A DNA stretch of 64,000 bases. Source: Syntrophales bacterium (GTDB lineage Bacteria > Desulfobacterota > Syntrophia > Syntrophales > PHBD01). The position numbers and the translations under genes are program-made. The stretch is from positions 271,356-335,355 of the forward strand of contig DAOSEM010000001.1 in NCBI GenBank assembly GCA_035363115.1, read 5' to 3'. The notes beneath the pieces are model-generated. The model was not told the origin of the DNA. It searched no databases and was given only the letters and a program-made list of their open reading frames with translations. Below, one piece after another: positions 1 to 64,000 of this stretch (within the stretch, counting starts at the first letter, position 1; every line of letters begins with the position of its first letter).

Positions 1-3000
1 GACCAGGACGTAGAAGAGGGGTGAGAAGATGACCACGAGCACCGTGGCGGTCACCATTCCTCCCAGCACGCCGGTGCCGATGGCATTCTGCGCCCCCGCG
101 CCGGCGCCGGTACTGATGGCCAGGGGCAGGACGCCGAATCCGAAGGCCAGCGAGGTCATCACGATGGGTCGGAAACGCAGCTTCGCCCCTTCCAGGGTGG
201 CCTCGATCAGCCCCATACCCTTTTCCAGACCCCCCTTGGCGAACTGCACGATCAGGATGGCGTTCTTGGTCGTGAGGCCCAGGGTGGTCAGGAGGCCGAT
301 CTGGAAATAGACGTCGTTGGTCATCCCCCGCATGCTCGAGGCGATGACGCCGCCGATCACGCCCAGGGGCAGGACCAGCAGGATCGAAATGGGGATCGTC
401 CAGCTCTCGTAAAGCGCCGCCAGGCACAGGAAGATCACGAAGATGGAGAAGGCGTAGAGCAGAGGCGCCTGGGAGCTCGACATCCGTTCCTGGTAGGAAA
501 GGCCTGTCCAGTCGTAGCCGATCCCCTTGGGCAGCTTTGCCACGGCCTCTTCCATGGCTTGCATGGCCTCTCCCGAACTGATCCCCTGCTTTGGCTCGCC
601 CCAGATGTTGATGGAGGGGAACCCGTTGAAACGCGACAGCTGGGGAGGACCGGAGGTCCAGCGGCCCGTGGCGAACGATGAAAACGGAACCATTTCTCCC
701 CGCGTGTTCCGGACATAGAGCTTTTCCAGGTCGCCGGGCAGCATGCGGTGGGGGGCGTCCGCCTGAACATAAACGCGCTTCACCCGGCCCCCCTGGATGA
801 AATCATTGGCGTAGGCTCCGCCGAAGGTCGCGGAGATCATGCTGTGGATAGACGAGATGGGAGCCCCCATGGCGCCGGCCTTTCCCCAGTCCACGTCGAC
901 CCGGTACTCGGGCACGTCGGGGATGCTGTTGGGCCGCACGGAGGTGAGCCGACTGTCCTCGGCCGCGAGGCCGAGAAGCTGGTTTTGTGCGTCGATCAGG
1001 GCGGCGTGCCCGAGGCCGCCACGGTCCAGGAGCTGGAAATCGACTCCCCGGGCCATGCCCAGCTCGGACACGGCGGGCGGCGCGAAGATAAAAACCATGG
1101 CGTTGCGGATGCCCGAGAGAGAGCCCATGGCCCTGCCCGCGACGGCCTTCGCCTTCAGGTCGCTCCGGTTGCGAAGCTCCCAGTCCTTCAGCTTGATGAA
1201 CACCATGCCGTTGTTCTGCGACCGTCCGGAGAAGCCGATTCCACGGATGCCCATCGTCGAGGCTACCGCCTCCTTCTCGTGCTCCTGGAAGTAGCGCTCG
1301 ATCTTTCTGGTGACCTGTTCGGTCTGCTCCAGTGTGGATCCCGTCGGCATGATCACCTGGGCGAGAAGGATGCCCTGGTCTTCGTCGGGAAGGTAACCCG
1401 TGGGCATCCGGAGGTACAGGAGCCCCATGACGACCACGATCACCATGAAGATGGCCAGGTAGCGCCGCTTCCTGGAGAGAGACCGGCTTACCAGTTTTGT
1501 ATACAGCTCCCGCGTCCGGAAGAACCAGCGGTCAAACCGGAGGAAGAAGGGGCGCAGGAAGCGGATCGCATTCTCCGCCGGTTCATGCCCCGCCGCCACC
1601 GGCTTGAGGAGGGACGCGCAGAGCACCGGCGTCAGGATCAGAGCCACCACGACCGACAGGAGCATGGAGGAAATGATGGTCACGGAGAACTGGCGGTAGA
1701 TGATCCCGGTGGAGCCGGGGAAAAAGGCCATGGGGCCGAATACAGCCGAGAGGACGAGGCCGATGCCGATCAGGGCGCTGGTGATCTGCTCCATCGACTT
1801 GGCGGTCGCCTCCCGGGGCGAAAGGCCTTCTTCGCTCATGATCCGCTCCACGTTCTCCACCACCACGATGGCGTCGTCCACGAGCAACCCGATGGCCAGC
1901 ACCATGGCGAACATGGTCAGCATGTTGATGGAGAAGCCGAACAGCCCCAGCACGGCGAATGTTCCCAGGATCACGACGGGCACCGCGATGGTCGGGATCA
2001 GGGTCGCCCGCATGTTGCCGAGGAACAGCAACATGACCAGAAAGACCAGGAAGATCGCCTCGAAGAGGGTCTTGACCACCTCGTTGATGGCCACCCGGAT
2101 GAAGGGAGTGGTGTCGTGGGGATAGACGATCGTGATCCCCGCGGGGAAGAACCGGCTCATCTCCGCCATCTTTTCCCGGACGGCGTTGGCCGTGTCCAGG
2201 GCGTTGGCGCCTGCGGCCTGCCGGATGGCGATGCCCGCGGAGGGTTTCCCGTTGAAGGCCCCCGAGATGTCGTAGGCCTCCGTCCCCAGCTCCGTCCAGC
2301 CCACGTCCCGGATCCGGACGGTGGAGCCGTCGGGATTGATGCGGATGGGGATGGCGGCGAACTCCTCGGGGGTCTTGAGCATGTTCTGGACGACGATGGA
2401 GGCGTTCAGGCGCTGGCCCTTCACCGCCGGCGCCCCGCCGAACTGCCCGGCGGAGACCTCCACGTTATAGGCCTTCAGGGCCGCGAGCACATCCGCCATC
2501 GTCAGGCTGTAATCCCTCAATTTGTTGGGATCGACCCAGACGCGCATGGCGTAGCCGCTGCCGAAGATCTGCACCTCGCCCACGCCGGGCACCCGCGCCA
2601 GGACCTTCTCCAGGTTGGAGACGGCGAAGTCCCGCAGGTCGTTGCCGTCCATGCTTCCGTCTTCCGAGATCAGGCCGATGACCATCAGGTAGTTCCGGGT
2701 GGATTTGCTGACCTGGACCCCCTGGTTCTTGACCACGTCGGGCAGGCTCGACATGGCGAGCTGCAGCTTGTTCTGCACTTGGGCCCAGGCGAGATCCGGA
2801 TCGGTCCCCGCCTCGAAGGTCAACTCCAGGCGGGAGGATCCCGAGGAATCGCTGGTGGCGGACATGTAGAGCAGCTTCTCGAAGCCCGTCATCTTCTGCT
2901 CGATGATCTGGGTGACGCTGTTCTCCACGGTCTCCGCCGAGGCCCCGGGGTAGTAGGCGCTGATGGCGATGGAGGGCGGCGCGATGAGGGGATACTGGGA

Positions 3001-3099
3001 GATGGGCAGGTTGTAGATCGCAAGCCCCCCCGCCGCCATGATGATGATGGCGATGACCCACGCGAAGACCGGACGGTCCAGGAAGAATTTCGACAGCAT
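1..3099 (-). CDS. RND multidrug efflux permease, AcrB/MexB type (C-terminal ~20 aa lie outside the window)
   Basis: Reverse translation from ATG at 3097-3099 reads MLSKFFLDRPVFAWVIAIIIM, the canonical AcrB N-terminus. Reverse translation of nt 60-1 reads GMVTATVLVVIFSPLFYVLV, which is AcrB TM12-like in the same frame. It is absent from the ORF track because there is no stop in the window. It follows the acrA-like gene by 6 nt. Confidence 0.93.
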   Translation of the reverse strand, partial: MLSKFFLDRPVFAWVIAIIIMAAGGLAIYNLPISQYPLIAPPSIAISAYYPGASAETVENSVTQIIEQKMTGFEKLLYMSATSDSSGSSRLELTFEAGTDPDLAWAQVQNKLQLAMSSLPDVVKNQGVQVSKSTRNYLMVIGLISEDGSMDGNDLRDFAVSNLEKVLARVPGVGEVQIFGSGYAMRVWVDPNKLRDYSLTMADVLAALKAYNVEVSAGQFGGAPAVKGQRLNASIVVQNMLKTPEEFAAIPIRINPDGSTVRIRDVGWTELGTEAYDISGAFNGKPSAGIAIRQAAGANALDTANAVREKMAEMSRFFPAGITIVYPHDTTPFIRVAINEVVKTLFEAIFLVFLVMLLFLGNMRATLIPTIAVPVVILGTFAVLGLFGFSINMLTMFAMVLAIGLLVDDAIVVVENVERIMSEEGLSPREATAKSMEQITSALIGIGLVLSAVFGPMAFFPGSTGIIYRQFSVTIISSMLLSVVVALILTPVLCASLLKPVAAGHEPAENAIRFLRPFFLRFDRWFFRTRELYTKLVSRSLSRKRRYLAIFMVIVVVMGLLYLRMPTGYLPDEDQGILLAQVIMPTGSTLEQTEQVTRKIERYFQEHEKEAVASTMGIRGIGFSGRSQNNGMVFIKLKDWELRNRSDLKAKAVAGRAMGSLSGIRNAMVFIFAPPAVSELGMARGVDFQLLDRGGLGHAALIDAQNQLLGLAAEDSRLTSVRPNSIPDVPEYRVDVDWGKAGAMGAPISSIHSMISATFGGAYANDFIQGGRVKRVYVQADAPHRMLPGDLEKLYVRNTRGEMVPFSSFATGRWTSGPPQLSRFNGFPSINIWGEPKQGISSGEAMQAMEEAVAKLPKGIGYDWTGLSYQERMSSSQAPLLYAFSIFVIFLCLAALYESWTIPISILLVLPLGVIGGVIASSMRGMTNDVYFQIGLLTTLGLTTKNAILIVQFAKGGLEKGMGLIEATLEGAKLRFRPIVMTSLAFGFGVLPLAISTGAGAGAQNAIGTGVLGGMVTATVLVVIFSPLFYVLV

Positions 3100-3105
3100 C
3101 GCCGG

Positions 3106-4320
3106 TCACCGCCCGCTCTTGTCCGCCGTCGGTGCGGCTGCGTCTTTTGCCTTCCCGGCGTTGTTTTCGTCCTCGGCGACGAAGGGGACCGTCTTCACGG
3201 TGGCGCCGGGCCGTGCCTTCTGCATGCCCTCGACGACGACCTTCTCGCCCGCCGCCAGGCCGGAGGCGACAAGCCACTGGTCGCCGATGGCGCGGTCCGT
3301 CGTGATCATCCGCTGCTGGACTTTCCCTTCCTTATCCACGACCAGGACGAGCGGGTTTCCCTTGGGATCCCGTGACACTCCCTGCTGGGGGACGAGGATG
3401 GCCTGCCTGCGTACGCCTTCCTGCACCACCGCCCGGACGTACATGCCCGGCAGGAGGATCCCCTTCGGATTGGGAAAGACCGCCCGCAGGACGACCGAGC
3501 CGGTCGTCGGATCGACCGTGACGTCCCGGAACTGGAGGGTTCCCTCCAGGGGATAGGGCCTGCCGTCATCCAGGATGAGCCGCACCTTTCTCTGTCCGGC
3601 CCCGTTCGGGTCCAGGCGGCCCTCCTCGGTGCTCCGCCGCAGCCGCAGGAGTTCGGCTGTCGACTGGGGCACATCCACGTACATGGGATCCAGCCGCTGA
3701 ATGGTGGCCAGGGCCGCCGGCTGCTGGGCCGAGACGAGGGCGCCCTCGGTGACGCTGGATCGTCCGATGCGGCCCGAGATGGGTGCCGTGACGGAGGTGT
3801 ATTTCAGGTTGATCCGGGCGTTTTCGACCGTGGCTTTCCAGTACTGGACGTCCGCCTCCGCCTGTTTCAGGGCGGCCGAGGCGTCGTCGTAATCCTGCTG
3901 GCTGACGGCCTTGTCGGCCAGGAGTTCCTTCACGCGTTCGGCCCGTAAGCGAATCGCCGGCAGGTTGGCCTCGGATCGGGCCAGGGCGGCCCGGGCGTTG
4001 TCGAAGGCGGCCTGATACGTCGCCGGGTCGATCCGGTAGAGAACCTGTCCCGCCTTGACGTCGGCACCTTCCGTGAACAGCCGCTTCTGGACGATGCCTC
4101 CCACCTGGGGCCGCACCTCGGCGATCTGATGGGCGGATGTCCGGCCGGCCAGTTCCGTCGTGGTGGCCACCACCCGGGGCTGGATCGTCACGACGGCTAC
4201 CTCGGGCGGTCCGCCCTGCGGAGGCCCTCCCGCCGTCTGCTGCCCGCATCCGGCGGCGATCAGTACCCCCAGGAAGATTCCCACGACGGCTTTGTATCCG
4301 GCTCTTTTGAAAATCTGCAT
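3106..4320 (-). CDS. RND efflux periplasmic adaptor (membrane fusion protein), AcrA/MexA type lipoprotein
   Basis: ORF 3106..4464 trimmed to MQIFKRAGYKAVVGIFLGVLIAAGC (signal peptide plus lipobox Cys). Contains HlyD/AcrA-like coiled-coil and beta-barrel motifs (TAPISGRIG, VDVPQ, LLPGMYVRA). Confidence 0.9.
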   Translation of the reverse strand: MQIFKRAGYKAVVGIFLGVLIAAGCGQQTAGGPPQGGPPEVAVVTIQPRVVATTTELAGRTSAHQIAEVRPQVGGIVQKRLFTEGADVKAGQVLYRIDPATYQAAFDNARAALARSEANLPAIRLRAERVKELLADKAVSQQDYDDASAALKQAEADVQYWKATVENARINLKYTSVTAPISGRIGRSSVTEGALVSAQQPAALATIQRLDPMYVDVPQSTAELLRLRRSTEEGRLDPNGAGQRKVRLILDDGRPYPLEGTLQFRDVTVDPTTGSVVLRAVFPNPKGILLPGMYVRAVVQEGVRRQAILVPQQGVSRDPKGNPLVLVVDKEGKVQQRMITTDRAIGDQWLVASGLAAGEKVVVEGMQKARPGATVKTVPFVAEDENNAGKAKDAAAPTADKSGR

Positions 4321-4482
4321 GCCACACCTCGATGTCGTTACTCGCAAATCCCTCACCGCCCGCTTCCGGGCACGGAATGCATTGCTGAAAGACCTTCCGG
4401 AGACATATTCACGGAATGAATGTTCATTCTTTCCAGCATAAAAACCAGGGACAGATCTTCGCACCGCCTGCCCCGGCTTTCG

Positions 4483-5058
4483 TTACCTCTTCAACGCGTC
4501 CCAGCATGCCTCCGCGATTCTTTCGGTCAGGTCGTCATCCATTTCGATGAACCCGTTCAACTGGTCCTGGATCAGGCCGAACAGGGGACCGAAGGCCAAG
4601 GAAAAGATCACCAGAACGGGCAGATTCTTCAGGATCTGCTGCTCGACCCCCTCCTCGAAAAGGTCCCGGATGGGGTCCTGTTCTTCCGGCTTGTTCAAGA
4701 GCCTGTCACGGTGCTGGGCCACACCGTAGGGGGAGTTGTGATACTGCTCCAGGTACCGGAAATGGAGAGGGTTGGCGATCAGGTACCGGAACAGCGCTTT
4801 CCATAAATGAAAAAAACGCTCCCGGGCGGGCCTTTCGGCCGGGTGATCCGCCAGGAGGGTAGCCATGAGCTTTGCTTTCAACTCCTCGAAGAGCTGCCGG
4901 ATCAGGGCTTCTTTCGTCTCGAAATAGCGATAGATTGTCCCCGCTCCCACTCCCGCCTTTTCGGCGATCATGGCCATGGGCGCCCCGTGGAAGCCGCGCT
5001 CGGCGATCAGCTCCAGGGCGGCTTCAAGAATTTCGTCTCGTTTGGTGGGTGCTTTCAA
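4483..5058 (-). CDS. TetR/AcrR family transcriptional regulator
   Basis: N-terminal HTH signature ILEAALELIAERGFHGAPMAMIAEKAGVGAGTIYRYFETKEAL. TTG start at 5056-5058 with AAGGAG 9 nt upstream. Co-directional with the acrAB-like genes. Confidence 0.9.
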   Translation of the reverse strand: MKAPTKRDEILEAALELIAERGFHGAPMAMIAEKAGVGAGTIYRYFETKEALIRQLFEELKAKLMATLLADHPAERPARERFFHLWKALFRYLIANPLHFRYLEQYHNSPYGVAQHRDRLLNKPEEQDPIRDLFEEGVEQQILKNLPVLVIFSLAFGPLFGLIQDQLNGFIEMDDDLTERIAEACWDALKR

Positions 5059-5085
5059 ACGCCGGGTGCTCCTTGCCGGTGGTGC

Positions 5086-5131
5086 GGAATGAACGTTCGC
5101 TCCGTTTAAAGGGGCATGGCTATAAAGTCAA
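5086..5131 (-). promoter_or_regulatory. Putative sigma70-type promoter plus TetR operator for the regulator/efflux operon
   Basis: On the minus strand TTGACT (5131-5126), a 17-nt spacer, then TAAACG (5108-5103). Immediately downstream is the 18-bp imperfect palindrome GGAATGAACGTTCGCTCC (5086-5103, 14 of 18 symmetric, core GAACGTTC). Confidence 0.4.
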
Positions 5132-5206
5132 GGTTTTTTTGTCAGGGATTCGAAAAGGACCCTTCCACGCGGAAGATTTTTTGACCTCTCCGGCGACGGG
5201 GATTCT

Positions 5207-5788
5207 TTACGGTGCCGCCAGTTTCATGCCCAGGGCCCGGGCCTCCTTCATCACCTTTTCGTCGGCACGGATCTTCCCGGCCTCCATGGCGCTGCCATAG
5301 ACCATTCCGACGAGATTCGCCTCCACATAGGCGTAGGCGTCCTGGAATGCCCGCAGGGCGTTGACGGCTCCGGAATCGAAGGGATCTTCACCCCCGTAGG
5401 CCATGGCCACGGCGATCCGCTTTCCCCGGAAGGGGTCCTTCCCGTAGGCGGGCAGGGCGAAGCAACGGTCCATCCAGAGCTTGGTCTGGGCGGTCATGGT
5501 GAACCAGTAGACGGGGCTGGCGATAACCCAGGCATCGGCGGCCAGGAGCTTTGGGTAGATCGCCTGCATGTCGTCGTCGATGGCGCAGCGCTTTGCGTTC
5601 TTCTTCTGGCAGGCCATGCAGCCCTGGCAGGGGGAAATTTTCTGACCGTGGAGGTACACCGTCTCCACCTCCGCCCCCTTCGACGCGGCCCCCCGGGCGA
5701 TCTCGGCGGCGAGGATCGCCGTGTTTCCCTTCTTCCGGGGGCTGCCCAGAAGCACCAGCACCTTTTTTCCCGTTTCATTCGTCCTCAT
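5207..5788 (-). other. Isf-like flavoprotein module with its own SD and ATG inside the fused ORF
   Basis: Minus-strand sequence AAGGACAAGGAGAAATATCCAATGAGGACG places an AAGGAGA Shine-Dalgarno 7 nt before the ATG at 5786-5788. No stop codon separates this from the upstream ligase frame. Confidence 0.6.
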
Positions 5789-7426
5789 TGGATATTTCTC
5801 CTTGTCCTTCCTTTGTTTTTCCCTGGGTCGCGAATCCCGGCACGTCCGGATTTCTCCGGGAGGCGGGCCTCCGGTCCCGACGGCCGCCGATCCCTTCCGG
5901 ACAGGGGAGTCTTCCCCGGACGCCGCCATGCGGCGCAGCTCCCGGCGCAGGATTTTACCCATGGGATTGCGCGGCAGGCACTCGACGATGGTTACTCGGA
6001 GGGGCCGCTTGTGCGGGGAGAGGTGGTCCCGGCAGTGCCGGAGGAGGCTTTCCTCCGTGGCGGACTCGCCTTCCCGGAGCTCCACGTAGACGACGGCCTC
6101 TTCCCCGACGACCGGATCGGGCATGCCCACGGCCACGGCATCCCGGACGGCCGGATGACCGTGGAGGACCTCCTCGATGTCGCGGGGATAGATGTTGAAG
6201 CCCCCGCGGATGATCAGGTCCTTCTTCCGCTCCACGATGTACAGGTAGCCGTCCCCGTCCATCCGGGCCATGTCTCCCGTGTACAGCCAGCCGTCCCGGA
6301 AGGCCCGGGCGGTCTCTTCGGGGAGATTCAGGTAGCCCGCCGCAACGTTGGGGCCCCGAACGAGCAGCTCTCCCACCTCTCCAGCGGGGACGTCTTGATC
6401 CCGGTCGTCGACGATCCGCACCTTCACGGAGGGAATCGGCTGGCCGACGGAGTCCGGCTTGACGGGCCGGCCCTGGTAATTGGTGCTGACCGCCGGCGAC
6501 GCCTCCGAGAGCCCGTAGGCGGGATAGACGGTGCAGCGGAACGTTTCCTCGAAGCGCCGGAGCGCCGGAAGGGGAAAAGGCGCCGAGCCGGCGAGGCATT
6601 TCTTCAGCGAGGAGAGGTCGTATTTTCCCGCAACCGGACTTCCCAGCATCATCATGAACATGGCCGGAACACCCGGGAAATCGGTCACCCGGTGCCTCTC
6701 GATCAGGGCGAAGGCCTCCTCCGCCTGGAAGCGCCGCATCAGGACGTGAAGATTCCCGTATTGATAGGCCTTGTTCATGGTGGTGATGCCGAAGGAATGG
6801 GAGAGAGGCAGGGCCACCAGCGTGACGTCCGAGGCCTTCGTCCCGTGGGCCCGGGCGGCGTTGACCGCGTTGGAGTAGAGATTGGCGTGGGTCAGGATCA
6901 CGCCCTTGGGATTCCAGGTCGTTCCGGCCGTGTAGAGAATAACGGCGAGGTCCGTCTCCCTGAGGTCCGTCTTGCCGACGTTTTCCGGGACCGCCGCAGT
7001 GAGGGACCGGAAGGAGATCGTTCCGGGTGGAGGGGTGTCTCCCGTGACGAGGAGGTGTTTCAGGGATGTGGCGGATGCGAGGACCGCCCGGTGTGCCTGC
7101 AGAATCTCCGGGCCCGTGACGAGGGCCCTGGCTTCGCAGTCGTTCAGGATATGCCCGAGCTCCACGGCTCCGACCGACGGGATGATCGGGACGATGGCGG
7201 CGCCGCATCGCAGGATTCCCTGGTAGCCGACGATGACCTCGGGGCTGTTGGGGAGAAGCACCGCCACCCGGTCGCCCCTGCCGATGCCGAGCGTCTTCAG
7301 GCCGGAGGCCAGGCGGTTGGCATCCCGGAGGATTTCCGTGTTGGTGAAGGGTTTCCCTTCGAAGATCACAAACGGGTATTCACCAAAGCGGTCGAGGTTG
7401 TCGTCGGCCAGCGTGACGAGGTTCAT
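5207..7426 (-). CDS. AMP-forming acyl-CoA synthetase/ligase continuing in frame into an iron-sulfur flavoprotein (Isf-like, NADPH-dependent FMN reductase fold) domain
   Basis: A single 739-aa ORF. The N-terminal ~500 aa carry AMP-binding motifs (LYTAGTTWNPKGV, YGLSE, TGDMARMDGDGYLYIVERKKDLI, GKILRRELR). After a ~55-aa low-complexity linker the C-terminal 193 aa read KKVLVLLGSPRKKGNT...CQGCMACQKKNAKRC (flavodoxin-like fold, CX2CX2CX7C). Confidence 0.85.
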   Translation of the reverse strand: MNLVTLADDNLDRFGEYPFVIFEGKPFTNTEILRDANRLASGLKTLGIGRGDRVAVLLPNSPEVIVGYQGILRCGAAIVPIIPSVGAVELGHILNDCEARALVTGPEILQAHRAVLASATSLKHLLVTGDTPPPGTISFRSLTAAVPENVGKTDLRETDLAVILYTAGTTWNPKGVILTHANLYSNAVNAARAHGTKASDVTLVALPLSHSFGITTMNKAYQYGNLHVLMRRFQAEEAFALIERHRVTDFPGVPAMFMMMLGSPVAGKYDLSSLKKCLAGSAPFPLPALRRFEETFRCTVYPAYGLSEASPAVSTNYQGRPVKPDSVGQPIPSVKVRIVDDRDQDVPAGEVGELLVRGPNVAAGYLNLPEETARAFRDGWLYTGDMARMDGDGYLYIVERKKDLIIRGGFNIYPRDIEEVLHGHPAVRDAVAVGMPDPVVGEEAVVYVELREGESATEESLLRHCRDHLSPHKRPLRVTIVECLPRNPMGKILRRELRRMAASGEDSPVRKGSAAVGTGGPPPGEIRTCRDSRPREKQRKDKEKYPMRTNETGKKVLVLLGSPRKKGNTAILAAEIARGAASKGAEVETVYLHGQKISPCQGCMACQKKNAKRCAIDDDMQAIYPKLLAADAWVIASPVYWFTMTAQTKLWMDRCFALPAYGKDPFRGKRIAVAMAYGGEDPFDSGAVNALRAFQDAYAYVEANLVGMVYGSAMEAGKIRADEKVMKEARALGMKLAAP

Positions 7427-7465
7427 GCCCCTTGAGTCCTCCGGTCCTTGCAGATCATGCGGCGA

Positions 7466-8491
7466 TCAGGTTTTTTTCAGCCGGTCATAGACCTTGCAGG
7501 CGTCCTTGACGCCCAGGGTGCAGGCCGTCCGGGCGTCTTCCAGGGATTTCTGCACATCCCCCTTCCGGTAGTAGCAGCTGCCCCGGTTGTAGTAGGCCCA
7601 GCCGTTGTTGGGACGAAGCTCGATGGCTTTGGTGAGGGCGGCGATGGCCTCGTCGTTCCGCTTGCTGCGGCTGTGGATCCATCCCATCCAGTTCCATGCG
7701 TCGGCATTCCGGGGATTCAGCGTCACTGCCCGGTCCAGGTCCACCAGGGCACGGGCCTCCTCATTCTGTCTTGCCAGGGCCCGTCCCCGCAGGTAATGGG
7801 CCTTGTCGTTCGTCGGATCCGCCTTGATGGCGCGGCTGAAGGCTGCCACGGCCTTATCCAGCCTGTTTTGCTTCAGGTGCAGCAGGCCCTCCTGGATGGG
7901 CTCCGCAGCGGCGGGTCGGACGGCGATGAGGGGGGTGTCGCCTGGGAGGGGGGTATTTCTGGTGACGGGGATGTCGCTTGTGACGGGGGTTTCGCCGGGA
8001 CGCGCCGCTCCCGGAGTCTCCAGAACGAGGGGCTGCATCCTTCCCTGGCGGTCCTCGTAGGCGGCCGTCAGGATCTTCCAGGTGCCGCGCTGTTTCGACA
8101 GGGTCATCTGGGCCTTGGTGGACCTCGTCGTGCCTTCCACGAGAAACGTCATGGAGGCCCGCCCGAACTGCCCGGAGGTGCTGATGCTGACGGGGAACCA
8201 GGGCTTCACCTCCCGTACTTCCCCCACCTCCTGGCGGATCTGCGGATTCTGCTTCAGGTAGGTCTCGCAGAGCTTGAAGGGATCCGACTCGCGGACAAAG
8301 TCATAGGCTGCGGAGATGACCAGGATGATCCCGACGATGAGGAGGAACGGCAGCGCCCTCCACCCCCCGCCCTTGGGTTTGACCGGCTCGTAGGACGCCG
8401 GCGGCTTCGGAGGGGGCGGCGGCGGGGACGGGGAGGAGTGCATGTCCGGGTAGGACGGTCCCTGTCCTTTTTTTCTCAGGATTTTTTTCAT
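7466..8491 (-). CDS. Membrane-anchored TPR-repeat protein with proline-rich N-terminus
   Basis: MKKILRKKGQ..PPPPPPKPP followed by a TM helix (ALPFLLIVGIILVISAAY). The C-terminal ~130 aa form tandem TPR repeats (AHYLRGRALARQNEEARALVDLDRAVTLNPRNADAWNWMGW...NNGWAYYNRGSCYYRKGD). Confidence 0.75.
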   Translation of the reverse strand: MKKILRKKGQGPSYPDMHSSPSPPPPPPKPPASYEPVKPKGGGWRALPFLLIVGIILVISAAYDFVRESDPFKLCETYLKQNPQIRQEVGEVREVKPWFPVSISTSGQFGRASMTFLVEGTTRSTKAQMTLSKQRGTWKILTAAYEDRQGRMQPLVLETPGAARPGETPVTSDIPVTRNTPLPGDTPLIAVRPAAAEPIQEGLLHLKQNRLDKAVAAFSRAIKADPTNDKAHYLRGRALARQNEEARALVDLDRAVTLNPRNADAWNWMGWIHSRSKRNDEAIAALTKAIELRPNNGWAYYNRGSCYYRKGDVQKSLEDARTACTLGVKDACKVYDRLKKT

Positions 8492-8583
8492 GACCGGTGC
8501 CTCCTTCCTCTTGACCCGGGGGAATGCGTCCCCCGCGTCCGGAATTGCGGGAGCCGCGTCACGCTGCGCCCCCGGGAACGGTT

Positions 8584-9168
8584 TCAGAGGAGAAATTCGG
8601 GGCGGACCCGCCCCCGACCGTCAAACAGGATGCCCTCCCGCTCAAGCAGCGTTCGCTTCAGGTCCGGACCGCCGCCGAATCCGCCCAGGCTGCCGTCGGA
8701 CCGGACGACCCGGTGGCAGGGGATCGCCAGGGGGAAGGGATTGGAGGCCATCACGGAGCCGACGGCCCGGGCCGCTCCCGCATGGCCGGCGGCGGCCGCC
8801 AGCGAGCCGTAGGTCCTCACCTTTCCCCGGGGAATCCGTCCCGTTTCCACAAGCACCCGGCGCCGGAAAGGGGCCAGGGATTCCATCTCCATCTCTTCGA
8901 AAGGAACGGGGGCGGCCTCTCCGCGGATGAGGCGGCGGAGGCTCTCTTCCATGTCTCCGTTCGCGTCGCTCTTCCGTGGGCGGGCTCCGGGAAAATCCAG
9001 GCCGATCCTGCGAGTCAACTCGCGGCGGGGGGCGGGTAGGTAGATGCGGATGACGGGGCCGGCTCCACCAGCCTCCCGGACCACCGCGGTGATGCCCGAT
9101 TCCGACGGCAGCAGATGGAAGCGGAGATCCCGTGCCGTTTCCCCGTGATGCTCTCCCTTGTTTTTCAT
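8584..9168 (-). CDS. ogt: Methylated-DNA--protein-cysteine methyltransferase (O6-alkylguanine-DNA alkyltransferase)
   Basis: Active-site motif IPCHRVV plus TYGSLAAAAGHAGAARAVGSVMASNP, typical of the Ogt/Ada C-terminal domain. Confidence 0.9.
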   Translation of the reverse strand: MKNKGEHHGETARDLRFHLLPSESGITAVVREAGGAGPVIRIYLPAPRRELTRRIGLDFPGARPRKSDANGDMEESLRRLIRGEAAPVPFEEMEMESLAPFRRRVLVETGRIPRGKVRTYGSLAAAAGHAGAARAVGSVMASNPFPLAIPCHRVVRSDGSLGGFGGGPDLKRTLLEREGILFDGRGRVRPEFLL

Positions 9169-9185
9169 GACCCCTCCCGGTCCGG

Positions 9186-9749
9186 TTATGTCATGTGTTC
9201 GATGAGGATCTGGACACCGATGCCGATCAGGATCAGCCCGCCCAGCAGTTCCACCTTCCGTCCGAAAAGGGACGCCAGCCGTCGTCCGGCCAGCATGCCC
9301 GCCATGGTCATGGCGAAGGCGACAACGCCGATGACGGCGCTCGGGTACAGGATCGGCGTCTTGAGCAGGGCCAAGGTCATGCCCACCGCCAGGGCGTCGA
9401 TGCTGGTGGCCACCGAGAGCATCAGGAGCGTCCAGCCCCGCGTCGGGTCTTCCCGGTCCGTGCGATCCCTTCCTTCCCCGGCGAAGGATTCATGGATCAT
9501 CCGGACTCCCACGAAGAGAAGAAGCCCGAAGGCCACCCAGTGGTCGTACGCGGAGATGCGCTCGACGACGGTTCTTCCCGCCAGCCAGCCGAGGATCGGC
9601 ATGAAAAACTGGAAGACCCCGAAGGAGACGGAAAGCCGGAGAACGGGACCCGGAGAGACGCGTCCCCGGACGGCGCCGATGCCGATGGCCACGGAGAAGG
9701 CGTCCATGCCGAGCCCCACGGCAATGATCAGGATGGAAAGAAAGCTCAT
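9186..9749 (-). CDS. mntP: Manganese efflux pump MntP
   Basis: MSFLSILIIAVGLGMDAFSVAIGIG...FQFFMPILGWLAG and a second DA motif (SIDALAVG). Six-TM MntP/YebN architecture. The start overlaps the uvrC stop (ATGA at 9746-9749). Confidence 0.88.
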   Translation of the reverse strand: MSFLSILIIAVGLGMDAFSVAIGIGAVRGRVSPGPVLRLSVSFGVFQFFMPILGWLAGRTVVERISAYDHWVAFGLLLFVGVRMIHESFAGEGRDRTDREDPTRGWTLLMLSVATSIDALAVGMTLALLKTPILYPSAVIGVVAFAMTMAGMLAGRRLASLFGRKVELLGGLILIGIGVQILIEHMT

Positions 9750-11590
9750 GAACCGGCCGGGCCGCCCGGCAGTTTTCGGAAGAAGGCGGCGATCCTCTCA
9801 GCGGTCTTTTTACCAATCCCGCCGGCCTTTTGCAAGGTCGGGACATCGGCTGTGCGGACGGCCGCTGCGGAGCCCAGGGTCGAAAGCAGGGCCTTTAAGC
9901 GGGTCGGGCCGATACCGGGGATGCCTTCCAGGACGGAAGAAAGATCTTTTTTTGCCTTTCGCTGATGCAGGTAGGCCTGGGCGAAGCGGTGGGCTTCGTC
10001 GCGGACCTGCTGCAGCAGGTACAGGAGCGGCGGCCAGCGGGACGGGTCGAGGGGGTCCTTTCGTCCGGGGAGGAAGACCCGGTCTCCCCGGGATTCTTTC
10101 CTTCCGGCCGGGTGCTCCCGGGACTCCTTGGCCAGGGCGACGACCTCCACGTCCTTCACACCGGTGTCCCGGAGGGCCGACAGGGCCACCCGCAGGTGCC
10201 CCTTCCCGCCGTCCACGACGATCAGGTTCGGCGGCTCCTCGTTTCCCGAGAGTCGCCGGCGGAGAACCTCGTACATCATCCCGTAGTCGTCGATGCCTTC
10301 CACTGTCCGAATCCGATAGCGCCGATACCGCCCCCGATCGGGCCGTCCCTCGCGGAAGGCGACCTTGGAGCCGACGGCGACGTCCGCCCCGAGGCTGGCG
10401 ATGTCGAAGCACTCGATCCGCTCCGGAATTTTCTTCAGGGACAGCTTCTCCGCTGCAAGCTCCAGGGCCCGCCGTGGATCGGACCCGGGGGAGCGTGCCG
10501 CCCGGAGGGCGTTTTCCGCGTTCCGGCCGGCCATCTCCACGAGTTTCCTCGGCTCCCCCCTCTGCGGGAGGGAGATCGTGACCCCCCGTCCCCTCCGCTC
10601 TCCCAGCCACTCGGACACGACCTCCCGGTCCGGGATGTCGACGGGCAGGAGGATCTCCGGCGGAATGCGGACCTCCCCGTCATAGTAGCGCTTCAGGAGG
10701 GCCGAAAGGATCTCCTCCCGCTCCAGGGCCAGGCGGATCGGGGGAAACAGGAGCTGCCCCGTGACCTTTCCCTTGCGGACGAACAAAAGACAGACCTGCG
10801 TCAGCCCTTCTTCCCCATGGATCCCGAAGACGTCCCGGTCGCGGTGCGTCATGGAAAGGACGTACTGCTTCTCCAGGACGCGCTCGATTGCTCCGATGCG
10901 GTCGCGGAGCCGGGCGGCTTCCTCGAACAGGAGGTTCTCCGCGGCCTTTTCCATTCGGCGTCGCAGGTCCGCCAGGAGGACCCGCTCCCGCCCTTCCAGG
11001 AAGGCCAGGCTGTCCCTGACGAGCGCGGCGTAGGGGCCCGCTTCGATGAGCCCCGTGCAGGGGGCCGAGCAGCGCCGGATCTGGTACTCCAGGCAGGGAC
11101 GGCGGCGGCCGCGGAAGTCCGCGTCCCGGCAGGTGCGGAGCGGGAACAGGCCGTGCAGGAAGGAGAGGGTCTCCCGGGCCGAGGTGCTGGAGGGGAAGGG
11201 GCCGAAATAGCGGGCGCCGTCCTTCCGTGGACGCCGGACGAACTGGTAGCGAGGGAAGGGGTCCCGCGTGTCGATGCGGATGTGGAAGTAGGCCTTGTCG
11301 TCCCGGAAGTCGACGTTGTAGCGGGGACGGTGCTCCTTGATGAGGGTGTTCTCCAGGAGGAGGGCTTCCTTTTCCGTGGCCGTGACGATGAACTCCACGT
11401 CTTCAAGGCGGCCGACGAGAAAGGGGATCATGAACCGCCCGTCCGTACCGCCGGCATAGCTCTTGAGACGGCTCCGGATGTCCCTGGCCTTGCCGACGTA
11501 GAGGACCTCCCCGTCCCGTCCCTTCATGAGATAGACGCCGGGTCCCCGGGGGGCGCCGTCCACGAGGGCGTCGAGGGTGGCCCGGTCCAC
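9746..11590 (-). CDS. uvrC: Excinuclease ABC subunit C
   Basis: ORF 9746..11878 trimmed to the GTG at 11588-11590, 3 nt after the recO stop. GIY-YIG motif PGVYLMKGRDGEVLYVGKARDIRSRLKSY, the UVR domain and a C-terminal HhH (GIPGIGPTRLKALL). Confidence 0.93.
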   Translation of the reverse strand: MDRATLDALVDGAPRGPGVYLMKGRDGEVLYVGKARDIRSRLKSYAGGTDGRFMIPFLVGRLEDVEFIVTATEKEALLLENTLIKEHRPRYNVDFRDDKAYFHIRIDTRDPFPRYQFVRRPRKDGARYFGPFPSSTSARETLSFLHGLFPLRTCRDADFRGRRRPCLEYQIRRCSAPCTGLIEAGPYAALVRDSLAFLEGRERVLLADLRRRMEKAAENLLFEEAARLRDRIGAIERVLEKQYVLSMTHRDRDVFGIHGEEGLTQVCLLFVRKGKVTGQLLFPPIRLALEREEILSALLKRYYDGEVRIPPEILLPVDIPDREVVSEWLGERRGRGVTISLPQRGEPRKLVEMAGRNAENALRAARSPGSDPRRALELAAEKLSLKKIPERIECFDIASLGADVAVGSKVAFREGRPDRGRYRRYRIRTVEGIDDYGMMYEVLRRRLSGNEEPPNLIVVDGGKGHLRVALSALRDTGVKDVEVVALAKESREHPAGRKESRGDRVFLPGRKDPLDPSRWPPLLYLLQQVRDEAHRFAQAYLHQRKAKKDLSSVLEGIPGIGPTRLKALLSTLGSAAAVRTADVPTLQKAGGIGKKTAERIAAFFRKLPGGPAGS

Positions 11591-11592
11591 GG

Positions 11593-12366
11593 CTATCCCT
11601 CCAGGCGCCGCACGGCGCGCAGGACCTGGAGCGACTTGATCTCCCGCCCGAGCAGGTGCCGGATGAAGCAGGCCGTCAAGACCCGGCTTTCTTCCGCCGC
11701 CTGGCGGGTGAAGGAGATCCGTCCGATCCGCTCCAGCTCCACGTCCTTGCCCAGGAGAAGGGTTTTCAGAGTGCCCGCCGTGACGGCCACGGCGTCGGGA
11801 TCTCCGGTCCCGCAGGCGCCGCAGCGGATTCCGCCCTGCCGCGGATCGAAGCGCCAGGCCCCGCTGCCCGCCTCGCACCGGCAGGCGGTGCAGCGGTCCA
11901 GGACGGGCTCGAATCCGGAGGCCTTGAGCAGGCGGATCTCGTAAAACCGCAGGTGGTCTTCCGTCAGGGCCGGCTCCCGGTCGAGAAGGCGGAGAAAGTC
12001 CCGGACCAGCCCGAAGAGCGCGTCGTTTCTCTTCCCCTCCACGGAGAAATGGTCGGCCAGGTCGACGACGTACGAGGCGAGGAGCGTCTTCTCCAGGTCT
12101 CCCCGGAGGGCTTCGTGGTGGTCCACGGGATCGCTCGCCTCGATCAGGGCGAGGGAGTCCCGGGAGCGGCGGGAGAAGAGGATCCGGACCCGCGAGAATG
12201 GCTCCAGGGCGTTGGCGAACCGTTTCCGGCTTTTCCGGGCACCCTTGGCGATTCCCCGGACCTTGCCGAATTCGTCCGTCAGGAAGGTGACGATGCGGTC
12301 CGAGTCCCCGTAATCCAGCGTCCGCAGGACGAAGGCCTCGGCCTTAAGAGGCGTTCTCGGATTCAC
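11593..12366 (-). CDS. recO: DNA repair protein RecO
   Basis: [43 protein letters not shown] (RecO OB-fold N-terminus) and a C-terminal zinc motif (CTACRC...CGACG). Confidence 0.9.
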   Translation of the reverse strand: MNPRTPLKAEAFVLRTLDYGDSDRIVTFLTDEFGKVRGIAKGARKSRKRFANALEPFSRVRILFSRRSRDSLALIEASDPVDHHEALRGDLEKTLLASYVVDLADHFSVEGKRNDALFGLVRDFLRLLDREPALTEDHLRFYEIRLLKASGFEPVLDRCTACRCEAGSGAWRFDPRQGGIRCGACGTGDPDAVAVTAGTLKTLLLGKDVELERIGRISFTRQAAEESRVLTACFIRHLLGREIKSLQVLRAVRRLEG

Positions 12367-13657
12367 GGTAGACGACCTGGCCGCCCACGATGGTCATCAC
12401 CGCCCTGCCCTTCATGGGCATGTCCTGGAACGGCGTGTTCCGGCTCCGGGAGCGGAAAGAGCCGCTGTCCACCGTCCAGAAGCGGTTCAGGTCCAGCACG
12501 GTGATGTCCGCGTCGGAGCCGGGCTTCAGGGTGCCCCCGGGGACGCGGAGGATCTGCGCCGGCCGGAGGCTCATCCGGAGGACCATCTCCGGCAGCGTGA
12601 GGATCCCCTTGTGGACCAGCTTCAGGGTCAGGCCCAGGGACGTCTCGAGGCCCACCATCCCGAAGGCGGCGACATCGAACTCGACGGCCTTGTCGGTCAG
12701 GGCGTGGGGGGCGTGGTCGCTGGCCACGGCGTCGATGGTCCCGTCCCGCAGGGCCTCGCGGATCGCCTCCACGTCGGCGGCGGAGCGGAGCGGCGGGTTG
12801 ACCTTCAGGTTCGTGTCGTAGTCCCGGAGGGCTTCATCGGACAGGGTAAAGTAATGGGGGGCCGTCTCCGCTGTCACGGCGACGCCCCGCGCCCTGGCCT
12901 CGCGGAGGAGGCGGACGGATCCGGCGGTCGTGACGTGGCAGATGTGGATGGACGTGCGGGTGTACTCCGCCAGCAGGATGTCCCGGGCGATCATGGCCTC
13001 CTCGGCCGCCGAGGGAATGCCCCGGAGACCGAGTTCCGTCGAGACCAGGCTCTCGTTCATCAGGCCGCCCGCCGACAGGGTCGGGTCCTCGCTGTGGGAC
13101 AGAACGGGCATGTCCAGGGAATGGGCGTATTCCAGGGCGCGTCGCATGACGGAGCCGTTCGTGACGGGGCGGCCGTCGTCGGAGAAGGCCGCTGCGCCGG
13201 CCTCCTTCAGGTCCCAGAATTCCGAGAGGATCTTTCCCTCGAGGTTCCGGGTGATCGACGCCACCGGGTAGACCCGGGCCTTCCCGCTGGCCGCGGCCTC
13301 CCGGAGGATGAACTCCGTCACGGAACGGTTGTCGTTGACGGGATCGGTGTTGGCCATGCAGGCCACGGCGGTGAAGCCTCCTGCTACGGCGGCCTCGCAG
13401 CCCGTGGCGATCGTTTCCTTGTACTCGAAGCCGGGTTCCCGGAGGTGGACGTGCATGTCGATGAGTCCCGGAACCACCACGAGCCCCTTCATGTCCAGAA
13501 TGGACGTGCCATTGTCGGTCTTTTTCCCCTTGCCGGCCGGGGAGGGGATGTTCCGGGCGATCCGGGCCACCTTGCCGTTCCGGATCAGGATATCCATGGG
13601 GCCGTCGATGTCCTGGGAGGGATCGACGAGCCGCCCGTTTTTGAGAAGAAGGGTCAT
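12344..13657 (-). CDS. pyrC: Dihydroorotase
   Basis: Metal-binding [19 protein letters not shown] and ASDHAPH motifs. Overlaps the pyrB stop by 4 nt. Confidence 0.93.
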
Positions 13658-14577
13658 TGTTTTCCCCCTGTCAGGAGGTAGAGGAGGGCCATCCGCACGG
13701 CCACCCCGTTGGTTACCTGTTCCAGGATCACCGACGACGGGCCGTCGGCGATCTCCGGGGCGATCTCCACCCCCCGGTTGATGGGTCCGGGGTGCATGAC
13801 CAGGACGTCCGGCCCGGCCAGGTCGAGATGACGCCGGCTCAGGCAGTAGCGCCGGGCGTACTCCCGGAGCGAGGGGAAGAAGTTCTGCTGCTGCCGCTCC
13901 GCCTGGATGCGAAGCATCATGATCACGTCCGCTCCCGAGACGGCCTCCTCGAGGGACGTCCGGACTTCCACGCCCAGGCCTTCGATGTCCCGGGGCATCA
14001 TCGTGGCGGGGCCCGCCACGATTACCTGCGCCCCCATCTTGTGGAGGCCGTAGATGTTGGAGCGGGCCACCCGGCTGTGGGCGATGTCCCCGACGATGGC
14101 CACCTTCAGGCCCGCCACGCCGCCTTTCTTCAGGCGGATCGTCATGAGGTCGAGCAGGGCCTGGGTCGGGTGCTCGTTGGCTCCGTCGCCGGCGTTGATA
14201 ATGGACTGCCGGACCATCCGGGCCAGCATGTGGGGCGCCCCGGAGGCGCTGTGGCGGATGACGATCACATCGGGATTCATGGCCTCCAGGGTTCTGGCCG
14301 TGTCGATCAGGGTTTCCCCTTTCACGACGCTGCTGGTGGAGGCGGAGATGTTGATGGTGTCGGCGCTCAGCCGCTTCCCGGCGATCTCAAAGGAGGTCCG
14401 GGTGCGCGTACTGGCCTCGTAGAAGAGGTTGATGATCGTCTTGCCGCGCAGGGTCGGCACCTTCTTGATCTCCCGGGAGGATACCTCCACGAAGGACTCC
14501 GCCGTGTCGAGGATGATACCGATTTCCTCAACCGACAGGTCCTTGATTCCCAGGATATCTTTCTTCTGCAGGATCAT
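13654..14577 (-). CDS. pyrB: Aspartate carbamoyltransferase catalytic subunit
   Basis: [20 protein letters not shown] (STRTR carbamoyl-phosphate site), HPTQALLD and HPGP motifs. Confidence 0.94.
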
Positions 14578-14623
14578 AAATGGACCTCGTCTGGTCTGTC
14601 CGGTCCGTCGGCCGGTTTCCTGT

Positions 14624-15220
<597 letters not shown>

Positions 15221-15259
15221 TCACGTCATTCTGTCTCTGCGGAGCGGTTTTTTCATGGC

Positions 15260-15298
15260 GTTCCTTTTTCAATCTCGCCGGATCAAGTTAAAAGGACC
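15260..15298 (-). promoter_or_regulatory. PyrR binding hairpin (anti-antiterminator)
   Basis: Minus-strand RNA GGUCCUUUUAACUUGAUCCGGCGAGAUUGAAAAAGGAAC. This parallels the B. subtilis pyr leader element UCUUUAAC-AGUCCAGAGAGGCU-GAGAAGGA (consensus loop ARUCCAGAGAGGYU, recalled from memory). Confidence 0.65.
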
Positions 15299-15439
15299 GG
15301 TCCTTTTCGAGAGGGTACGTTAGTCCAGCGGGCCGCGGCCTGTCAAGGACAAACTGCCCGCTTCCCTGCTGCGGTCGGTCGGCGCTTCTTATTTCGTGGA
15401 ACTGTGGTATAAGGACACCCGAAAAAGCGCCGGGGAGGG

Positions 15440-16813
15440 GTGGGACCGAACGTGAAGATCATCATCGTCGGGGCCGGCGAGGTCGGCTACCACATCGCGA
15501 AGAAACTGTCGGAAGAGAAGCAGGACGTGGTGCTCATCGACAAGGATCCGGGCAAGATCCGGCGGATCGGCGAGAACCTGGATGTCCAGTCCTACCAGGG
15601 TTCCGGCACCAGCCCGCAGGTTCTCCGGGATTCCGGGATCGCGGATGCGGACATGCTGGTTGCAGCGACGGACAGCGACGAGGTGAACCTGATCTCCTGC
15701 CTCCTGGCCCGGAGCCTCAATCGCCACATGCTCAAGGTCGCCCGGGTGAAAAACGAGGAGTACCTCCGCGAGACGGATCTCTTCCAGAAGGAGCTTCTCG
15801 GAGTCGACCTGATCATCAGCCCCCGGATCATGATGGTGGAGACGATCCTGAACCTCATGAAGATTCCCGGGGCCTCCGAAGCGGTCGATTTCGTCGGCGG
15901 CAAGGTCAAGCTGATCGGATTTTTCGTGACGGACGACCTGCCCTTTTCGGGGCAGAAGCTGAGCGCGCTCCGTGGATTCGAGGGAAGAGCCCTGGTGGCG
16001 GCCATCGTCCGGGGGCACCGGATCCTGATCCCCAGCGGCGGAGACACGATCCAGCCCCACGACCTGGTCTACATGGCGGTCCGGGCGGATCACCTCGACG
16101 ACACCCTCGAACGGCTCAACCTGAAGGGGGGGCCCGTGAAGAACATCTTCATCGTCGGTGGCGGCGAGACGGGGTACGCCGTGGCCCGGGCCCTCGACGG
16201 CCGTGGCCTCAACGTCCGGATCCTGGACCATGACGGGGACCGCTGCAAGAAAATGGCGGCGACCCTGGACAAGGTCCTGGTCATCCGCGGCGACGGGACG
16301 GACCGCGACCTGCTCCGCGAGGAAAACGCCGGTGCCTCGGACCTGTTCATCGCCCTCACGGGCGACGAGGAGAGCAACGTCTTCATCTCCCTCCTCGCCA
16401 AGGGATTGGGCGCCCGCCGCACGATCACCCGGGTGAGCAAGCTCAGCTACATGCCCGTGGTCTCCGCCATGGGGCTCGACACGGTCCTGAATCCGCGGAT
16501 GGCGGCGGTTCGGGCGATTCTCCAGTACATCCGCCGGGGGCGGATCCTGTCGGTGACCCCCCTTCGGGAGGAGCAGGCCGAGGCCATCGAGGCGGAGGCC
16601 CTGGAGACCTCCGAGATCGTCCGCGCCCCCCTCTCTCGGGTCAAGTTCCCCAAGGGGGCGATCCTCGGGGCCATCGTGCGGGGGGAGGAGATCATCATCC
16701 CCCGGGGTGATACCGTCGTCAAACCGAAGGACCGGCTCATCATCTTCGCCATGCAGGACGTCGTCGCCCGGCTGGAAAAGCTCCTGACGGTGAAGCTGGA
16801 GTATTTTGAATGA
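15440..16813 (+). CDS. trkA: Trk potassium uptake system NAD-binding subunit TrkA
   Basis: Two RCK/KTN repeats (KIIIVGAGEVGYHIAKKL and NIFIVGGGETGYAVARAL). The true start may be the GTG at 15452, which has GGGGAGGGG upstream. Confidence 0.92.
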   Translation: MGPNVKIIIVGAGEVGYHIAKKLSEEKQDVVLIDKDPGKIRRIGENLDVQSYQGSGTSPQVLRDSGIADADMLVAATDSDEVNLISCLLARSLNRHMLKVARVKNEEYLRETDLFQKELLGVDLIISPRIMMVETILNLMKIPGASEAVDFVGGKVKLIGFFVTDDLPFSGQKLSALRGFEGRALVAAIVRGHRILIPSGGDTIQPHDLVYMAVRADHLDDTLERLNLKGGPVKNIFIVGGGETGYAVARALDGRGLNVRILDHDGDRCKKMAATLDKVLVIRGDGTDRDLLREENAGASDLFIALTGDEESNVFISLLAKGLGARRTITRVSKLSYMPVVSAMGLDTVLNPRMAAVRAILQYIRRGRILSVTPLREEQAEAIEAEALETSEIVRAPLSRVKFPKGAILGAIVRGEEIIIPRGDTVVKPKDRLIIFAMQDVVARLEKLLTVKLEYFE

Positions 16814-18258
16814 ACGGGCGGCTCATAGCCTACCTGCTTTCCATCCTCGTCCTCGACCTGGGCCTCTTTATGGTCCTGCCCGTCCTGGTCTCCCTCTGGT
16901 ACGGGGAGCCGTGCGCCCGGCAGCTGTTTCTCGCTGCGATCCTCACCGGATGCCTGGGCCTGGCCATGCGGGCCGCCTCGGGCCGGCCCGCCGACCGGTA
17001 CCTGAGCCACCGGGACGGAGTCGCCATTGTGACGGGAGGGTGGGTGCTGGCCGGCCTGGTGGCGACCCTGCCCTATCTCCTGACGGGGACCATCCCGGAT
17101 TTCACGGACGCCTACTTCGAGTGCATCTCCGGTTTCACCACCACGGGCTCCAGCATTTTCAGCAACGTCGAAGTTCTGCCGAGGGGCGTCCTCTTCTGGC
17201 GGAGCCTCACCCAGTGGCTCGGGGGCATGGGGATCATCGTCCTGTCCATCGCGATCCTTCCCTTCCTGGGGATCGGGGGGATGCAGCTCTACAAGGCGGA
17301 GACGCCCAGCCCCGTCGTGGACAAGCTGACGCCGCGGATCTCCGACACGGCCAGGGTCCTGTGGAAAGTATACGTCCTGCTGACGCTGATGCAGATTATC
17401 CTGCTCCTCTTCGGCGGCATGTCCCTCTTCGACGCCGTCTGCCACGCCTTCACGACGATGCCCACGGGCGGCTTTTCCACGAAGAATGCAAGCATCGCCG
17501 CCTATAACAGCGTCTATATCGAGGTCGTGGTGACCGTGTTCATGGTCCTGGCGGGGATGAACTTCGCCCTGCATTACCGGCTGCTCCGGGGAGATTTCCG
17601 TTCTGTCCGGAAAGATCCGGAGATCCGGGTCTATCTCCTCATTTTCGGAGTCCTGACGCTCCTGGTGGCGGTGGACCTTTTCGGCCGGACCTGCCCGTCG
17701 GCGACGCAGGCCCTCCGTTACGCCTCCTTCCAGGTGGCCTCGATCCTGACGACAACCGGCTATACCACGGCGGACTTCGAGCAGTGGCCCGCCTTTTCCC
17801 AGATCGTGCTGCTCCTGTGCATGTTCCTCGGCAGTATGGCCGGATCCACCGGCGGCGGCATCAAGACGCTCCGCCTGCTCCTGCTTGCCAAGCACGCCTA
17901 CCTCGAGATCGTCCGCGTAATCCATCCCCACGCCATGACCATCGTGAAACTCGGGAATGTCCCCGTCTCCCAGTCCGTCCTCCGCAGCGTCTGGGGATTT
18001 TTTATCCTCTTCATGGGCATCTTCGTCCTGGCGACGCTTGTCATGAGCGCCCTGGGAGTCGATTTTCTGACCTCCGTCTCTTCCGTGGCCTCCTGCCTGG
18101 GAAACGTGGGGCCCGGGTTGGGCGCCGTCGGGCCGATGGATAATTTCGGCGGCCTGCCGGCGGCGGGAAAGTGGGTGCTCATCGCCTGCATGCTCCTGGG
18201 GAGGCTGGAGATTTATACGGTATTGGTATTCCTGATGCCCCGCTTCTGGAAGGACTGA
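16810..18258 (+). CDS. trkH: Trk potassium uptake system membrane subunit TrkH
   Basis: ATGA overlap with trkA. Multi-TM protein with TrkH pore-loop motifs (ECISGFTTTGSSIF, TTMPTGGFST, LTTTGYTT, GSTGGGIKT). Confidence 0.92.
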   Translation: MNGRLIAYLLSILVLDLGLFMVLPVLVSLWYGEPCARQLFLAAILTGCLGLAMRAASGRPADRYLSHRDGVAIVTGGWVLAGLVATLPYLLTGTIPDFTDAYFECISGFTTTGSSIFSNVEVLPRGVLFWRSLTQWLGGMGIIVLSIAILPFLGIGGMQLYKAETPSPVVDKLTPRISDTARVLWKVYVLLTLMQIILLLFGGMSLFDAVCHAFTTMPTGGFSTKNASIAAYNSVYIEVVVTVFMVLAGMNFALHYRLLRGDFRSVRKDPEIRVYLLIFGVLTLLVAVDLFGRTCPSATQALRYASFQVASILTTTGYTTADFEQWPAFSQIVLLLCMFLGSMAGSTGGGIKTLRLLLLAKHAYLEIVRVIHPHAMTIVKLGNVPVSQSVLRSVWGFFILFMGIFVLATLVMSALGVDFLTSVSSVASCLGNVGPGLGAVGPMDNFGGLPAAGKWVLIACMLLGRLEIYTVLVFLMPRFWKD

Positions 18259-18411
18259 CGGGCTGCTGAAAAACAGCCGTCTGCGGCGTTTCCCTCCTCC
18301 TTCGCCATTCGACGTACCGAAAAGGGTACGACTCATGGCTCAGGATTTCGGGGGCCTTGCATCCGGGTATTTTTGAACAGCCCGCTACAGGCTTCCGGCA
18401 GGGATGTTCCA

Positions 18412-18447
18412 ATTGCTCCTCTGGGAACCCCCGGTCGCGCCCCCGCG
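18412..18447. repeat. Left arm of the perfect 36-bp inverted repeat bracketing the core module
   Basis: ATTGCTCCTCTGGGAACCCCCGGTCGCGCCCCCGCG is the exact reverse complement of 18740-18775. Confidence 0.95.
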
Positions 18448-18739
18448 GACGTCGGCTGGTAAATGGGTAAATAGGGACACTTCCCCTATATTTTCTCGTA
18501 ATGGTCGGTCCGGGGAGGGGGGCTTCCCGGAGCGCGAATAGCGGCTTTTTCGGGGCACCCTGCCGTCGCAGCGCAGCGCCCGCAAAGTCCTGTGTTTGAA
18601 CACCGTCCGGTGCGAGTTATGACTTTGCAGCGGAGCGAAAAGATGCAAAGGGAGCAGATTTGAAATCTGTCCCATACGCTTCTGAACGCAAGGGATGCCC
18701 CCTCCCTGTTCAAACGGAAGCTTTTTCCCGTCGTAATTT

Positions 18740-18775
18740 CGCGGGGGCGCGACCGGGGGTTCCCAGAGGAGCAAT
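18740..18775. repeat. Right arm of the perfect 36-bp inverted repeat (also the 5' arm of the U hairpin)
   Basis: CGCGGGGGCGCGACCGGGGGTTCCCAGAGGAGCAAT, lying 292 bp from the left arm. It also pairs imperfectly with 18846-18870. Confidence 0.95.
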
Positions 18776-18920
18776 CAGGAAGCGTTTCCAGGGCAGGGAG
18801 ATCCGATTTGCCGGCACCGGAAACAGGAAACGCTTCCGCGACGGCGGGAATCCCCGTGGCAGCCCCCGCGCCCCGGATGAATCTGCCGGCCGTGGGGGCT
18901 GATACAGGAGAGTCGTTGTT

Positions 18921-19889
18921 TCAGGCGTGGTTGCGGAGCTTCAGCTCCTGAGGGTGTGGGTTGAGATAAACCTGGTCTTTCAGGTATGGCTCGTCGAACT
19001 TCCGGACGTAGTGGCGGATCAGGGTGACCGGGACGATCAGCGGGATATCGCCCCGGCGGTAGTCGGTGATGACCTCCTGCAGCTCCTGCCGCTCGTTCGC
19101 GGAAAGCTGTTGCTTGAAATACCCCGCCATGTGCTGGAGGACATTGGCGTTCTTGGCCGGTGTAGCCTTGAGCTGGAGGGCCTCCGCCATGAGCGCCTCG
19201 TACCGGGTATACAGCTCGCCCGCTGGGATTGTTCCGGCCTGGGCCACGAGTTTTCCCATCTCACGGTAGTGCTTTTCGCTGTGGGCCAGGATGAAGAGCT
19301 TGTGGATGGAGTGAAACCTCACCAGGCGCGAGGGCTTTCGGCCCGCCGCGATCATTTCGCGCCAGCGCCGGCAGGCGAAGATCCGCTCGATGAAGTTCTC
19401 CCGGAGGACCGGGTCCTGGAGTCGCCCCTCTTCCTCCACCGGCAGGAGGGGAAAGCGCTCCATGAAGATCCGGGCAAAGATGCCGGAGCCCTTTTTGACT
19501 GCCTGGCCGCCCCCTTCCTGGAAGACGTTCACCCGCTCCATGCCGCTGGAAGGGGACCTGCTCTTGAAGACGAAGCCGCAGAGCCCTTCCTTCTCCAGCT
19601 CGGCCACGCGGCGGCCGGCCCAGGCCTCCATGCGTCCGGTGAGATCCTGCCTGGAGCGCGTGGTGACCAGGCGGGGCCTCGCCGTGTCGCCCTCCAGGTG
19701 CATCGACTCCCGGGGAACCCCCAGCCCGCACTCCACCTCGGGACAGACGGGAACGTACTCCACATGGGCTCCGAGGGTGTCCCGCAGGTAGCGGTCCAGC
19801 TTGTGGCCGCCGTCGTAGCGGACGTTTTCTCCCAGGAGACAGGCGCTGATGCCGAGACGGATCCTGCCCGTAGAATCTTGATTTCCCAT
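18921..19889 (-). CDS. DUF523 (TudS-like) / DUF1722 (YbgA-like) fusion protein
   Basis: N-terminus RLGISACLLGENVRYDGGHK...PVCPEVECGLGVPRE (Cys-rich DUF523). C-terminal half RLVRFHSIHKLFILAHSEKHYREMGKL...LQHMAGYFK is YbgA-like. Family assignment is from memory. Confidence 0.7.
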   Translation of the reverse strand: MGNQDSTGRIRLGISACLLGENVRYDGGHKLDRYLRDTLGAHVEYVPVCPEVECGLGVPRESMHLEGDTARPRLVTTRSRQDLTGRMEAWAGRRVAELEKEGLCGFVFKSRSPSSGMERVNVFQEGGGQAVKKGSGIFARIFMERFPLLPVEEEGRLQDPVLRENFIERIFACRRWREMIAAGRKPSRLVRFHSIHKLFILAHSEKHYREMGKLVAQAGTIPAGELYTRYEALMAEALQLKATPAKNANVLQHMAGYFKQQLSANERQELQEVITDYRRGDIPLIVPVTLIRHYVRKFDEPYLKDQVYLNPHPQELKLRNHA

Positions 19890-19936
19890 GCGATCCCCCT
19901 CCCGCTCCGGAATGTCCGCCTCCCTGGCTGCGCCCG

Positions 19937-20632
19937 TCAGGCTTTTTTCAGGTGCCGGACGCCCGTTGCGCCCGCCACGACTACTTCCGAGACGGCGTCC
20001 AGGAACAGCCCGTGCTCCACGATTCCGGCCCGCGACTCGAGGACCCGGACCAGCTCCCTGGGGGCCATGATGGGGCCGAAACGGCAGTCCATGATCAGGT
20101 TGCCCTGGTCGGTTTTGAAGAGGCTCTTGTCGGCGTTGCGCCGGTGGGATACCTTCGCACCCAGGGATTCCAGGAAAGCCAGTTGGGACCGCCAGCCGAA
20201 GGGGATCACCTCCACCGGGACGTTCCGCTTGGTTCCCAGCCGGGGAGAGAGTTTCGACTCGTCCACGACGATGACGACCCGCCGGCTGGCCTGGGCGACG
20301 ATCTTTTCCCGGAGAAGGGCGCCCCCTCCTCCCTTGATGAGATTCAGGCCCGGGTCCACCTCGTCGGCCCCGTCGATGGTCAGGTCGATGGAAGGCCGGG
20401 CATCCAGGGTCGTCACCGGGATGCCGTACCGGAGGGCCTCCTCCTCCGCCTGGAAAGAGCAGGGGATGCCCGTGATGTCCCGGAGCCGGCCGTCCTTCAT
20501 GCGCTCCGCGATCAGCTTCACGGCGTGGATGGCCGTGCTGCCGTGTCCGAGCCCCACCACCATCCCGGATTCAACGAATTCCACGGCGAACGCCGTGGCC
20601 TGTCTTTTCCACTCCGCGGTGTCTGTCGTCAT
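19937..20632 (-). CDS. rpiA: Ribose-5-phosphate isomerase A
   Basis: VVGLGHGSTAIHAV, IDLTIDGADEVDPGLNLIKGGGGALLREKIVA and the VIVVDESK motif. Confidence 0.93.
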   Translation of the reverse strand: MTTDTAEWKRQATAFAVEFVESGMVVGLGHGSTAIHAVKLIAERMKDGRLRDITGIPCSFQAEEEALRYGIPVTTLDARPSIDLTIDGADEVDPGLNLIKGGGGALLREKIVAQASRRVVIVVDESKLSPRLGTKRNVPVEVIPFGWRSQLAFLESLGAKVSHRRNADKSLFKTDQGNLIMDCRFGPIMAPRELVRVLESRAGIVEHGLFLDAVSEVVVAGATGVRHLKKA

Positions 20633-21294
20633 GGTGTTCCCTCCCTGTTCCCCGGTTTTCTGGCGGTCAAGAGGAAGACCGTAAACTCCCGGATACCGCC
20701 CCTTTTCCCCTCTTTCAGGATTCGGGCCGCCGTTGTGGTCCCGACGGATTCGAATCCCGCCGCGGCGGCATCCCCGGCCAGCGAAGAGCGGTCGAATCCG
20801 AAATGGAAAACGCCCCGGTTGTCATGGTGGAAGCGTCCCTTTTCCGCGTCGAGGTCCGCCAGGGCGATCCGCCCGCCGGGATGGAGGACCGCGAAAACCC
20901 GCCGGAGGAGCGCGGGGATGTCCCGGATGTGGTGAAGGGTCATGCTGCTCGCGACCAGGTGGTACGGGCCGGCGGGGAGTGGACCGGCATCGATGTCAAC
21001 CTGCAGGGTCTTCACACCGGTCCAGCCCATCCGCTCGATCTTTCCGTTCAGAACCTCCAGCATGCCGCGGGACCCGTCCGCGGCGGTCAGTGTTCCGACC
21101 TTCGGTGCCAGGAGGAGCGTGAGCAGGCCCGTCCCGCAGCCGAGATCGAGGCAGTCCATCCGTCGGTCCAGCGGGATCTCGCGCACAATCGCGTCGGCCA
21201 CGTCCCCGGCGAGACGGACCCGCTCCGGCTTTTCGTCCCAGGACGTGGCCGCGTGGTCGAAATCGCGCCGCTGCGCTCCGTCGGATCCGGTCAC
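20629..21294 (-). CDS. Class I SAM-dependent methyltransferase
   Basis: ORF 20629..21456 trimmed to the GTG at 21292-21294, preceded by AGGAG with a 6-nt spacer. SAM motif I DCLDLGCGTGLLTLLLA; LHPGGRIALADL. The stop overlaps the rpiA start by 4 nt. Confidence 0.8.
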   Translation of the reverse strand: MTGSDGAQRRDFDHAATSWDEKPERVRLAGDVADAIVREIPLDRRMDCLDLGCGTGLLTLLLAPKVGTLTAADGSRGMLEVLNGKIERMGWTGVKTLQVDIDAGPLPAGPYHLVASSMTLHHIRDIPALLRRVFAVLHPGGRIALADLDAEKGRFHHDNRGVFHFGFDRSSLAGDAAAAGFESVGTTTAARILKEGKRGGIREFTVFLLTARKPGNREGTP

Positions 21295-21391
21295 GGAATA
21301 CTCCTGGCTTTCGAGTGAGGGTTGCTTGAGGGATGAAATACTATTGCACACTTTTTGCGCCGAGAAAAGGACCTCGGCGCTTCCGCCGCCT

Positions 21392-24300
21392 TCAGGCCGG
21401 TGTGGGGCCTTCGGAGGCCGGCGAGCCGCCGTCTTCCACAGCCCGGCCCTTCCCACGCTTCAGCCTCCGCCCCAGGCGGTCGAAGCAGACGTAGAAGACG
21501 GGAGTCACGTAGAGGGTCAGCATCTGGGAGAACAGGAGGCCCCCGACGACGGCCACGCCCATGGACATCCGGGCGTCGCCCCCGGCGCCGATGCCCAGCG
21601 CGATGGGCAGGGTCCCGAACAGGGCCGCCATCGTGGTCATCATGATGGGGCGGAAGCGGATCACGCAGGCCTTGTGGATGGCGCTCCGGGCGTCCAGCTT
21701 CTCCTCTTCCTCCGCCACGACGGCGAAGTCGACCATCATGATGCCGTTCTTCTTCACCAGGCCCACGAGCATGATGATCCCCACGAAGGCGTAGAGGTCC
21801 AGATTCAGGCGGAACAGGATGAGGGAGACGAGGGCCCCGAAGGCCGCCAGCGGAAGGGCCGAGAGGATGGTGACGGGGTGGATGAAGCTCTCGTAGAGAA
21901 TCCCCAGGACGACATAGATGATGAAAATGGTGACGAAGAGGAGGAAGCCCAGGTTTCCGAAGGATTTCTGGAATTCCTGCGAGGCCCCCTCGAACTGGGC
22001 CGTCACGGTCTGGGGCAGCACCCGGGCGGAGACATCCCGGATCTGGGCCATGGCCTGGTCGATGGAGAAGCCCTGCTTGAGATTGAAGGAGATCGTCGCC
22101 GAAGGAAGCTGTCCCGAGTGGCTGACCGACAGGGGGACCAGCTTTTCCTCGATGCTTGAGAAGGCTGTCAGCGGGACGAGCTTGTCGCGGGAGGACTTGA
22201 TGTAGATCATGGAGAGGGAGGACGGGTCTTCCCGGAACGCCGGATCCAGCTCCAGGATCACGTTGTACTCGTTGCTTGTGCTGTAGATGGTGGAAACCTG
22301 CCGGGACCCGAAGGACGTGTACAGGCCGTCCTGGATCTGGGAGGCCGTGAGGCCCAGGGACGACGCCTTGTCCCGGTCGATGACGATGCGGATGCGGGGA
22401 CTCTGGATGTTGAGGTCCGAGTTCACGTCCACGAGCGACGGAAGGCCTGCCATCTTCTCTTCGAGGGCCAGGGCCGCCCGGTAGAGATCCTCCAGGGAGT
22501 TGCTCTGCAGCGTGTACTGCCAGGCTGCGGTGGTGGACCTTCCTCCGATTGGAATGGGCGGCGGGTTGAAGGGGAAGGCGACCATGCCGGGGATGTCGTT
22601 CAGCTTCGGCCGAAGCTCATTGATGATGTCGGTCACGCTTTTCTTCCGCTCCGAGCCCGGTTTCAGGGTGACGAGGGCGAAACCGGAGTTTGACCCCTCC
22701 TCACTGCCGGCGACGGACAGAAGCCCCCGCAGGTCCGGGTGGGCCTGAATGATCCGGTTTACCTCGCCCTGGTGCTCCACCATGTAGTCAAAGGAGGACC
22801 GGTCGGCGGCCTTCGTGAAGACGAGGAAATAGTCCTGGTCCTGGGAGGGGACGAAGCCCTTGGGAATCCAGACGAACAGGAAGAACGACAGGAGGAGGAT
22901 CACCCCGGTCAGGCCGAGCGTCGCCACCGGATGGTTGAGGGGGACCCAGAGGGTCCGGCCGTAGAAATCGGCGGCCCGCCGGAAGAATTGCTCCGTCCAC
23001 TCCTGGAAGCGCCGCCGCCTGCCGTCGTGATAGCGGTTGAGGAGGCGGCTGCATAGCATCGGGGTCAGGGTCAGGGAGATGAATCCGGAGACGAGAATGG
23101 CGACGCCGATGCTGACGGCGAATTCCCGGAACAGGCGGCCGATGATCCCGCCCATGAAGAGAATCGGGATGAAAACGACCACGAGCGAGATGGTCATCGA
23201 GAGGATCGTGAAGCCGATCTCCCGGGAGCCCGTAAAGGCCGCCTGCATCGCGTCCTCCCCCTCCTCGATCTTCCGGACGATGTTCTCCATCATGACGACG
23301 GCGTCATCGACAACGAATCCGACGGACAGGGTCAGGGCCATGAGGGACAGGTTGTTGAGGCTGAACCCCAGGAGGTCCATGACGGCGAAGGTGGCCACCA
23401 GGGAAAGGGGAACGGCGATACCCGGGATGATCGTGGGCAGGAGGGACCCGAGAAACAGGAAGATCACCGCGACGACGAGGAAGATGGTCAGGAGGAGGGT
23501 GAACTGGACGTCCTCGATGGATTCCCGGATGTAGTCCGCCTGGTTGTACAGGAGCATGAACTCGACGGCCTCGGGGATCATCTTCTGGAGCTGCGGGATC
23601 TTCTCCTTCATGTCCGTGGCGATTCGGACCGTGTTCTGGCCGGGCTGCTTGCTCACGGCCAGGATGATGGCATTGTACTCCGTGTCCTTTGTCAGGAACC
23701 AGAGCTTCGTCTTCTCGTATTCGATGGCATCTTCTGCGCGGCCGATGTCCTCGATCCGGATGGGGATGCCGTTCTTGCTGGACACGACCAGGCGGTTGTA
23801 GGCCCGGGCGTCGGGGAGCTGGCCGGTCGATTCCATCGTATAGGACTGGAAGGATCCGTCAAGGGTCCCGCCGGGCCGGCTGACGTTCCCCTGCTTGATG
23901 GCGTCGCTCACCTCGTTCAGGCCGATGCCCCGGGCGGCCATCTTCCGCGGATCCACCCGGACCCGGACGGCCTTCTTCTGGGCCCCCATGACCTTGACCT
24001 GCGCCACGCCGTCCACGGTGGACAGGGAGCCGCTGACGAAATCCTCCGCCAGGTCCTGGACGTCCGTCATCGGCATGGTTTTGGAGGTCATGACGAAGTA
24101 CATGATGGGCTGGTCGGCCGGATTCGTCTTGGAGTACGACGGGGGCGAGGGCATGTCGTTCGGCAGGAGGTAGCGGGCGGCGGCGATGGCCGTGTTCACG
24201 TCCTGGGCCGCGGCGTCGATGTTGCGCTCCAGGGAGAACTGGAGGGTGATGGTCGTGCTGCCCGTCCGGTTCGTCGAGGACATGGACTGGAGGCCGGCGA

Positions 24301-24520
24301 TCTTCGTGAACTCCTTCTCCAGCGGCGTGGCCACGGTGGATGCCATGACCTCGGGACTGGCTCCGGTGAGGCTGGCATAGACCTGGATGGTCGGGAAATC
24401 GACGTTGGGCAGGTTGTTGACGGGAAGCTGCCGGTAGCTGTGGATCCCGAAGAAGAGGATGCTCACCATGACCAGGATGGTCATGACGGGCCGGCGGATC
24501 CAGATCGCGGAGAGGTTCAT
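21392..24520 (-). CDS. RND efflux permease (AcrB/MdtB-like, HAE-type)
   Basis: 1042 aa. MNLSAIWIRRPVMTILVMVSILFFGIHSYRQLPVNNLPNVDFPTIQV is a typical RND N-terminus. 12-TM, two-large-loop architecture. Confidence 0.93.
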   Translation of the reverse strand: MNLSAIWIRRPVMTILVMVSILFFGIHSYRQLPVNNLPNVDFPTIQVYASLTGASPEVMASTVATPLEKEFTKIAGLQSMSSTNRTGSTTITLQFSLERNIDAAAQDVNTAIAAARYLLPNDMPSPPSYSKTNPADQPIMYFVMTSKTMPMTDVQDLAEDFVSGSLSTVDGVAQVKVMGAQKKAVRVRVDPRKMAARGIGLNEVSDAIKQGNVSRPGGTLDGSFQSYTMESTGQLPDARAYNRLVVSSKNGIPIRIEDIGRAEDAIEYEKTKLWFLTKDTEYNAIILAVSKQPGQNTVRIATDMKEKIPQLQKMIPEAVEFMLLYNQADYIRESIEDVQFTLLLTIFLVVAVIFLFLGSLLPTIIPGIAVPLSLVATFAVMDLLGFSLNNLSLMALTLSVGFVVDDAVVMMENIVRKIEEGEDAMQAAFTGSREIGFTILSMTISLVVVFIPILFMGGIIGRLFREFAVSIGVAILVSGFISLTLTPMLCSRLLNRYHDGRRRRFQEWTEQFFRRAADFYGRTLWVPLNHPVATLGLTGVILLLSFFLFVWIPKGFVPSQDQDYFLVFTKAADRSSFDYMVEHQGEVNRIIQAHPDLRGLLSVAGSEEGSNSGFALVTLKPGSERKKSVTDIINELRPKLNDIPGMVAFPFNPPPIPIGGRSTTAAWQYTLQSNSLEDLYRAALALEEKMAGLPSLVDVNSDLNIQSPRIRIVIDRDKASSLGLTASQIQDGLYTSFGSRQVSTIYSTSNEYNVILELDPAFREDPSSLSMIYIKSSRDKLVPLTAFSSIEEKLVPLSVSHSGQLPSATISFNLKQGFSIDQAMAQIRDVSARVLPQTVTAQFEGASQEFQKSFGNLGFLLFVTIFIIYVVLGILYESFIHPVTILSALPLAAFGALVSLILFRLNLDLYAFVGIIMLVGLVKKNGIMMVDFAVVAEEEEKLDARSAIHKACVIRFRPIMMTTMAALFGTLPIALGIGAGGDARMSMGVAVVGGLLFSQMLTLYVTPVFYVCFDRLGRRLKRGKGRAVEDGGSPASEGPTPA

Positions 24521-24530
24521 CGTCCTGCCT

Positions 24531-25643
24531 TCAGGGCTTTCCGGCTGCCGCCTTCTTGACCTCCACGGGGAAGCCCTCCCGGAGTTTCAGGTGGCCGTCC
24601 GTCACGAGTGTCTCCCCGGGCTCCACCCCCTTCGCCAGGACCGTGTCGGGCCCCGCGACGCGGTCCACCGTCACGGGACGCTGGGTCACCGTCCCATCCT
24701 TCCGGATGACGAATACGTAATGGCCCTCCTGGCTTCTCTGGACGGCCGGCGACGGCACCACCAGGGCGCTCTTCTGGATCGTGAGTTCCAGGGCCGCGCT
24801 GGCGAACTGCCCGGGCCACAGGAAGCCGTCCGGATTGGGGAATTCCGCCTTGAGGCGGATCATACCGGAGTCGGGATCGACGGCATTGTCGACAAAGACG
24901 AGGACCCCCTCCCGGGCGTCCTTTTCCTTTCCGGGCAGCGTGGCCGTCACCTTCAGGGACGACTGCCGCATCTGGCGGCGGACGTCGGCCAGCCGGTTCT
25001 CCGGGATGGAGAAGCGGACGTAGACGGGGCGGATCTGGTTCACCGTGGTGAGGGTCCCGGAGTTGGCCGAGACGACGGCCCCGGGATTGACGCCGTACGT
25101 TCCCGTCTTGCCCGCGATGGGGGCTGTGATGGAGCAGTACTGGAGGTTGAGCCGCGCTTTCTCGGCGGCGGCGCGGTTGTCCCGGACGGTCTGAGACTGG
25201 GTGGTCTCGGTTGTCCGGTACCGGTCGTATTCGGACCGGGAGACGGCTCCCTTCTCCAGGAGGAAGGCATAGCGCCGGGCCTCCGCCCGGTCGTGGTCGA
25301 ACTGGGCCTCCTCCTTGGCCAGCCGGGCCTCCGCCTGGCGAAGCTCCTCGCGAAACGGGGCGGGGTCCAGGCTGAACAGGAGATCCCCCTTCCGGACCTC
25401 CTGGCCCTCCCGGAAATGAACGGCCGCGATCTTCCCGGTCACCTGGGGAACCACCGTCACGGTGCGGTACGCCTCCACGAGGCCCACGGCCTGGATCTGG
25501 ACGGGCATGTCCTTCCGGACCGCCTCGCCGGCTGTGATGGGCACCGCCGCCGACGCATGCTGCGCTTCCTTCTTTCCGCATCCGGCTGCCGAGAAACCGA
25601 CAGCCAGCAGCAATACCATCCCGAGGAGAACGCCTCTTTTCAT
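24531..25643 (-). CDS. RND efflux periplasmic adaptor (MFP) lipoprotein
   Basis: Signal peptide with lipobox (FSAAGC). HlyD_D23-like motifs (YCSITAPIAGKTG, FLWPGQFA). Confidence 0.9.
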   Translation of the reverse strand: MKRGVLLGMVLLLAVGFSAAGCGKKEAQHASAAVPITAGEAVRKDMPVQIQAVGLVEAYRTVTVVPQVTGKIAAVHFREGQEVRKGDLLFSLDPAPFREELRQAEARLAKEEAQFDHDRAEARRYAFLLEKGAVSRSEYDRYRTTETTQSQTVRDNRAAAEKARLNLQYCSITAPIAGKTGTYGVNPGAVVSANSGTLTTVNQIRPVYVRFSIPENRLADVRRQMRQSSLKVTATLPGKEKDAREGVLVFVDNAVDPDSGMIRLKAEFPNPDGFLWPGQFASAALELTIQKSALVVPSPAVQRSQEGHYVFVIRKDGTVTQRPVTVDRVAGPDTVLAKGVEPGETLVTDGHLKLREGFPVEVKKAAAGKP

Positions 25644-26956
25644 ATCTTCTTCCCCGTGGCCTTTTCGATGGCGGACTGGGCCTTCCGGTAGTCGTAGAGG
25701 GCCTGGATATGTTTCAGTTTCGCATCGCTGAAGCCCACCGTGGCGTCTGTGACCTCCACCGGCGTGCTCAGCCCCGCCGAGTACTTGAGCGTTACGATTT
25801 CCAGGTTTTCCTCCGCCTGCCGGACGGCCAGGGCTGCGTCAGAGATGCTTCTTTCCGCCTTCAGCAGGTTCAGGCAGGCCTTCTGGATCTCCGTGCGGAC
25901 ATCGAGCCGCTTGGAATCCAGCTGGGCCTGGAGCTTGTTCCGCTTCGCCAGGGCCTCCCGGATGCGGTTTTGCGTGGCCATGCCCTCGAAGAAATTGACC
26001 GACACGGTCACACCGGCATTCCAGCCCCGGGAGAGGGGCCTTTCGCTCCCGTCATACGAGTAGCCGGCCTTGCCGCTGAGGCTGGGGAGATACTCCTTCC
26101 GGGCCAGGTCGATTTCCCGCTCCGCCGCTTCGAGCTGTGCCGCCAGGGATTTCAGGTCCGACCGGGACTCCAGGGCCTGGGCCGTCGCTTCGTCAAGGAC
26201 GACCGGGTAGCGCTGGAACGCCAGGTTGTCCTCGATCCGGTAGGACGGGGGAGAGGGGATGCCCATGACCTGGTTCATGCTCACCCGGGCCAGCATCTCT
26301 TCGTTTTCGGCGGAGGTCAGCTCCAGCCGGGCGTTGCTCAGGTCCACTTCCGCCTTGGTCACGTCGTAGCGGGACTTGGTCCCGGCCTCGAAGAAGAGCT
26401 TTGCCTGCCGGAGATGCGCCTCGAACTTGCCGGCCTTCTCCGTCTGCACCTCCCGGTTGCGGGAGGTCCGGAGGAGCTCGTAATAGGCCTCTCGGACGGA
26501 GTGGACCAGGGCCAGCCGCTGGTTTTCCAGGTCGTGCAGGGAGGCGTCCCGGGACAGATCCCTCATCCGGATGGTCGCTTCCCGTTTTCCGAAATCGTAG
26601 ATGTTCTGGGTGAGGGTGGCGGAGGCGCTGTAGTAGCTGTACGATTCCAGGGGAATCAGGGAGTAGTTGTCGGCGGCGTTCCGGTCGTCGGGGGTGTAGC
26701 GCGTGTAGCCGCCGGTGACGTCGATCTTGGGGAAGTAGTCCTTCCTCGCCTGGGCCGCCTGGGCCTCCCGGGCCTCCGCTTCATACGCATAGGCCGCCAG
26801 GGCCGGATGCCGCTTCAGGGCAATCTCGATGCAGCGGGAAAGGGAGAGGGTCTCGCCTTCCCGGATGGCCGGCACCTCCGCCCGGGCCGATACGGTCGTG
26901 AAAAGAAGGAAAAGGGCGATCGGGAACAGGGTGAGCCGGAGATTTCTGAGACCCAT
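25640..26956 (-). CDS. TolC-like outer membrane efflux protein
   Basis: ORF trimmed to MGLRNLRLTLFPIALFLLFTTVSARA (signal peptide). Two OEP repeats (LSLSRCIEIALKRHPALAA..., LDEATAQALESRSDLKSLAAQLEAAE). 4-nt overlap with the MFP start. Confidence 0.88.
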   Translation of the reverse strand: MGLRNLRLTLFPIALFLLFTTVSARAEVPAIREGETLSLSRCIEIALKRHPALAAYAYEAEAREAQAAQARKDYFPKIDVTGGYTRYTPDDRNAADNYSLIPLESYSYYSASATLTQNIYDFGKREATIRMRDLSRDASLHDLENQRLALVHSVREAYYELLRTSRNREVQTEKAGKFEAHLRQAKLFFEAGTKSRYDVTKAEVDLSNARLELTSAENEEMLARVSMNQVMGIPSPPSYRIEDNLAFQRYPVVLDEATAQALESRSDLKSLAAQLEAAEREIDLARKEYLPSLSGKAGYSYDGSERPLSRGWNAGVTVSVNFFEGMATQNRIREALAKRNKLQAQLDSKRLDVRTEIQKACLNLLKAERSISDAALAVRQAEENLEIVTLKYSAGLSTPVEVTDATVGFSDAKLKHIQALYDYRKAQSAIEKATGKKI

Positions 26957-27097
26957 GGATCGCTCCGTGTCTTTTCCTTCCGCCGCAGGGAGTGGCCGGA
27001 GGCGGCGGATATGCGCCACCATACACAAGTTTCGTCCCGTGATCAAGGAGACCCATGGAAGGGTGAGCGGATTCCCGGTCTCTCTCCCGCCGGAGGT

Positions 27098-27709
27098 TCA
27101 CTGCAGAAGCATGCCCAGCCGGTCCCAGCGGACCCATGTGTCGTCGCGGTTCCAGGACCAGTAGATGACAAAGGCCTTGCCCATGACGTCCTTGAGGTCG
27201 ACGAAGCCCCAGAACCGGCTGTCGTAGCTCTGGTCGCGATTGTCTCCCATCACGAAGATCGTGTCCCTGGGAACGGTAACGGGGCCGAAGTTGTCACGCG
27301 GCTGCAGGGAGGCCGGGAAGATGACCTCGTCCACGTGGACCCCGTGGCCGTCGTTCTGGGGATTGCCGTTCAGAAAGATCTGCTTGTTCCTGATTTCGAC
27401 GGTGTCCCCCCCGACGGCGATGACCCGCTTGATGAAATCCTTGGAGCGGTCTTCCGGGTAGATGAAGACGACAATGTCACCCCGCTTCGGATCCTTGATG
27501 GGAATCAGGGTATTGCGGACGAAGGGGATCTTGACCCCGTAAATGAACTTGTTCACCAGGATGTGGTCCCCGATCAGCAGGGTCGGCTTCATGGATCCCG
27601 AGGGGATCTTGAAGGCCTGCACGAGGAAGGTGCGGATGAACAGGGCGATCAGAATGGCGATGATGATCGCCTCGACGTACTCCTGGGTCTTGGACTTTGG
27701 TTTCGACAT
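27098..27709 (-). CDS. lepB: Signal peptidase I
   Basis: Catalytic Ser motif IPSGSMKPTLLIGD, Lys box FIKRVIAVGGDTVE, and GDNRDQSYDSRFWG. Confidence 0.93.
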   Translation of the reverse strand: MSKPKSKTQEYVEAIIIAILIALFIRTFLVQAFKIPSGSMKPTLLIGDHILVNKFIYGVKIPFVRNTLIPIKDPKRGDIVVFIYPEDRSKDFIKRVIAVGGDTVEIRNKQIFLNGNPQNDGHGVHVDEVIFPASLQPRDNFGPVTVPRDTIFVMGDNRDQSYDSRFWGFVDLKDVMGKAFVIYWSWNRDDTWVRWDRLGMLLQ

Positions 27710-27717
27710 GGCTTCCG

Positions 27718-28230
27718 TTACGAATAAATGTTGATGAGGGTAACGACGATCATGACCAGGGCGGCGCCTCCCTTTGCCAGGATGACCGCCATCCCGCCCA
27801 GAATCGACCCCAGGCCGGCGCGCAGGGCCGGCCGGATCTTCCGCTGTTGCATCATTTCCACGGCAAAAACGCCGGCAAATCCTCCGGCGAAGGCCCCCAG
27901 CACCGTTCCCAGGCCGAACAGGAACGGGGTGAAGAGAAACATGCCGGCGATGCTGCCCAGGATCGCCGCCCAGGCGCCCTTCCGGGAGGCTCCGAACCGG
28001 GCCGCACCGACCGCCCGGAGGCCGAAGTCGAGCGCCTCCGCCAGGGCCGCCAGGAAGACCAGAATCAGGAGGACCTTCCAGCCCAGGGTGGCGAATCCCG
28101 TCGCGGCGGCGTACACAAGGGCCGCCGCCAGGATCAGGAACTGGCCGGGCAGTCCGAGCAGGGTGGCCAGCAATCCCACCAGGAAGGTGATGATGAGAAG
28201 AAAGATGCCGGCCGATTCCAGAAAGGACAA
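27718..28230 (-). CDS. DUF456 family membrane protein
   Basis: 170-aa protein with four hydrophobic helices and a LGLPGQFLIL motif. Sits between secF and lepB. Family assignment is from memory. Confidence 0.65.
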   Translation of the reverse strand: MSFLESAGIFLLIITFLVGLLATLLGLPGQFLILAAALVYAAATGFATLGWKVLLILVFLAALAEALDFGLRAVGAARFGASRKGAWAAILGSIAGMFLFTPFLFGLGTVLGAFAGGFAGVFAVEMMQQRKIRPALRAGLGSILGGMAVILAKGGAALVMIVVTLINIYS

Positions 28231-28231
28231 G

Positions 28232-29143
28232 TTACTTTTTCCCCTTTTTCCCTGCCGGCCGGAGCCTCTCCCAGGCCAGCACGATGGAGCTGGCGATGAA
28301 AATGGAGGAATAGGTTCCGATCACGATGCCGACGAGGAGGGTAAAGGCAAAGTCGTGGATCACCGCTCCCCCCAGGAAGAAGAGCGCCACCAGGACGATG
28401 AAGACCGTCAGGGCGGTCAGGATGGTCCGGCTCAGGGTTTCGTTCACGCTGGTGTTGATCAGCGTGGCCAGGTCCTGCTTGATGTTTTTCCGGACGTTTT
28501 CCCGGATCCGGTCGAAGACGACGATGGTGTCGTTGATGGAGTAGCCGATGATCGTAAGCAGGGCCGCCACGATGGTGAGGTCGAACTCCTTGCCCAGGAG
28601 CGACAGTGCCCCCACGGTGATGATCGTGTCGTGCACCAGGGCCAGGATGCCGCCCACGCCGTAACGGAACTCGAACCGGAAGGCGATGTAGATGAGCATG
28701 CCGACCCAGGAAAAGAAAATCGCCAGGAGCGCCTTCTTGGTCAGGTCTTTCCCGACCTTGGGTCCCACGTACTCGACGCGGCGGATGTCGAAGGTCCCCG
28801 CTCCGAGGGCGGACGTCAGGGCCTGCTGGATCTTGTCGCTTGTTTCTTTTGTGTTTTCAGCCGAGTCGCCGATGCGCACCACCACCTCGTTCTCACCGTA
28901 CTGCTGGATGGTGCTCCCCTCCAGGCCGATGGGCTTGAAGGCCGCCCGGATCTTCTCCGGGGCCGGCTCGTGCTGGAACTTGATCTGAATGAGAGTCCCC
29001 CCGGCAAAGTCGATGCCGTAGTTGAGACCTCCGTGCCAGACGATGGAGGCGATGCTGATGACGATCAGTGCCAGGGATATGCCGAAGGCGATCTTCATCT
29101 TGCCGACGAAATCGAAGTTGGTACCCGCCTTGATCAGTTCCAT
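28232..29143 (-). CDS. secF: Protein translocase subunit SecF
   Basis: NFDFVGKMKIAFGISLALIVISIASIV...GIDFAGGT and a C-terminal six-TM SecDF domain (SINDTIVVFDRIREN). Confidence 0.93.
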   Translation of the reverse strand: MELIKAGTNFDFVGKMKIAFGISLALIVISIASIVWHGGLNYGIDFAGGTLIQIKFQHEPAPEKIRAAFKPIGLEGSTIQQYGENEVVVRIGDSAENTKETSDKIQQALTSALGAGTFDIRRVEYVGPKVGKDLTKKALLAIFFSWVGMLIYIAFRFEFRYGVGGILALVHDTIITVGALSLLGKEFDLTIVAALLTIIGYSINDTIVVFDRIRENVRKNIKQDLATLINTSVNETLSRTILTALTVFIVLVALFFLGGAVIHDFAFTLLVGIVIGTYSSIFIASSIVLAWERLRPAGKKGKK

Positions 29144-29195
29144 GCGGTGCTCCTCAGTTTGGGAAATGGCGTCCGGGGTTCTTTCCGCCCCGGTT

Positions 29196-30794
29196 TCATA
29201 CGCTGATCCGGGAGATCTTCCGGTTCAGGACGAAGTGGTCGAAGACGATCCGCGTCACGAAGACGGCGGTGAACATGCTGGCGATGATGCCGATGGTGAG
29301 CGTCACGGCAAAGCCCTTCACGGGACCGGTCCCGAAGCCGAACAGGAACAGGGCGGCGATGAGGGTCGTCACGTTCGAGTCGAGAATTGTCAGGAACGCC
29401 TTGCCGTAGCCCGCCTCGACGGCCATCTTGGGGGTCTTCCCGTTCCTCACCTCCTCGCGGATCCGCTCGAAGATGAGAACGTTGGCGTCCACGGCCATGC
29501 CGATGACGAGAACGATGCCGGCGATGCCCGGCAGGGTCAGCGTCGCCTTAAAGGCCGAGAGGGTCCCCATGAGGAGGATGATGTTGAGAATGACGGCGCT
29601 GTTGGCGATGACGCCGGCCCATTTGTAGTAGAAGCCCATGAACAGGACCACCAGGAGGCCGCCGATGGCGACGGACCAGAGCCCCTTGTTGATGGAGTCC
29701 TGGCCCAGGGACGGTCCCACGGTCCGCTCCTCCAGGATCACGACCGGCGCCGGCAGGGCACCCGCCCGAAGAACGATGGCCAGGTCCTTGGCCTCATCCA
29801 TGGTGAAGGTCCCCGTGATCTGGGCCTGGCCCCCGGAGATCTTCTCCTGGATGACCGGCGCCGAGTGGACAACGCCGTCCAGCACGATGGCGAGTCTCTT
29901 CTTGACGTTTTCCCCGGTGATCCGCTCGAATTCGTTGGCCCCCTGGCTGTTGAACTTGATGGCCACGTAAGGCTCGCCGAAGCGGTCGCTGATCTTGACC
30001 TGGGCGTTCTCCAGCGCCCCGCCCGTCAGGAGGGTCTTGTTCCGCACGAGATAGGGCACGTCGGTCCGGCGGCCCGATTCCGGCTCCACCTTGTAGCCGC
30101 GGAGGACCGCGCTTCCCTCGGGGACGTTGCCACGGAGGGCGTCGTCCAGGGAATGCTCCTCGTCGAGGAGCTTAAACTCCAGAAGCGCCGTCTTGCCGAT
30201 CAGGTTCTTCGCCCGGGCGGGGTCCTGGATCCCCGGAAGCTGGACGACGATCCGGTCGTCCCCCTGGGGCATGATTTCCGGTTCGGAGATGCCGAACTGG
30301 TCCACCCGGTTCCGGATGGTCTCCAGGCTCTGCTCGACGACAAACGTCTTCATCTCCGCGGCCCGCTTGTCCTTGATCTTCAGGGTCACCTGGTCGCGCC
30401 CTTCCCGGGTTTCCGATTTGGCCACCTCCAGATCGGGGTAGCTGTCCTTCAGGATCTTGTCGAAGGCCCCCCGGGAGGCCGGATCCGGCAGCTCCAGGCT
30501 GATGCCCGCCTTCGTCCGCTCGATGTTGCGGAAGCGGACGCGCTTGTCCATCAGGGTTTCCTTCAAGTCGTTGGACGTGCGTTCCATCGTGCTTTCAAGG
30601 GCTTTCGCGGTGTCCACCTCCAGGATGAGGTGCATTCCCCCCTGCAGGTCCAGCCCCAGGTGGATCCGGTCCGAGGGAAGATTTTTCTTCCAGAACTCGG
30701 GCAGGTCCGGAATCAGGGTCGGCGTCAGGTAAAACAGCGCCCCCAGGCAGATGACAACGGTAATGGCGACACGGATGCGGATGCTCTTGATCAT
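29196..30794 (-). CDS. secD: Protein translocase subunit SecD
   Basis: LGLDLQGGMHLILEVD, a large periplasmic domain, and a C-terminal TM bundle (GIVLVIGMAVDANVLIFERIREE). Confidence 0.93.
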   Translation of the reverse strand: MIKSIRIRVAITVVICLGALFYLTPTLIPDLPEFWKKNLPSDRIHLGLDLQGGMHLILEVDTAKALESTMERTSNDLKETLMDKRVRFRNIERTKAGISLELPDPASRGAFDKILKDSYPDLEVAKSETREGRDQVTLKIKDKRAAEMKTFVVEQSLETIRNRVDQFGISEPEIMPQGDDRIVVQLPGIQDPARAKNLIGKTALLEFKLLDEEHSLDDALRGNVPEGSAVLRGYKVEPESGRRTDVPYLVRNKTLLTGGALENAQVKISDRFGEPYVAIKFNSQGANEFERITGENVKKRLAIVLDGVVHSAPVIQEKISGGQAQITGTFTMDEAKDLAIVLRAGALPAPVVILEERTVGPSLGQDSINKGLWSVAIGGLLVVLFMGFYYKWAGVIANSAVILNIILLMGTLSAFKATLTLPGIAGIVLVIGMAVDANVLIFERIREEVRNGKTPKMAVEAGYGKAFLTILDSNVTTLIAALFLFGFGTGPVKGFAVTLTIGIIASMFTAVFVTRIVFDHFVLNRKISRISV

Positions 30795-30807
30795 GGCGAA
30801 CCCCTGG

Positions 30808-31137
30808 TTATTCCTTCGATTCCTTCCCGGCCTTCTGGAGGACGGTGCTGATGAAGCTCTTGCCCACCTTGATTCTCACCTTGTCGGCGATCTCCAGGGT
30901 CACGACGTTGTCCGCGACGGCGGTTATTTTCCCCTGGATCCCCCCCGAGGTCATGACCAGATCCCCGTGGGTCAGGCTGGCCAGCATGTCCTTGTGCTCT
31001 TTCTGCTGTTTCATCTGGGGCCGGATGAGCAGGAAGTAGAAGATGGCGAACAGGACGCCCATCATGACGATGAAGCTCCAGTCCCCTCCCGCGCCCCCGC
31101 CTCCGGGCATCCCCATGGCATATGCGGTTCCGATCAC
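30808..31137 (-). CDS. yajC: Preprotein translocase subunit YajC
   Basis: LLIRPQMKQQKEHKDMLASLTHGDLVMTSGGIQGKI matches the YajC signature (RPQ.K..KEH...L..GD.V.T.GG..G.I). Confidence 0.9.
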   Translation of the reverse strand: MIGTAYAMGMPGGGGAGGDWSFIVMMGVLFAIFYFLLIRPQMKQQKEHKDMLASLTHGDLVMTSGGIQGKITAVADNVVTLEIADKVRIKVGKSFISTVLQKAGKESKE

Positions 31138-31155
31138 GAAAATATCCTCCCTGAT

Positions 31156-32883
<1,728 letters not shown>

Positions 32884-32891
32884 GCGTATAT

Positions 32892-33932
32892 TCAGAGGAT
32901 CAGCATCGCATCCCCATAACTGTAAAACCGGAATCCGTCCTCCACGGCCCGGCGGTAGGCCGCCTTCATCCGTTCCGTCCCGGCGAAGGCGCAGACCAGG
33001 ATGAAGAGGGACGACCGGGGGAGGTGGAAGTTCGTCACCATGGCCCCGGTGCAGCGGAACCGGTGCCCCGGGCGGATGAACAGGTCCGTGTATCCCTCCC
33101 CGGCGGCCACCCGTCCGTTCTCGTCGGCCAGCGTCTCCAGTACCCGGGTGGAGGTCGTCCCGACGGCCACCACGCGCCGGGCATCGTTGATCAGGCGGGC
33201 CGTTTCCGAAGTCAGTTCGTAATGTTCCGCGTCCAGGCCGGCGTTTTCCAGCGGACCTTCCGGCAGCGGCTGGAAGGTCCCGTATCCCACGTGCAGGGTC
33301 AGTCGCGCCACGGGAATATTCTTTTTCTCCAGCTCCGCAAAGACCGCCGGGGTGAAGTGAAGGCCTGCCGTGGGGGCCGCCACGGAGCCGGGGGGACGGG
33401 CGTATACGGTCTGGTAGCGCTCCCGGTCATGCGCCGTTCCGGGATCGCCGGGATCCCGGCGGATGTAGGGCGGCAGGGGTGGCCGTCCGATCCTGTCCAG
33501 ATAGGCGTTGAAAGGCTCCCCGGCGTGAAACCGGACCCGCCACTTCTTGTCGGAAATGCGCTCGACGATCTCCGCGGCGGCCCCCTCCGGGAGGAGAATT
33601 CGGTCGCCCGGGCGCAGACGTCGCGCCGGCCGGAGGAGGGCCTCCCAGGTTCGTCCCTCCGGATCCGCTCCCGCCGGAAGCGGGAGAAGCAGGATCTCCA
33701 CGGCCCCCCCGGTTTCCCGCCGCCCGTTCAGCCGTGCCGGGATGACCCGCGAGTCGTTGACGACCAGGACGTCTCCTGGCTTAAGAAATTCCGGAAGGTC
33801 GGCGAAGACGCGCTCCTCCAGCCCGTCCCGATCCCGCCGGACCACCAGCAGGCGCGACCGGTCGCGCTCCGCCGCCGGCTCCTGGGCGATTCGCTCGGGG
33901 GGCAGGAAATAGTCGAAGACCGACGGATCCAT
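32892..33932 (-). CDS. queA: S-adenosylmethionine:tRNA ribosyltransferase-isomerase
   Basis: ORF 32892..34184 trimmed to MDPSVFDYFLPPERIAQEPAAERDRSRLLVV. Also VVNDSRVIPARL, HVGYGTFQP and NFHLPRSSL. Confidence 0.93.
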   Translation of the reverse strand: MDPSVFDYFLPPERIAQEPAAERDRSRLLVVRRDRDGLEERVFADLPEFLKPGDVLVVNDSRVIPARLNGRRETGGAVEILLLPLPAGADPEGRTWEALLRPARRLRPGDRILLPEGAAAEIVERISDKKWRVRFHAGEPFNAYLDRIGRPPLPPYIRRDPGDPGTAHDRERYQTVYARPPGSVAAPTAGLHFTPAVFAELEKKNIPVARLTLHVGYGTFQPLPEGPLENAGLDAEHYELTSETARLINDARRVVAVGTTSTRVLETLADENGRVAAGEGYTDLFIRPGHRFRCTGAMVTNFHLPRSSLFILVCAFAGTERMKAAYRRAVEDGFRFYSYGDAMLIL

Positions 33933-33934
33933 CC

Positions 33935-34138
33935 TTATTGCCTGCCGAGATAGACCAGGAGGAGCCCCATGACAATGGCCCCCAGGCCGAGGAACCGGAG
34001 CGTGCGTTCGGGGATTTCCAGGAGCTTCACCAGGTACTGCTTGATCTGCGCCGGAAAGGCGAAATAGGGCAGGCCCTCGACGATGAAGACCATCCCGAGG
34101 ACGCAGAGAAAGAATTCCATTCCGCTTGTCTGTTCCAT
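33935..34138 (-). CDS. DUF2065 (YjeT-like) small membrane protein
   Basis: 67 aa with two hydrophobic helices (FFLCVLGMVFIVEGLPYFAFP ... LGLGAIVMGLLLVYLG). The stop lies 2 nt before the queA start. Confidence 0.6.
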   Translation of the reverse strand: MEQTSGMEFFLCVLGMVFIVEGLPYFAFPAQIKQYLVKLLEIPERTLRFLGLGAIVMGLLLVYLGRQ

Positions 34139-34222
34139 CCGTCTTTATGCCTCGATGGGGCTGCCCGGCACGGGTCCCTGGCATGTCCCCCGCGTCTTCA
34201 TTTCATCTGCATCCGGACCCCG

Positions 34223-34651
34223 TCACGGGAGAAAACCCACCTTCCGCAGGGCTCGCAGGGTGTTGCGCGACACGGGCAGGGCCGCCAGATCCTCCGGGGA
34301 CAGCCAGCGGGCGTCCGCGGCGTCGTCGGCGCCCTGCACCCGGCCGGAGACGTACTCCCCGATGACGTCCACGATGACGTAGTGGAAGCGGATCCGTCCC
34401 TCCGCATCGCGCTCGAAGAAATCGAACGTGTAGACCGGTTCACCCGCCCGGATCACGATTCCCGTCTCCTCCAGGATCTCCCGCTCCGCTCCCGCCTGGA
34501 TCGTCTCGCCCAGCTCCAGGGATCCGCCGGGGATGGCCCAGAGGCCGCGGCTGGGGTCGATGCCCCGCTCTACGAGAAGAACCCTGCCTTCATGAATGAC
34601 GATGGCCCCCACGCCGACCCGGGGCCGATCGGGGTATTCCCTTCCGCTCAC
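34223..34651 (-). CDS. NUDIX hydrolase
   Basis: ORF trimmed to the GTG at 34649-34651, which forms a GTGA overlap with the upstream stop. Nudix box GGSLELGETIQAGAEREILEETGI. Confidence 0.85.
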   Translation of the reverse strand: MSGREYPDRPRVGVGAIVIHEGRVLLVERGIDPSRGLWAIPGGSLELGETIQAGAEREILEETGIVIRAGEPVYTFDFFERDAEGRIRFHYVIVDVIGEYVSGRVQGADDAADARWLSPEDLAALPVSRNTLRALRKVGFLP

Positions 34652-35421
34652 GGCGCTGCCTCCCGGGAAAAGGTGAACTTGGCCGTCGCCCCGGAATCGG
34701 GGGAGCCCCGGAAGGACCGCTCGATAAAGGTGATCCCGCCGCCGCGGTCCGTCATGAGGACGGTCGAGGAGCGGGTCCCGTAGGTCGGGCTCGCAATGAA
34801 CAGCGGCGACAGGATCCTCTCCCACTCGAGGCCGATCCCGGTTTCGGGGAGGTCCCCGTCGGGGGCCCGCTCCATGTCCGCGAGGAGCCGAAAGAGGGCC
34901 TCCGGGTCCGGTTCGGGATTCTGCTCCAGGAGGATTCGGAACGCCTCCCGGCCCCGGCGGATCTTGGGCCAGGGCGTGTCCAGGAGGGCGTTGGACAGCC
35001 CGTGGACGCCCGGGGGAACGGGGCCCGACGGCCCCCTGCCGGAGAGGTAGAAAAGCGAATCCGCATCGCCCAGGAACAGGTTGAAGGGATTGTATTCCGG
35101 TGCGCGGGGGGCAAGACGCTCCATGGCGGCTTGCGGGGATTCCGATCCCTCCAGGTATTCCCGGACCAGCCACCCCCGGGAGGGCCTTCCCGGCCGGATG
35201 GCCGCCGGATCGCGGAAGTTCGTCAGGGCCGCCCAGCGTCCCCGACGGGTCACGCCCAGCCAGGTCCCCCCTTCCTGGAGGTCCCGGCCGCCTAGAATGT
35301 CGGGCCGCTCTTCCCAGAAGTCCGCCGCCGCCGTCGGCCGGTCGTAGAACTCATCCCGGTTGGCCGCCAGGATCAGGGGATATTCGGGATGGGCCTGCCA
35401 GGCCAGGAGGATCAGGCACAT
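34648..35421 (-). CDS. NRDE family protein (TANGO2-like, formerly DUF833)
   Basis: ORF trimmed to MCLILLAWQAHPEYPLILAANRDEFYDRPT (N-terminal Cys2 and the eponymous NRDE motif). The start lies 1 nt after the sirtuin stop. Confidence 0.8.
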   Translation of the reverse strand: MCLILLAWQAHPEYPLILAANRDEFYDRPTAAADFWEERPDILGGRDLQEGGTWLGVTRRGRWAALTNFRDPAAIRPGRPSRGWLVREYLEGSESPQAAMERLAPRAPEYNPFNLFLGDADSLFYLSGRGPSGPVPPGVHGLSNALLDTPWPKIRRGREAFRILLEQNPEPDPEALFRLLADMERAPDGDLPETGIGLEWERILSPLFIASPTYGTRSSTVLMTDRGGGITFIERSFRGSPDSGATAKFTFSREAAP

Positions 35422-35422
35422 G

Positions 35423-36205
35423 TCAGGACAGCCCGGCCCGGACACCCGCCAGGATCTTTTCCATGGCATCCCCCGCACCCGCCTGGAGGACCAGGTCCGC
35501 GTCCATGTCGTAGGGGGTGGGCGCCATGTTGATGATGACGAGTTTTGCGCCGGCCTCCTTGGCATAGGCGGGCATGTAGGCCGCGGGGTAGACCACCAGG
35601 GAGGAGCCGATGACGATGAAGAGATCGCAGCTCCGGGCGTGCTCGGTGGCGTCCCGAAGGACCCGGGGAGGCAGCATCTCGCCGAAGAAAATCACGTCGG
35701 GCTTCAGGATGCCGCGGCACTTTTCGCAAACCGGAACATCGGAACCGCCCATGGACTGCCACAGGATCGACTCCAGGGCATAGCGCTCGCTGCAATCGAG
35801 GCACTTCACCCAGGCCATGTTGCCGTGAAGCTCGTAGACCCGTTCGGGGTTGTTTCCCGCCTTCTGGTGCAGGTTGTCCACGTTTTGCGTGATGACGGCC
35901 CGCAGCCGTCCCATCCGCTCCAGCTCCGCCACGGCCAGGTGCGCCCGGTTCGGCTCGGCGGCGGTGAAGAGGCCGCTCTCCAGGAGGAACCGCCACTGCT
36001 TCCGGCGGGTCTGCGGGCTGGAGAGGAATTTGTCGATGGTGAAGTCCTCGGGATCGAACTTCGTCCAGATCCCCCCGGGGCTCCGGAAGTCGGGGATCCC
36101 GGACTCGGTGCTCGCCCCGGCGCCGGTGAAGACGACGATATTGGACGACCGGGCGATCATCCCGGCCACGGCGTCGATCTGTTTCTCCAGGTTCGTCTCC
36201 GTCAT
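35423..36205 (-). CDS. cobB: NAD-dependent protein deacylase (sirtuin, CobB/Sir2 family)
   Basis: VVFTGAGASTESGIPDFRSPGGIW, TQNVDNLH, and a zinc ribbon (CLDCS ... CEKC). Confidence 0.9.
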   Translation of the reverse strand: MTETNLEKQIDAVAGMIARSSNIVVFTGAGASTESGIPDFRSPGGIWTKFDPEDFTIDKFLSSPQTRRKQWRFLLESGLFTAAEPNRAHLAVAELERMGRLRAVITQNVDNLHQKAGNNPERVYELHGNMAWVKCLDCSERYALESILWQSMGGSDVPVCEKCRGILKPDVIFFGEMLPPRVLRDATEHARSCDLFIVIGSSLVVYPAAYMPAYAKEAGAKLVIINMAPTPYDMDADLVLQAGAGDAMEKILAGVRAGLS

Positions 36206-36401
36206 GCTCGTTTCCCACCCTGTCTGGAAGTCGTTCCTCTGTATGGAGAAAGGCCGGCGATGTCAACGGGAAAGACGCCCACGAGGCGCCGCCACCGGGC
36301 CTGCGCGGCCGCCCCGGAGCTTTTTTTGTTTGTTTTTGCCCTGTGATTTGGTTAAGGATAATCGCTCCATTCGGGATTGGGGCTCTCCGGCAGAGGAAAC
36401 C

Positions 36402-37472
36402 ATGGCGAGACGCAGGATCAAGCGGTCGGCAAAGTCCGGCCTTCCCCCCGGAACGCTTGTGCACATCGGTGAGCGCCGCGTGGAGGAGCCGCGGATCACC
36501 CTGATCCGGTACGAGGGGGAGCATTTCGAGGAGCACTCCGTCACCGCCGGCCAGGTGGTCCTCCCGCCCCGGGATCAGGGAGGGGTTGCCTGGTACCACG
36601 TGGCGGGTCTGCACGATGTGAAGATCCTGGAGCGCCTGGGAGAGGTCTTCGGTCTCCATCCCCTGATCCTGGAGGACATCCTCAACACGGAGCAGCGCCC
36701 GAAGATCGACGACGGGGACGACTACATCTTCATCGTCCTGAAAGGCTTCATCAGCGCCGAGGAGCCCGGAGGGGACCTGGTTTCCGAGCAGATCAGCATC
36801 GTCCTGGGACCCAACTGGATCCTGTCCCTGCAGGAACGGGAGGGGAACCGTTTCAGCGCGCTCCGCGACCGGATCGCCGCCTGCCAGGGAAGGATCTGCC
36901 GCCACGGTCCCGATTACCTGGCCTACGCCCTCCTGGATCAGCTGGTGGACGGCTATTTCGCCATCCTGGAGCAGATGAGGGAGCGGATCGAGGAGGTGGA
37001 GGAAGCGGTCCTCGAGCGCCCCGTTCCGGCGACGCTGCACTCCCTTCTGCACCTGAAGCGGGAGGGGATGTTCCTCCGGAAATCCGTCTGGCCCCTGCGG
37101 GAGGTGCTGAGCCGCCTGGAGCGGCTGGAGTCGCCCCTGGTCCGTCCGTCCACGGGGATCTACCTGCGGGACGTGTACGATCACGTGATCCAGATCAACG
37201 ACGCCATCGACAACGACCGGGACATGCTCTCGGGCATGCTCGACATCTACCTGTCGAGCGTCAACAACCGGATGAACGAGATCATGAAGGTGCTGGCCGT
37301 CATCGCCACCATCTTCATGCCCATGACGTTCCTGGCCGGCGTGTACGGCATGAACTTCAAGCATTTCCCCGAGATCGAGTGGGCCTGGGGCTACCCTTAT
37401 CTCTTCTGGGGGCTGATTGTGGTGATGGGCCTGTCGATGTTCGTGTATTTCAGGAAGAAAAAGTGGATGTGA
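36402..37472 (+). CDS. corA: Magnesium/cobalt transporter CorA
   Basis: ORF 35850..37472 trimmed to MARRRIKRS, with GAGGAAAC upstream. C-terminal FMPMTFLAGVYGMNF signature and two TM helices. Confidence 0.92.
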   Translation: MARRRIKRSAKSGLPPGTLVHIGERRVEEPRITLIRYEGEHFEEHSVTAGQVVLPPRDQGGVAWYHVAGLHDVKILERLGEVFGLHPLILEDILNTEQRPKIDDGDDYIFIVLKGFISAEEPGGDLVSEQISIVLGPNWILSLQEREGNRFSALRDRIAACQGRICRHGPDYLAYALLDQLVDGYFAILEQMRERIEEVEEAVLERPVPATLHSLLHLKREGMFLRKSVWPLREVLSRLERLESPLVRPSTGIYLRDVYDHVIQINDAIDNDRDMLSGMLDIYLSSVNNRMNEIMKVLAVIATIFMPMTFLAGVYGMNFKHFPEIEWAWGYPYLFWGLIVVMGLSMFVYFRKKKWM

Positions 37473-37507
37473 AAAAATAAAAAAACAGAATCGAGGAGGT
37501 ATTTGCA

Positions 37508-37993
37508 ATGGGAAGCCTGTTTGATGCCACGGATATCGTTCAGTTCGCCGTCCGGGTCGAGGAGAACGGGGCGAATTTCTACCGGTTCGCCGTCCAGCTC
37601 ATGAAGGACGACGACGCGAAGAAGATTTTCGAAAGACTGGCCGAGGAGGAGCTGAAGCACGGGAAGACCTTTTCCCAGATCTTCGCCGCCATGGAAAAGA
37701 CCCCTCCGCCGCCGGAATCGTTCGCGGGGGAATACGCGGCATACCTGAGAAGCTATGTGGACAACGCCGTCATCTTCCGGAAGGATCTTCTCGACAAGGA
37801 GATGGCCCTGGTGAAGGACACCGTCTCGGCGCTGGATTTCGGGATCCGCCGGGAGCTCGACTCCATCAACTACTACCACGAGATCAAAGAACTCCTGGGC
37901 CCCGGAAACTACGACGCGGTCGACAAAATTATCGCCGAGGAGCGGAAGCATTTCTGCATCCTGACGGACCTGAAGGCGAAGTTTTCGAAGTAA
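37508..37993 (+). CDS. Ferritin-like (rubrerythrin-family) four-helix-bundle protein
   Basis: Paired E..H-type motifs (EEELKHGKTF, EERKHFCIL) and FAVRVEENGANFY, typical of rubrerythrin/ferritin-like domains. No rubredoxin Cys motifs. Confidence 0.65.
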   Translation: MGSLFDATDIVQFAVRVEENGANFYRFAVQLMKDDDAKKIFERLAEEELKHGKTFSQIFAAMEKTPPPPESFAGEYAAYLRSYVDNAVIFRKDLLDKEMALVKDTVSALDFGIRRELDSINYYHEIKELLGPGNYDAVDKIIAEERKHFCILTDLKAKFSK

Positions 37994-38069
37994 ATCCGGC
38001 ACGGATGCCCGGGGCGGTCCGTTCCGGGCATCCGTGTGAAGGAAAAAGGAAGGGGGAGAGATCGAACGC

Positions 38070-38750
38070 ATGGCCACGATGAACCTGACGAAGGAAGGGG
38101 CCGTCTTCGTCCTTACGATGACGAACGGCGCGGAACAGAACACCATGACCCTGGACTGGACCGCCGAATTCCAGGCCGCCCTGGACGAGGTCGCGGCGGC
38201 CGAGGGAAACGCGGCCCTCCTGGTTACAAGCAACGACCCGAAGTTCTGGAGCAACGGGATCAACCTGCCCTGGCTCCTCGCCCAGCCCAAGGACTGCTTC
38301 CCGAAACTGGCGAAGCAGCTCGACGACCTGTTCGTGCGGATCGCCCTCCTGGACATGCCCACGGTGGCCTGCCTCGTGGGGCACACCTTCGCCGGGGCGG
38401 CCGTCATGTCCACCTGCTTCGACTTCCGCCTCATGCGGGAGGACCGGGGCTTTTTCTGCTTCTCCGAGGTGGACGTCCGGGTGCCCTTCACGCCCCTGAT
38501 GCACGAGATGATTTCCACCCTCGCGGATTATCCCAGCCTCCGGGAGTTGATGCTGACGGGGAAGCGGATCGCCGGGCCCGAGGCGCTGGCCATGAAGGTC
38601 GCCTCGGCGATCTACCCGGGCGACGTCCTGCCGGCGAAGGCCATGGAACTTGCGGATTTCCTGTCCAAGAAGGACCGGGCGACCTACACCTCCATCAAGC
38701 GGGGCCTCCGGAAGGGGCTCATCGCCATGGTGGAGGCGCAGAAGAAATAG
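38070..38750 (+). CDS. Enoyl-CoA hydratase/isomerase (crotonase) family protein
   Basis: FVLTMTNGAEQNTMTLDW...LLVTSNDPKFWSNGINL...GHTFAGAAVMSTCFDFRLM is a crotonase-fold oxyanion-hole region. Confidence 0.75.
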   Translation: MATMNLTKEGAVFVLTMTNGAEQNTMTLDWTAEFQAALDEVAAAEGNAALLVTSNDPKFWSNGINLPWLLAQPKDCFPKLAKQLDDLFVRIALLDMPTVACLVGHTFAGAAVMSTCFDFRLMREDRGFFCFSEVDVRVPFTPLMHEMISTLADYPSLRELMLTGKRIAGPEALAMKVASAIYPGDVLPAKAMELADFLSKKDRATYTSIKRGLRKGLIAMVEAQKK

Positions 38751-38792
38751 ACACGGCCCCGGGGAGGGCACGGATGCTGCGGCAAAGGACGG

Positions 38793-40145
38793 GTGAGCGA
38801 CATGACCGGCCGGACGAACGACGACCACGTTTTCTACCGGAGCCCCGCGAAGTTCTACCCCACGGTGGAGCGGGGCGAAGGTGTCTACCTCTGGGACACG
38901 GACGGGAAACGATACCTTGACGGCTCCGGGGGAGCCGTGGTGGCCTCCATCGGCCACGGCATCCGGGAGATCGCCGCGGCCGCGGCGTCCCAGATGGAGA
39001 AGGTCACCTTCACCCACGGCAGCCAGTTCACGAGCCGTCCCGCCGTGGAGTTGGCGGAGCGCCTGGTGCGGATGGCGCCTCCCGGACTGGAGCGGGTCTA
39101 CTACTGCTCCATCGGCTCCGAGGCGGTGGAGACGGCCGTCAAGATGGCCCGGCAGTACCAGGTGGACCGGGGGAAGCCCTCGAAATACAAGGTCATCTCC
39201 CGCTGGACGAGCTTTCACGGGAATTCCCTGGGGGCCCTGTCCCTGGGAGGCCACACGGGACGGCGGAAGTATTACCTGCCCCTGTTCCCCCACACACCCC
39301 ACATCCCGCCGGCCTACTGCTACCGATGCCCCTGGGGCCGGGAGCCCGCTTCGTGCTCCCTGGAATGCGCCGACGAGCTGGAGCGGGCCATCCTGTACGA
39401 GGGACCCGACGCCGTGTCGGCCTTCATCGCCGAGCCCGTCGTCGGGGCGACCGCGGGCTGCCTGGTGCCGCGGGACGGCTATTTCCAGAGGATCCGGGAG
39501 ATCTGCGACCGCTACGACGTGCTCCTGATCGCCGACGAGGTCATGACCGGGGTCGGCCGGACGGGCAGGAACTTCGCCCTCGATCACTGGAACACCGTCC
39601 CGGACCTGATCGTCTGCGCCAAAGGGCTCTCGGCGGGCTACCATCCCGTCAACGTGGTCATCGCGAAGGGGGAGATCCACCGGGTCATCCGGGAGGCCAC
39701 GGGGACCTTCGTCCACGGCCACACCTACAGCCAGAACCCCCTGGGATGCGCCGTCGCCCTGGCGGTCCTCGACTACATGGACGCCCACGGCCTGGTGAAC
39801 CGGTCCGCCGTCCTGGGGGCGTATCTCCTGGAGAAGCTCCAGGTCCTCCGCCGGCACCCCATGGTCGGGGACATCCGCGGGCTGGGGCTCTTTGCCGGGG
39901 TGGAGCTGGTGAAGGACCGGGAGACGAAGGAGACCTTCGCCCCGGCGCAGAAGGTCAACGCCCTCGTCGGGAGCCGCGCCTTCGCGAAGGGCCTCATCAC
40001 CTATCCCGGCGGAGGCGGCGCCGACGGCGTCCACGGCGACCACATCCTCCTGGCGCCGCCCTTCATCATCACGGAGGCCCAGATCGACAACCTGGTCGCC
40101 ACGCTCGACGAGGCGATCGGGGAGGTGGCGGCGGAGCTCGGATAG
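38793..40145 (+). CDS. Class III (omega-) aminotransferase, PLP-dependent
   Basis: GEGVYLWDTDGKRYLDGSGGAVVASIGHG, LLIADEVMTGVGRTG and CAKGLSAGYHP (PLP lysine region). The start may be the ATG at 38802. Confidence 0.88.
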   Translation: MSDMTGRTNDDHVFYRSPAKFYPTVERGEGVYLWDTDGKRYLDGSGGAVVASIGHGIREIAAAAASQMEKVTFTHGSQFTSRPAVELAERLVRMAPPGLERVYYCSIGSEAVETAVKMARQYQVDRGKPSKYKVISRWTSFHGNSLGALSLGGHTGRRKYYLPLFPHTPHIPPAYCYRCPWGREPASCSLECADELERAILYEGPDAVSAFIAEPVVGATAGCLVPRDGYFQRIREICDRYDVLLIADEVMTGVGRTGRNFALDHWNTVPDLIVCAKGLSAGYHPVNVVIAKGEIHRVIREATGTFVHGHTYSQNPLGCAVALAVLDYMDAHGLVNRSAVLGAYLLEKLQVLRRHPMVGDIRGLGLFAGVELVKDRETKETFAPAQKVNALVGSRAFAKGLITYPGGGGADGVHGDHILLAPPFIITEAQIDNLVATLDEAIGEVAAELG

Positions 40146-40161
40146 CCGTCGGCTGCCCGGT

Positions 40162-40764
40162 TCAGGCCTTTCCGGCCGACGGTCCGTCCGCGGTCCTTGC
40201 ATAGGCGATCTGCCGGCCTCGGCGGGCGTATGCGTCCGCCAGGATGTCCTCCCGGCTGCGGAAGATGTCCGTCTCCTCGATTCCCAGCCCAACCAGCATG
40301 CGCCGTTCCATCTCCGGATGCGGTTCAGCGGTTCCGTCCGCCAGGATGTGCAGCACCTCGACTCCGCGCTCCTGGAGGCGGCGCGCCACGAGGATGCCCC
40401 GGTGGCAGTCCAGCGGATCTTTCTCCGCGCACATCAGGGCGATGCGATACGCCTCGATTCCCTTCATGACGCGCTCAATCCCCTGCCGGAACGATTCATC
40501 CCGGGCCAGCCGTTCGAAGCAGACCCGTCCGTCAAGGTAATGGGACGGGTTTTCGCTCCGCGCCCCGAGCTCGCGGCCGAGGAAGGCGTACGCGACGCCC
40601 GCTTCCTGCAGTTTCCGCTGGATCTCGCTCTTGTTGAACCGGGGAACGTGGCGGCTGTAGGGCCGGGAGCGGACATCCGCCACGGCGTCGATGCGGTGCC
40701 GCTCCAGCAGGAGGAGAAATTCCTCCCAGGTGTGGTTCGAGTGGCCGACGGTGTAGACCTTCAT
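40162..40764 (-). CDS. DUF488 family protein
   Basis: MKVYTVGHSNHTWEEFLLLLERHRIDAVADVRSRPYSRHVPRFN...LMCAEKDPLDCHR is the typical DUF488 pattern (assignment from memory). Confidence 0.7.
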   Translation of the reverse strand: MKVYTVGHSNHTWEEFLLLLERHRIDAVADVRSRPYSRHVPRFNKSEIQRKLQEAGVAYAFLGRELGARSENPSHYLDGRVCFERLARDESFRQGIERVMKGIEAYRIALMCAEKDPLDCHRGILVARRLQERGVEVLHILADGTAEPHPEMERRMLVGLGIEETDIFRSREDILADAYARRGRQIAYARTADGPSAGKA

Positions 40765-40812
40765 GATCGACCGGCCCGCTGCGCCGGAGGAGCAAAGAGA
40801 TGCCGTCCCATG

Positions 40813-43041
40813 TCAGGTCCTGTCCGGCCCCCCCGGCGCCGGGACGCCCGTTCCGAAGAGCTGCTCCACCCGGGCCAGCCGCCGGGACGCCTCCCGGGTC
40901 GGCTTCCCCGCCGCGGAGACGATCTTCCGGATGGCTTCGAGCGCCCTTGCCCGCAGGCGGGCATCCGGGGGCAGCATGGACGGGATCGCGGCCAGCGCCG
41001 CTTCGCGGTCCAGGAGCAGGCTGTAGAACTGCCGCCTCACCATGCGCTTGAATTCCTCCAGGGTGACGGCGTCATTGCGGGCGCGCATCATGCGCAGGGC
41101 CTTGAAGTGGCGCTCGTCCACCCCGAACCCCGCTTCCAGCGTGCCGATGTAGATCAGGCTGCGGACGGCCGCCTCGTGCAAGCCGCCCTCGGCGATGCGG
41201 GCCTTGAAGGCGGCGATGCGCCCCCGGATGAACTCGATCCGCTCCGGCTCCACGCCGGGCCGCCGGCGCGGGCCCGCGTCGGTCGCCCGCAGTCCCACCA
41301 GCGCCTGCAGCAGGGGGGAGCCGTACGTCCACAGGAAGACCTGTTCCACGCTCCTGTCCCTCCAGTCGCGCCAGCCGTCGAGGGCGGCGACGATTCCCTC
41401 CGAGACCGCCGACTGCACCTCCTGCAGCCAGTTGTCGGGCGGCAGGGGCCGGCGCTCCCCTCGGACTTCTTCGGCGAGCCGGGCGAGAGGCTTCATCAGC
41501 GGGTTCTTGTCGGAAAAGAGCTCGAAGGGAAGCACCGCGGGATTCGTCATGTGCAGCCACGAGGCGACGGCGTCGTTGGCGAAGGTCTGCACGAAGGGCT
41601 GCAGCGTCATGCGGTACAGGCCTAGATTGATTTCGGAGACCCGGCGGGCCGTTGCGAACCGGCGGTCGTTTTCCAGGCTCGGCCGGACGACGGCCCGGAT
41701 GTCGTCCAGGGTGCGGGGCTCGAACCGCACGATCCACTCCCCGGGGACCAGGTCCGGGCTGGCGGCCTCGCCGGTCTTGGGGGTCATGACCGCCTCGAAC
41801 AGCCCGGGCGGAAGGACGTCGATCAGGTCGATGTTGGAGGCGAATTCATCGTGCTCTTTCCGGGCCACCGAGCCGGACACGAAGATGCCGAGGTGGCCGA
41901 TGCTCTCGTGGATCGCATAGACGATGGTCTGGTCGCAGGCGAAGAGGTCTTCGTCCTTCTCGTACAGGTCGACGATCCAGCCGAGGGCCTGCTGGGGGGG
42001 CGTGATGTTGTCTCCTTTCGAGCAGAAGCAGACGATGGGCGAGCGGATGTTGCGCAGGTCGACACGGATCCCGTCGCTGGTGGTGATCTCGGCGGTGGCG
42101 AGCCGGTTGCCGACGAACAGATGGTCGACGATCCACTGCATCTCCGCGGCGTTGAGGTTGACGTGGCCGCCCCAGTAGTTCTCGAACTCCAGGAAGCGGG
42201 CCGCCTCGGTATCCACCTTCGCCCAGACGTTGTAGTTCTTGGCCCACAGGGTGTTGGCCGGATTGAGGTTCTCGAAATTTTCCACCAGGTAGGCGCCGTC
42301 GAACTTGCCGTTGCCCAGGTCTCCGGTGAGGGCGGTGAGCCAGCTTCCCCCCAGCAGCCCGCCGCTGTAGCGCATGGGATTCTGCCCCTCCACGCCGGCC
42401 CAGTAGGAAAGCGGGGCGCCGGCGATGATGATCGGGCCGAACAGATCCGGTCGCAGTGCCGCCAGCATCATGACCGACCAGCCGGCCTGGCAGTTGCCGA
42501 TCACGCAGGGCCGGCCCTCCGCGTCCGGGTGCAGCTCGATCACCTTTTCCAGGAAGACCGCTTTGGCCCGGATGATGTCCTCGATGGTCTGGTCGGGCAT
42601 CGGTTCGGGCAGGAACCCGATGAAATAGCAGGGGTGTCCGGCGCGCAGGGCCACGCCGATCTCGCTGTCGGCTTTGAACCCGCCGATCCCCGGTCCGTGC
42701 CCGGCCCGCGGATCGACCACGACGAAGGGGCGCTTCAGCGGGTCGACGACGATCCCCGCGGGCGGCTTGATCCGCACCAGTCCATAGCTGGCGGGCCGCT
42801 CGAAGAACAGGCCGTTGAGCACCGGCTCGGCCTCGAAATGAAGAACGTGCGGCACAACCATCGCCTTGTGCCGGCGGTACTGGTTGCCCCGCTGCCGGAG
42901 CACGTCCCAGTACAGGATCGTGCGCTGCCAGGCATCCGCCCAGTAGTCGACGGCCTGCTGTACGAAACCGGGCACCGCCGGTGCGCCGAATTTGGATTCC
43001 TCTGGGGGTGTCACGGGCAAACCTCCTTGCTGTTCTGTCAT
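40813..43041 (-). CDS. DUF3141 protein (PHA-synthase-like alpha/beta hydrolase fold)
   Basis: ORF trimmed to the ATG at 43039-43041 (ATGA overlap with the mlaA stop). YWADAWQRTILYWDVLRQRGNQY and a nucleophile-elbow-like VIGNCQAGW with Cys. About 740 aa. Confidence 0.7.
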   Translation of the reverse strand: MTEQQGGLPVTPPEESKFGAPAVPGFVQQAVDYWADAWQRTILYWDVLRQRGNQYRRHKAMVVPHVLHFEAEPVLNGLFFERPASYGLVRIKPPAGIVVDPLKRPFVVVDPRAGHGPGIGGFKADSEIGVALRAGHPCYFIGFLPEPMPDQTIEDIIRAKAVFLEKVIELHPDAEGRPCVIGNCQAGWSVMMLAALRPDLFGPIIIAGAPLSYWAGVEGQNPMRYSGGLLGGSWLTALTGDLGNGKFDGAYLVENFENLNPANTLWAKNYNVWAKVDTEAARFLEFENYWGGHVNLNAAEMQWIVDHLFVGNRLATAEITTSDGIRVDLRNIRSPIVCFCSKGDNITPPQQALGWIVDLYEKDEDLFACDQTIVYAIHESIGHLGIFVSGSVARKEHDEFASNIDLIDVLPPGLFEAVMTPKTGEAASPDLVPGEWIVRFEPRTLDDIRAVVRPSLENDRRFATARRVSEINLGLYRMTLQPFVQTFANDAVASWLHMTNPAVLPFELFSDKNPLMKPLARLAEEVRGERRPLPPDNWLQEVQSAVSEGIVAALDGWRDWRDRSVEQVFLWTYGSPLLQALVGLRATDAGPRRRPGVEPERIEFIRGRIAAFKARIAEGGLHEAAVRSLIYIGTLEAGFGVDERHFKALRMMRARNDAVTLEEFKRMVRRQFYSLLLDREAALAAIPSMLPPDARLRARALEAIRKIVSAAGKPTREASRRLARVEQLFGTGVPAPGGPDRT

Positions 43042-43823
43042 TTCATGATCAGCAACTCGTCCCATTTGCAATAGAGAAAACGAAGGAAATCGTACTCGAA
43101 GGGATAGCCGCTCTCATAGTACCGGAACGGCACCCGGTGTCTTGTGTCGACGGCTTCCAGCGCGGATACGCCCGCGAGGATGACCTCTCCGTGGTTGACG
43201 TTCCCGAGGGGGTCGATGGCGTAGAGCGCGGCGTAACGGATGCCCGCGTCCACTGCGAGCCCTCCTGTTCCGCGCACCGTGCTGGGGCCCAGCACGGGCA
43301 GGATCAGGTAGGGACCGGCATTGACGTTCCAGCGGCCCAGGGTCTGGCCGAAGTCGCCGTGCTGCCGTTTCAGCCCCATCGGCGTGGCCGCATCGAACAG
43401 GCCGCCGACGCCGAGGGTGCTGTTGGCCAGGAAGCGGCCGAGCGTGATGACGAACTTTTTCCCCTGCAACTGGAAAACGCTGTTGTAGAGTGTCCGAAGT
43501 TCTCCTATATTACTGAAAACGTTGGAGATACCCTTCTGGGCAAGGGTGGGGACGATGAACTCGTAGCCCTTTACGACGGGAATCACGACGTATCGGTCGA
43601 GGCGGTAGTTGAAGTTGTACATGCCGCGGTTGAAGCGCTCCCAGGGATCCTTGATGACGGCGATGCCCTCGTCGTCGCTGAATTCCTCGATCGAGTGCAT
43701 GGCCGGAACCTCGGGAAGCACCCCGGGAGCCGTCGTAGCGGCACATCCGGCCATGACGGAAACCAGGCACAGGACGATCAGGATCGGGCGGGCAAGACGA
43801 AAGAGAGACGGCATGCGGTACAC
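43038..43823 (-). CDS. mlaA: MlaA/VacJ family outer-membrane lipoprotein
   Basis: Lipobox VMAGC. DPWERFNRGMYNFNYRLDRYVVIPVVKGY...GDFGQTLGRWNVNAGPYLILPVLGPSTVRG is the VacJ signature. Confidence 0.88.
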   Translation of the reverse strand: MYRMPSLFRLARPILIVLCLVSVMAGCAATTAPGVLPEVPAMHSIEEFSDDEGIAVIKDPWERFNRGMYNFNYRLDRYVVIPVVKGYEFIVPTLAQKGISNVFSNIGELRTLYNSVFQLQGKKFVITLGRFLANSTLGVGGLFDAATPMGLKRQHGDFGQTLGRWNVNAGPYLILPVLGPSTVRGTGGLAVDAGIRYAALYAIDPLGNVNHGEVILAGVSALEAVDTRHRVPFRYYESGYPFEYDFLRFLYCKWDELLIMK

Positions 43824-43825
43824 CT

Positions 43826-45100
43826 CTACTGCTGAAAGAAGCCGACCAGGTCGGTCATGTTGTCCCGGTATTCAAGGTTTCCCATGTGCCCCCCGCGCGG
43901 ATAGACCCGGGTCCGCTCTCCGAAGAGCACGCGCAGATAATCGATTTCGTCCTTCGAAAGGATGAAGTCGTCTTCGTTCGTCATCGCCCCGAACTTGGGG
44001 GATGCCTTCAGGTACGCCTCGATGCTCCTGAGGCCCAGGGAATCGATGTAGGCCGCCCGGTCGAGCCCCGGCCGCTTCCCGCGGAAGTGGGGGTAGACAT
44101 ACTCGTCGAAGAAGTTGAGAAAACTCAGGTGGACGGAGACCCGGAAATAGTCGCCGAGCGGGTCGGTGGCGCTGAGAGCACGGTTTTTCGGTACGACGTA
44201 GCCGCCGTTGGTCATGACATCGGAGGTGAAAATCATTCCGGCCAGGGAGATCCGGAAGGTGAGCCCGATGAGCGCCCCGCTTTCCTCGCGCGAGAAGAGG
44301 TGGGCCTGGTAGATCGCGTAGAGGAACTCGTTGTCGATGTCGACATAATCGCCCCTGCGGTAGAACTCGGTGAACCGGGCGAGCATCCGGTTGAAGAAGG
44401 TGCCGATCTTTCGCTGGCCGCCGGGGATCCGGTCCAGGAGACCCTCGATGCGGGTGACCGAGTGGTAGAGATTCACCGCCGGATTGACCAGGAGGACCCT
44501 GCGAAAGTTGAATGTGCGGCGCTCCTCGTCCAGCCTGGCCACGAAGGCCGCCTGGGTCCCTCCCAGGCTGTAACCGCAGAGGTGGAACTCGGACACCTCG
44601 ACATCCGCCTTCACCCGGTCCCAGACGAGCTCCATGGCCCGGTGGAGATCTTCCGCATCCTCGGTCAGGTCGCCGGGAACGTGGCTTCGGGAGGCGTTGA
44701 TGATGAAGTTCGGGTGGCTGGGGGACGGCAGGGTGATGACGTGGTAGCCTGCCTTGTAGAGGGCCGCCATCATCACCAGCGCTTTCTGCGACTGGTCATC
44801 GGCGCCGGTCCCGGCGATCAGGAAAACCAGGGGAGCCTTCCCGTCCTGGCAGGCCAGCGTACAGCGAAGTCCCTCGTCGTAGAAGAACACATCGGGTTTC
44901 CGGAGCGCGGGACGGATGTCGACGACAACCTGGCGAACCCGGATGCGCTCCGGAGGCGGCGCCTTGAGGGGATCGGGGGTCCCCAGGATCGTGGCCTCGT
45001 AGGCGCCCGGGATCGGGTATCCGTAGTCCTGGTCCGCCGCCGGTCCGGCAGCGGGCAGCAGCAGGAGACAGAGCATGCAAAGGGTGATGAAGCGCTTCAT
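43826..45100 (-). CDS. Secreted alpha/beta hydrolase (lipase/esterase-like)
   Basis: Signal peptide MKRFITLCMLCLLLLPAAGPAA. Nucleophile elbow LCGYSLGG. The stop lies 2 nt before the mlaA start. Confidence 0.7.
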   Translation of the reverse strand: MKRFITLCMLCLLLLPAAGPAADQDYGYPIPGAYEATILGTPDPLKAPPPERIRVRQVVVDIRPALRKPDVFFYDEGLRCTLACQDGKAPLVFLIAGTGADDQSQKALVMMAALYKAGYHVITLPSPSHPNFIINASRSHVPGDLTEDAEDLHRAMELVWDRVKADVEVSEFHLCGYSLGGTQAAFVARLDEERRTFNFRRVLLVNPAVNLYHSVTRIEGLLDRIPGGQRKIGTFFNRMLARFTEFYRRGDYVDIDNEFLYAIYQAHLFSREESGALIGLTFRISLAGMIFTSDVMTNGGYVVPKNRALSATDPLGDYFRVSVHLSFLNFFDEYVYPHFRGKRPGLDRAAYIDSLGLRSIEAYLKASPKFGAMTNEDDFILSKDEIDYLRVLFGERTRVYPRGGHMGNLEYRDNMTDLVGFFQQ

Positions 45101-45330
45101 TCGACAGGACCTCGTTGCGTGACGGCCTCAGGCCGATAAGGAGTTGCCGGGCGAAATGCTCCGGGGGACGAATCAAGGAATGGTCCTTCTATACATGATC
45201 GGGGGCCGCGTGCAGAGGAAAAAATCGGGTCGAAAGAACATCTTGCCCAACGGCCGGGAGGATTGTATCCTCTGCCGCGATACGGGTAGTGTTTCAAGCC
45301 TCCACCCCTTCCCCTGGAAAGGAGAAAATC

Positions 45331-47046
45331 ATGTTCCGGAGAAAAATCGCGCTTTCCGGCAATCGGATGCGGCATTGCCCCGGGAGGGCTCTCGCCGTTC
45401 TTCTCCTGCTGTTCCTGGCTGCCCCGGCAATCCCGGCCGGGGCCTCCGAGACGGTCCCGTCGAAGATCCGGGACGTCATGCTCTTCACGGATCAGGCCCT
45501 GGTCACCCGGGAGGCGTCAATCCGCGTCAAGCCGGGCCTCCACGAGCTGCTCCTGGACGTGGAGGCCTTCCAGGTGGACGGTGACTCCGTCACGGCCAGG
45601 GTCTTCGGGGACGGGGAGATCCTGGGCGTCCAGTTCCGGGAGGTACCCCTCCGGGAGGCGGCCCAGGAGAACATCAGGACCCTGGAGCAGAAGCTCAAGT
45701 CCCTGCGCAGGACGGAGCGGCGCCTGAACGACGACAGGGAGGTCCTCGCAAAGAAGGAGCAGTTTCTGAAATCCGTCGTCTCCTTCTCCGAGGGGCAGGT
45801 GCCCAAGGACATCAAGACGTCCTTCCCGAAAACGGAAGACCTGGACAAGACCGTCCGGTTCCTGGGTACGCAGTTTGATGCCGTCGCGCGGGACCGGCGG
45901 GCCCTGGACGAGAAGATCGAGGACGTCCGGAAGGACATTGCGGTCGCCGAAAAGGAGCTGCAGGCCTTGCGGAGACCCTCGGGAGAGGCGAAGAAGGTCA
46001 TCGAGGTGACCTTCCGGGCCGCCCGGGAGCATCGCATCCGCGTCGAGGCGTCCTACCTCGTGCGGCAGGCCGCGTGGGGCGCCCTCTACCGGGCCTCCGT
46101 TCCCGCCTCCATGGACGGCGTGGACCTGTCCCTGTTTTCCCGGATCCGGCAGAAGACGGGAGAGGACTGGGACAAGGTGGCCCTCTCCCTCTCCAACGTG
46201 GTTCCCCTCAAGGGTGTCGACCTTCCCGAAGCCGCCCCCTGGATCCTCTCGATGCCGAGGCCCGCGCCCATGGCCTACCGGAAGGCCGAGCGCAACGGCA
46301 TGAGCCGGGCCAAGGCCACCATGGCGGCGCCGGCCCCGATGGCGGAGGCCTTGGCCGGGGCCGTGGAAGACGAAGCCCCCGCCCGGGAGGCCGCCTTCGT
46401 CTCTGCCGCCCGGGAGGCGGGTGCGCTGTCCTTCGAGTACCGCATCCCCCAGGCGGTGAGCATCGAGTCGCGGGACAAGGAGACGATCCTGCCCCTGACG
46501 GCTAAGCGCCTCAAGGGGGATTTCTTCCTCTACACGGTGCCGAAGGTCAACAGCCTTGCCTTTCTCGTGTGCCGGACCGCCTCCGACGCGGAGCTCCTGA
46601 GCGGGCCGCTGAACGTCTATTTCAGCGGGCGCTACGTTGGCAAGACCACGCTTGCGGAAAAGCGGCCGGGCAGGGAGTTCTACCTGAACCTGGGGGCCGA
46701 CCGGGAGGTGAAGGTCCAGCGGGTGAAGAGCCGGGACAGGCTGAAGGAGACCCTCTTCGGGATGGAGCGGAACACGGCCGTCCGCGAGCTTTCCTACACG
46801 CTGACGGTCGAGAACCTGAAGGACAAGCCCGTTACCGTCCGGATTCTCGACGCCGTGCCGGTCTCCCGGACCGACCGGATCCAGGTGAAGGACCTGAAGC
46901 TCGACCCCCAGCCGAAGGAAAAGGACGTCCAGGGCCAGGAGGGCGTCTACCTCTGGGAAGTCGCGCTGAAGCCGGGAGAAAAGCGGGATGTCGGCATCTC
47001 CTTCGAGGTGTCCTACCCCAAGGACACGCCGCCCGTCGGCCTGTAG
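45331..47046 (+). CDS. DUF4139 / mucoidy-inhibitor MuiA-like secreted protein
   Basis: ORF trimmed to the ATG at 45331 (GGAAAGGAGAAAATC upstream). Signal peptide, central coiled coil (IRTLEQKLKSLRRTERRLNDDREVLAKKEQ), and beta-rich ends. Family assignment is from memory. Confidence 0.6.
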   Translation: MFRRKIALSGNRMRHCPGRALAVLLLLFLAAPAIPAGASETVPSKIRDVMLFTDQALVTREASIRVKPGLHELLLDVEAFQVDGDSVTARVFGDGEILGVQFREVPLREAAQENIRTLEQKLKSLRRTERRLNDDREVLAKKEQFLKSVVSFSEGQVPKDIKTSFPKTEDLDKTVRFLGTQFDAVARDRRALDEKIEDVRKDIAVAEKELQALRRPSGEAKKVIEVTFRAAREHRIRVEASYLVRQAAWGALYRASVPASMDGVDLSLFSRIRQKTGEDWDKVALSLSNVVPLKGVDLPEAAPWILSMPRPAPMAYRKAERNGMSRAKATMAAPAPMAEALAGAVEDEAPAREAAFVSAAREAGALSFEYRIPQAVSIESRDKETILPLTAKRLKGDFFLYTVPKVNSLAFLVCRTASDAELLSGPLNVYFSGRYVGKTTLAEKRPGREFYLNLGADREVKVQRVKSRDRLKETLFGMERNTAVRELSYTLTVENLKDKPVTVRILDAVPVSRTDRIQVKDLKLDPQPKEKDVQGQEGVYLWEVALKPGEKRDVGISFEVSYPKDTPPVGL

Positions 47047-47066
47047 GGGCCGTGGGGAGGGCGCCC

Positions 47067-47429
47067 ATGGGAGCGGCCGGGCGGCGGCTGTCCCGGGAGC
47101 GGAAGACCCTGGAGGCCATGATCCGACTCCGGTGCCGGGACGTCCACAGGCCGGAGGGAGGCGGTCTCTGCGGGGAGTGCAGCGATCTTCTCCGGTACGC
47201 CGAGGGACGCCTCGCAAAGTGCCCCTTCGGGGAGGGGAAGCCCACCTGTGCCCGCTGCCCCGTCCATTGCTACCGGCCGGAGATGCGGGAACGGATCCGG
47301 GAGGTCATGCGCTACGCCGGGCCCCGGATGATCCGGGAGCATCCCTGGCTGGCCATGATGCACCTCCTGGACGGGCGCCGGAAAACGCCCGGGAGGCCGG
47401 GCAAAGGGCGAGGCAGCCCGGAGGGATGA
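47067..47429 (+). CDS. Nitrous-oxide-stimulated promoter family (YgbA-like) Cys-rich protein
   Basis: RKTLEAMIRLRCRDVH...LCGECSDLLRYAEGRLAKCPFGEGKPTCARCPVHCYRPEMRERIREVMRYAGPRM. GGGGAGG lies upstream of the ATG. Confidence 0.7.
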   Translation: MGAAGRRLSRERKTLEAMIRLRCRDVHRPEGGGLCGECSDLLRYAEGRLAKCPFGEGKPTCARCPVHCYRPEMRERIREVMRYAGPRMIREHPWLAMMHLLDGRRKTPGRPGKGRGSPEG

Positions 47430-47478
47430 CTGTCGTCGGCTGCCGCCCCGAATCAAATCATTCAGGAGAGTTCACTTC

Positions 47479-48297
47479 ATGGACAAGGTCATCATCACCG
47501 CCGCGATCACGGGCAGCCGCATGATGCGCGATGTCGCCCCCCACATCCCCATCACGCCGGAGGAGATCGCCACCTCCGCCGTCGAGGCCTGGCAGGTCGG
47601 GGCCTCCATCGTCCACCTCCACGTCCGGGACCCCGAGACGGGCCTCGGCTCCCAGGACCCGGACCTGTTCCGGCGCGTCGTGGAGCCCCTCCGGGAGAAG
47701 ACGGACCTGATCCTGAGCCTCACCACCAGCGGCATTCCCGGGCGGAACCTGCCGACGGAGGAGCGCCTGGCCCCCCTGGCCCTGAAGCCGGAGCTGGCCT
47801 CTTTCGATGCCGGATCGATCAACCTCGGCGGTCGCGTCTTCGCCAACAGCCCGGAATTCCTGGACGAGGCCGCACGGATGATGCGGGAGGCAGGGGTGAA
47901 GCCGGAGATCGAGGTCTTCGACCTGGGGATGCTTATCACGGCCGTCCGGATGCGGGACGAGGGGAAGCTGGACGACCCGCTCCACTTCCAGTTCGTCCTG
48001 GGGACCCCCTGGGGGGCGCCGGCGACGCCCAAGTCTTTCCTCCACCTTCACGAGCACCTGCCCGCGGACGCCACCTGGTCGACCATCGGCATCGGCCGGG
48101 GCTCCCTGCCCATGGCCATGATGGCCCTCATCCTGGGCGGCCACATCCGGGTGGGCATGGAGGACAACATCTACGTGGACCGGGGGGTGCCGGCGAAGAC
48201 GAACGCCGAGCTGGTGGAGCGGGTGGTCCGCATCTGCCGGGCCTACGGCCGGGACATCGCCACGCCCGCCGAGGCGAGAAAGATCCTGGGAATTTAG
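47479..48297 (+). CDS. 3-keto-5-aminohexanoate cleavage enzyme family (BKACE, DUF849)
   Basis: MDKVIITAAITGS...PITPEEIATSAVEAWQVGASIVHLHVRDPETG...GHIRVGMEDN are BKACE hallmark motifs. Confidence 0.85.
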   Translation: MDKVIITAAITGSRMMRDVAPHIPITPEEIATSAVEAWQVGASIVHLHVRDPETGLGSQDPDLFRRVVEPLREKTDLILSLTTSGIPGRNLPTEERLAPLALKPELASFDAGSINLGGRVFANSPEFLDEAARMMREAGVKPEIEVFDLGMLITAVRMRDEGKLDDPLHFQFVLGTPWGAPATPKSFLHLHEHLPADATWSTIGIGRGSLPMAMMALILGGHIRVGMEDNIYVDRGVPAKTNAELVERVVRICRAYGRDIATPAEARKILGI

Positions 48298-48699
48298 TCT
48301 CCTGCCGAAATTCGGATTCATTCTTTCAACGAGGCAAACCATTCGTTTCCACCGCATTGCCGCCCCCCCGGACGGCAATCCACGGTTCCAAGGACCGGCC
48401 TTTCCCATCACCCCGCCAAACCTGCGCCGACGGGGACAAAGCAGGGTGACCGGCGTCCACACGTGGTAAGCCTCGGTTTTTTTCCTTCTGTCCGGCTGAT
48501 GTGCACCCGCTTAAGCCCCGTTTCATGTTCCCGCTTTTTTCTTATCGCTGATCCACTTTTCGGCCATGACCAAACGGCCTGGTAGAGGTCCATGCCTGTA
48601 CCGATGGTCGAACGTTTCCCCTCGGCCACGGCGATGCGGGTCGGTGGAAGTAGAACATGCCGATTATTTTACGGATTACATGACCACGATAAAAACGAC

Positions 48700-48749
48700 T
48701 TGACAGGCGAAGGGAGAAAACTTAATTTTCGAACCAAAAGTTAAGTTTT
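48700..48749 (+). promoter_or_regulatory. Putative promoter with overlapping TetR operator for the TetR-MFP-RND operon
   Basis: TTGACA (48700-48705), a 17-nt spacer, then TAATTT (48723-48728). 9-bp perfect inverted arms AAAACTTAA (48717-48725) and TTAAGTTTT (48741-48749) flank a TTCGAA-centred spacer. Confidence 0.45.
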
Positions 48750-48762
48750 TCTGGAGCGACTC

Positions 48763-49371
48763 ATGGCCAAGAATCTGGACAAGGAAAAAATCCTCGATGT
48801 GGTCCGCACGATGTCGGTGAAATACGGCTTCGACAAGCTGACCCTGGCGGACATCGTCCGCCCCCTCGGCGTCAAGAAAACGGCCCTCTATCATTACTTC
48901 CCCGGCGGAAAGTGGGAGATGATCGAGGCCATGCTGCACTCCGAGGAAGAGAAGATCATGCGGAAGATGGAGGAGGCCGTCGCCGGGGAATCCGATCCCC
49001 GTCAGAAGCTGCGGGCCATGGTTCTGTCGGTCCTCGAACACACCCGCGGCCTGAGGGAGATGCTGGACGTCCCCAGAGAGATGGCGGAGCAATTGGGCGT
49101 CATTTACGGCAACATCGAGCTGTCCTTCAACCGGAACATGATCGACACGCTCATTGCGATTCTCGAAGAAGGAAAAATTCTGAAAATATTCACGGACATC
49201 GATACGAGTCAGCTGGCCATGTCGATACACTTCATCATGCATCGCATCCATCCGCCCCTTGCCTATGAGGAGAGCTGGCCGGTGCTGAAGGAGCGGGTGG
49301 ACGGGTTTCTGAACCTGCTCTTCTACGGGATCGTCCGCCCTGAATGCCGTCCGGTGCCCGAACGAGCATGA
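48763..49371 (+). CDS. TetR family transcriptional regulator
   Basis: KEKILDVVRTMSVKYGFDKLTLADIVRPLGVKKTALYHYFPGGKWEM is the TetR HTH. Confidence 0.88.
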   Translation: MAKNLDKEKILDVVRTMSVKYGFDKLTLADIVRPLGVKKTALYHYFPGGKWEMIEAMLHSEEEKIMRKMEEAVAGESDPRQKLRAMVLSVLEHTRGLREMLDVPREMAEQLGVIYGNIELSFNRNMIDTLIAILEEGKILKIFTDIDTSQLAMSIHFIMHRIHPPLAYEESWPVLKERVDGFLNLLFYGIVRPECRPVPERA

Positions 49372-49389
49372 GTGGAACGGTGAGGCCGC

Positions 49390-50460
49390 ATGTTGAAACC
49401 CAGAGGTAATCGTATCGAACGCGTCCGTTTCATTGCCTGCCTTCTCGTGATTCCTGTGTTTCTTGCGGCCGGCTGCAGCGGTGGCAAAAGCGCGAGCGAG
49501 CAGGTGAGCGCCCCCGTCCCCGTGGCCGTGAAAACAATCGAGAAAACGGACGTCGAAAAGGTCATCTCCGTCACTGGGAACATCGAAGGGCTGAGAACCG
49601 CGCGCCTGGGCTTCCTGGTGGCCGGGAAGGTCAACTACATCGCCGCGAGGGAAGGGGAGACGGTCCGGGCGGGGCAGCTCCTGGCCAGCCTCGACCCGGA
49701 GAGCTACCGGATCGGCAAGGAGTTGGCCGACGCCGCCGTCGCCCAAATCGAGGACGAGCACCGGCGACTGACCCTGATGCACGAGCGGAAGAGCCTCTCG
49801 GACGGCGACTACGCGAAGATCAACAGCGGTCTGCGGCAGGCCCGGGCGCAGCAGCGGCTGCAGGCGAAAAACCTGGCGGACACGAGGCTGTACACGCCTT
49901 TCAGCGGGATTCTCCTGAAGCGCGGGGTCGAAGTCGGGGAGATCATCGGCACGGGCATGCCCGTCTTCGCGGTCTCCGACATCCACGTCGTGAAGGTCAA
50001 CGCCTCTGTTCCCGAGACGGACCTGCAGTTCATCCGGATGGGCTCCGAGGCCCGGGTGCGCATTTCCTCCCTCGATTCCGAGTATGCCGGGAAGGTCGTG
50101 GAGATCGGCTCCCTCGCGGAAGCGACGACCCGGGCGTTTCCCGTGAAGATCGAAGTCGGGAACCCCGATCTGCTCATGCGTCCGGGCATGACGGCGGACA
50201 TCCGGATCCAGTCCGGAAAGAAGACGGAGATCATGGCCGTGCCCGGGGAAGCGGTCATGCGAGACCCGGACAATGCGGCCTATGTCTTCGTCGTTGATGA
50301 AAACCGGAAACAGGCCTTCAAGCGCAGGATTTCCCTCGGGGAGATCCGTGAAAACGGCATCGCCGTGACCTCCGGCCTCGCTCCGGGCGAGCAGGTCGTG
50401 GTCGGCGGCCAGCATAAGCTGAATGACGGAACTCCCGTGACAGTCAAGCAGGCACCATGA
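49390..50460 (+). CDS. RND efflux periplasmic adaptor (MFP) lipoprotein
   Basis: Lipobox LAAGC. Also LYTPFSGILLKRGVEVGE and MRPGMTADIRI. ATGA-type overlap with the downstream RND start. Confidence 0.88.
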   Translation: MLKPRGNRIERVRFIACLLVIPVFLAAGCSGGKSASEQVSAPVPVAVKTIEKTDVEKVISVTGNIEGLRTARLGFLVAGKVNYIAAREGETVRAGQLLASLDPESYRIGKELADAAVAQIEDEHRRLTLMHERKSLSDGDYAKINSGLRQARAQQRLQAKNLADTRLYTPFSGILLKRGVEVGEIIGTGMPVFAVSDIHVVKVNASVPETDLQFIRMGSEARVRISSLDSEYAGKVVEIGSLAEATTRAFPVKIEVGNPDLLMRPGMTADIRIQSGKKTEIMAVPGEAVMRDPDNAAYVFVVDENRKQAFKRRISLGEIRENGIAVTSGLAPGEQVVVGGQHKLNDGTPVTVKQAP

Positions 50461-53400
50461 ACTTCGTCAAGAAATCCCTGAAGTATCCCCAGGTCACCGT
50501 CTCCGTCCTCCTCATCCTGTTTGCCGTCGGCACCTTCTCCCTCCTGGAGATGCCGCGGCGCGAGGACGCCAAGATCCGTATCCGGGTGGGGCAGGTCATT
50601 GCCTTCTACCCCGGGGCCGATTCGCTCCAGGTAGAGGAGCAGGTCACGAAGAAGCTGGAGCAGTACCTGTTCCAGTATGAAGAGGTCCGGAAAGAGAAAA
50701 CGACCTCCACCACCCGCGACGGCGTCGTCCTCATCAACGTCTGGCTGAACGACAGCGTGAAAGACCTGGACGTCTTCTGGAGCAAGCTGAACCACCAGTT
50801 GCTCGTCCAGAAGGCCGTCAGCCTGCCGCCGGGTGTCCAGGGACCCATCGTGAATTTCGAGTTCGGCGACGTGGAGGCGCTCCTGATCGCCATTGAAATG
50901 GACGATCCCGACTATGCCCGGATGAGCGACTGTGCCCGGAAGCTGGAAGACAGCCTCCGGACCCTCAAGTCCGTCTCGAAGATCAGGCGCATCGGCGGCC
51001 AGAAGGAGCAGATCCTCATCTCGGCGGACAGCGCGAAGCTGGAGCGATACGGGATGACCTTCGCGACGGCCATGATGGTCCTGCAGTCGCAGAACACCAT
51101 CGGCCCCGCAGGCGACCTTTCGACGCCGGACTCGCAGGTGCGCCTTTACACCAGGGGATATTACCGGACGGAGACGGAGATCGGCGACCAGATCATCGGC
51201 CTGGCCAGGACCGGCGAGACGGTGCGCCTGAGGGACGTGGCGGCGATCCAGAGGCAGTACCAGGAGCCGGCCTCCCGGGCCACGGTCAACGGCAGGAACA
51301 CCATGCTCCTGGCCGTGCAGATGCATGAAGGCCGCAACATCGTCGAGTTCGGGAAAGAGGTGGACCGGAAGCTCGCCGAAACATCGAGGCTCCTCCCGGC
51401 GGGCGTCAAGCTGACCACGATCGTCAACCAGCCCGCCGTGGTCGCGAAAAACGTCGGCCATTTCCTTCGCGAGTTCATGCTGGCCATCGTCGCGGTCATC
51501 CTGGTCATCGTGCTGCTCCTCCCGTTCCGCGTGGCCGCCGTGGCTGCCATGGCCATCCCCATGACCGTCGCCGTGACATTCGGCGTCATGCACGCCCTGG
51601 GCATCGAGCTGCACCAGGTTTCCCTGGCCGCCCTGATCGTGGCGCTGGGCATGGTCGTGGACGACGCCGTCGTCGTTGCCGACAACTACGTGGAGCTGCT
51701 GGACGGGGGAGTGGACCGGAAGACCGCCGCCTGGCGCAGCGCCTCCGACCTCGTGGTGCCCATCCTGGCGGCGACGGTGACCATCATTGCAGCCTTCCTG
51801 CCGATGACGCTTCTGACGGGCATGGTCGGCGAGTTCATCATCGCCCTGCCCCTGACCGTCTCCATCGCCCTGGCGGCTTCCTTTTTCGTCGCCATGGTCC
51901 TGACGCCGCTCCTCTGCCTGACGTTCATCCGGAAGGGCCTTCACGACCGGGAAGAAACCGGGAAGACGAGCGGGAAAAAAGACCGGTCCCTTCTCGACTT
52001 CATGCAGCTTGGATACGACCGGGCCATCGCCTGGTGCATGGCCCACTCCCGGGTGTCGATCTCCGCCTGCCTCGTCATCATCCTGCTGGCGGTGGCCCTG
52101 TACCAGGCCATCCCCCAGAAATTCTTTCCGGCGGCGGAGCGAAACCAGTTTATCGTGGAGCTGTGGATGCCCACGGGCACGAAGCTGGAGAAGACCGGGC
52201 AGGCCGTCCGGAAGATCGAGGGCATGCTGAAAAACGACAGGCGGGTTGTGAACTATGCCGGCTTCATCGGCATGGGGGCGCCGCGCTTTTATTACAATTT
52301 CATTCCCGAGCCGCCGGGCGCCAATTTTGCGCAGGTGATCGTGAACACGAACACGGACGAGGAGGCGAAGCAACTCCAGCGTGAGTTGAACGCCCGGGTG
52401 GACGGAGAGGTCCCCGAAGGGAGGGTCCAGGCCAGGCTCATGCAGCAGGGAGTCCCCGCCGCCGCATCCGTCGAGGTCCGGATCGTCGGCGACGACATCG
52501 CGACCCTGAAAAGCGCCGGCCGCCAGGTGGAGGACATTCTCCGGGAGACCCGCGCCGCCGCCTTCATCCGCTCCGACTTCCGGGAGGACTATTACGGCGT
52601 CTCCGTCCGGCTCCTGGACAATGCCGCCCGCATGGGATTCACCACGGAAAGCGTTGCCAAGTCCATTTACGCCGGCTTCACCGGTGCGCCCGTGTCGACC
52701 CTCTACGAAGGCAACACGCCCGTGGAGATCCTGCTGCGCCTGGACGAGCGGAGCCGGGGCAGCTTCGACCACCTCAGGAACATGTACCTGCCGTCTCCCG
52801 TAACCGGTGCGGCGGTGCCGCTTCGCCAGATCGCGACGCTGGAGCCGCAGTGGCATCACGGCCGGATCCGGCACCTCAATGGTCTCCGGACGCTGACGGT
52901 TCAATGCGAGCCGGCGGAGGGCATCCTGGCCTCGCAGGTCCTGAAAAAGGCGCGGCCGCAGATATCCAGAATCGCGCTCCCACCGGGATTCCGGATCGAA
53001 TATGGCGGGGAATACGAAAACCAGAGGGAGACCTTTTCGGAGATGCTGGTGGTGCTGGCCATCAGCATTGTGCTCATCTTTCTCGTTCTCCTGTTCCAGT
53101 TCCGCAACCTGAAGCAGTCCTTCATCGTCATGCTGACGATTCCCCTGAGCATGTTCGGGGCGTTTCTGGGACTGCTGATCACGGGCAATCCCTTCGGATT
53201 CACCGCCTTTGTCGGCCTGATCAGCCTGTCGGGCATCGTGGTCCGGAACGCCATCATCCTCATCGACCATGCCAACGAGCTCTGCCGCGGCGGCGCTTCC
53301 ATCCGGACGGCCGCCCTGGAATCAGGAAAAAGAAGGCTGCGGCCCATCTTCCTGACGGCCAGCGCGGCGGCGATCGGCGTCCTTCCCATGATCCTTTCCG

Positions 53401-54956
53401 GGTCGCCCCTGTGGAGCCCTCTGGCCAGCGTGATCGCCGTGGGCATCATGCTCTCCATGGTTGTCTCGCTCCTCCTGGTGCCGGTTCTCTACGCCGCCAT
53501 GATCAAGCCTTCCGGCGTCCTGGCGAAGTCCCCGGCAAGCCTTGAAAGGCCCGCCCATACAGGCCTGCGAAAACAAGTCGCTTCCCTGCTCCTGATCGCC
53601 CTGATTCTATTCCCGGCCGGTGCCGGCGCCCAGGACGGCCCGGAGCGGCTGAACCTGCAGAAGGTTACGGAACTGGCCGTCCGGAACAACCGGCTGCTCC
53701 ATATCAGGCAGCTCCAGGTGGACGAAAAGCGGCAGAAAGTGAGCGAAAGCAGGGTCAAGTATTTCCCCGCCGTCGTGGTCGGCGGCTCGTATCAGTACAG
53801 CAGCGTGGCCGGCACGGTCGATCTCAGCCAGGGATTTCTCGGCACGGTTTCCACGGGCTCGGTCCATCTGCCGGTCCCCTCGGTGGACCTGGCCCTGGAT
53901 CTGAACAGTTACGATGTTGCCAGCGCAGGAGTCCGCTTCTATCAGCCCGTCTCGCAGATCCCGAAGATCCGGTCTGGCGTTGAAATTTCCAAGGCGGACC
54001 TCGCGATTTCGGAAATCGAACAGGCCAAGGCGATCATGCAGGTGAAGCAGGCCGCGGAGAAGCTCTATTTCGGCCTGCTGATCCTCCAGAAGCAGAAGGA
54101 AGAGGCACAGATCAAGCGGACCCTGGCGAAACGGAAGCTTCACGACGTCGAGAGCGCCGTCCTGGCCGGCAAGACGACGCCGTCCAGCCTGGCGGGATTG
54201 AAGGCGGCCGTGGCCGACGAGGAGCAGAACCTTCTGAAGATCCGGATCCAGATCGACGACTATTCCGCCGATCTGAGGCACCTGATCGGCCTGCCGTCCT
54301 CCACTCCGTTCGTCCTTGATCCGGTAACCTTCGATGACACCATATACGAACTCATGCCGGTGGATGCCCTGGCCCGGGAGGCGCAGACCGGCAACAGCGA
54401 TCTGAAAGCGGCGGCCGTTCAGAAAGCCAAGGCCGAGCACGCGATAGACGCCAGCCGGTTCAGCTACCTGCCGGACTTCGGCGTGATGGGCGGCTATACC
54501 TGGCAGGAGGGCAATGCGCACTTCCGGCAGAGCGCGATCCATTCCGGGTTCGATCCGGGGTGGAACGTCCGGGACGCCTTCATCGGCGTCTCTCTCCAGT
54601 GGAACATCCAGGACGCCGTCTCCAACGTGTACGTGAAGAGGCAGCGCCTCGCCCTGAAAAGGCAGGCCGAAGAGAACCTGGCCAACACGCTGGAGCAGGT
54701 GAATGCGGACATCGAAAAGGCGCACCGGAGGGCCTCCCAGGCGGTCGAGCTGATTTCCGTCGCCCGGAAGGTCGTCGACTACCGCCGGGAGGATTACCGG
54801 ATCCAGAAGGACCGGTACGAGGCCGGGCTGAGTCTCGAAGCGGACTGTCTCACGGCGAAGGCGGCCCTCATGAAGGCCGAGTCGGACCTCTTTGCCGCGC
54901 AGCTGAATTACCGGATCGTCGTGACGGACCTGCAACTTCTGTCGGGGAGGCTCTAG
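50457..54956 (+). CDS. RND efflux permease continuing in frame into a TolC-like outer-membrane factor domain (1499-aa ORF)
   Basis: The first ~1020 aa form a 12-TM AcrB-family protein (MNFVKKSLKYPQVTVSVLLILFAVG ... LLLVPVLYAAMIKP). Then comes the basic/hydrophobic segment LRKQVASLLLIALILFPAGAGA-QD. The last ~440 aa carry two OEP repeats (LNLQKVTELAVRNNRLLH..., ALAREAQTGNSDLKAAAVQ...). There is no stop between the parts. Confidence 0.8.
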   Translation: MNFVKKSLKYPQVTVSVLLILFAVGTFSLLEMPRREDAKIRIRVGQVIAFYPGADSLQVEEQVTKKLEQYLFQYEEVRKEKTTSTTRDGVVLINVWLNDSVKDLDVFWSKLNHQLLVQKAVSLPPGVQGPIVNFEFGDVEALLIAIEMDDPDYARMSDCARKLEDSLRTLKSVSKIRRIGGQKEQILISADSAKLERYGMTFATAMMVLQSQNTIGPAGDLSTPDSQVRLYTRGYYRTETEIGDQIIGLARTGETVRLRDVAAIQRQYQEPASRATVNGRNTMLLAVQMHEGRNIVEFGKEVDRKLAETSRLLPAGVKLTTIVNQPAVVAKNVGHFLREFMLAIVAVILVIVLLLPFRVAAVAAMAIPMTVAVTFGVMHALGIELHQVSLAALIVALGMVVDDAVVVADNYVELLDGGVDRKTAAWRSASDLVVPILAATVTIIAAFLPMTLLTGMVGEFIIALPLTVSIALAASFFVAMVLTPLLCLTFIRKGLHDREETGKTSGKKDRSLLDFMQLGYDRAIAWCMAHSRVSISACLVIILLAVALYQAIPQKFFPAAERNQFIVELWMPTGTKLEKTGQAVRKIEGMLKNDRRVVNYAGFIGMGAPRFYYNFIPEPPGANFAQVIVNTNTDEEAKQLQRELNARVDGEVPEGRVQARLMQQGVPAAASVEVRIVGDDIATLKSAGRQVEDILRETRAAAFIRSDFREDYYGVSVRLLDNAARMGFTTESVAKSIYAGFTGAPVSTLYEGNTPVEILLRLDERSRGSFDHLRNMYLPSPVTGAAVPLRQIATLEPQWHHGRIRHLNGLRTLTVQCEPAEGILASQVLKKARPQISRIALPPGFRIEYGGEYENQRETFSEMLVVLAISIVLIFLVLLFQFRNLKQSFIVMLTIPLSMFGAFLGLLITGNPFGFTAFVGLISLSGIVVRNAIILIDHANELCRGGASIRTAALESGKRRLRPIFLTASAAAIGVLPMILSGSPLWSPLASVIAVGIMLSMVVSLLLVPVLYAAMIKPSGVLAKSPASLERPAHTGLRKQVASLLLIALILFPAGAGAQDGPERLNLQKVTELAVRNNRLLHIRQLQVDEKRQKVSESRVKYFPAVVVGGSYQYSSVAGTVDLSQGFLGTVSTGSVHLPVPSVDLALDLNSYDVASAGVRFYQPVSQIPKIRSGVEISKADLAISEIEQAKAIMQVKQAAEKLYFGLLILQKQKEEAQIKRTLAKRKLHDVESAVLAGKTTPSSLAGLKAAVADEEQNLLKIRIQIDDYSADLRHLIGLPSSTPFVLDPVTFDDTIYELMPVDALAREAQTGNSDLKAAAVQKAKAEHAIDASRFSYLPDFGVMGGYTWQEGNAHFRQSAIHSGFDPGWNVRDAFIGVSLQWNIQDAVSNVYVKRQRLALKRQAEENLANTLEQVNADIEKAHRRASQAVELISVARKVVDYRREDYRIQKDRYEAGLSLEADCLTAKAALMKAESDLFAAQLNYRIVVTDLQLLSGRL

Positions 54957-55083
54957 CGGTTCGAGGGGGGATGGATGTTCCATTTCGCCTGAAAATTAAC
55001 AAGGGACTGAAACCGGTTCACTCCAACGCCCATCGGAAACGTTCTTCAAACGCAGGATCCGGCCTTGACAGTGTAAGCGGTGG

Positions 55084-56289
55084 CTACCGATCTTTGCCGG
55101 CAGGGCCTGTGCCTTTTTTCGGGGATGCGGCAATCCGTTGAAATTCCTGTTCCAGACCACTCAGTCCAGTCGCGCTGATGTTCGTATCCAGCGGGTAGGT
55201 TTCTTTGCCTGGATAGACAACCCACAGATGGGCCAGTCCCAGTTCCCGGAAAGCCGAGTGCATGGAGGCGCTGACAGCCGGTGCTTCCGCATATTTGAAT
55301 TCCACTCCCCAGGGTTTTCCCCGGGCATGAAAGAGAAGATCCAACTCTCCCCCGGTGTGTACGGCCCAAAAGAAAACCTCCTCATCGTGGAGCCCTAAAT
55401 GTCGGATCACCTGCTCCAGGGCAAACCCCTCCCAGGAAGCACCCAGGCGGGGATGATAGAGGAGATCGCTTTCATCCCGGACGGTGAGCAAGGTGTGGAG
55501 GAGGCCGGAGTCGCGGAAATAGATTTTCGGCCTTTTCACGAGCCGTTTCGTTGTGTTGTAGAACCAGGGCTGGAGCTGCCGGATCAGGAAGGTGCCCGTG
55601 AGAATGTCCAGATAATGGCGGACCGCCGTGTCGGAAACGCCCAGGCTGCGCCCGAGTTCCGATACGTTCAGGACCTGACCGTGATAGTGGGACAGCATCG
55701 TCCAGAAACGGCGGAGTTGGAGAGCGGGGACCCGGATTCCCAGATTGGGAACGTCTCTCTCCAGGAAGGTCCTGACAAAGTCTTCTCTCCATGACAGGGA
55801 AGCATCCTCGCTTTCCGCCAGGAAAGAGCGGGGAAATCCGCCCCGGACCCACAACCGGCGGTACTCTTCAGGTTTAACGTCCCGGATGGCAAACCCGCCC
55901 AACTCGACGAAGGAGATGCGTCCGGCCAGGGTCTCGGAGCCTTGAGCAATCAAGTCCCTGGAAGCGCTGCCGAGTATGAGGAACCTTCTGGAGACGTCGC
56001 GGTCGACCAGCACCCGGAGAGCAGGGAAAAGATCGGGGCGGCGTTGAATTTCGTCGATGATGACCAGCCCCTCAAGGGGTTCCAGGGTCAACATGGGATT
56101 GGACAGACGCTCGACGACCCTCGGGTCCTCACAGTCGAAATGATGAAACGCCTTCTCCCCGAGGCGATGGGCATACTGCAGGGCAAGGGTGGTCTTGCCG
56201 CATTGACGGGGACCGAGAAGGGCGACGACGGGGACGCCGCGCAGTTTTTCCTCGATTGTCTGTAACTCTTTTACTCTTATGATTTCCAT
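55084..56289 (-). CDS. AAA-family ATPase with C-terminal DUF4143 domain
   Basis: Walker A LLGPRQCGKTT and Walker B LVIIDEIQ. The C-terminal half is typical of DUF4143 proteins (YFRDSGLLHTLL). Start taken at MEIIRV (56287-56289); the ORF track starts at 56307. Confidence 0.8.
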   Translation of the reverse strand: MEIIRVKELQTIEEKLRGVPVVALLGPRQCGKTTLALQYAHRLGEKAFHHFDCEDPRVVERLSNPMLTLEPLEGLVIIDEIQRRPDLFPALRVLVDRDVSRRFLILGSASRDLIAQGSETLAGRISFVELGGFAIRDVKPEEYRRLWVRGGFPRSFLAESEDASLSWREDFVRTFLERDVPNLGIRVPALQLRRFWTMLSHYHGQVLNVSELGRSLGVSDTAVRHYLDILTGTFLIRQLQPWFYNTTKRLVKRPKIYFRDSGLLHTLLTVRDESDLLYHPRLGASWEGFALEQVIRHLGLHDEEVFFWAVHTGGELDLLFHARGKPWGVEFKYAEAPAVSASMHSAFRELGLAHLWVVYPGKETYPLDTNISATGLSGLEQEFQRIAASPKKGTGPAGKDR

Positions 56290-56300
56290 TGGATGCAATA

Positions 56301-56343
56301 GAACCATGAAATTTCTATTTCTGCAAGAGAAATTTCATGGTTC
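56301..56343. repeat. Perfect 16-bp inverted repeat immediately upstream of the ATPase gene
   Basis: GAACCATGAAATTTCT (56301-56316), an 11-nt loop, then AGAAATTTCATGGTTC (56328-56343). The local segment is AT-rich. Confidence 0.9.
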
Positions 56344-56647
56344 ATGCCCGGGGCGAGTCCAGGCGCGACTTGGCAGGCGGACGTCGTTTTCGAACGTCCG
56401 TGGCATGGACAGCGGTTGTCGGGAAGATGCCCCCCGACAACGGTTCATCCCCACGCCTGAGGGGTAAATCTATGTGTCCGTCTATCAGAAGGGGGGTGGC
56501 AAATTTCCCCCACCCTTTAGGTAATCCTTTGTTAAAGCGATTCAATGGACTGCTTCATGTGAATGTATGTTCGGGTCGGATGATTCGTCGTGCATACGAG
56601 AAGCAGCCGGTATTTTCCTCTGCCGATATCCTCAAGATGATCGTTCT

Positions 56648-57517
56648 TTACCGCCCCTGCCGCCCCATCCACCCGTCGATGTAGGCGGCGACTTCCTGCC
56701 AGCCCGGTTCGGCGATGAGGAAGTGGTCGCGGCCGGGAAACTCGCGGTACATGGATACTTTCCCGTATTTGCGATGGATCTTCTGCACGATGGAGGGGGG
56801 CAGGAGGCGGTCCTCCTCCGCGGCGATGGTCAGGACCGGGCAGGTCACCTTCGATTCGTCCACCTGTGTGGCCTTGGTGGTATCGAGGAACCAGAAGCTG
56901 ATCTCCAGGGCCGCCTTCGGAGATTCGTAGGTCAGTTTTTCGAATATCCGTTTCCGCTGATCTTCCGGCACGCGGTGGAAGGAGGAGTATACGGCCCCCT
57001 CGAAGGTCGGGCGGATCGGCTCTTTCCAGGAGCCCCAGCGCCCCATGTTCATCCAGGCGCTCTTGAAGCCGGTCCAGGACAGGGGGTTGACGCCCCGGGG
57101 AAAGGCCGGCGCCACGAGGACCGCCGCCTTCGCCACGCCCCGGCTCGCGAGGATCTGGGCGATGAGTCCGCCCATGGAATGGCCGATGATGACCGGTTTG
57201 GCAGGGAGGGCCCGGATCTCCTTTTCCACGTCCGCCGCATAATCCAGGACGCTCGTGTCCGTAAGGCGTGGATCCGGAGGGGAGCTCAGGGGGATGTTGT
57301 GGTAACGGAGGGTCGGGGTGACGACCTGATAGCCCTGTGCCTCGAAGTAGCTCCGGAAGGAATCCCAGCACCAGGGGCCGGCAAACATGCCGTGAATCAT
57401 GACGAGGATCGGCTTCTCACCCCGCATCTTGCTCGCGGTGTCCGCGGACTGTACCGGGGCCGCTAAGACCACGAGGGCGATCAGGATTGCCAGGGCACCG
57501 TTCACGACGTGTTTCAT
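56648..57517 (-). CDS. Secreted alpha/beta hydrolase
   Basis: ORF trimmed to MKHVVNGALAILIALVVLAAPVQSA, with GGGAGAAAG upstream. HG oxyanion motif ILVMIHGMFAG and nucleophile elbow IIGHSMGG. Confidence 0.8.
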   Translation of the reverse strand: MKHVVNGALAILIALVVLAAPVQSADTASKMRGEKPILVMIHGMFAGPWCWDSFRSYFEAQGYQVVTPTLRYHNIPLSSPPDPRLTDTSVLDYAADVEKEIRALPAKPVIIGHSMGGLIAQILASRGVAKAAVLVAPAFPRGVNPLSWTGFKSAWMNMGRWGSWKEPIRPTFEGAVYSSFHRVPEDQRKRIFEKLTYESPKAALEISFWFLDTTKATQVDESKVTCPVLTIAAEEDRLLPPSIVQKIHRKYGKVSMYREFPGRDHFLIAEPGWQEVAAYIDGWMGRQGR

Positions 57518-57578
57518 GTCTTTCTCCCGGTGAGGTCCCGCGGGATCCCGTGTCCAGCGGAACGGGGAATTGGAAGGA

Positions 57579-58355
57579 TCAGCCGGCGGTCCATGCATAC
57601 ATCAGGATCGCCGCCGCCTGCGGCAGGCTGAGCGATTCGGCGTCGCCCTTCCCGGGGATCGTCCATTGCTCGTCCGCCAGGGCCAGGAGATCCTCCGGCA
57701 GGCCGTGGCTCTCGCTCCCCAGGAGGATAGCCGCCGCACCGCCCGCGTGCGGGGGAGTGCCGCCCGCAGCGACGGCCGCCGCCACGGGGCCCCGTTTTTT
57801 CAGGAGCGGGATCGCTTCCCGGAGATCCACCTCCTCCAGCACATTCAGGTGAAACAGGCTCCCCATGGACGCCCGCACCGCCTTCGGGTTCGTCGGGCTC
57901 ACCGATCCCGGGTCGATCAGGATCGTCCGGATGCCGAACCAGTGGGCAGTCCGGAGCAGAGCGCCCAGGTTGTTCGGGTTGTTCACCTCGTGGAGGCAGA
58001 GAACGGGTCCGGTCTCCCGCGAAAGGACCGCGGACGGCTTCTCCCGCTCGGCAACGGGGACGACGGCCAGAATCCCCTCGGGCTCAACGTCCTGGCTCAG
58101 CCCTTTCCAGTCTTCCTCCCTCACCGCATAGACGGGGGCTTTTTCAGCCAGGGAGTCCGGCAGGGACGGCCAGGATTCCCCGCGATCCTTCCGGACCAGG
58201 ACCGCCGAGACAGGCCGGGCGCTTCGCAAGAGCTCCCGGACCACCTTCACGCCCTCCGCCAGGAACAGGCCTTCCCGCCGCCGGTATTTCTCCAGGCGGA
58301 GCTTCCGCCAGGCCTGGATCTCGGATCGCGAGGGGGCTGGAAAGCGCTCGGTCAA
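57579..58355 (-). CDS. TrmH/SpoU family RNA 2'-O-methyltransferase
   Basis: LHEVNNPNNLGALLRTAHWFG, LLGSESHGLP and ESLSLPQAAAILMY (SpoU motifs 1-3). Confidence 0.85.
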   Translation of the reverse strand: MTERFPAPSRSEIQAWRKLRLEKYRRREGLFLAEGVKVVRELLRSARPVSAVLVRKDRGESWPSLPDSLAEKAPVYAVREEDWKGLSQDVEPEGILAVVPVAEREKPSAVLSRETGPVLCLHEVNNPNNLGALLRTAHWFGIRTILIDPGSVSPTNPKAVRASMGSLFHLNVLEEVDLREAIPLLKKRGPVAAAVAAGGTPPHAGGAAAILLGSESHGLPEDLLALADEQWTIPGKGDAESLSLPQAAAILMYAWTAG

Positions 58356-58370
58356 GGCAGGGGCCTCCGG

Positions 58371-59333
58371 TTATGCCGGCGGGTGCCCGTCGTCCAGGGA
58401 CACGCCGGTGTCTCCCTCCTCGACCGGCTTGGGCCACAGGACGGAGGCCAGGATGGCCGTGAGCAGGACGCCGACGATCACCCCGAGGGAGACGAAGACG
58501 GGGATCTTCACCAGGTGGGACAGGAGCATCTTGACTCCCACGAAGGACAGGATGACCACCAGGCCCCAGTGGAGGTAGTGGAAGATCCGCATCAGACCCG
58601 AGAGGGCGAAGAAGAGGGACCGGAGGCCCAGGATGGCGAAAACGTTGGACGTGTAGACGATGAAGGGGTCCGTCGTGATGGCCAGGACCGCCGGGATGGA
58701 GTCGACGGCGAAGAGGATGTCCGTCGTCTCCAGGGCCAGGACCACGGCGAACAGCGGCGTGGCGTGGCGGACGCCGTCTTTGACCAGGAAGAAGCGGCCG
58801 CCATCGTAGGAGTTGTCCACCGGCATGAGCCGGCGGAGAAGCTTCAGGACGGGGTTCTTCTCCGGGTGGACCTCCCGGTCCTTGCTCACGGCCATCTTGG
58901 CCGCCGTGTAGATCAGGAAGAGACCAAAGACGTAAATGATCCATTCGAACCGTTCGATCAGGGCGACCCCGGCGAAGATGAAGACGGCCCGGATGACCAG
59001 GGCCCCGAGGATTCCCCAGAAGAGGGCCTTGTGCTCATACTGGGCAGGGACCTGGAAGTACCCGAAAATCAAGAGGAAGACGAAGAGGTTGTCGACGCTC
59101 AGCGAATACTCGATCAGGTAGCCCGCCAGGAACTCCAGGGCCTTGTGGTGCCCCTCGAACCAGTAGACGCCCCCGCAGAACAGCATGGCCAGGGTAATCC
59201 AGAAGCCGGTCCACAGGAGGGCCTCCTTGACTTGGACCACGTGGGCCTTCCGGTTGAAAACACCCAGGTCCAGGGCCAGAAATGCGAGAACGAGAATGGC
59301 GAAAACAATCCAGCCGACCACAGTGACTGTCAT
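58371..59333 (-). CDS. TerC/Alx family integral membrane protein
   Basis: EFLAGYLIEYSLSVDNLFVFLLIF and LETTDILFAVDSIPAVLAIT are the duplicated TerC motifs. Confidence 0.88.
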   Translation of the reverse strand: MTVTVVGWIVFAILVLAFLALDLGVFNRKAHVVQVKEALLWTGFWITLAMLFCGGVYWFEGHHKALEFLAGYLIEYSLSVDNLFVFLLIFGYFQVPAQYEHKALFWGILGALVIRAVFIFAGVALIERFEWIIYVFGLFLIYTAAKMAVSKDREVHPEKNPVLKLLRRLMPVDNSYDGGRFFLVKDGVRHATPLFAVVLALETTDILFAVDSIPAVLAITTDPFIVYTSNVFAILGLRSLFFALSGLMRIFHYLHWGLVVILSFVGVKMLLSHLVKIPVFVSLGVIVGVLLTAILASVLWPKPVEEGDTGVSLDDGHPPA

Positions 59334-59348
59334 TTCTTTCTACCTCGG

Positions 59349-60536
59349 TTATGTTTCCGGAAAACCGGCACGGACGGTGTGCCCTGCGAACTGGGAGAGG
59401 TTGTGGATGATGCCCTTCTCCCGGCGGAAGCCGAGGCCGCAGGGCTCCCAGGAAAAGAAGACCCCCGCCTGGTAGAGACGGCCTTCGCCGTCGGCGGGCA
59501 GGTCCGCGAACTCCTGGTAAATGGAGCGGTACGATACATAATCCCCGTCCCTTCTGTCCAGTTCATTTCCCGATGGGTCGAGGATCCGCACGTTGTCCCC
59601 CTCCCGGCTGAAGGTCTTCTTCTCCACGCAGGTCTTCCCGCGGAGCGGATCGAAGGATGTCTCCAGGAGGAGCGGGTGGTCCGGGAAGAGGTCCCAGAGG
59701 ACCTTCAGGATTCCTTTCGACTGGAAGAGGAGCGAGTAGGGTGGGTTCAGGAGGATGACCCTGTCGCGCCGGAGCAGGCCCGTCAGAATCTCCGCCAGTT
59801 CCGGCTCCTCCAGGGCGATGTATTCGTAGGGAAGAAGCTTGTACCAGAAATCGAAGCGGTCGCCCGCTGGATTGTAGATTCCCTCGTCATCGAAAAACAC
59901 ATCGTGGGCATACTCGAAACCGGTGATGAAACCTGCTTCGTAAGCCATCTCCTCCAGGAGGCGGGTCGTGTTCTCGTCTTCGAGGCCCAGGTCCAGGCAG
60001 GAGAAGAGGGCGCAGGGGATGGGGGCGTCGGGGCCGGCAAAGGCCGGGTGGAGATTGCGCATCCGGATGAAGGACTCCTGCAGGGTCTCGTAGAGGCGGT
60101 TGAACTGCCGCTCTTCATCGATGCCGTTGTGGCGGAGGATCATCCACTGGATCAGGGCCGTCTCGAAGATCATTGAGGGCGTGTCGGCGTTGAACTCGAT
60201 GAGCTTGACGGGCTTTCCATCCAGCCCGCCGGCCAGGTCGAAGCGCCCAAGGAGGTGGAAGTGGCGGTCGTCCTCCCAGCTGAGCCGGATCATCTCCACC
60301 AGGTTTTCCGGGATGTCCAGGAGTTCGAAGAGGCCGTGATCGATGACGTGCTGGGCCGCCTGAACGTATAGGCCGTAGAGCTCATCCGCTGCCCGGTAGT
60401 AAGCTTCCCCCTCTTCCTCCGTCACCTGGACCAGCTCCTCCGCCACGTAGTCCAGATTGTCGGGAGACTGGTACCAGTAGAAGCCCACCTTCTCGAAGAT
60501 GGACGGTGGAATGGGATTCACCTGCAGGGTATGCAC
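59349..60536 (-). CDS. Glutathionylspermidine synthase-like ATP-grasp protein (YgiC/YjfC family)
   Basis: LGRFDLAGGLDGKPVKLIEFNADTPSMIFE, GILKVLWDLFPDHPLLL and SREGDNVRI are typical of the GSP-synthetase pre-ATP-grasp family. Confidence 0.85.
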   Translation of the reverse strand: MHTLQVNPIPPSIFEKVGFYWYQSPDNLDYVAEELVQVTEEEGEAYYRAADELYGLYVQAAQHVIDHGLFELLDIPENLVEMIRLSWEDDRHFHLLGRFDLAGGLDGKPVKLIEFNADTPSMIFETALIQWMILRHNGIDEERQFNRLYETLQESFIRMRNLHPAFAGPDAPIPCALFSCLDLGLEDENTTRLLEEMAYEAGFITGFEYAHDVFFDDEGIYNPAGDRFDFWYKLLPYEYIALEEPELAEILTGLLRRDRVILLNPPYSLLFQSKGILKVLWDLFPDHPLLLETSFDPLRGKTCVEKKTFSREGDNVRILDPSGNELDRRDGDYVSYRSIYQEFADLPADGEGRLYQAGVFFSWEPCGLGFRREKGIIHNLSQFAGHTVRAGFPET

Positions 60537-60541
60537 GGCCT

Positions 60542-61162
60542 TCAGCCCGAGAAGCTCCGGAAGCTGCTCGTCATCCGGGAGAAAAACCCGGCCTTCCGGG
60601 CGCCCGGCGAGGTCGACGTGTAACGGCGGTTTCCGTAGCTGTATCCGTAATAGCGGCTTCCGTACCAGTAGCTTCTTGTGGGATTGCCCGACTGCCTTTC
60701 CTCTTCCTTGAGGCGTTCCTCCAGGGGCAGGCGGCTGGCGAGGCTCTGCTGGTAGACCGCTTCGTTAGCGTACACGAATGGGTTCGGGGACGTGGTCTTG
60801 CCCATCATGTACCCCAGAAGGCCCGCCGACAGGACGGTCCCCAGGCCCAGCATATTCCGCTCCTGGCCTGCCCCGTCCATGAGGCTGCGGACCTTGTCCT
60901 CCGGCAGGGTCTCGCTGGTTCCGTCCCGCCGCTTCACAACCACTCCCGTGGTGCTGCTGGGGTATTCGTTCACGATCTTGTAGTCTCCAGGCGCCGTTTC
61001 CTCGATCTGGGTCATGACGCCGGCCTTCCGTTCCTGCATGACGTTTCCGTCCGTGCCGCCGGTCGTCGTGACCGGCGCCTCATCGCACCCCGTGAGCAGG
61101 GTGTGGGCCAGGAAAAACACGCCCCCGGCGATGACTCGGCTTTTGCGCCCCGGCTGTTTCAT
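60542..61162 (-). CDS. DUF1190 (YgiB/YjfM-like) lipoprotein
   Basis: Lipobox LLTGC. A Gly-rich hydrophobic stretch LGLGTVLSAGLLGYMMGK resembles E. coli YgiB LMAGYMMGRLMG. Ser/Tyr/Gly-rich tail. Confidence 0.65.
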   Translation of the reverse strand: MKQPGRKSRVIAGGVFFLAHTLLTGCDEAPVTTTGGTDGNVMQERKAGVMTQIEETAPGDYKIVNEYPSSTTGVVVKRRDGTSETLPEDKVRSLMDGAGQERNMLGLGTVLSAGLLGYMMGKTTSPNPFVYANEAVYQQSLASRLPLEERLKEEERQSGNPTRSYWYGSRYYGYSYGNRRYTSTSPGARKAGFFSRMTSSFRSFSG

Positions 61163-61181
61163 GGCTTCCTCCTGATCCCGG

Positions 61182-62003
61182 TCAAACGATCATGCGGCTG
61201 ATGACGACGGCGAGGGCGATGACGAGGCCCTGCACCAGGAGGGCCGCGGCGGTATTCCCCGCCTGGATCTGGTCTTCCAGTTTCGTCTTCGGGAGGAAGA
61301 TCCAGTCGGAGACCTTCTGGAAAATCAGGAGAAACAGCATGCCCGAGGCGGCGCTGATGAGAAACCAGCCCAGGCTCTCGGCCCAGCCGGTGAAGTCTCC
61401 GGCGATGCTCGACCGCAGGATGATGCTGTAGGCCACGAGCAGCCCCGCCACGGTGATCCCCGCGCTGAGGTTGCCCTCCCGCAGGCAGGCCGCCGTGCGG
61501 AACCGGTAGATCCGCTGGTGCATGAAGACCGCCAGGTACAGGAAGAGCTGGCCCAGCCCGAAAAACGCCATGGCCGAGAGGATGCCTCCGACCTCTCCGG
61601 CAAATGCGCCGTTCAGCAGGATCCCCGTGGCGATGAAGCTGCCCGCCTCGACGATCCCCGTCGGCACGTTCCCCGCCTTGATCAGGTCGTTGTTGCGGAC
61701 ACCCGGGACGAGAATGCGGTCGTTCAGGAGATGGGCCGCGAAGAAGAGGACCGTCGTGATGGCCCCGTCGGTGAGAAAGACCACCAGGTCGGCCCTCCGG
61801 AGCCCCCCCTGGAAGACCCCCGCCAGGGCGGTGCAGATTCCAACGTAGAGGCCGAACCGGCGGAGCGCCACGGCCGTGTTGGCCTCCTTCTCCACGGCGA
61901 GATCGTCGTCGAATTTCGTGAGGACGTCGGCGATCCGCTTGGAAAGGTAGAGAAATGCCAGGATGAGCGCCATGTACACCACGATCATGCCGTATCGTTC
62001 CAT
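61182..62003 (-). CDS. DUF350 (YjfL-like) membrane protein, two tandem DUF350 units
   Basis: Eight predicted hydrophobic helices. Repeated motif around AVALRRFGLYVGICTALAG and AGITVAGLLVAYSIILRSS. Lies upstream of the DUF1190 and GSP-like genes, as in the E. coli yjfL-yjfM-yjfC order. Confidence 0.6.
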   Translation of the reverse strand: MERYGMIVVYMALILAFLYLSKRIADVLTKFDDDLAVEKEANTAVALRRFGLYVGICTALAGVFQGGLRRADLVVFLTDGAITTVLFFAAHLLNDRILVPGVRNNDLIKAGNVPTGIVEAGSFIATGILLNGAFAGEVGGILSAMAFFGLGQLFLYLAVFMHQRIYRFRTAACLREGNLSAGITVAGLLVAYSIILRSSIAGDFTGWAESLGWFLISAASGMLFLLIFQKVSDWIFLPKTKLEDQIQAGNTAAALLVQGLVIALAVVISRMIV

Positions 62004-62067
62004 CGTTCGCTCCTTGTCTTGAGGCCGCGGCGCCGGAACCGGCGTGGCGGCGGTGTTCGCGGGTCGT

Positions 62068-63402
62068 TCAGAGTTTCCGGAGCAGCCCCTGGGCGGCGAT
62101 GTGGATTGGGTCCCACGGACCGCTGAAGGGTGGGGCGTACGCCAGGTCGAGGTAGGCCACTTCCTCCAGGGACAGGCCCGCCCAGAGGGCCGCCGAGAGT
62201 GTGTTCACGCGGCTGACCGCCCCCGCTTCGCCGATGGCCTGGGCCCCCAGGAACTTTCCCGTTCCCCGGTCCGCTGTGAGCTTCAGGCCCACTCTCCTGG
62301 CGGTGGGCATGGACCGGGCGGCGCTGGTTCCCCACAGGATCGTACTCACCGGGTGAAATCCAGCAGCCTTGGCTTCCCGCTCTCCCAGCCCCGTGACGGC
62401 GGCCTCCAGGTTGAAGACCTTGAAGGACTGGGCGCCCACGATGCCGGGGAATACCATGGGATCGCCACCGATGTTGCTGCCGGCCACGCGGCCCTGTTTG
62501 TTGGCGATGTCTCCCAGGGGCACATGGACCCATTTCCCGCTCACCCGGTGGAAGGATTCGCAGCAGTCCCCGGCGGCATATATGTTTTCTTCGGACGTTT
62601 GCTGGGAGAAGTTGACCGCGATGGCCCCCGTCTGACCGATGGCCACGCCCGCATCCCGGGCAAGGTCCGCGTCCGGACGTGTGCCGAGTGCCAGGAGGAT
62701 GATGTCCGCCTCCAGGGGACCGGCGCTCGTGTTGAGGCGGTTGCGGCATGTGGAGCCGGCTTCGATGGAAAGCGTCGTCGTCTCCGGCAGGAACGTCACG
62801 TCGTTACGGCCCAGCTCTTCGATGATCAGATTCGAAAATTCCGGATCCCAGCGGGCCGCCGGCAGGGTTCCCCGGTGGACGATGGTCGTCCCGACCCCCG
62901 CCATGCGGAAGGCCTCGGCCATCTCCAGGCCGATGAAGCCGGCGCCGACAATGATGGCCTTCCTGCAGGGCATCTCCCGGATCAACTGCTTGATGCGGAG
63001 GGCGTCGGTCAGGCGCTTCAGGACGAAGACCCCCTCCCGGTCCTCTCCGGGCATCCCCGGCGTGAAGGCCTTGACGCCCGTGCCGAAGACGAGGAAGTCG
63101 AAGGGGAGCGTTCTCCCGCCCTCCGCATGCACCGTCCGTGCATGGAGATCCACGGCCTCAACGCCCGTGTCCGTGAGGACTTCAATCCCCGATTCCCGGA
63201 ACTTCTCCGGGGTCCTTGCGATCAGTTTCCGCTCGTCCTTGATCAGATCGCCTATGAAATAGGGCATCGGACAGGCGGCTGTGGATGTATAAGCCGTCCG
63301 CTCGATGATGGTGACGGTCAGGTCCGGATCCTTCCTCCTTGCCTCCGCCGACGCGGAAGCGCCCCCGGCACCCCCTCCGATCACGACCATGTTCTTGCCC
63401 AT
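62068..63402 (-). CDS. FAD-dependent pyridine nucleotide-disulfide oxidoreductase (CoA-disulfide reductase / NADH oxidase family)
   Basis: VVIGGGAGGASAS (FAD GxGxxG), a single redox-Cys motif TAACPMPYF, and a second Rossmann motif IVGAGFIGLEMAE. Confidence 0.88.
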   Translation of the reverse strand: MGKNMVVIGGGAGGASASAEARRKDPDLTVTIIERTAYTSTAACPMPYFIGDLIKDERKLIARTPEKFRESGIEVLTDTGVEAVDLHARTVHAEGGRTLPFDFLVFGTGVKAFTPGMPGEDREGVFVLKRLTDALRIKQLIREMPCRKAIIVGAGFIGLEMAEAFRMAGVGTTIVHRGTLPAARWDPEFSNLIIEELGRNDVTFLPETTTLSIEAGSTCRNRLNTSAGPLEADIILLALGTRPDADLARDAGVAIGQTGAIAVNFSQQTSEENIYAAGDCCESFHRVSGKWVHVPLGDIANKQGRVAGSNIGGDPMVFPGIVGAQSFKVFNLEAAVTGLGEREAKAAGFHPVSTILWGTSAARSMPTARRVGLKLTADRGTGKFLGAQAIGEAGAVSRVNTLSAALWAGLSLEEVAYLDLAYAPPFSGPWDPIHIAAQGLLRKL

Positions 63403-63421
63403 CCTGAAGCCTCCTTTCGGG

Positions 63422-64000
63422 TTACCGATTCCGCGCCGCGGCGGTCTTTTGCATCCAGAAGACCGCCAGTCCCGCCCCGATCATGAGCAGGCAGAGAAGC
63501 TGTCCCATGCTCAGGGAAAGCCAGAGAAGCCCGAGCTGGGCGTCTGGTTCCCGGAAAAATTCAATGACGAAACGAATGAGACCATAGCCGATCAGATACA
63601 GCGAGAAGAGAAATCCGTCAAAGGGGCTTTTCCGGCGGATCGCCCAGAGAATGGCGAAAAGGACAAGGCCCTCGAAGAACGCCTCGTAAAGCTGGGAGGG
63701 GTGGCGAAGCCGGCCTGTGGGGTCGAGGGGAAAATACATCCCCCAGGGCATCGTCGTGGCGCGTCCCCAGAGCTCGCCGTTCAGGAAATTCCCGAGCCGG
63801 CCGAAGGTGTAGCCCAGCGGCACCGTGGGACAGATCAGGTCCGTCATGTTCCAGAAGGCGAAGCCGTTGCGCCGGCAGAACCAGACGGCCGCCAGGATCA
63901 CCCCCACGAGCCCGCCGTGGAACGACATGCCGCTGATGCCGACGAAGCGGATTCCGTTTCCGAATTCAAAGGGCAGGAATATCTCCAGGGGATGATGCGC
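63422..64000 (-). CDS. lgt: Prolipoprotein diacylglyceryl transferase (N-terminus outside the window)
   Basis: The frame is open to nt 64000. ISGMSFHGGLVGVILA, GRLGNFLNGELWGR and HPSQLYEAFFEGLVLF are Lgt signatures. Confidence 0.9.
   Translation of the reverse strand, partial: AHHPLEIFLPFEFGNGIRFVGISGMSFHGGLVGVILAAVWFCRRNGFAFWNMTDLICPTVPLGYTFGRLGNFLNGELWGRATTMPWGMYFPLDPTGRLRHPSQLYEAFFEGLVLFAILWAIRRKSPFDGFLFSLYLIGYGLIRFVIEFFREPDAQLGLLWLSLSMGQLLCLLMIGAGLAVFWMQKTAAARNR

Follow-up and report, generated by a model that had tools for sequence, protein, structure and literature searches.

In a 64,000-nucleotide stretch of a Syntrophales MAG, hereafter the window, three minus-strand genes encode a Sir2 deacylase, an NRDE/TANGO2 protein and a NUDIX hydrolase, and we infer from their layout that they form a co-transcribed, translationally coupled operon driven by a common promoter. 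The arrangement is conserved in related Syntrophales. We tentatively propose that the operon is a module for lysine deacylation and disposal of the by-products, in which the NRDE protein would act as an acyl hydrolase, possibly on O-acyl-ADP-ribose; we consider this reading quite possible, though short of probable.

A compact, putative three-gene operon

The three genes lie on the same strand with abutting or overlapping stop and start codons, and this packing is kept in relatives, as in a translationally coupled operon. The preliminary description had reported a 1-nt gap at the first junction and a GTGA stop/start overlap at the second, and both can be read directly in the DNA (Table 1). The Sir2/NRDE junction has no obvious Shine-Dalgarno sequence, which fits termination-reinitiation; at the second junction, the Shine-Dalgarno-like hexamer GGGAGG precedes the NUDIX GTG by 7 nt. 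Overlaps of 4 nt are frequent in operons and alone are without significance; the packing is significant here because the arrangement is conserved in relatives, and not because of the overlap itself. For this DNA (64% GC) we used a self-trained gene caller, seeded on amino-acid composition and taking the best-scoring starts, which chose the identical three genes and starts and also reproduced the public gene calls. According to public gene calls, the lengths of all three proteins in relatives are those found here.

Table 1. Features of the operon and its flanks, in window coordinates.
Feature	Position	Strand	Remarks
Divergent intergenic region	36206..36401	.	Sir2 start to corA start (~36402, plus); presumed operon promoter; ORF and gene calls
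Sir2 deacylase gene	36205..35423	minus	260 aa; stop TGA 35425-35423
Codon of Sir2 His127	35825-35827	minus	Predicted catalytic residue
Sir2 stop / NRDE start junction	35419..35425	minus	TGAcATG; 1-nt gap (base 35422); read from sequence
NRDE/TANGO2 gene	35421..34648	minus	257 aa; ATG at 35421; N-terminus MCLILLAW
Codon of NRDE Cys2	35416-35418	minus	Predicted nucleophile
N21-R22-D23-E24 motif	35350-35361	minus	
NRDE stop / NUDIX start overlap	34648..34664	minus	GTGA 34651-34648; TGA 34650-34648 over GTG 34651-34649
Shine-Dalgarno-like hexamer	34664-34659	minus	5' of NUDIX GTG; read from sequence
NUDIX hydrolase gene	34651..34223	minus	142 aa; GTG start
Nudix box	34457-34525	minus	Residues 43-65
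DUF2065 gene	34138..33935	minus	Pfam PF09838
queA	33932..32892	minus	Pfam PF02547

The promoter of the operon presumably lies in the divergent region between Sir2 and corA, and a sigma-70 consensus scan for it gave no match. At the other end, a gap of 84 nt separates the NUDIX stop from the downstream genes of the same strand, DUF2065 and queA, which are possibly co-transcribed with the operon. A terminator scan returned two weak terminator-like hairpins, and the only one that bears on the NUDIX/DUF2065 gap is weak and lies within the 3' end of NUDIX. DUF2065 and queA stand in the position that an HDAC-like gene (Hist_deacetyl) has in most relatives, and no homologue of HDAC, GNAT or thiolase was found across the whole 64-kb window. 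The locus is surrounded by housekeeping genes (queA, tgt, yajC, secDF and corA), the GC content is uniform and the composition profile bears no sign of horizontal acquisition; an Rfam search of the window gave no match.

Predicted activities of the encoded proteins

The Sir2 protein is predicted to be a canonical NAD-dependent lysine deacylase, an assignment that is well supported by homology. Pfam model PF02146 matches at 2.7e-53 over positions 1-180 of 180, and NCBIfam models of CobB-type deacylases match as well (NF001753 at 276 bits, against a cutoff of 243 bits). The protein carries the Rossmann NAD-binding motifs GAGAS (at 28) and TQNVD (at 106), the catalytic His127 within ELHGN (LHG) and a four-Cys Zn ribbon made up of CLDC (at 135) plus CEKC (at 160), and the His and the ribbon both align with those of its best solved relative, A. 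fulgidus Sir2-Af2 (1ma3, E 2e-67); T. maritima Sir2Tm (1yc5) is the other close solved structure, and Sir2 here shares the deacylase subfamily of both. The motifs named in the preliminary description (GAGxS, TQNVD, the Zn ribbon and the N-terminal Cys of the NRDE protein) were thus all found in the translations.

Sir2 and NUDIX domains also occur in defence systems, and the pair could be imagined as an NAD-depleting anti-phage system of a Sir2 effector and a NUDIX partner, in line with a match of NUDIX (1e-14) to PDC-S07, a generic candidate model in PADLOC. We regard this explanation as effectively refuted: by homology, Sir2 is a full canonical deacylase near Sir2-Af2/Sir2Tm, with all catalytic motifs and with no fusion to a sensor or effector; its matches to PADLOC Sir2 models do not reach significance (E above 1e-4), and the NRDE protein has no match of any kind there. 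The housekeeping neighbours and uniform GC content point the same way, as does a scan of viral contigs, which returned no relatives of NRDE.

The NRDE protein matches Pfam PF05742 (TANGO2) at 2.5e-74, with positions 1-255 of 257 covered, and so belongs to a family that is matched at E<=1e-3 by 8154 representatives when each 50%-identity cluster contributes one sequence. Its key residues are Cys2, the N21-R22-D23-E24 motif, Arg28, Arg82, Asn144 and Lys153. Cys2, the N-terminal Cys earlier taken to be conserved in the family, is invariant in 24 homologues, as are the other active-site residues, including D23, N144, K153, R28 and R82. In the alignment with human TANGO2 (8sv7/9bwa, E 4e-42), D23, N144 and K153 correspond to human D27, N157 and K166; in TANGO2, the Asp is assigned to stabilisation of the alpha-amine and the Asn to the oxyanion hole, alongside a basic residue (PMC13044924). 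In the structure prediction suggested in the preliminary description, the AF2 model (pLDDT 87.5) is an alpha-beta-beta-alpha sandwich of the Cys-Ntn hydrolase type and superposes on human TANGO2 at a TM of 0.9 in Foldseek, followed by acyl-CoA:isopenicillin N acyltransferase (IAT), NAAA, bile-salt hydrolase, PVA and acid ceramidase. Methionine aminopeptidase prefers small second residues, and since the Cys is residue 2, removal of Met would expose it. We therefore predict that NRDE is a Cys-Ntn acyl hydrolase that matches human TANGO2 in fold and active site. Human TANGO2 itself binds C16/C18 acyl-CoA via the acyl chain, through the NRDE pocket (PMC11867700), and its phosphate site R32/K56/R88 docks the diphosphate of ADP (PMC13044924, PMC12359130). 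Both Arg of that site are kept here (R28 and R82), and K56 has no counterpart. No hydrolytic or acyl-transfer activity has been reported for any member of the TANGO2 family (PMC13044924, PMC12782551).

The NUDIX protein (Pfam PF00293 at 3.2e-21) is a minimal single-domain hydrolase, whose Nudix box, GSLELGETIQAGAEREILEETGI, fits GX5EX7REUXEEXGU. Neither sequence nor fold points to a particular substrate. Among characterised proteins, NadM-Nudix comes nearest with its ADP-ribose pyrophosphatase domain (NCBIfam E 4e-18; PDB 2qjt/2qjo at ~1e-12), but all these matches are far below the model cutoffs. The AF2 model (pLDDT 92.5) matches Nudix folds, and Foldseek ranks MutT, NudJ, NudI, Ap4A hydrolases and NrtR equally, so that substrates are not discriminated. 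A 142-aa protein that is 100% identical has been deposited from a Syntrophales MAG, and annotations at the source name either an ADP-ribose pyrophosphatase or an 8-oxo-dGTPase.

Conservation of the cluster in Syntrophales

To place the cluster among its relatives, we used a neighbourhood sample of the ~150 nearest NRDE loci; a 7-sequence NRDE alignment used as scan seed mostly re-sampled the same lineages. Sir2 adjoins NRDE in 21 of these ~150 loci, and because all 21 are confined to two adjacent Syntrophales clades, a single origin of the adjacency is suggested. The usual Syntrophales unit comprises four genes, encoding Sir2, NRDE, NUDIX and an HDAC-like Zn deacylase (PF00850), sometimes with a GNAT gene inserted; the window cluster has no HDAC gene. 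Gene order is kept in relatives with only 48-60% NRDE identity and with other genes on the flanks, and seen from the Sir2 side, NRDE is the next gene in 5/6 orthologous Sir2 loci. The tightest junction is that of NRDE and NUDIX, with an overlap or a gap of <=1 nt in 16/21 loci, and close relatives have a Sir2-to-NRDE distance of 1 nt, with values between -10 and +377 nt in the clade as a whole. The unit is also found in reduced forms: several loci have Sir2-NRDE or Sir2-NRDE-HDAC with no NUDIX, and the Syntrophus gentianae locus of assembly GCA_900109885.1 retains Sir2, NUDIX and HDAC with NRDE absent, where tblastn detected no NRDE remnant. In our reading NRDE is an accessory rather than an indispensable part of the module.

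These data bear on the possibility that the genes share synteny but no pathway, with NRDE having an unrelated role (e.g., heme trafficking, as proposed for Shewanella HtpA) and having been inserted once, in an ancestor, between functionally linked Sir2 and NUDIX (and HDAC) genes; the locus would then be nothing more unusual than three known families in one operon. The probable single origin agrees with this, as do the persistence of Sir2, NUDIX and HDAC in S. gentianae, the many different neighbours of NRDE outside Syntrophales, and the report that HtpA aids cytochrome c maturation (PMC10470608). However, the insertion has been maintained, overlapping start and stop codons included, across NRDE lineages of ~50% identity with rearranged flanks, and the enrichment of NUDIX near NRDE recurs in other lineages (see below). 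The heme role of TANGO2 homologues is moreover contested (PMC12782551), and the heme binding in the crystal form is non-specific (PMC13044924). We judge mere inherited synteny to be quite unlikely.

Neighbours of NRDE genes in other lineages

Enrichment was calculated by comparing genes at most 3 positions from NRDE with more distant genes of the same loci. Both partner families were concentrated near NRDE (Sir2, 21/748 near vs 0/708 far; NUDIX, 32/748 vs 2/708), as were HDAC (12 vs 1) and thiolase (23 vs 5). When loci were grouped at 60% NRDE identity, NUDIX lay near NRDE in 8/70 groups and at a distance in 1 group. Outside Syntrophales, the neighbours of NRDE are varied (thiolase, YgfZ, RNase HII and others), with a divergent thiolase gene beside NRDE at 14 species loci of Desulfobacterales and at 9 loci from metagenomes. 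A NudE-like NUDIX lies near NRDE in Cytophagales, and NudC does so in a Steroidobacteraceae MAG; these two neighbours are of ADP-ribose/NAD type and are different from, and unrelated to, the NUDIX of the window.

Two further candidate links were discarded. A 4HBT/PaaI thioesterase gene beside NRDE (loci L037, L032 and L035) was not enriched (6 near vs 8 far), and an IDI-like NUDIX three genes 3' of NRDE (L117, L142 and L163) was not accepted as an independent link, its resemblance to the window NUDIX being too weak at 25-35% identity over partial alignments.

The preliminary description had read the linkage as a sign that NRDE acts in the same NAD/ADP-ribose or acyl-transfer pathway as its partners. 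This reading is supported in part. The local enrichment of Sir2 and NUDIX agrees with it, as do the conserved unit with its HDAC and GNAT genes, the tight NRDE/NUDIX junction, the links to NUDIX of ADP-ribose/NAD type and the Cys-Ntn fold with its two conserved phosphate-site Arg. Against it stand the varied neighbours elsewhere, the absence of NRDE from the S. gentianae locus, the failure of sequence and fold to tie NUDIX to one substrate, and the restriction to one lineage. The preliminary description had named a lack of enrichment beyond the lineage as a refutation, and this applies in part: in the loci sampled, Sir2 adjoins NRDE only in a single order-level lineage, whereas proximity of NUDIX to NRDE recurs in two others.

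The same neighbourhoods leave room for a role of NRDE apart from ADP-ribose. NRDE could be an acyl-amide hydrolase, which would add to Sir2 and HDAC a third deacylase for acyl-lysine or N-acyl substrates, or else an acyl-CoA thioesterase or N-acyltransferase; it would be co-expressed with Sir2 as all of these respond to acyl-CoA ('carbon') stress, and NUDIX would serve only the sirtuin, or hydrolyse CoA or NAD species. We consider this family of explanations possible but on balance rather unlikely. Such a role would be in keeping with the structural neighbours of NRDE, namely acyl-amide hydrolases plus one N-acyltransferase that depends on acyl-CoA, with the acyl-CoA bound by human TANGO2 (PMC11867700), with the thiolase enrichment, with the HDAC and GNAT genes within the Syntrophales unit, with the Sir2-NRDE-HDAC loci that lack NUDIX, and with the dispensability of NRDE where Sir2 and HDAC persist. 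We also found no residues specific to Sir2-linked NRDEs, so that they probably share whatever activity is general in the family. Yet the tightest coupling of NRDE is to NUDIX, and not to Sir2 or HDAC. The unrelated NUDIX proteins that recur near NRDE are ADP-ribose/NAD types and not CoA diphosphatases, 4HBT thioesterase genes are not enriched there, and human TANGO2 displayed no acyltransferase activity in lysophospholipid acyltransferase (LPLAT) assays (PMC11867700).

A proposed route for sirtuin by-products

For the module of deacylation and by-product disposal, we envisage three steps. In the first, which is well supported by homology, the sirtuin would use NAD+ to strip acyl groups from lysines, yielding nicotinamide and 2'/3'-O-acyl-ADP-ribose. 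In the second, NRDE, having lost Met1, would have Cys2 free as N-terminal nucleophile and act as a Cys-Ntn hydrolase of an acyl group on an ADP-containing molecule. Its likeliest substrate would be O-acyl-ADP-ribose, attacked at its O-acyl ester, or else, once NUDIX has cleaved, O-acyl-ribose-5-phosphate; the conserved Arg28/Arg82 site would bind the diphosphate or phosphate. The usual preference of Ntn hydrolases for amides over esters counts against ester hydrolysis by NRDE. In the third step, judging by a weak subfamily similarity, NUDIX may split ADP-ribose into AMP and ribose-5-phosphate. Macrodomains metabolise O-acetyl-ADP-ribose. Nudix enzymes, among them yeast Ysa1 (PMC4004948), do so as well. 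Since the unit in most relatives also contains the HDAC-like Zn deacylase, and sometimes GNAT, the complete module would manage protein acylation. In Syntrophales, reactive acyl-CoA intermediates cause heavy lysine acylation and sirtuins are active; one sirtuin of the order acts on glutaryl-, butyryl- and succinyl-lysine (PMC8942843). The operon points to a dedicated module for deacylation and by-product disposal in syntrophs, which have unusually heavily acylated proteomes (PMC8942843).

TANGO2 is a human disease gene whose deficiency involves metabolic crises, rhabdomyolysis and arrhythmia. Published views of its function disagree, and the proposals are heme trafficking, binding of acyl-CoA, or hydrolysis of the Cys-Ntn type with no defined reaction (PMC12782551, PMC11867700, PMC13044924). 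The operon context narrows the candidate substrates of NRDE to O-acyl-ADP-ribose, O-acyl-ribose-5-phosphate, acyl-lysine and acyl-CoA. A bolder generalisation, which we think unlikely, is that the NRDE/TANGO2 family as a whole hydrolyses acyl groups on ADP-containing carriers, and notably provides the missing deacylase for longer-chain O-acyl-ADP-ribose made by sirtuins. If it held, human TANGO2 deficiency would be a failure of mitochondria under fasting stress to clear acyl-nucleotides, sirtuin-derived or acyl-CoA-like.

Comparison with known systems

With human TANGO2 and bacterial HtpA (PF05742, NRDE/DUF833), NRDE shares Cys2, the NRDE motif, the oxyanion/positioning Asn and Lys, and two of the three phosphate-site residues; the literature searched describes no operon link of this family to a sirtuin or NUDIX. 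The Cys-Ntn acyl amidases and acyltransferases (IAT, NAAA, acid ceramidase, bile-salt hydrolase and penicillin V acylase) have in common with NRDE the alpha-beta-beta-alpha fold and the N-terminal Cys nucleophile, and act on acyl-group substrates (PMC13044924). They differ in that identity is only 10-17%, in that the NRDE nucleophile would be bared by Met removal instead of autoproteolysis, and in that NRDE has a basic phosphate site near the pocket.

Pairs of sirtuins and macrodomains (SirTM/Zn-macro operons; CobB with YmdB-type O-acetyl-ADP-ribose deacetylases) likewise link a sirtuin gene to a processor of an ADP-ribose-linked product, and hydrolysis of O-acetyl-ADP-ribose by macrodomains parallels the role proposed for NRDE. 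The SirTM/Zn-macro operons, however, combine a class-M ADP-ribosyltransferase sirtuin with a macro-fold partner, whereas here a predicted canonical deacylase is combined with an Ntn-fold partner, and the gene lists of the window and of the relatives' clusters contain no macrodomain. NUDIX shares the Nudix box with yeast Ysa1 and NUDT5, Nudix enzymes that act on sirtuin by-products, and with NadM-Nudix, from which it differs in consisting of one 142-aa domain only, in lacking a NadM part and in scoring below the family cutoffs. The sirtuins of Syntrophus aciditrophicus (including SYN_00042) lack the YxxR motif, as does Sir2 here, and their host belongs to the same order-level lineage and bears abundant acyl-lysine modification (PMC8942843).

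A compact, probable operon of sirtuin, NRDE and NUDIX genes

The sirtuin (Sir2), NRDE/TANGO2-family (NRDE, PF05742) and NUDIX genes are packed as the preliminary description had read them: a single base separates the Sir2 stop from the NRDE start (TGAcATG), and the NRDE stop and NUDIX start have GTGA in common. A GGGAGG hexamer stands 7 nt 5' of the NUDIX GTG. The same three genes and starts were returned by a purpose-written gene caller, checked against public calls, and public records of close relatives hold proteins of equal length. Consensus scans found no sigma-70-type promoter, and terminator-like hairpins were weak, no commoner than in shuffled sequence and absent from the NUDIX-DUF2065 spacer; we therefore infer co-transcription from the gene packing. 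An Rfam search of the window gave no match.

Features of the locus and its surroundings (window coordinates)
Feature	Position	Strand	Pfam match
Sirtuin, 260 aa	36205..35423	minus	SIR2, 2.7e-53
NRDE/TANGO2 protein, 257 aa, N-terminus MCLILLAW	35421..34648	minus	TANGO2, 2.5e-74
NUDIX protein, 142 aa, GTG start	34651..34223	minus	NUDIX, 3.2e-21
queA-tgt gap, ~550 bp	32344-32891		
corA, Mg/metal transporter	36402-37472	plus	
Rubrerythrin, enoyl-CoA hydratase, class-III aminotransferase, then DUF488 and large DUF3141 protein	37508-40142; 40165-43071	plus; minus	

All motifs previously named for the three proteins are present. The sirtuin has GAGAS at 28, TQNVD at 106, His127 and a Zn ribbon of CLDC at 135 and CEKC at 160; it resembles A. 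fulgidus Sir2-Af2 (E 2e-67) and T. maritima Sir2Tm most closely, and is predicted to be an ordinary protein deacylase. A defence-type or ADP-ribosylating sirtuin was rejected, as was an anti-phage defence reading of the locus.

The NRDE protein, with Cys2 and the NRDE motif at 21-24, matches human TANGO2 at E 4e-42; its C2, N21-F25, R28, R82, N144 and K153 are invariant in 24 homologues and align with human C2, N25-F29, R32, R88, N157 and K166. Its AF2 model (pLDDT 87.5) fits human TANGO2 with a TM score of 0.9, the next structural matches being acyl-CoA:isopenicillin N acyltransferase, NAAA, bile-salt hydrolases, penicillin V acylase and acid ceramidase. From crystal structures, TANGO2 has been proposed to be a Cys-Ntn hydrolase whose phosphate site, R32/K56/R88, receives the ADP diphosphate of docked acyl-CoA (PMC13044924, PMC12359130). 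It binds C16/C18 acyl-CoA in an NRDE-motif-dependent manner (PMC11867700), and whether the family serves in heme trafficking is contested (PMC10470608 versus PMC12782551). Sir2-linked NRDEs showed no clade-specific signature residues, so their activity is probably that of the family at large.

For the NUDIX protein (Nudix box, residues 43-65), the closest characterised relatives are NadM-Nudix ADP-ribose pyrophosphatase domains, all matches lying below family cutoffs, and a fold search did not separate substrate classes; ADP-ribose is a candidate substrate.

Conservation among relatives

Sir2-NRDE-NUDIX is kept on contigs with NRDEs 90%, 79% and 58% identical. We scanned one genome per GTDB species, retained the best 80 NRDE loci (NRDE 47-59% identical to that of the window) and, by gene calling and clustering, counted neighbours over 79 loci: Sir2 lay 1 or 2 genes upstream in 13 and an orthologous NUDIX gene downstream in 13, all labelled Syntrophales, Smithella, Syntrophaceae or 'delta'. 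A further 80 loci, sampled from metagenomes with a distant NRDE as seed, yielded 8 more Sir2-linked loci of the same kind, and a search from the Sir2 side found NRDE adjoining 5 of 6 orthologous Sir2 genes. Because the Sir2-linked NRDEs form two adjacent clades in a neighbour-joining tree, a single origin of the association is most likely. Flanks outside the unit vary (corA with rubrerythrin, diadenylate cyclase, chorismate synthase with prephenate dehydrogenase, a large membrane protein, mnmE, a restriction-modification pair, patatin), and a constant unit with varying flanks is the pattern expected of selection holding genes together; that the genes are merely inherited side by side, with no common pathway, seems improbable.

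In most Syntrophales loci, NUDIX is followed by a gene for a ~250-aa HDAC-like Zn amidohydrolase (HDAC, PF00850) that, as read from its sequence, keeps the HH dyad, the Asp/His metal ligands and the EGGY tyrosine; the common form of the unit is therefore Sir2-NRDE-NUDIX-HDAC. Two loci have a GNAT acetyltransferase gene between Sir2 and NRDE. The unit of the window and its nearest relatives is without HDAC, which L175 also lacks, and a search of all 64 kb of the window gave no homologue of HDAC, GNAT or thiolase. Every accessory gene is absent from some locus, NUDIX from L012, L039, L116, L122, L137, L146 and L151. Insertions are tolerated at the Sir2-NRDE junction and rare at the NRDE-NUDIX junction. 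In two Syntrophaceae loci (L032, L035) the insert, lying between Sir2 and NRDE or immediately upstream of the latter, is an ORF of 166 aa that has no Pfam family and what looks like a signal peptide; L014 has a DUF559 endonuclease-like gene at the Sir2-NRDE junction, and L026 a cupin gene between NRDE and NUDIX.

Cultured Syntrophus gentianae (L172, GCA_900109885.1; 5239-8355) has orthologous Sir2 (67% identity), NUDIX (64%) and HDAC genes and no NRDE at the locus, nor any remnant detectable by tblastn; at the expected NRDE place, flanked by the other three, is an opposite-strand LuxR/NarL-type response regulator. The species is thus a natural NRDE-minus comparison strain. Just upstream lies a benzoyl-CoA-reductase-like BcrAD/HGD-D cluster.

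NRDE neighbours in other lineages

NUDIX genes recur near NRDE without being mutual orthologues: in Cytophagales, where RNase HII and an alpha/beta hydrolase are neighbours too, a NudE-like 'ADP compounds hydrolase' lies on the opposite strand, two genes upstream, and in a Steroidobacteraceae MAG a bona fide NudC NAD+ diphosphatase is directly upstream. With the Syntrophales gene these make three NUDIX types, each assigned to a group that handles ADP-ribose or NAD, tentatively so for the Syntrophales one. A second conserved neighbourhood, in Desulfobacterales (L041, L042, L046, L048, L064, L067, L069, L081, L083, L086 and others), has a thiolase (acetyl-CoA acetyltransferase) gene divergent from NRDE, 80-240 bp apart, and points to acyl-CoA metabolism. 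These loci also have a ~51-aa ORF and an AI-2E-type permease upstream, and RarA and Der downstream on the other strand. The third conserved pairing, in Accumulibacter-like Betaproteobacteria (L019, L027, L038, L040, L060, L061, L062), places a YgfZ-like folate-binding protein gene directly upstream on the same strand, with a gap of 13-26 nt in several.

Genes near NRDE (within 3 positions) and farther away in the same loci; counts ignore shared ancestry
Family	Within 3 genes	Farther
Sir2	21/748	0/708
NUDIX	32/748	2/708
HDAC	12	1
Thiolase	23	5
4HBT thioesterase	6	8

As a rough correction for ancestry, NRDEs were grouped by single linkage at 60% identity into 70 groups, all drawn from the NRDEs closest to that of the window out of ~8000 clusters at 50% identity. 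NUDIX is near NRDE in 8 groups (distant in 1) and thiolase in 13 (distant in 3), while Sir2 is near in 2. Enrichment across lineages therefore holds for NUDIX, whose link to NRDE recurs, but not for Sir2, whose link is real and, in this sample, restricted to the Syntrophales lineage.

A proposed deacylation pathway

Syntrophales break down fatty and aromatic acids via reactive acyl-CoA intermediates. Their acyl-lysines are of many kinds, and a sirtuin of theirs strips off glutaryl, butyryl and succinyl groups (PMC8942843). In the pathway we propose, Sir2 would take off acyl groups to give O-acyl-ADP-ribose; NRDE would cleave the acyl group from this ester, or from O-acyl-ribose-5-phosphate, with Cys2 as N-terminal nucleophile and the phosphate(s) bound at Arg28/Arg82; and NUDIX would split ADP-ribose into AMP and ribose-5-phosphate. 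Strong homology argues for the Sir2 step; the NRDE and NUDIX steps are suggested by the tight, conserved NRDE-NUDIX coupling, the fold, the phosphate site and the repeated presence of ADP-ribose/NAD-type NUDIX genes close to NRDE. The main alternative, which we regard as possible rather than probable, is an NRDE that acts in parallel, on acyl-amides or acyl-CoA, under shared regulation; it would agree with usual Ntn chemistry, with the thiolase neighbourhoods and with those loci that lack NUDIX. The earlier proposal that NRDE shares a pathway with the sirtuin and NUDIX protein is partly supported: the evidence is guilt by association in one order, plus weaker independent echoes of the NUDIX link.

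The three families and sirtuin-plus-partner operons are already known; the Ntn-type partner and the four-gene deacylation unit are new. The literature searched makes no connection between TANGO2/NRDE and sirtuins or Nudix enzymes, and the paper on the Syntrophus acylome is silent on both NRDE and Nudix. For a disease-gene family whose function is disputed, the finding suggests a small set of enzyme assays.

Genomic surroundings

GC content is even throughout the locus, and a protein on record for a Syntrophales MAG matches the NUDIX protein at 100% identity. Downstream on the same strand follow DUF2065, queA, tgt, yajC, secD and secF. The queA-tgt gap is unusually long and without an Rfam match; the equivalent place in L001 (8670-8936), a relative's locus, is occupied by an ORF of 88 aa to which no Pfam family was assigned. 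Divergent upstream are corA, rubrerythrin, enoyl-CoA hydratase and class-III aminotransferase genes, corA being so placed in many Syntrophales loci (L001-L006, L010, L169-171, L175, L177). The gene for the Shewanella NRDE homologue HtpA (SO0126) is likewise reported to adjoin a metal transporter gene, at strictly conserved spacing (PMC10470608), a resemblance that may be coincidence. The block from rubrerythrin to DUF3141 is syntenic with L001-L003.

What the first reader, a model, noticed from the sequence alone, without database searches (positions are those of the whole stretch)
53499..53640. RND permease ORF runs without a stop into a TolC-like outer-membrane factor via an internal signal-peptide-like segment
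ORF 50457-54956 (1499 aa) contains a complete 12-TM AcrB-family permease. This is followed in frame by LERPAHTGLRKQVASLLLIALILFPAGAGA|QDGPERLNLQK and a full two-repeat OEP/TolC-like domain. The RND C-terminus is cytoplasmic. One extra in-to-out hydrophobic segment would therefore deliver the OMF domain to the periplasm. The segment looks like a cleavable signal peptide: basic n-region, a 14-residue h-region, and an AGA-Q signal peptidase I site at 53630/53631. No ATG or GTG with a Shine-Dalgarno sits at the OMF N-terminus. The nearest in-frame starts are the ATG at 53499 inside the RND tail and the CTG at 53565. This suggests a genuine fusion or polyprotein rather than two genes. I am not aware of a characterised RND-OMF fusion.
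Basis: partly seen in the sequence, partly recalled or inferred. Interest (0 to 1): 0.6.

Follow-up and report, generated by a model that had tools for sequence, protein, structure and literature searches.

The report
RND pump fused to TolC channel
One 1499-residue gene encodes both the inner-membrane pump and the outer-membrane exit channel of a drug-efflux machine, joined by the channel's retained export signal; the layout is conserved in many bacteria and appears never to have been studied.

Summary
ORF 50457-54956 has no stop. It encodes a complete AcrB/MexK-type RND permease (res 6-1014), a basic linker, a 12-residue hydrophobic segment ending AGA|Q, and a full TolC-fold outer-membrane factor (OMF).

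It is not an assembly error. 82 protein clusters at 95-48% identity have the same architecture, as do 20 or more independent genomes (Syntrophaceae/Smithella, some Bacteroidota, one apparent Emticicia isolate). A further 34 representatives at 27-49% identity are also fused.

Split orthologues (Dyadobacter, Larkinella, Chitinophaga, most Bacteroidales) have the OMF gene directly after the RND gene; in three Cytophagales/Chitinophaga loci inspected it overlaps the RND stop by a few bases. That gene starts with an ordinary signal peptide, MKTK...APAYA|QQ. The internal segment is therefore the ancestral OMF signal peptide, captured by frame fusion at least twice.

Across 83 fused proteins the segment varies in sequence but keeps signal-peptidase-I features: Ala at -1 in 81, a small or aliphatic residue at -3 in 82, Gln at +1 in 68, and a 13-residue hydrophobic core. 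No conserved internal start codon exists.

The most likely mechanism is a Sec-inserted polyprotein cut by signal peptidase I into a 116-kDa RND (with a 13th helix) and a 49-kDa OMF. Cleavage is inferred, not shown.

The parts
48717..48749 (.). Inverted repeat (13-nt arms, 7-nt spacer) just upstream of the TetR gene. Candidate operator of the operon.
   Evidence: the repeat finder gives arms 48717-48729 and 48737-48749, 92% complementary. Function is inferred only.
48763..49371 (+). TetR-family regulator gene, first gene of the cluster.
   Evidence: Pfam TetR_N, E 2e-8. The same TetR-MFP-RND-OMF order is seen in homologous locus L081.
49390..50460 (+). Periplasmic adaptor (membrane fusion protein) gene, with a lipoprotein-type N-terminus (...VFLAAGC). 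Its stop overlaps the RND start (ATGA).
   Evidence: NCBIfam TIGR01730 RND_mfp, E 3e-62, 210 bits against a cut-off of 94.9. Pfam HlyD_D23 and HlyD_3. Sequence.
50457..54956 (+). Single ORF encoding the RND permease::OMF fusion precursor (1499 aa, 164.7 kDa).
50472..53498 (+). RND permease domain (residues 6-1014), MexK/TriC-like HAE-1 type. The TM4 Asp-Asp pair is at residues 402-403.
   Evidence: Pfam ACR_tran E 7e-185. The closest solved structures are P. aeruginosa MexK (E 1e-155, residues 7-1017) and 6vej, an entry titled 'Probable RND efflux transporter'.
53415..53501 (+). TM12 of the RND domain (about residues 987-1015). It ends on the cytoplasmic side.
   Evidence: AF2 helix at model positions 448-476, equal to residues 987-1015. 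Topology comes from established AcrB structures.
53502..53576 (+). Cytoplasmic linker plus n-region (residues 1016-1040, IKPSGVLAKSPASLERPAHTGLRKQ, 5 basic against 1 acidic residue). The sequence is not conserved but the net positive charge is.
   Evidence: Alignment of 83 fused proteins: median linker 24 aa, mean net charge +1.8. AF2 pLDDT is 35-45, indicating disorder.
53577..53612 (+). h-region of the internal signal peptide (residues 1041-1052, VASLLLIALILF).
   Evidence: The family h-core has a median of 13 residues, interquartile range 12-14. A short helix is predicted at residues 1035-1050 with pLDDT about 62. It is the positional homologue of the N-terminal signal peptide of split orthologues.
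53613..53630 (+). c-region PAGAGA with the predicted signal peptidase I site A-G-A|Q. Cleavage is predicted between nt 53630 and 53631.
   Evidence: -1 is Ala in 81/83, -3 is L/V/A/S/I/G/T in 82/83, +1 is Gln in 68/83. Pro, Gly or Ser/Thr/Asn occurs at -7..-4 in 83/83. Cleavage itself is inferred.
53631..54953 (+). Mature TolC-type outer-membrane factor (residues 1059-1499, 441 aa, 48.9 kDa). There is no lipobox Cys.
   Evidence: Pfam OEP in two stretches. AF2 mean pLDDT 84.5. Foldseek top hits are E. coli TolC, TM 0.71-0.76 over about 445 columns, E 1e-17 to 4e-19. A profile search of PDB sequences gives TolC first, E 2e-11.

Best explanation
The operon TetR-MFP-(RND::OMF) encodes a complete tripartite RND efflux pump in two structural genes. 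The RND permease and the TolC-type outer-membrane factor are translated as one 165-kDa precursor.

After TM12 is inserted (ending in the cytoplasm), the basic linker stays inside. The next 12-13-residue hydrophobic segment is the OMF's ancestral signal peptide. It re-engages SecYEG in the N-in/C-out orientation, and the 441-residue OMF moiety is translocated, just as the two roughly 300-residue periplasmic loops of the RND are.

Signal peptidase I then cuts after Ala-Gly-Ala1058. This releases a mature OMF starting at Gln1059, which folds, trimerises and inserts into the outer membrane by the normal route. The RND is left with a cytoplasmic tail plus a residual 13th helix.

The products then assemble with the lipoprotein adaptor into an ordinary 3:6:3 pump. 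RND and OMF are necessarily made in the 1:1 ratio the complex needs.

Shown here: the fusion is real, old and recurrent, and the junction keeps signal-peptide/SPase I features. Inferred: Sec re-initiation, cleavage and normal assembly.
For: 1. The fusion is conserved. 82 clusters of 1449-1531 aa cover 100% (a few 98-99%) of the query at 95-48% identity, all with PF00873 plus PF02321.
2. Twenty genome loci have more than 1000 open codons upstream of the OMF domain in the RND frame. They include complete-chromosome MAGs and Emticicia sp. W12TSBA100-4.
3. 34 of the best 150 representatives at 50% clustering are also fused, at 27-49% identity. By my inspection of the sequences printed, all 34 junctions show a basic stretch, a hydrophobic run and a small-x-small motif. 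The named sources are Bacteroidales, Bacteroidaceae and Armatimonadota.
4. The junction sequence is free to vary but its features are fixed: -1 Ala 81/83, permissive -3 in 82/83, +1 Gln 68/83, net positive linker, no Cys at +1. The h-core median is 13 residues and a helix breaker at -7..-4 occurs in 83/83.
5. In 51 split orthologous loci the OMF gene follows the RND gene in another frame. In three Cytophagales/Chitinophaga loci inspected (L060, L047, L050) its ATG overlaps the RND stop by a few bases; in Bacteroidales loci the start is less clear. It begins with a classical signal peptide ending A|Q at the aligned position.
6. No conserved in-frame start or SD precedes the h-region. Some fused loci (L007, L015, L020, L075) have no candidate start there at all.
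7. The mature OMF would begin 6 residues before the LNLQKVxxLAxxNN helix, at about the same position as mature E. coli TolC starts (own knowledge). The AF2 model puts residues 5-7 in a strand, followed by about 34 helical residues leading up to the first barrel strand. A 4-residue tether to an inner-membrane helix is therefore incompatible with a TolC-like channel seated in the outer membrane.
8. The linker and c-region are predicted disordered and the 13th helix is predicted only at low confidence, as expected for a signal peptide rather than an integral structural helix.
9. The RND half looks functional: full-length match to MexK with the TM4 DD pair conserved. The adaptor gene is adjacent and translationally coupled.
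Against: There is no experimental evidence of cleavage (no proteomics, N-terminal sequencing or Western blot). No dedicated predictor such as SignalP, and no TM topology tool, was available, so the signal-peptide call rests on my own feature counts. Efficiency of SPase I at an internal site after 12 TM helices depends on context. The -1 Ala and +1 Gln conservation could partly reflect shared ancestry rather than selection, although the 34 distant lineages argue against that. Individual species might also use internal initiation; the window has an ATG at 53499, without an SD. The selective advantage of fusion is unproven. It may be a neutral consequence of a one-base indel at a gene boundary where the two genes abut or overlap.
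Confidence: 0.78

Rival explanations
1. The fusion stays uncleaved. The hydrophobic segment is a permanent 13th TM helix and the OMF domain remains covalently tethered to the RND permease, forming a new kind of single-chain inner-to-outer-membrane conduit or a periplasmic cap.
For: The ORF is continuous and conserved. Cleavage has not been demonstrated. A short helix is predicted for the segment.
Against: The h-core is only about 13 residues, shorter than a stable TM span. Ala at -1 in 81/83 and a helix breaker at -7..-4 in 83/83 have no rationale for a plain anchor. Only 4 residues separate the site from the first structured OMF residue. The AF2 model places that N-terminus about 34 helical residues (roughly 50 A) below the barrel. 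By established pump dimensions this is more than 100 A from the inner membrane, so a TolC-fold trimer in the outer membrane could not be reached. The split orthologues use the same segment as a normal cleavable signal peptide.
Confidence: 0.07
2. Two proteins are made by two translation events. The OMF is produced mainly from an internal start codon inside the long ORF (for example ATG 53499 or a non-canonical start). The read-through fusion is a minor or irrelevant product.
For: The window has an in-frame ATG at 53499, which would give a long n-region followed by the same signal peptide. In the split relatives the OMF is translated separately, by coupling.
Against: The Met is not conserved; that position is V, L or I in most fused homologues. 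No SD-like motif precedes it. Several fused loci have no ATG, GTG or TTG at all between TM12 and the h-region. With no stop codon, ribosomes translating the RND must in any case continue into the OMF, so the precursor is necessarily made.
Confidence: 0.08
3. The fusion is an artefact or a pseudogene. A sequencing or assembly indel, or a recent inactivating frameshift, merged two adjacent genes in this window.
For: Split orthologues differ from the fused form only by reading frame at a gene boundary where the genes abut or overlap. One related assembly (L081) does carry a frameshift in the linker.
Against: The same in-frame junction is found in 82 clusters down to 48% identity, from JGI, ENA, NCBI and Logan assemblies. 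One cluster is seen on 29 contigs and another has 85 member sequences. It occurs in 20 or more genomes of different species. Both halves remain full-length and conserved. The fused state defines a large clade.
Confidence: 0.02

Closest known systems
Canonical tripartite RND pumps with separate genes (E. coli AcrAB-TolC; P. aeruginosa MexJK and TriABC-type pumps)
   Same: All three components are present. The RND half is closest to MexK and to the 6vej RND transporter. The OMF half has the TolC fold. The adaptor is an RND_mfp lipoprotein and a TetR regulator lies upstream. The expected final complex is the same.
   Different: Here the RND and OMF are one polypeptide, and the OMF's signal peptide is internal, after 12 TM helices. 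After processing the RND would carry an extra C-terminal tail and helix. No fused example is mentioned in the held part of the 2021 Chem Rev review (PMC8277102; only the first 300,000 characters are held) or in four literature searches.
Split orthologous operons in Dyadobacter, Larkinella, Chitinophaga and most Bacteroidales/Rikenellaceae (loci L022-L080)
   Same: Same gene order and spacing, with 39-53% OMF identity. The OMF signal peptide aligns with the internal segment and ends A|Q.
   Different: The RND ends with a stop and the OMF has its own start in another frame. In three Cytophagales/Chitinophaga loci inspected (L060, L047, L050) the ATG overlaps the RND stop by a few bases. The window's form is the same unit with the frames merged.
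Bradyrhizobium japonicum FbcH, a cytochrome b-c1 precursor polyprotein cleaved at an internal signal sequence (own knowledge, Thony-Meyer et al. 1991; not retrievable in the held library)
   Same: A polytopic inner-membrane protein is followed in the same chain by a Sec-exported partner. The two are separated by an internal signal-peptide-like segment that is cleaved to give two subunits of one complex in a 1:1 ratio.
   Different: The families are different. Both FbcH products stay at the inner membrane, whereas here the released product must travel to and insert into the outer membrane.
Viral envelope glycoprotein polyproteins processed by host signal peptidase at internal signal peptides (for example bunyavirus Gn/Gc; PMC7926653)
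   Same: The logic is the same: successive TM or signal segments in one chain, cut co-translationally by signal peptidase.
   Different: That is eukaryotic ER machinery acting on unrelated proteins.
SecDF single-chain fusion of Thermus thermophilus (RND superfamily; PMC8277102)
   Same: A natural fusion of two partner membrane proteins of the RND superfamily.
   Different: SecDF stays uncleaved and both halves are inner-membrane proteins. No signal peptidase site is involved.

Membership tests
RND permease, HAE-1 / AcrB-MexK type (Pfam PF00873) | Full-length match to the ACR_tran model, covering 12 TM helices and two large periplasmic loops | tested here: met
   Residues 6-1014 match profile positions 4-1019 of 1021, E 7e-185. 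There is an end-to-end alignment to MexK, E 1e-155. The NCBIfam subfamily models score below their strict cut-offs (512 against 1250 bits), so this is a divergent subfamily member rather than an equivalog of a named pump.
RND permease, HAE-1 / AcrB-MexK type (Pfam PF00873) | Proton-relay residues: Asp-Asp pair in TM4 and a basic residue in TM10 | tested here: met
   VVDDAVVV (residues 400-407) aligns with LVDDAIIA of MexK. vvRNaiilid aligns with imRNsvilvd. The same residues are nearly invariant in the family. The role of these residues comes from established AcrB work.
RND permease, HAE-1 / AcrB-MexK type (Pfam PF00873) | Homotrimer that transports substrates using the proton-motive force | not testable with these tools
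   Needs biochemistry or a structure.
Outer membrane factor (OMF / TolC family, Pfam PF02321) | Two tandem OEP repeats | tested here: met
   OEP in 2 stretches, E 2e-40 to 8e-44. TIGR01844 TolC subfamily scores E 4e-16 but is below its cut-off.
Outer membrane factor (OMF / TolC family, Pfam PF02321) | TolC fold: long alpha-helical hairpins plus four beta-strands per protomer | tested here: met
   AF2 pLDDT 84.5, with helices 110-178, 184-219, 326-397 and 403-438 and strand pairs. Foldseek matches TolC, ST50, OprM, CusC and CmeC with probability 1.00 and TM 0.63-0.76.
Outer membrane factor (OMF / TolC family, Pfam PF02321) | Made as a separate secreted protein with an N-terminal signal peptide | tested here: not met
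   The signal peptide is internal, at residues 1034-1058 of a 1499-aa ORF, with no conserved independent start. This is the variant feature. Split orthologues do meet it.
Outer membrane factor (OMF / TolC family, Pfam PF02321) | NodT/OprM subclass: lipobox with Cys at +1 | tested here: not met
   +1 is Gln in 68/83 and never Cys. The protein is TolC-type, not the lipoprotein type.
Sec-type signal peptide cleaved by signal peptidase I | Positively charged n-region, h-region of about 7-15 hydrophobic residues, and a c-region with a helix breaker | tested here: met
   In the window: R1038-K1039, then VASLLLIALILF (12 residues), then PAGAGA. In the family: net positive linker, h-core median 13, and a breaker (P in 55, G in 10, S/T/N in 18) at -7..-4 in 83/83.
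Sec-type signal peptide cleaved by signal peptidase I | -3/-1 rule: small residue at -1, small or aliphatic uncharged residue at -3 | tested here: met
   -1 is Ala in 81/83 (plus one Ser); -3 is L/V/A/S/I/G/T in 82/83. By my inspection, the 34 distant fused representatives show the same pattern, with A or G at -1.
Sec-type signal peptide cleaved by signal peptidase I | Located at the N-terminus of the precursor | tested here: not met
   It lies after residue 1033. It works like a signal peptide but is not N-terminal.
Sec-type signal peptide cleaved by signal peptidase I | Actually cleaved in vivo | not testable with these tools
   Needs proteomics, N-terminal sequencing or immunoblots.
Tripartite RND efflux operon | An adjacent periplasmic adaptor (MFP) gene co-transcribed with the RND gene | tested here: met
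   The MFP gene is at 49390-50460. TIGR01730 scores above its cut-off. The gene overlaps the RND start by 4 nt.

The most novel reading that the evidence does not exclude
The fusion may be more than a neutral frame merger. Obligatory co-translational synthesis could deliver each OMF protomer at the very site where its RND partner is inserted, enforcing cis-assembly and strict 1:1 stoichiometry of inner- and outer-membrane components. The signal-peptide remnant left on the RND, a 13th helix plus a basic tail, could be a functional appendage in the manner of a built-in AcrZ-like modulator. Alternatively, a fraction of precursor could stay uncleaved as an inner-membrane-anchored regulator. Any of these would be a new principle for coordinating envelope-spanning machines.
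Probability: 0.12. Interest if true: 0.8.

Novelty: new variant of a known kind. Interest (0 to 1): 0.58.

Why it matters
It shows that an inner-membrane transporter and its outer-membrane channel can be encoded as one polyprotein, because the channel's signal peptide still works when buried behind 12 TM helices. That is a natural test case for Sec re-initiation and signal peptidase I action at internal sites.

It is also a ready-made design for expressing RND and OMF at a fixed 1:1 ratio.

There is a practical consequence for annotation. NCBI names these proteins only 'efflux RND transporter permease subunit'. The OMF half is therefore invisible in gene inventories of Syntrophia, Bacteroidales and Armatimonadota, and genomes may wrongly appear to lack an outer-membrane channel for these pumps.

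On the evolutionary side, the finding documents repeated fusion at a gene boundary where the two genes abut or overlap, and probable cross-phylum transfer of the fused operon.

Tried and rejected
- **Literature.** Four searches for a described natural RND-OMF fusion and a term search inside the 2021 Chem Rev review found nothing. Only the first 300,000 characters of that review are held. The absence covers open-access papers and bioRxiv only.
- **fbcH precedent.** Searches for the bacterial fbcH polyprotein found nothing usable. It is cited from memory.
- **Automated site finder.** A regex-based cleavage-site finder for the 34 distant fusions picked premature sites and missed 10 of them. I discarded it and read the junctions printed by eye.
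- **Artefact hypothesis.** Rejected on conservation.
- **Lipoprotein (SPase II) processing.** Rejected: no Cys at +1.
- **P0081 as a true reversion to split genes.** P0081 is a 1056-aa RND-only relative. It is a frameshift in the linker, and the OMF frame has no start codon.
- **AF2 of the RND C-terminal half plus segment.** It gave no confident packing of the 13th helix, so it neither supports nor excludes a structural role.
- **Other scans.** The promoter/terminator scan of the operon was uninformative (0 promoter-like sites; terminator-like sites below the shuffle mean). Rfam and tRNA scans of the window found nothing.
Full report
**Observation**

The window contains a 1499-codon ORF on the + strand, 50457-54956, with no stop at the junction.

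Pfam places a full-length ACR_tran domain on residues 6-1014 (E 7e-185) and two OEP stretches reaching residue 1497. The upstream gene, 49390-50460, is an RND-type periplasmic adaptor (TIGR01730, above cut-off). It has a lipoprotein-like N-terminus, and its stop overlaps the RND start codon. A TetR-family gene at 48763-49371 precedes it. The cluster is therefore TetR - MFP - RND::OMF.

The proposed AGA|Q site falls at nt 53630/53631. The only canonical in-frame start between TM12 and the OMF domain is the ATG at 53499, and it has no SD-like motif.

**Is the fusion real?**

A search of 5.8 billion clustered proteins returned 82 clusters of 1449-1531 residues. They cover 100% of the query (a few 98-99%) at 95% down to 48% identity, and every one carries both PF00873 and PF02321. 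The sources are independent (JGI, ENA, NCBI, Logan). One cluster was seen on 29 contigs and another has 85 member sequences.

I scanned one genome per species with an alignment of the OMF domain alone. This returned 80 loci, and in all but two, which are cut at a contig end, an RND gene lies immediately upstream.
- In 20 loci more than 1000 codons are open upstream of the OMF domain in the RND frame. These include every complete Syntrophaceae/Smithella/Smithellaceae locus, among them two complete-chromosome MAGs.
- The fused loci also include a Bacteroidales MAG (L024), two Bacteroidetes MAGs (L073, L079) and Emticicia sp. W12TSBA100-4, a RefSeq record not labelled as a MAG.
- Four more loci are open up to the contig edge, one of them a Mariniphaga MAG (L026).
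- Four have an open junction but stops further up in the RND part.
- L001, an uncultured Syntrophaceae bacterium, is 95% identical to the window.

An assembly artefact or a recent pseudogene is therefore excluded.

**Where the junction comes from**

In 51 of the 80 loci the OMF is in a different frame from the RND. These are Dyadobacter, Larkinella, Chitinophaga and most Bacteroidales/Rikenellaceae.

In Dyadobacter fermentans (L060) the RND ends ...KPYDKKDLMVTPVAEHHEN*. The OMF starts inside that tail (ATGAAAACTAA, a few-base overlap) with MKTKLIFPILTLCTVALAPAYA|QQAQPLTLEQ. Larkinella (L047) and Chitinophaga (L050) show a similar ATG overlapping the RND stop; in the Bacteroidales loci the start is less clear.

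Nearly all of the 51 split orthologues show a comparable N-terminal signal peptide, typically ending A|Q, at the aligned position; the exceptions are loci where my start-codon pick truncated it. The internal hydrophobic segment of the fusion is thus the positional homologue of the OMF's own signal peptide. The fusion is what results when the two frames are merged by a small indel.

A neighbour-joining tree of the OMF domains puts the window and all Syntrophia copies, plus three Bacteroidales/Mariniphaga copies, in one fused clade. That clade is sister to a split Bacteroidales/Rikenellaceae clade. The Emticicia fusion sits separately among split Cytophagales and Chitinophaga. This implies at least two independent fusions.

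An exhaustive HMMER search of 1.84 billion representatives, using residues 300-1499 as query, found that 34 of the best 150 are also at least 1400 aa long, at 27-49% identity, and most of them match both halves of the query. Where named, they come from Bacteroidales, Bacteroidaceae and Armatimonadota MAGs. The architecture is widespread and recurrent.

**Is the segment kept as a signal peptide?**

The 83 fused proteins share almost no sequence across the linker and the hydrophobic segment, but the physical features are fixed:
- the linker has a median of 24 residues and a net positive charge;
- the hydrophobic core has a median of 13 residues (interquartile range 12-14);
- Pro (55), Gly (10) or Ser/Thr/Asn (18) occurs at -7..-4;
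- Ala is at -1 in 81/83;
- L/V/A/S/I/G/T is at -3 in 82/83;
- Gln is at +1 in 68/83, and Cys never is.

This is the n/h/c organisation and the -3/-1 rule of signal peptidase I substrates. It is not a lipobox, and the core is too short for a stable TM anchor.

By my inspection of the junctions printed, all 34 distant fused representatives show the same design. Examples are ...LLLLTTLPAQA|QTQLLTVDQA and ...ALVLALGLLPATAGA|QPGALTLEQV.

The +1 Gln preference is the 'Q-rule' described for Bacteroidetes SPase I substrates (PMC5837995). Together with the tree, this suggests the fused operon reached Syntrophia from Bacteroidota. That is an inference. The operon GC (62.8%) matches the window (64.2%), so any transfer is not recent.

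**Internal initiation**

The Met at the end of TM12 is not conserved. In 23 fused loci no in-frame ATG, GTG or TTG with an SD-like motif is conserved ahead of the h-region. L007, L015, L020 and L075 have no candidate there at all. Because there is no stop, every ribosome finishing the RND must continue into the OMF.

**Are the two halves intact?**

The RND half aligns end to end with P. aeruginosa MexK (E 1e-155), and next best with PDB entry 6vej, titled 'Probable RND efflux transporter' (E 1e-126). It keeps the TM4 Asp-Asp pair and the TM10 basic residue.

The OMF half, modelled from a 12-sequence alignment, has mean pLDDT 84.5. It matches E. coli TolC and other OMFs over about 445 columns, with TM 0.71-0.76 for the TolC entries. 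A profile search of PDB sequences also finds TolC first.

In the model, residues 5-7 form a short strand. Helices 9-19 and 21-42 then lead up to the first barrel strand at residue 47. The mature N-terminus therefore sits roughly 50 A below the barrel.

Established dimensions are a 100-A TolC helical barrel and a 70-A AcrB periplasmic headpiece, plus the adaptor (own knowledge of the published structures). On those figures, that point is more than 100 A from the inner membrane. Only four residues (QDGP) separate the putative cleavage site from the first structured residue. An uncleaved tether is therefore incompatible with a TolC-like channel seated in the outer membrane.

A second model covered residues 540-1058. 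It gives TM12 as residues 987-1015, a disordered linker (pLDDT 35-45), a short helix at 1035-1050 (pLDDT about 62) and a disordered c-region. This is what one expects of a signal peptide, and it gives no evidence of a structural 13th helix.

**Mechanism proposed**

1. The precursor is inserted co-translationally.
2. After TM12 the basic linker stays cytoplasmic.
3. The h-region re-engages SecYEG in the N-in/C-out orientation, and the 441-residue OMF moiety is translocated. The RND already needs this for its two large periplasmic loops.
4. Signal peptidase I cuts after A1058. This gives a 115.9-kDa RND with a C-terminal tail plus a residual helix, and a 48.9-kDa OMF beginning at Gln1059.
5. The OMF then follows the normal route to the outer membrane, and the pump assembles with the lipoprotein adaptor.

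The fusion guarantees equimolar synthesis, matching the 3:3 RND:OMF stoichiometry. It may equally be a neutral, hard-to-reverse outcome of an indel at a gene boundary where the two genes abut or overlap, tolerated because the signal peptide works internally.

Steps 1-5 are inferred. What is shown is that the fusion is real and old, and that signal-peptide and SPase I features are conserved.

**Rivals**

| Rival | Probability | Main evidence against |
|---|---|---|
| Permanently tethered single-chain conduit | about 0.07 | Geometry and the conserved cleavage motif |
| OMF made mainly by internal initiation | about 0.08 | No conserved start; read-through is unavoidable |
| Artefact or pseudogene | about 0.02 | Conservation |

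**Comparison with what is known**

Functionally this is an ordinary tripartite RND pump of the MexK/TolC kind. The variant feature is the polyprotein organisation with an internal signal peptide.

The nearest mechanistic precedents are the Bradyrhizobium FbcH cytochrome b/c1 polyprotein (own knowledge; not in the held library) and viral glycoprotein polyproteins cut by signal peptidase (PMC7926653).

I found no description of a natural RND-OMF fusion in the held literature. JGI's automatic names ('AcrB/outer membrane protein TolC') show that the domain pair is visible in databases. NCBI names only the RND half.

I rate it a new variant of a known kind. It is of moderate-to-good interest and is directly testable in the apparent Emticicia isolate or by heterologous expression.

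Noticed in passing
window 48717-48749: A 13-nt inverted repeat (AAAACTTAATTTT / AAAGTTAAGTTTT, 7-nt spacer) lies about 15 nt upstream of the TetR gene start. It is a plausible TetR operator controlling the efflux operon.
   Followed up: partly
window 53631 (Gln1059) and the aligned +1 position in P0001-P0087: Gln at +1 of the predicted cleavage site in 68/83 fused proteins, including the Syntrophia copies. This matches the Bacteroidetes 'Q-rule' (PMC5837995). Together with the OMF tree, it hints that the fused operon moved from Bacteroidota into Syntrophia. Whether Syntrophia signal peptides generally follow a Q-rule, or whether these organisms have a glutaminyl cyclase, was not tested.
   Followed up: partly
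L081:7020-7300 (ENA ERZ21831006 contig_1; protein P0081): A close relative (69% identity) is called as a 1056-aa RND plus a separate OMF lacking a signal peptide. In fact the usual linker and signal peptide (DKAKTALKPGPIIALLVVAIFFAIPNVNA|QESPEKLTLQKV) are present in another frame, with no start codon. This is a frameshift in the linker, probably a long-read indel or a pseudogene.
   Followed up: yes
L013, L014, L017, L072 (RND part upstream of the OMF match): In these four fused-clade loci the junction is open, but a stop interrupts the RND frame 148-910 codons upstream. Whether these are assembly indels or decaying copies was not resolved.
   Followed up: no
L073 / L074:5856-6001 (Emticicia sp. 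W12TSBA100-4 and a matching Bacteroidetes MAG): This is a second, apparently independent RND::OMF fusion nested among split Cytophagales/Chitinophaga orthologues. The junction is ...KPSDKKDVMPIKAVETSESEENNEPDGGNLAPIIATIAFFIISTTAFA|QTPLSL. The genome appears to be from an isolate, so it may be the most tractable organism for experiments.
   Followed up: partly
P0009, P0017, P0068, P0290, P0192 (names): NCBI product names for fused proteins mention only the RND half ('efflux RND transporter permease subunit', 'Cobalt-zinc-cadmium resistance protein CzcA'). The OMF half is unannotated, so OMF counts in these genomes are underestimated.
   Followed up: no
L060:5920-5930 and the equivalent positions in other Dyadobacter/Larkinella loci: In split orthologues the OMF start codon lies inside the last codons of the RND gene (ATGAAAACTAA, a few-base overlap). 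This is a translational-coupling arrangement that is one small indel away from the fused form.
   Followed up: yes
window 55084-56307 (-) and 45289-47046 (+): The flanking genes are unrelated to efflux. Downstream, on the opposite strand, is an AAA_14/DUF4143 ATPase. Upstream is a DUF4140/DUF4139 protein. The efflux cluster therefore appears to be a self-contained three-gene unit.
   Followed up: no
window 1-64000: No tRNA gene and no Rfam family at gathering threshold was found anywhere in the 64-kb window. The window GC is 64.2%.
   Followed up: yes
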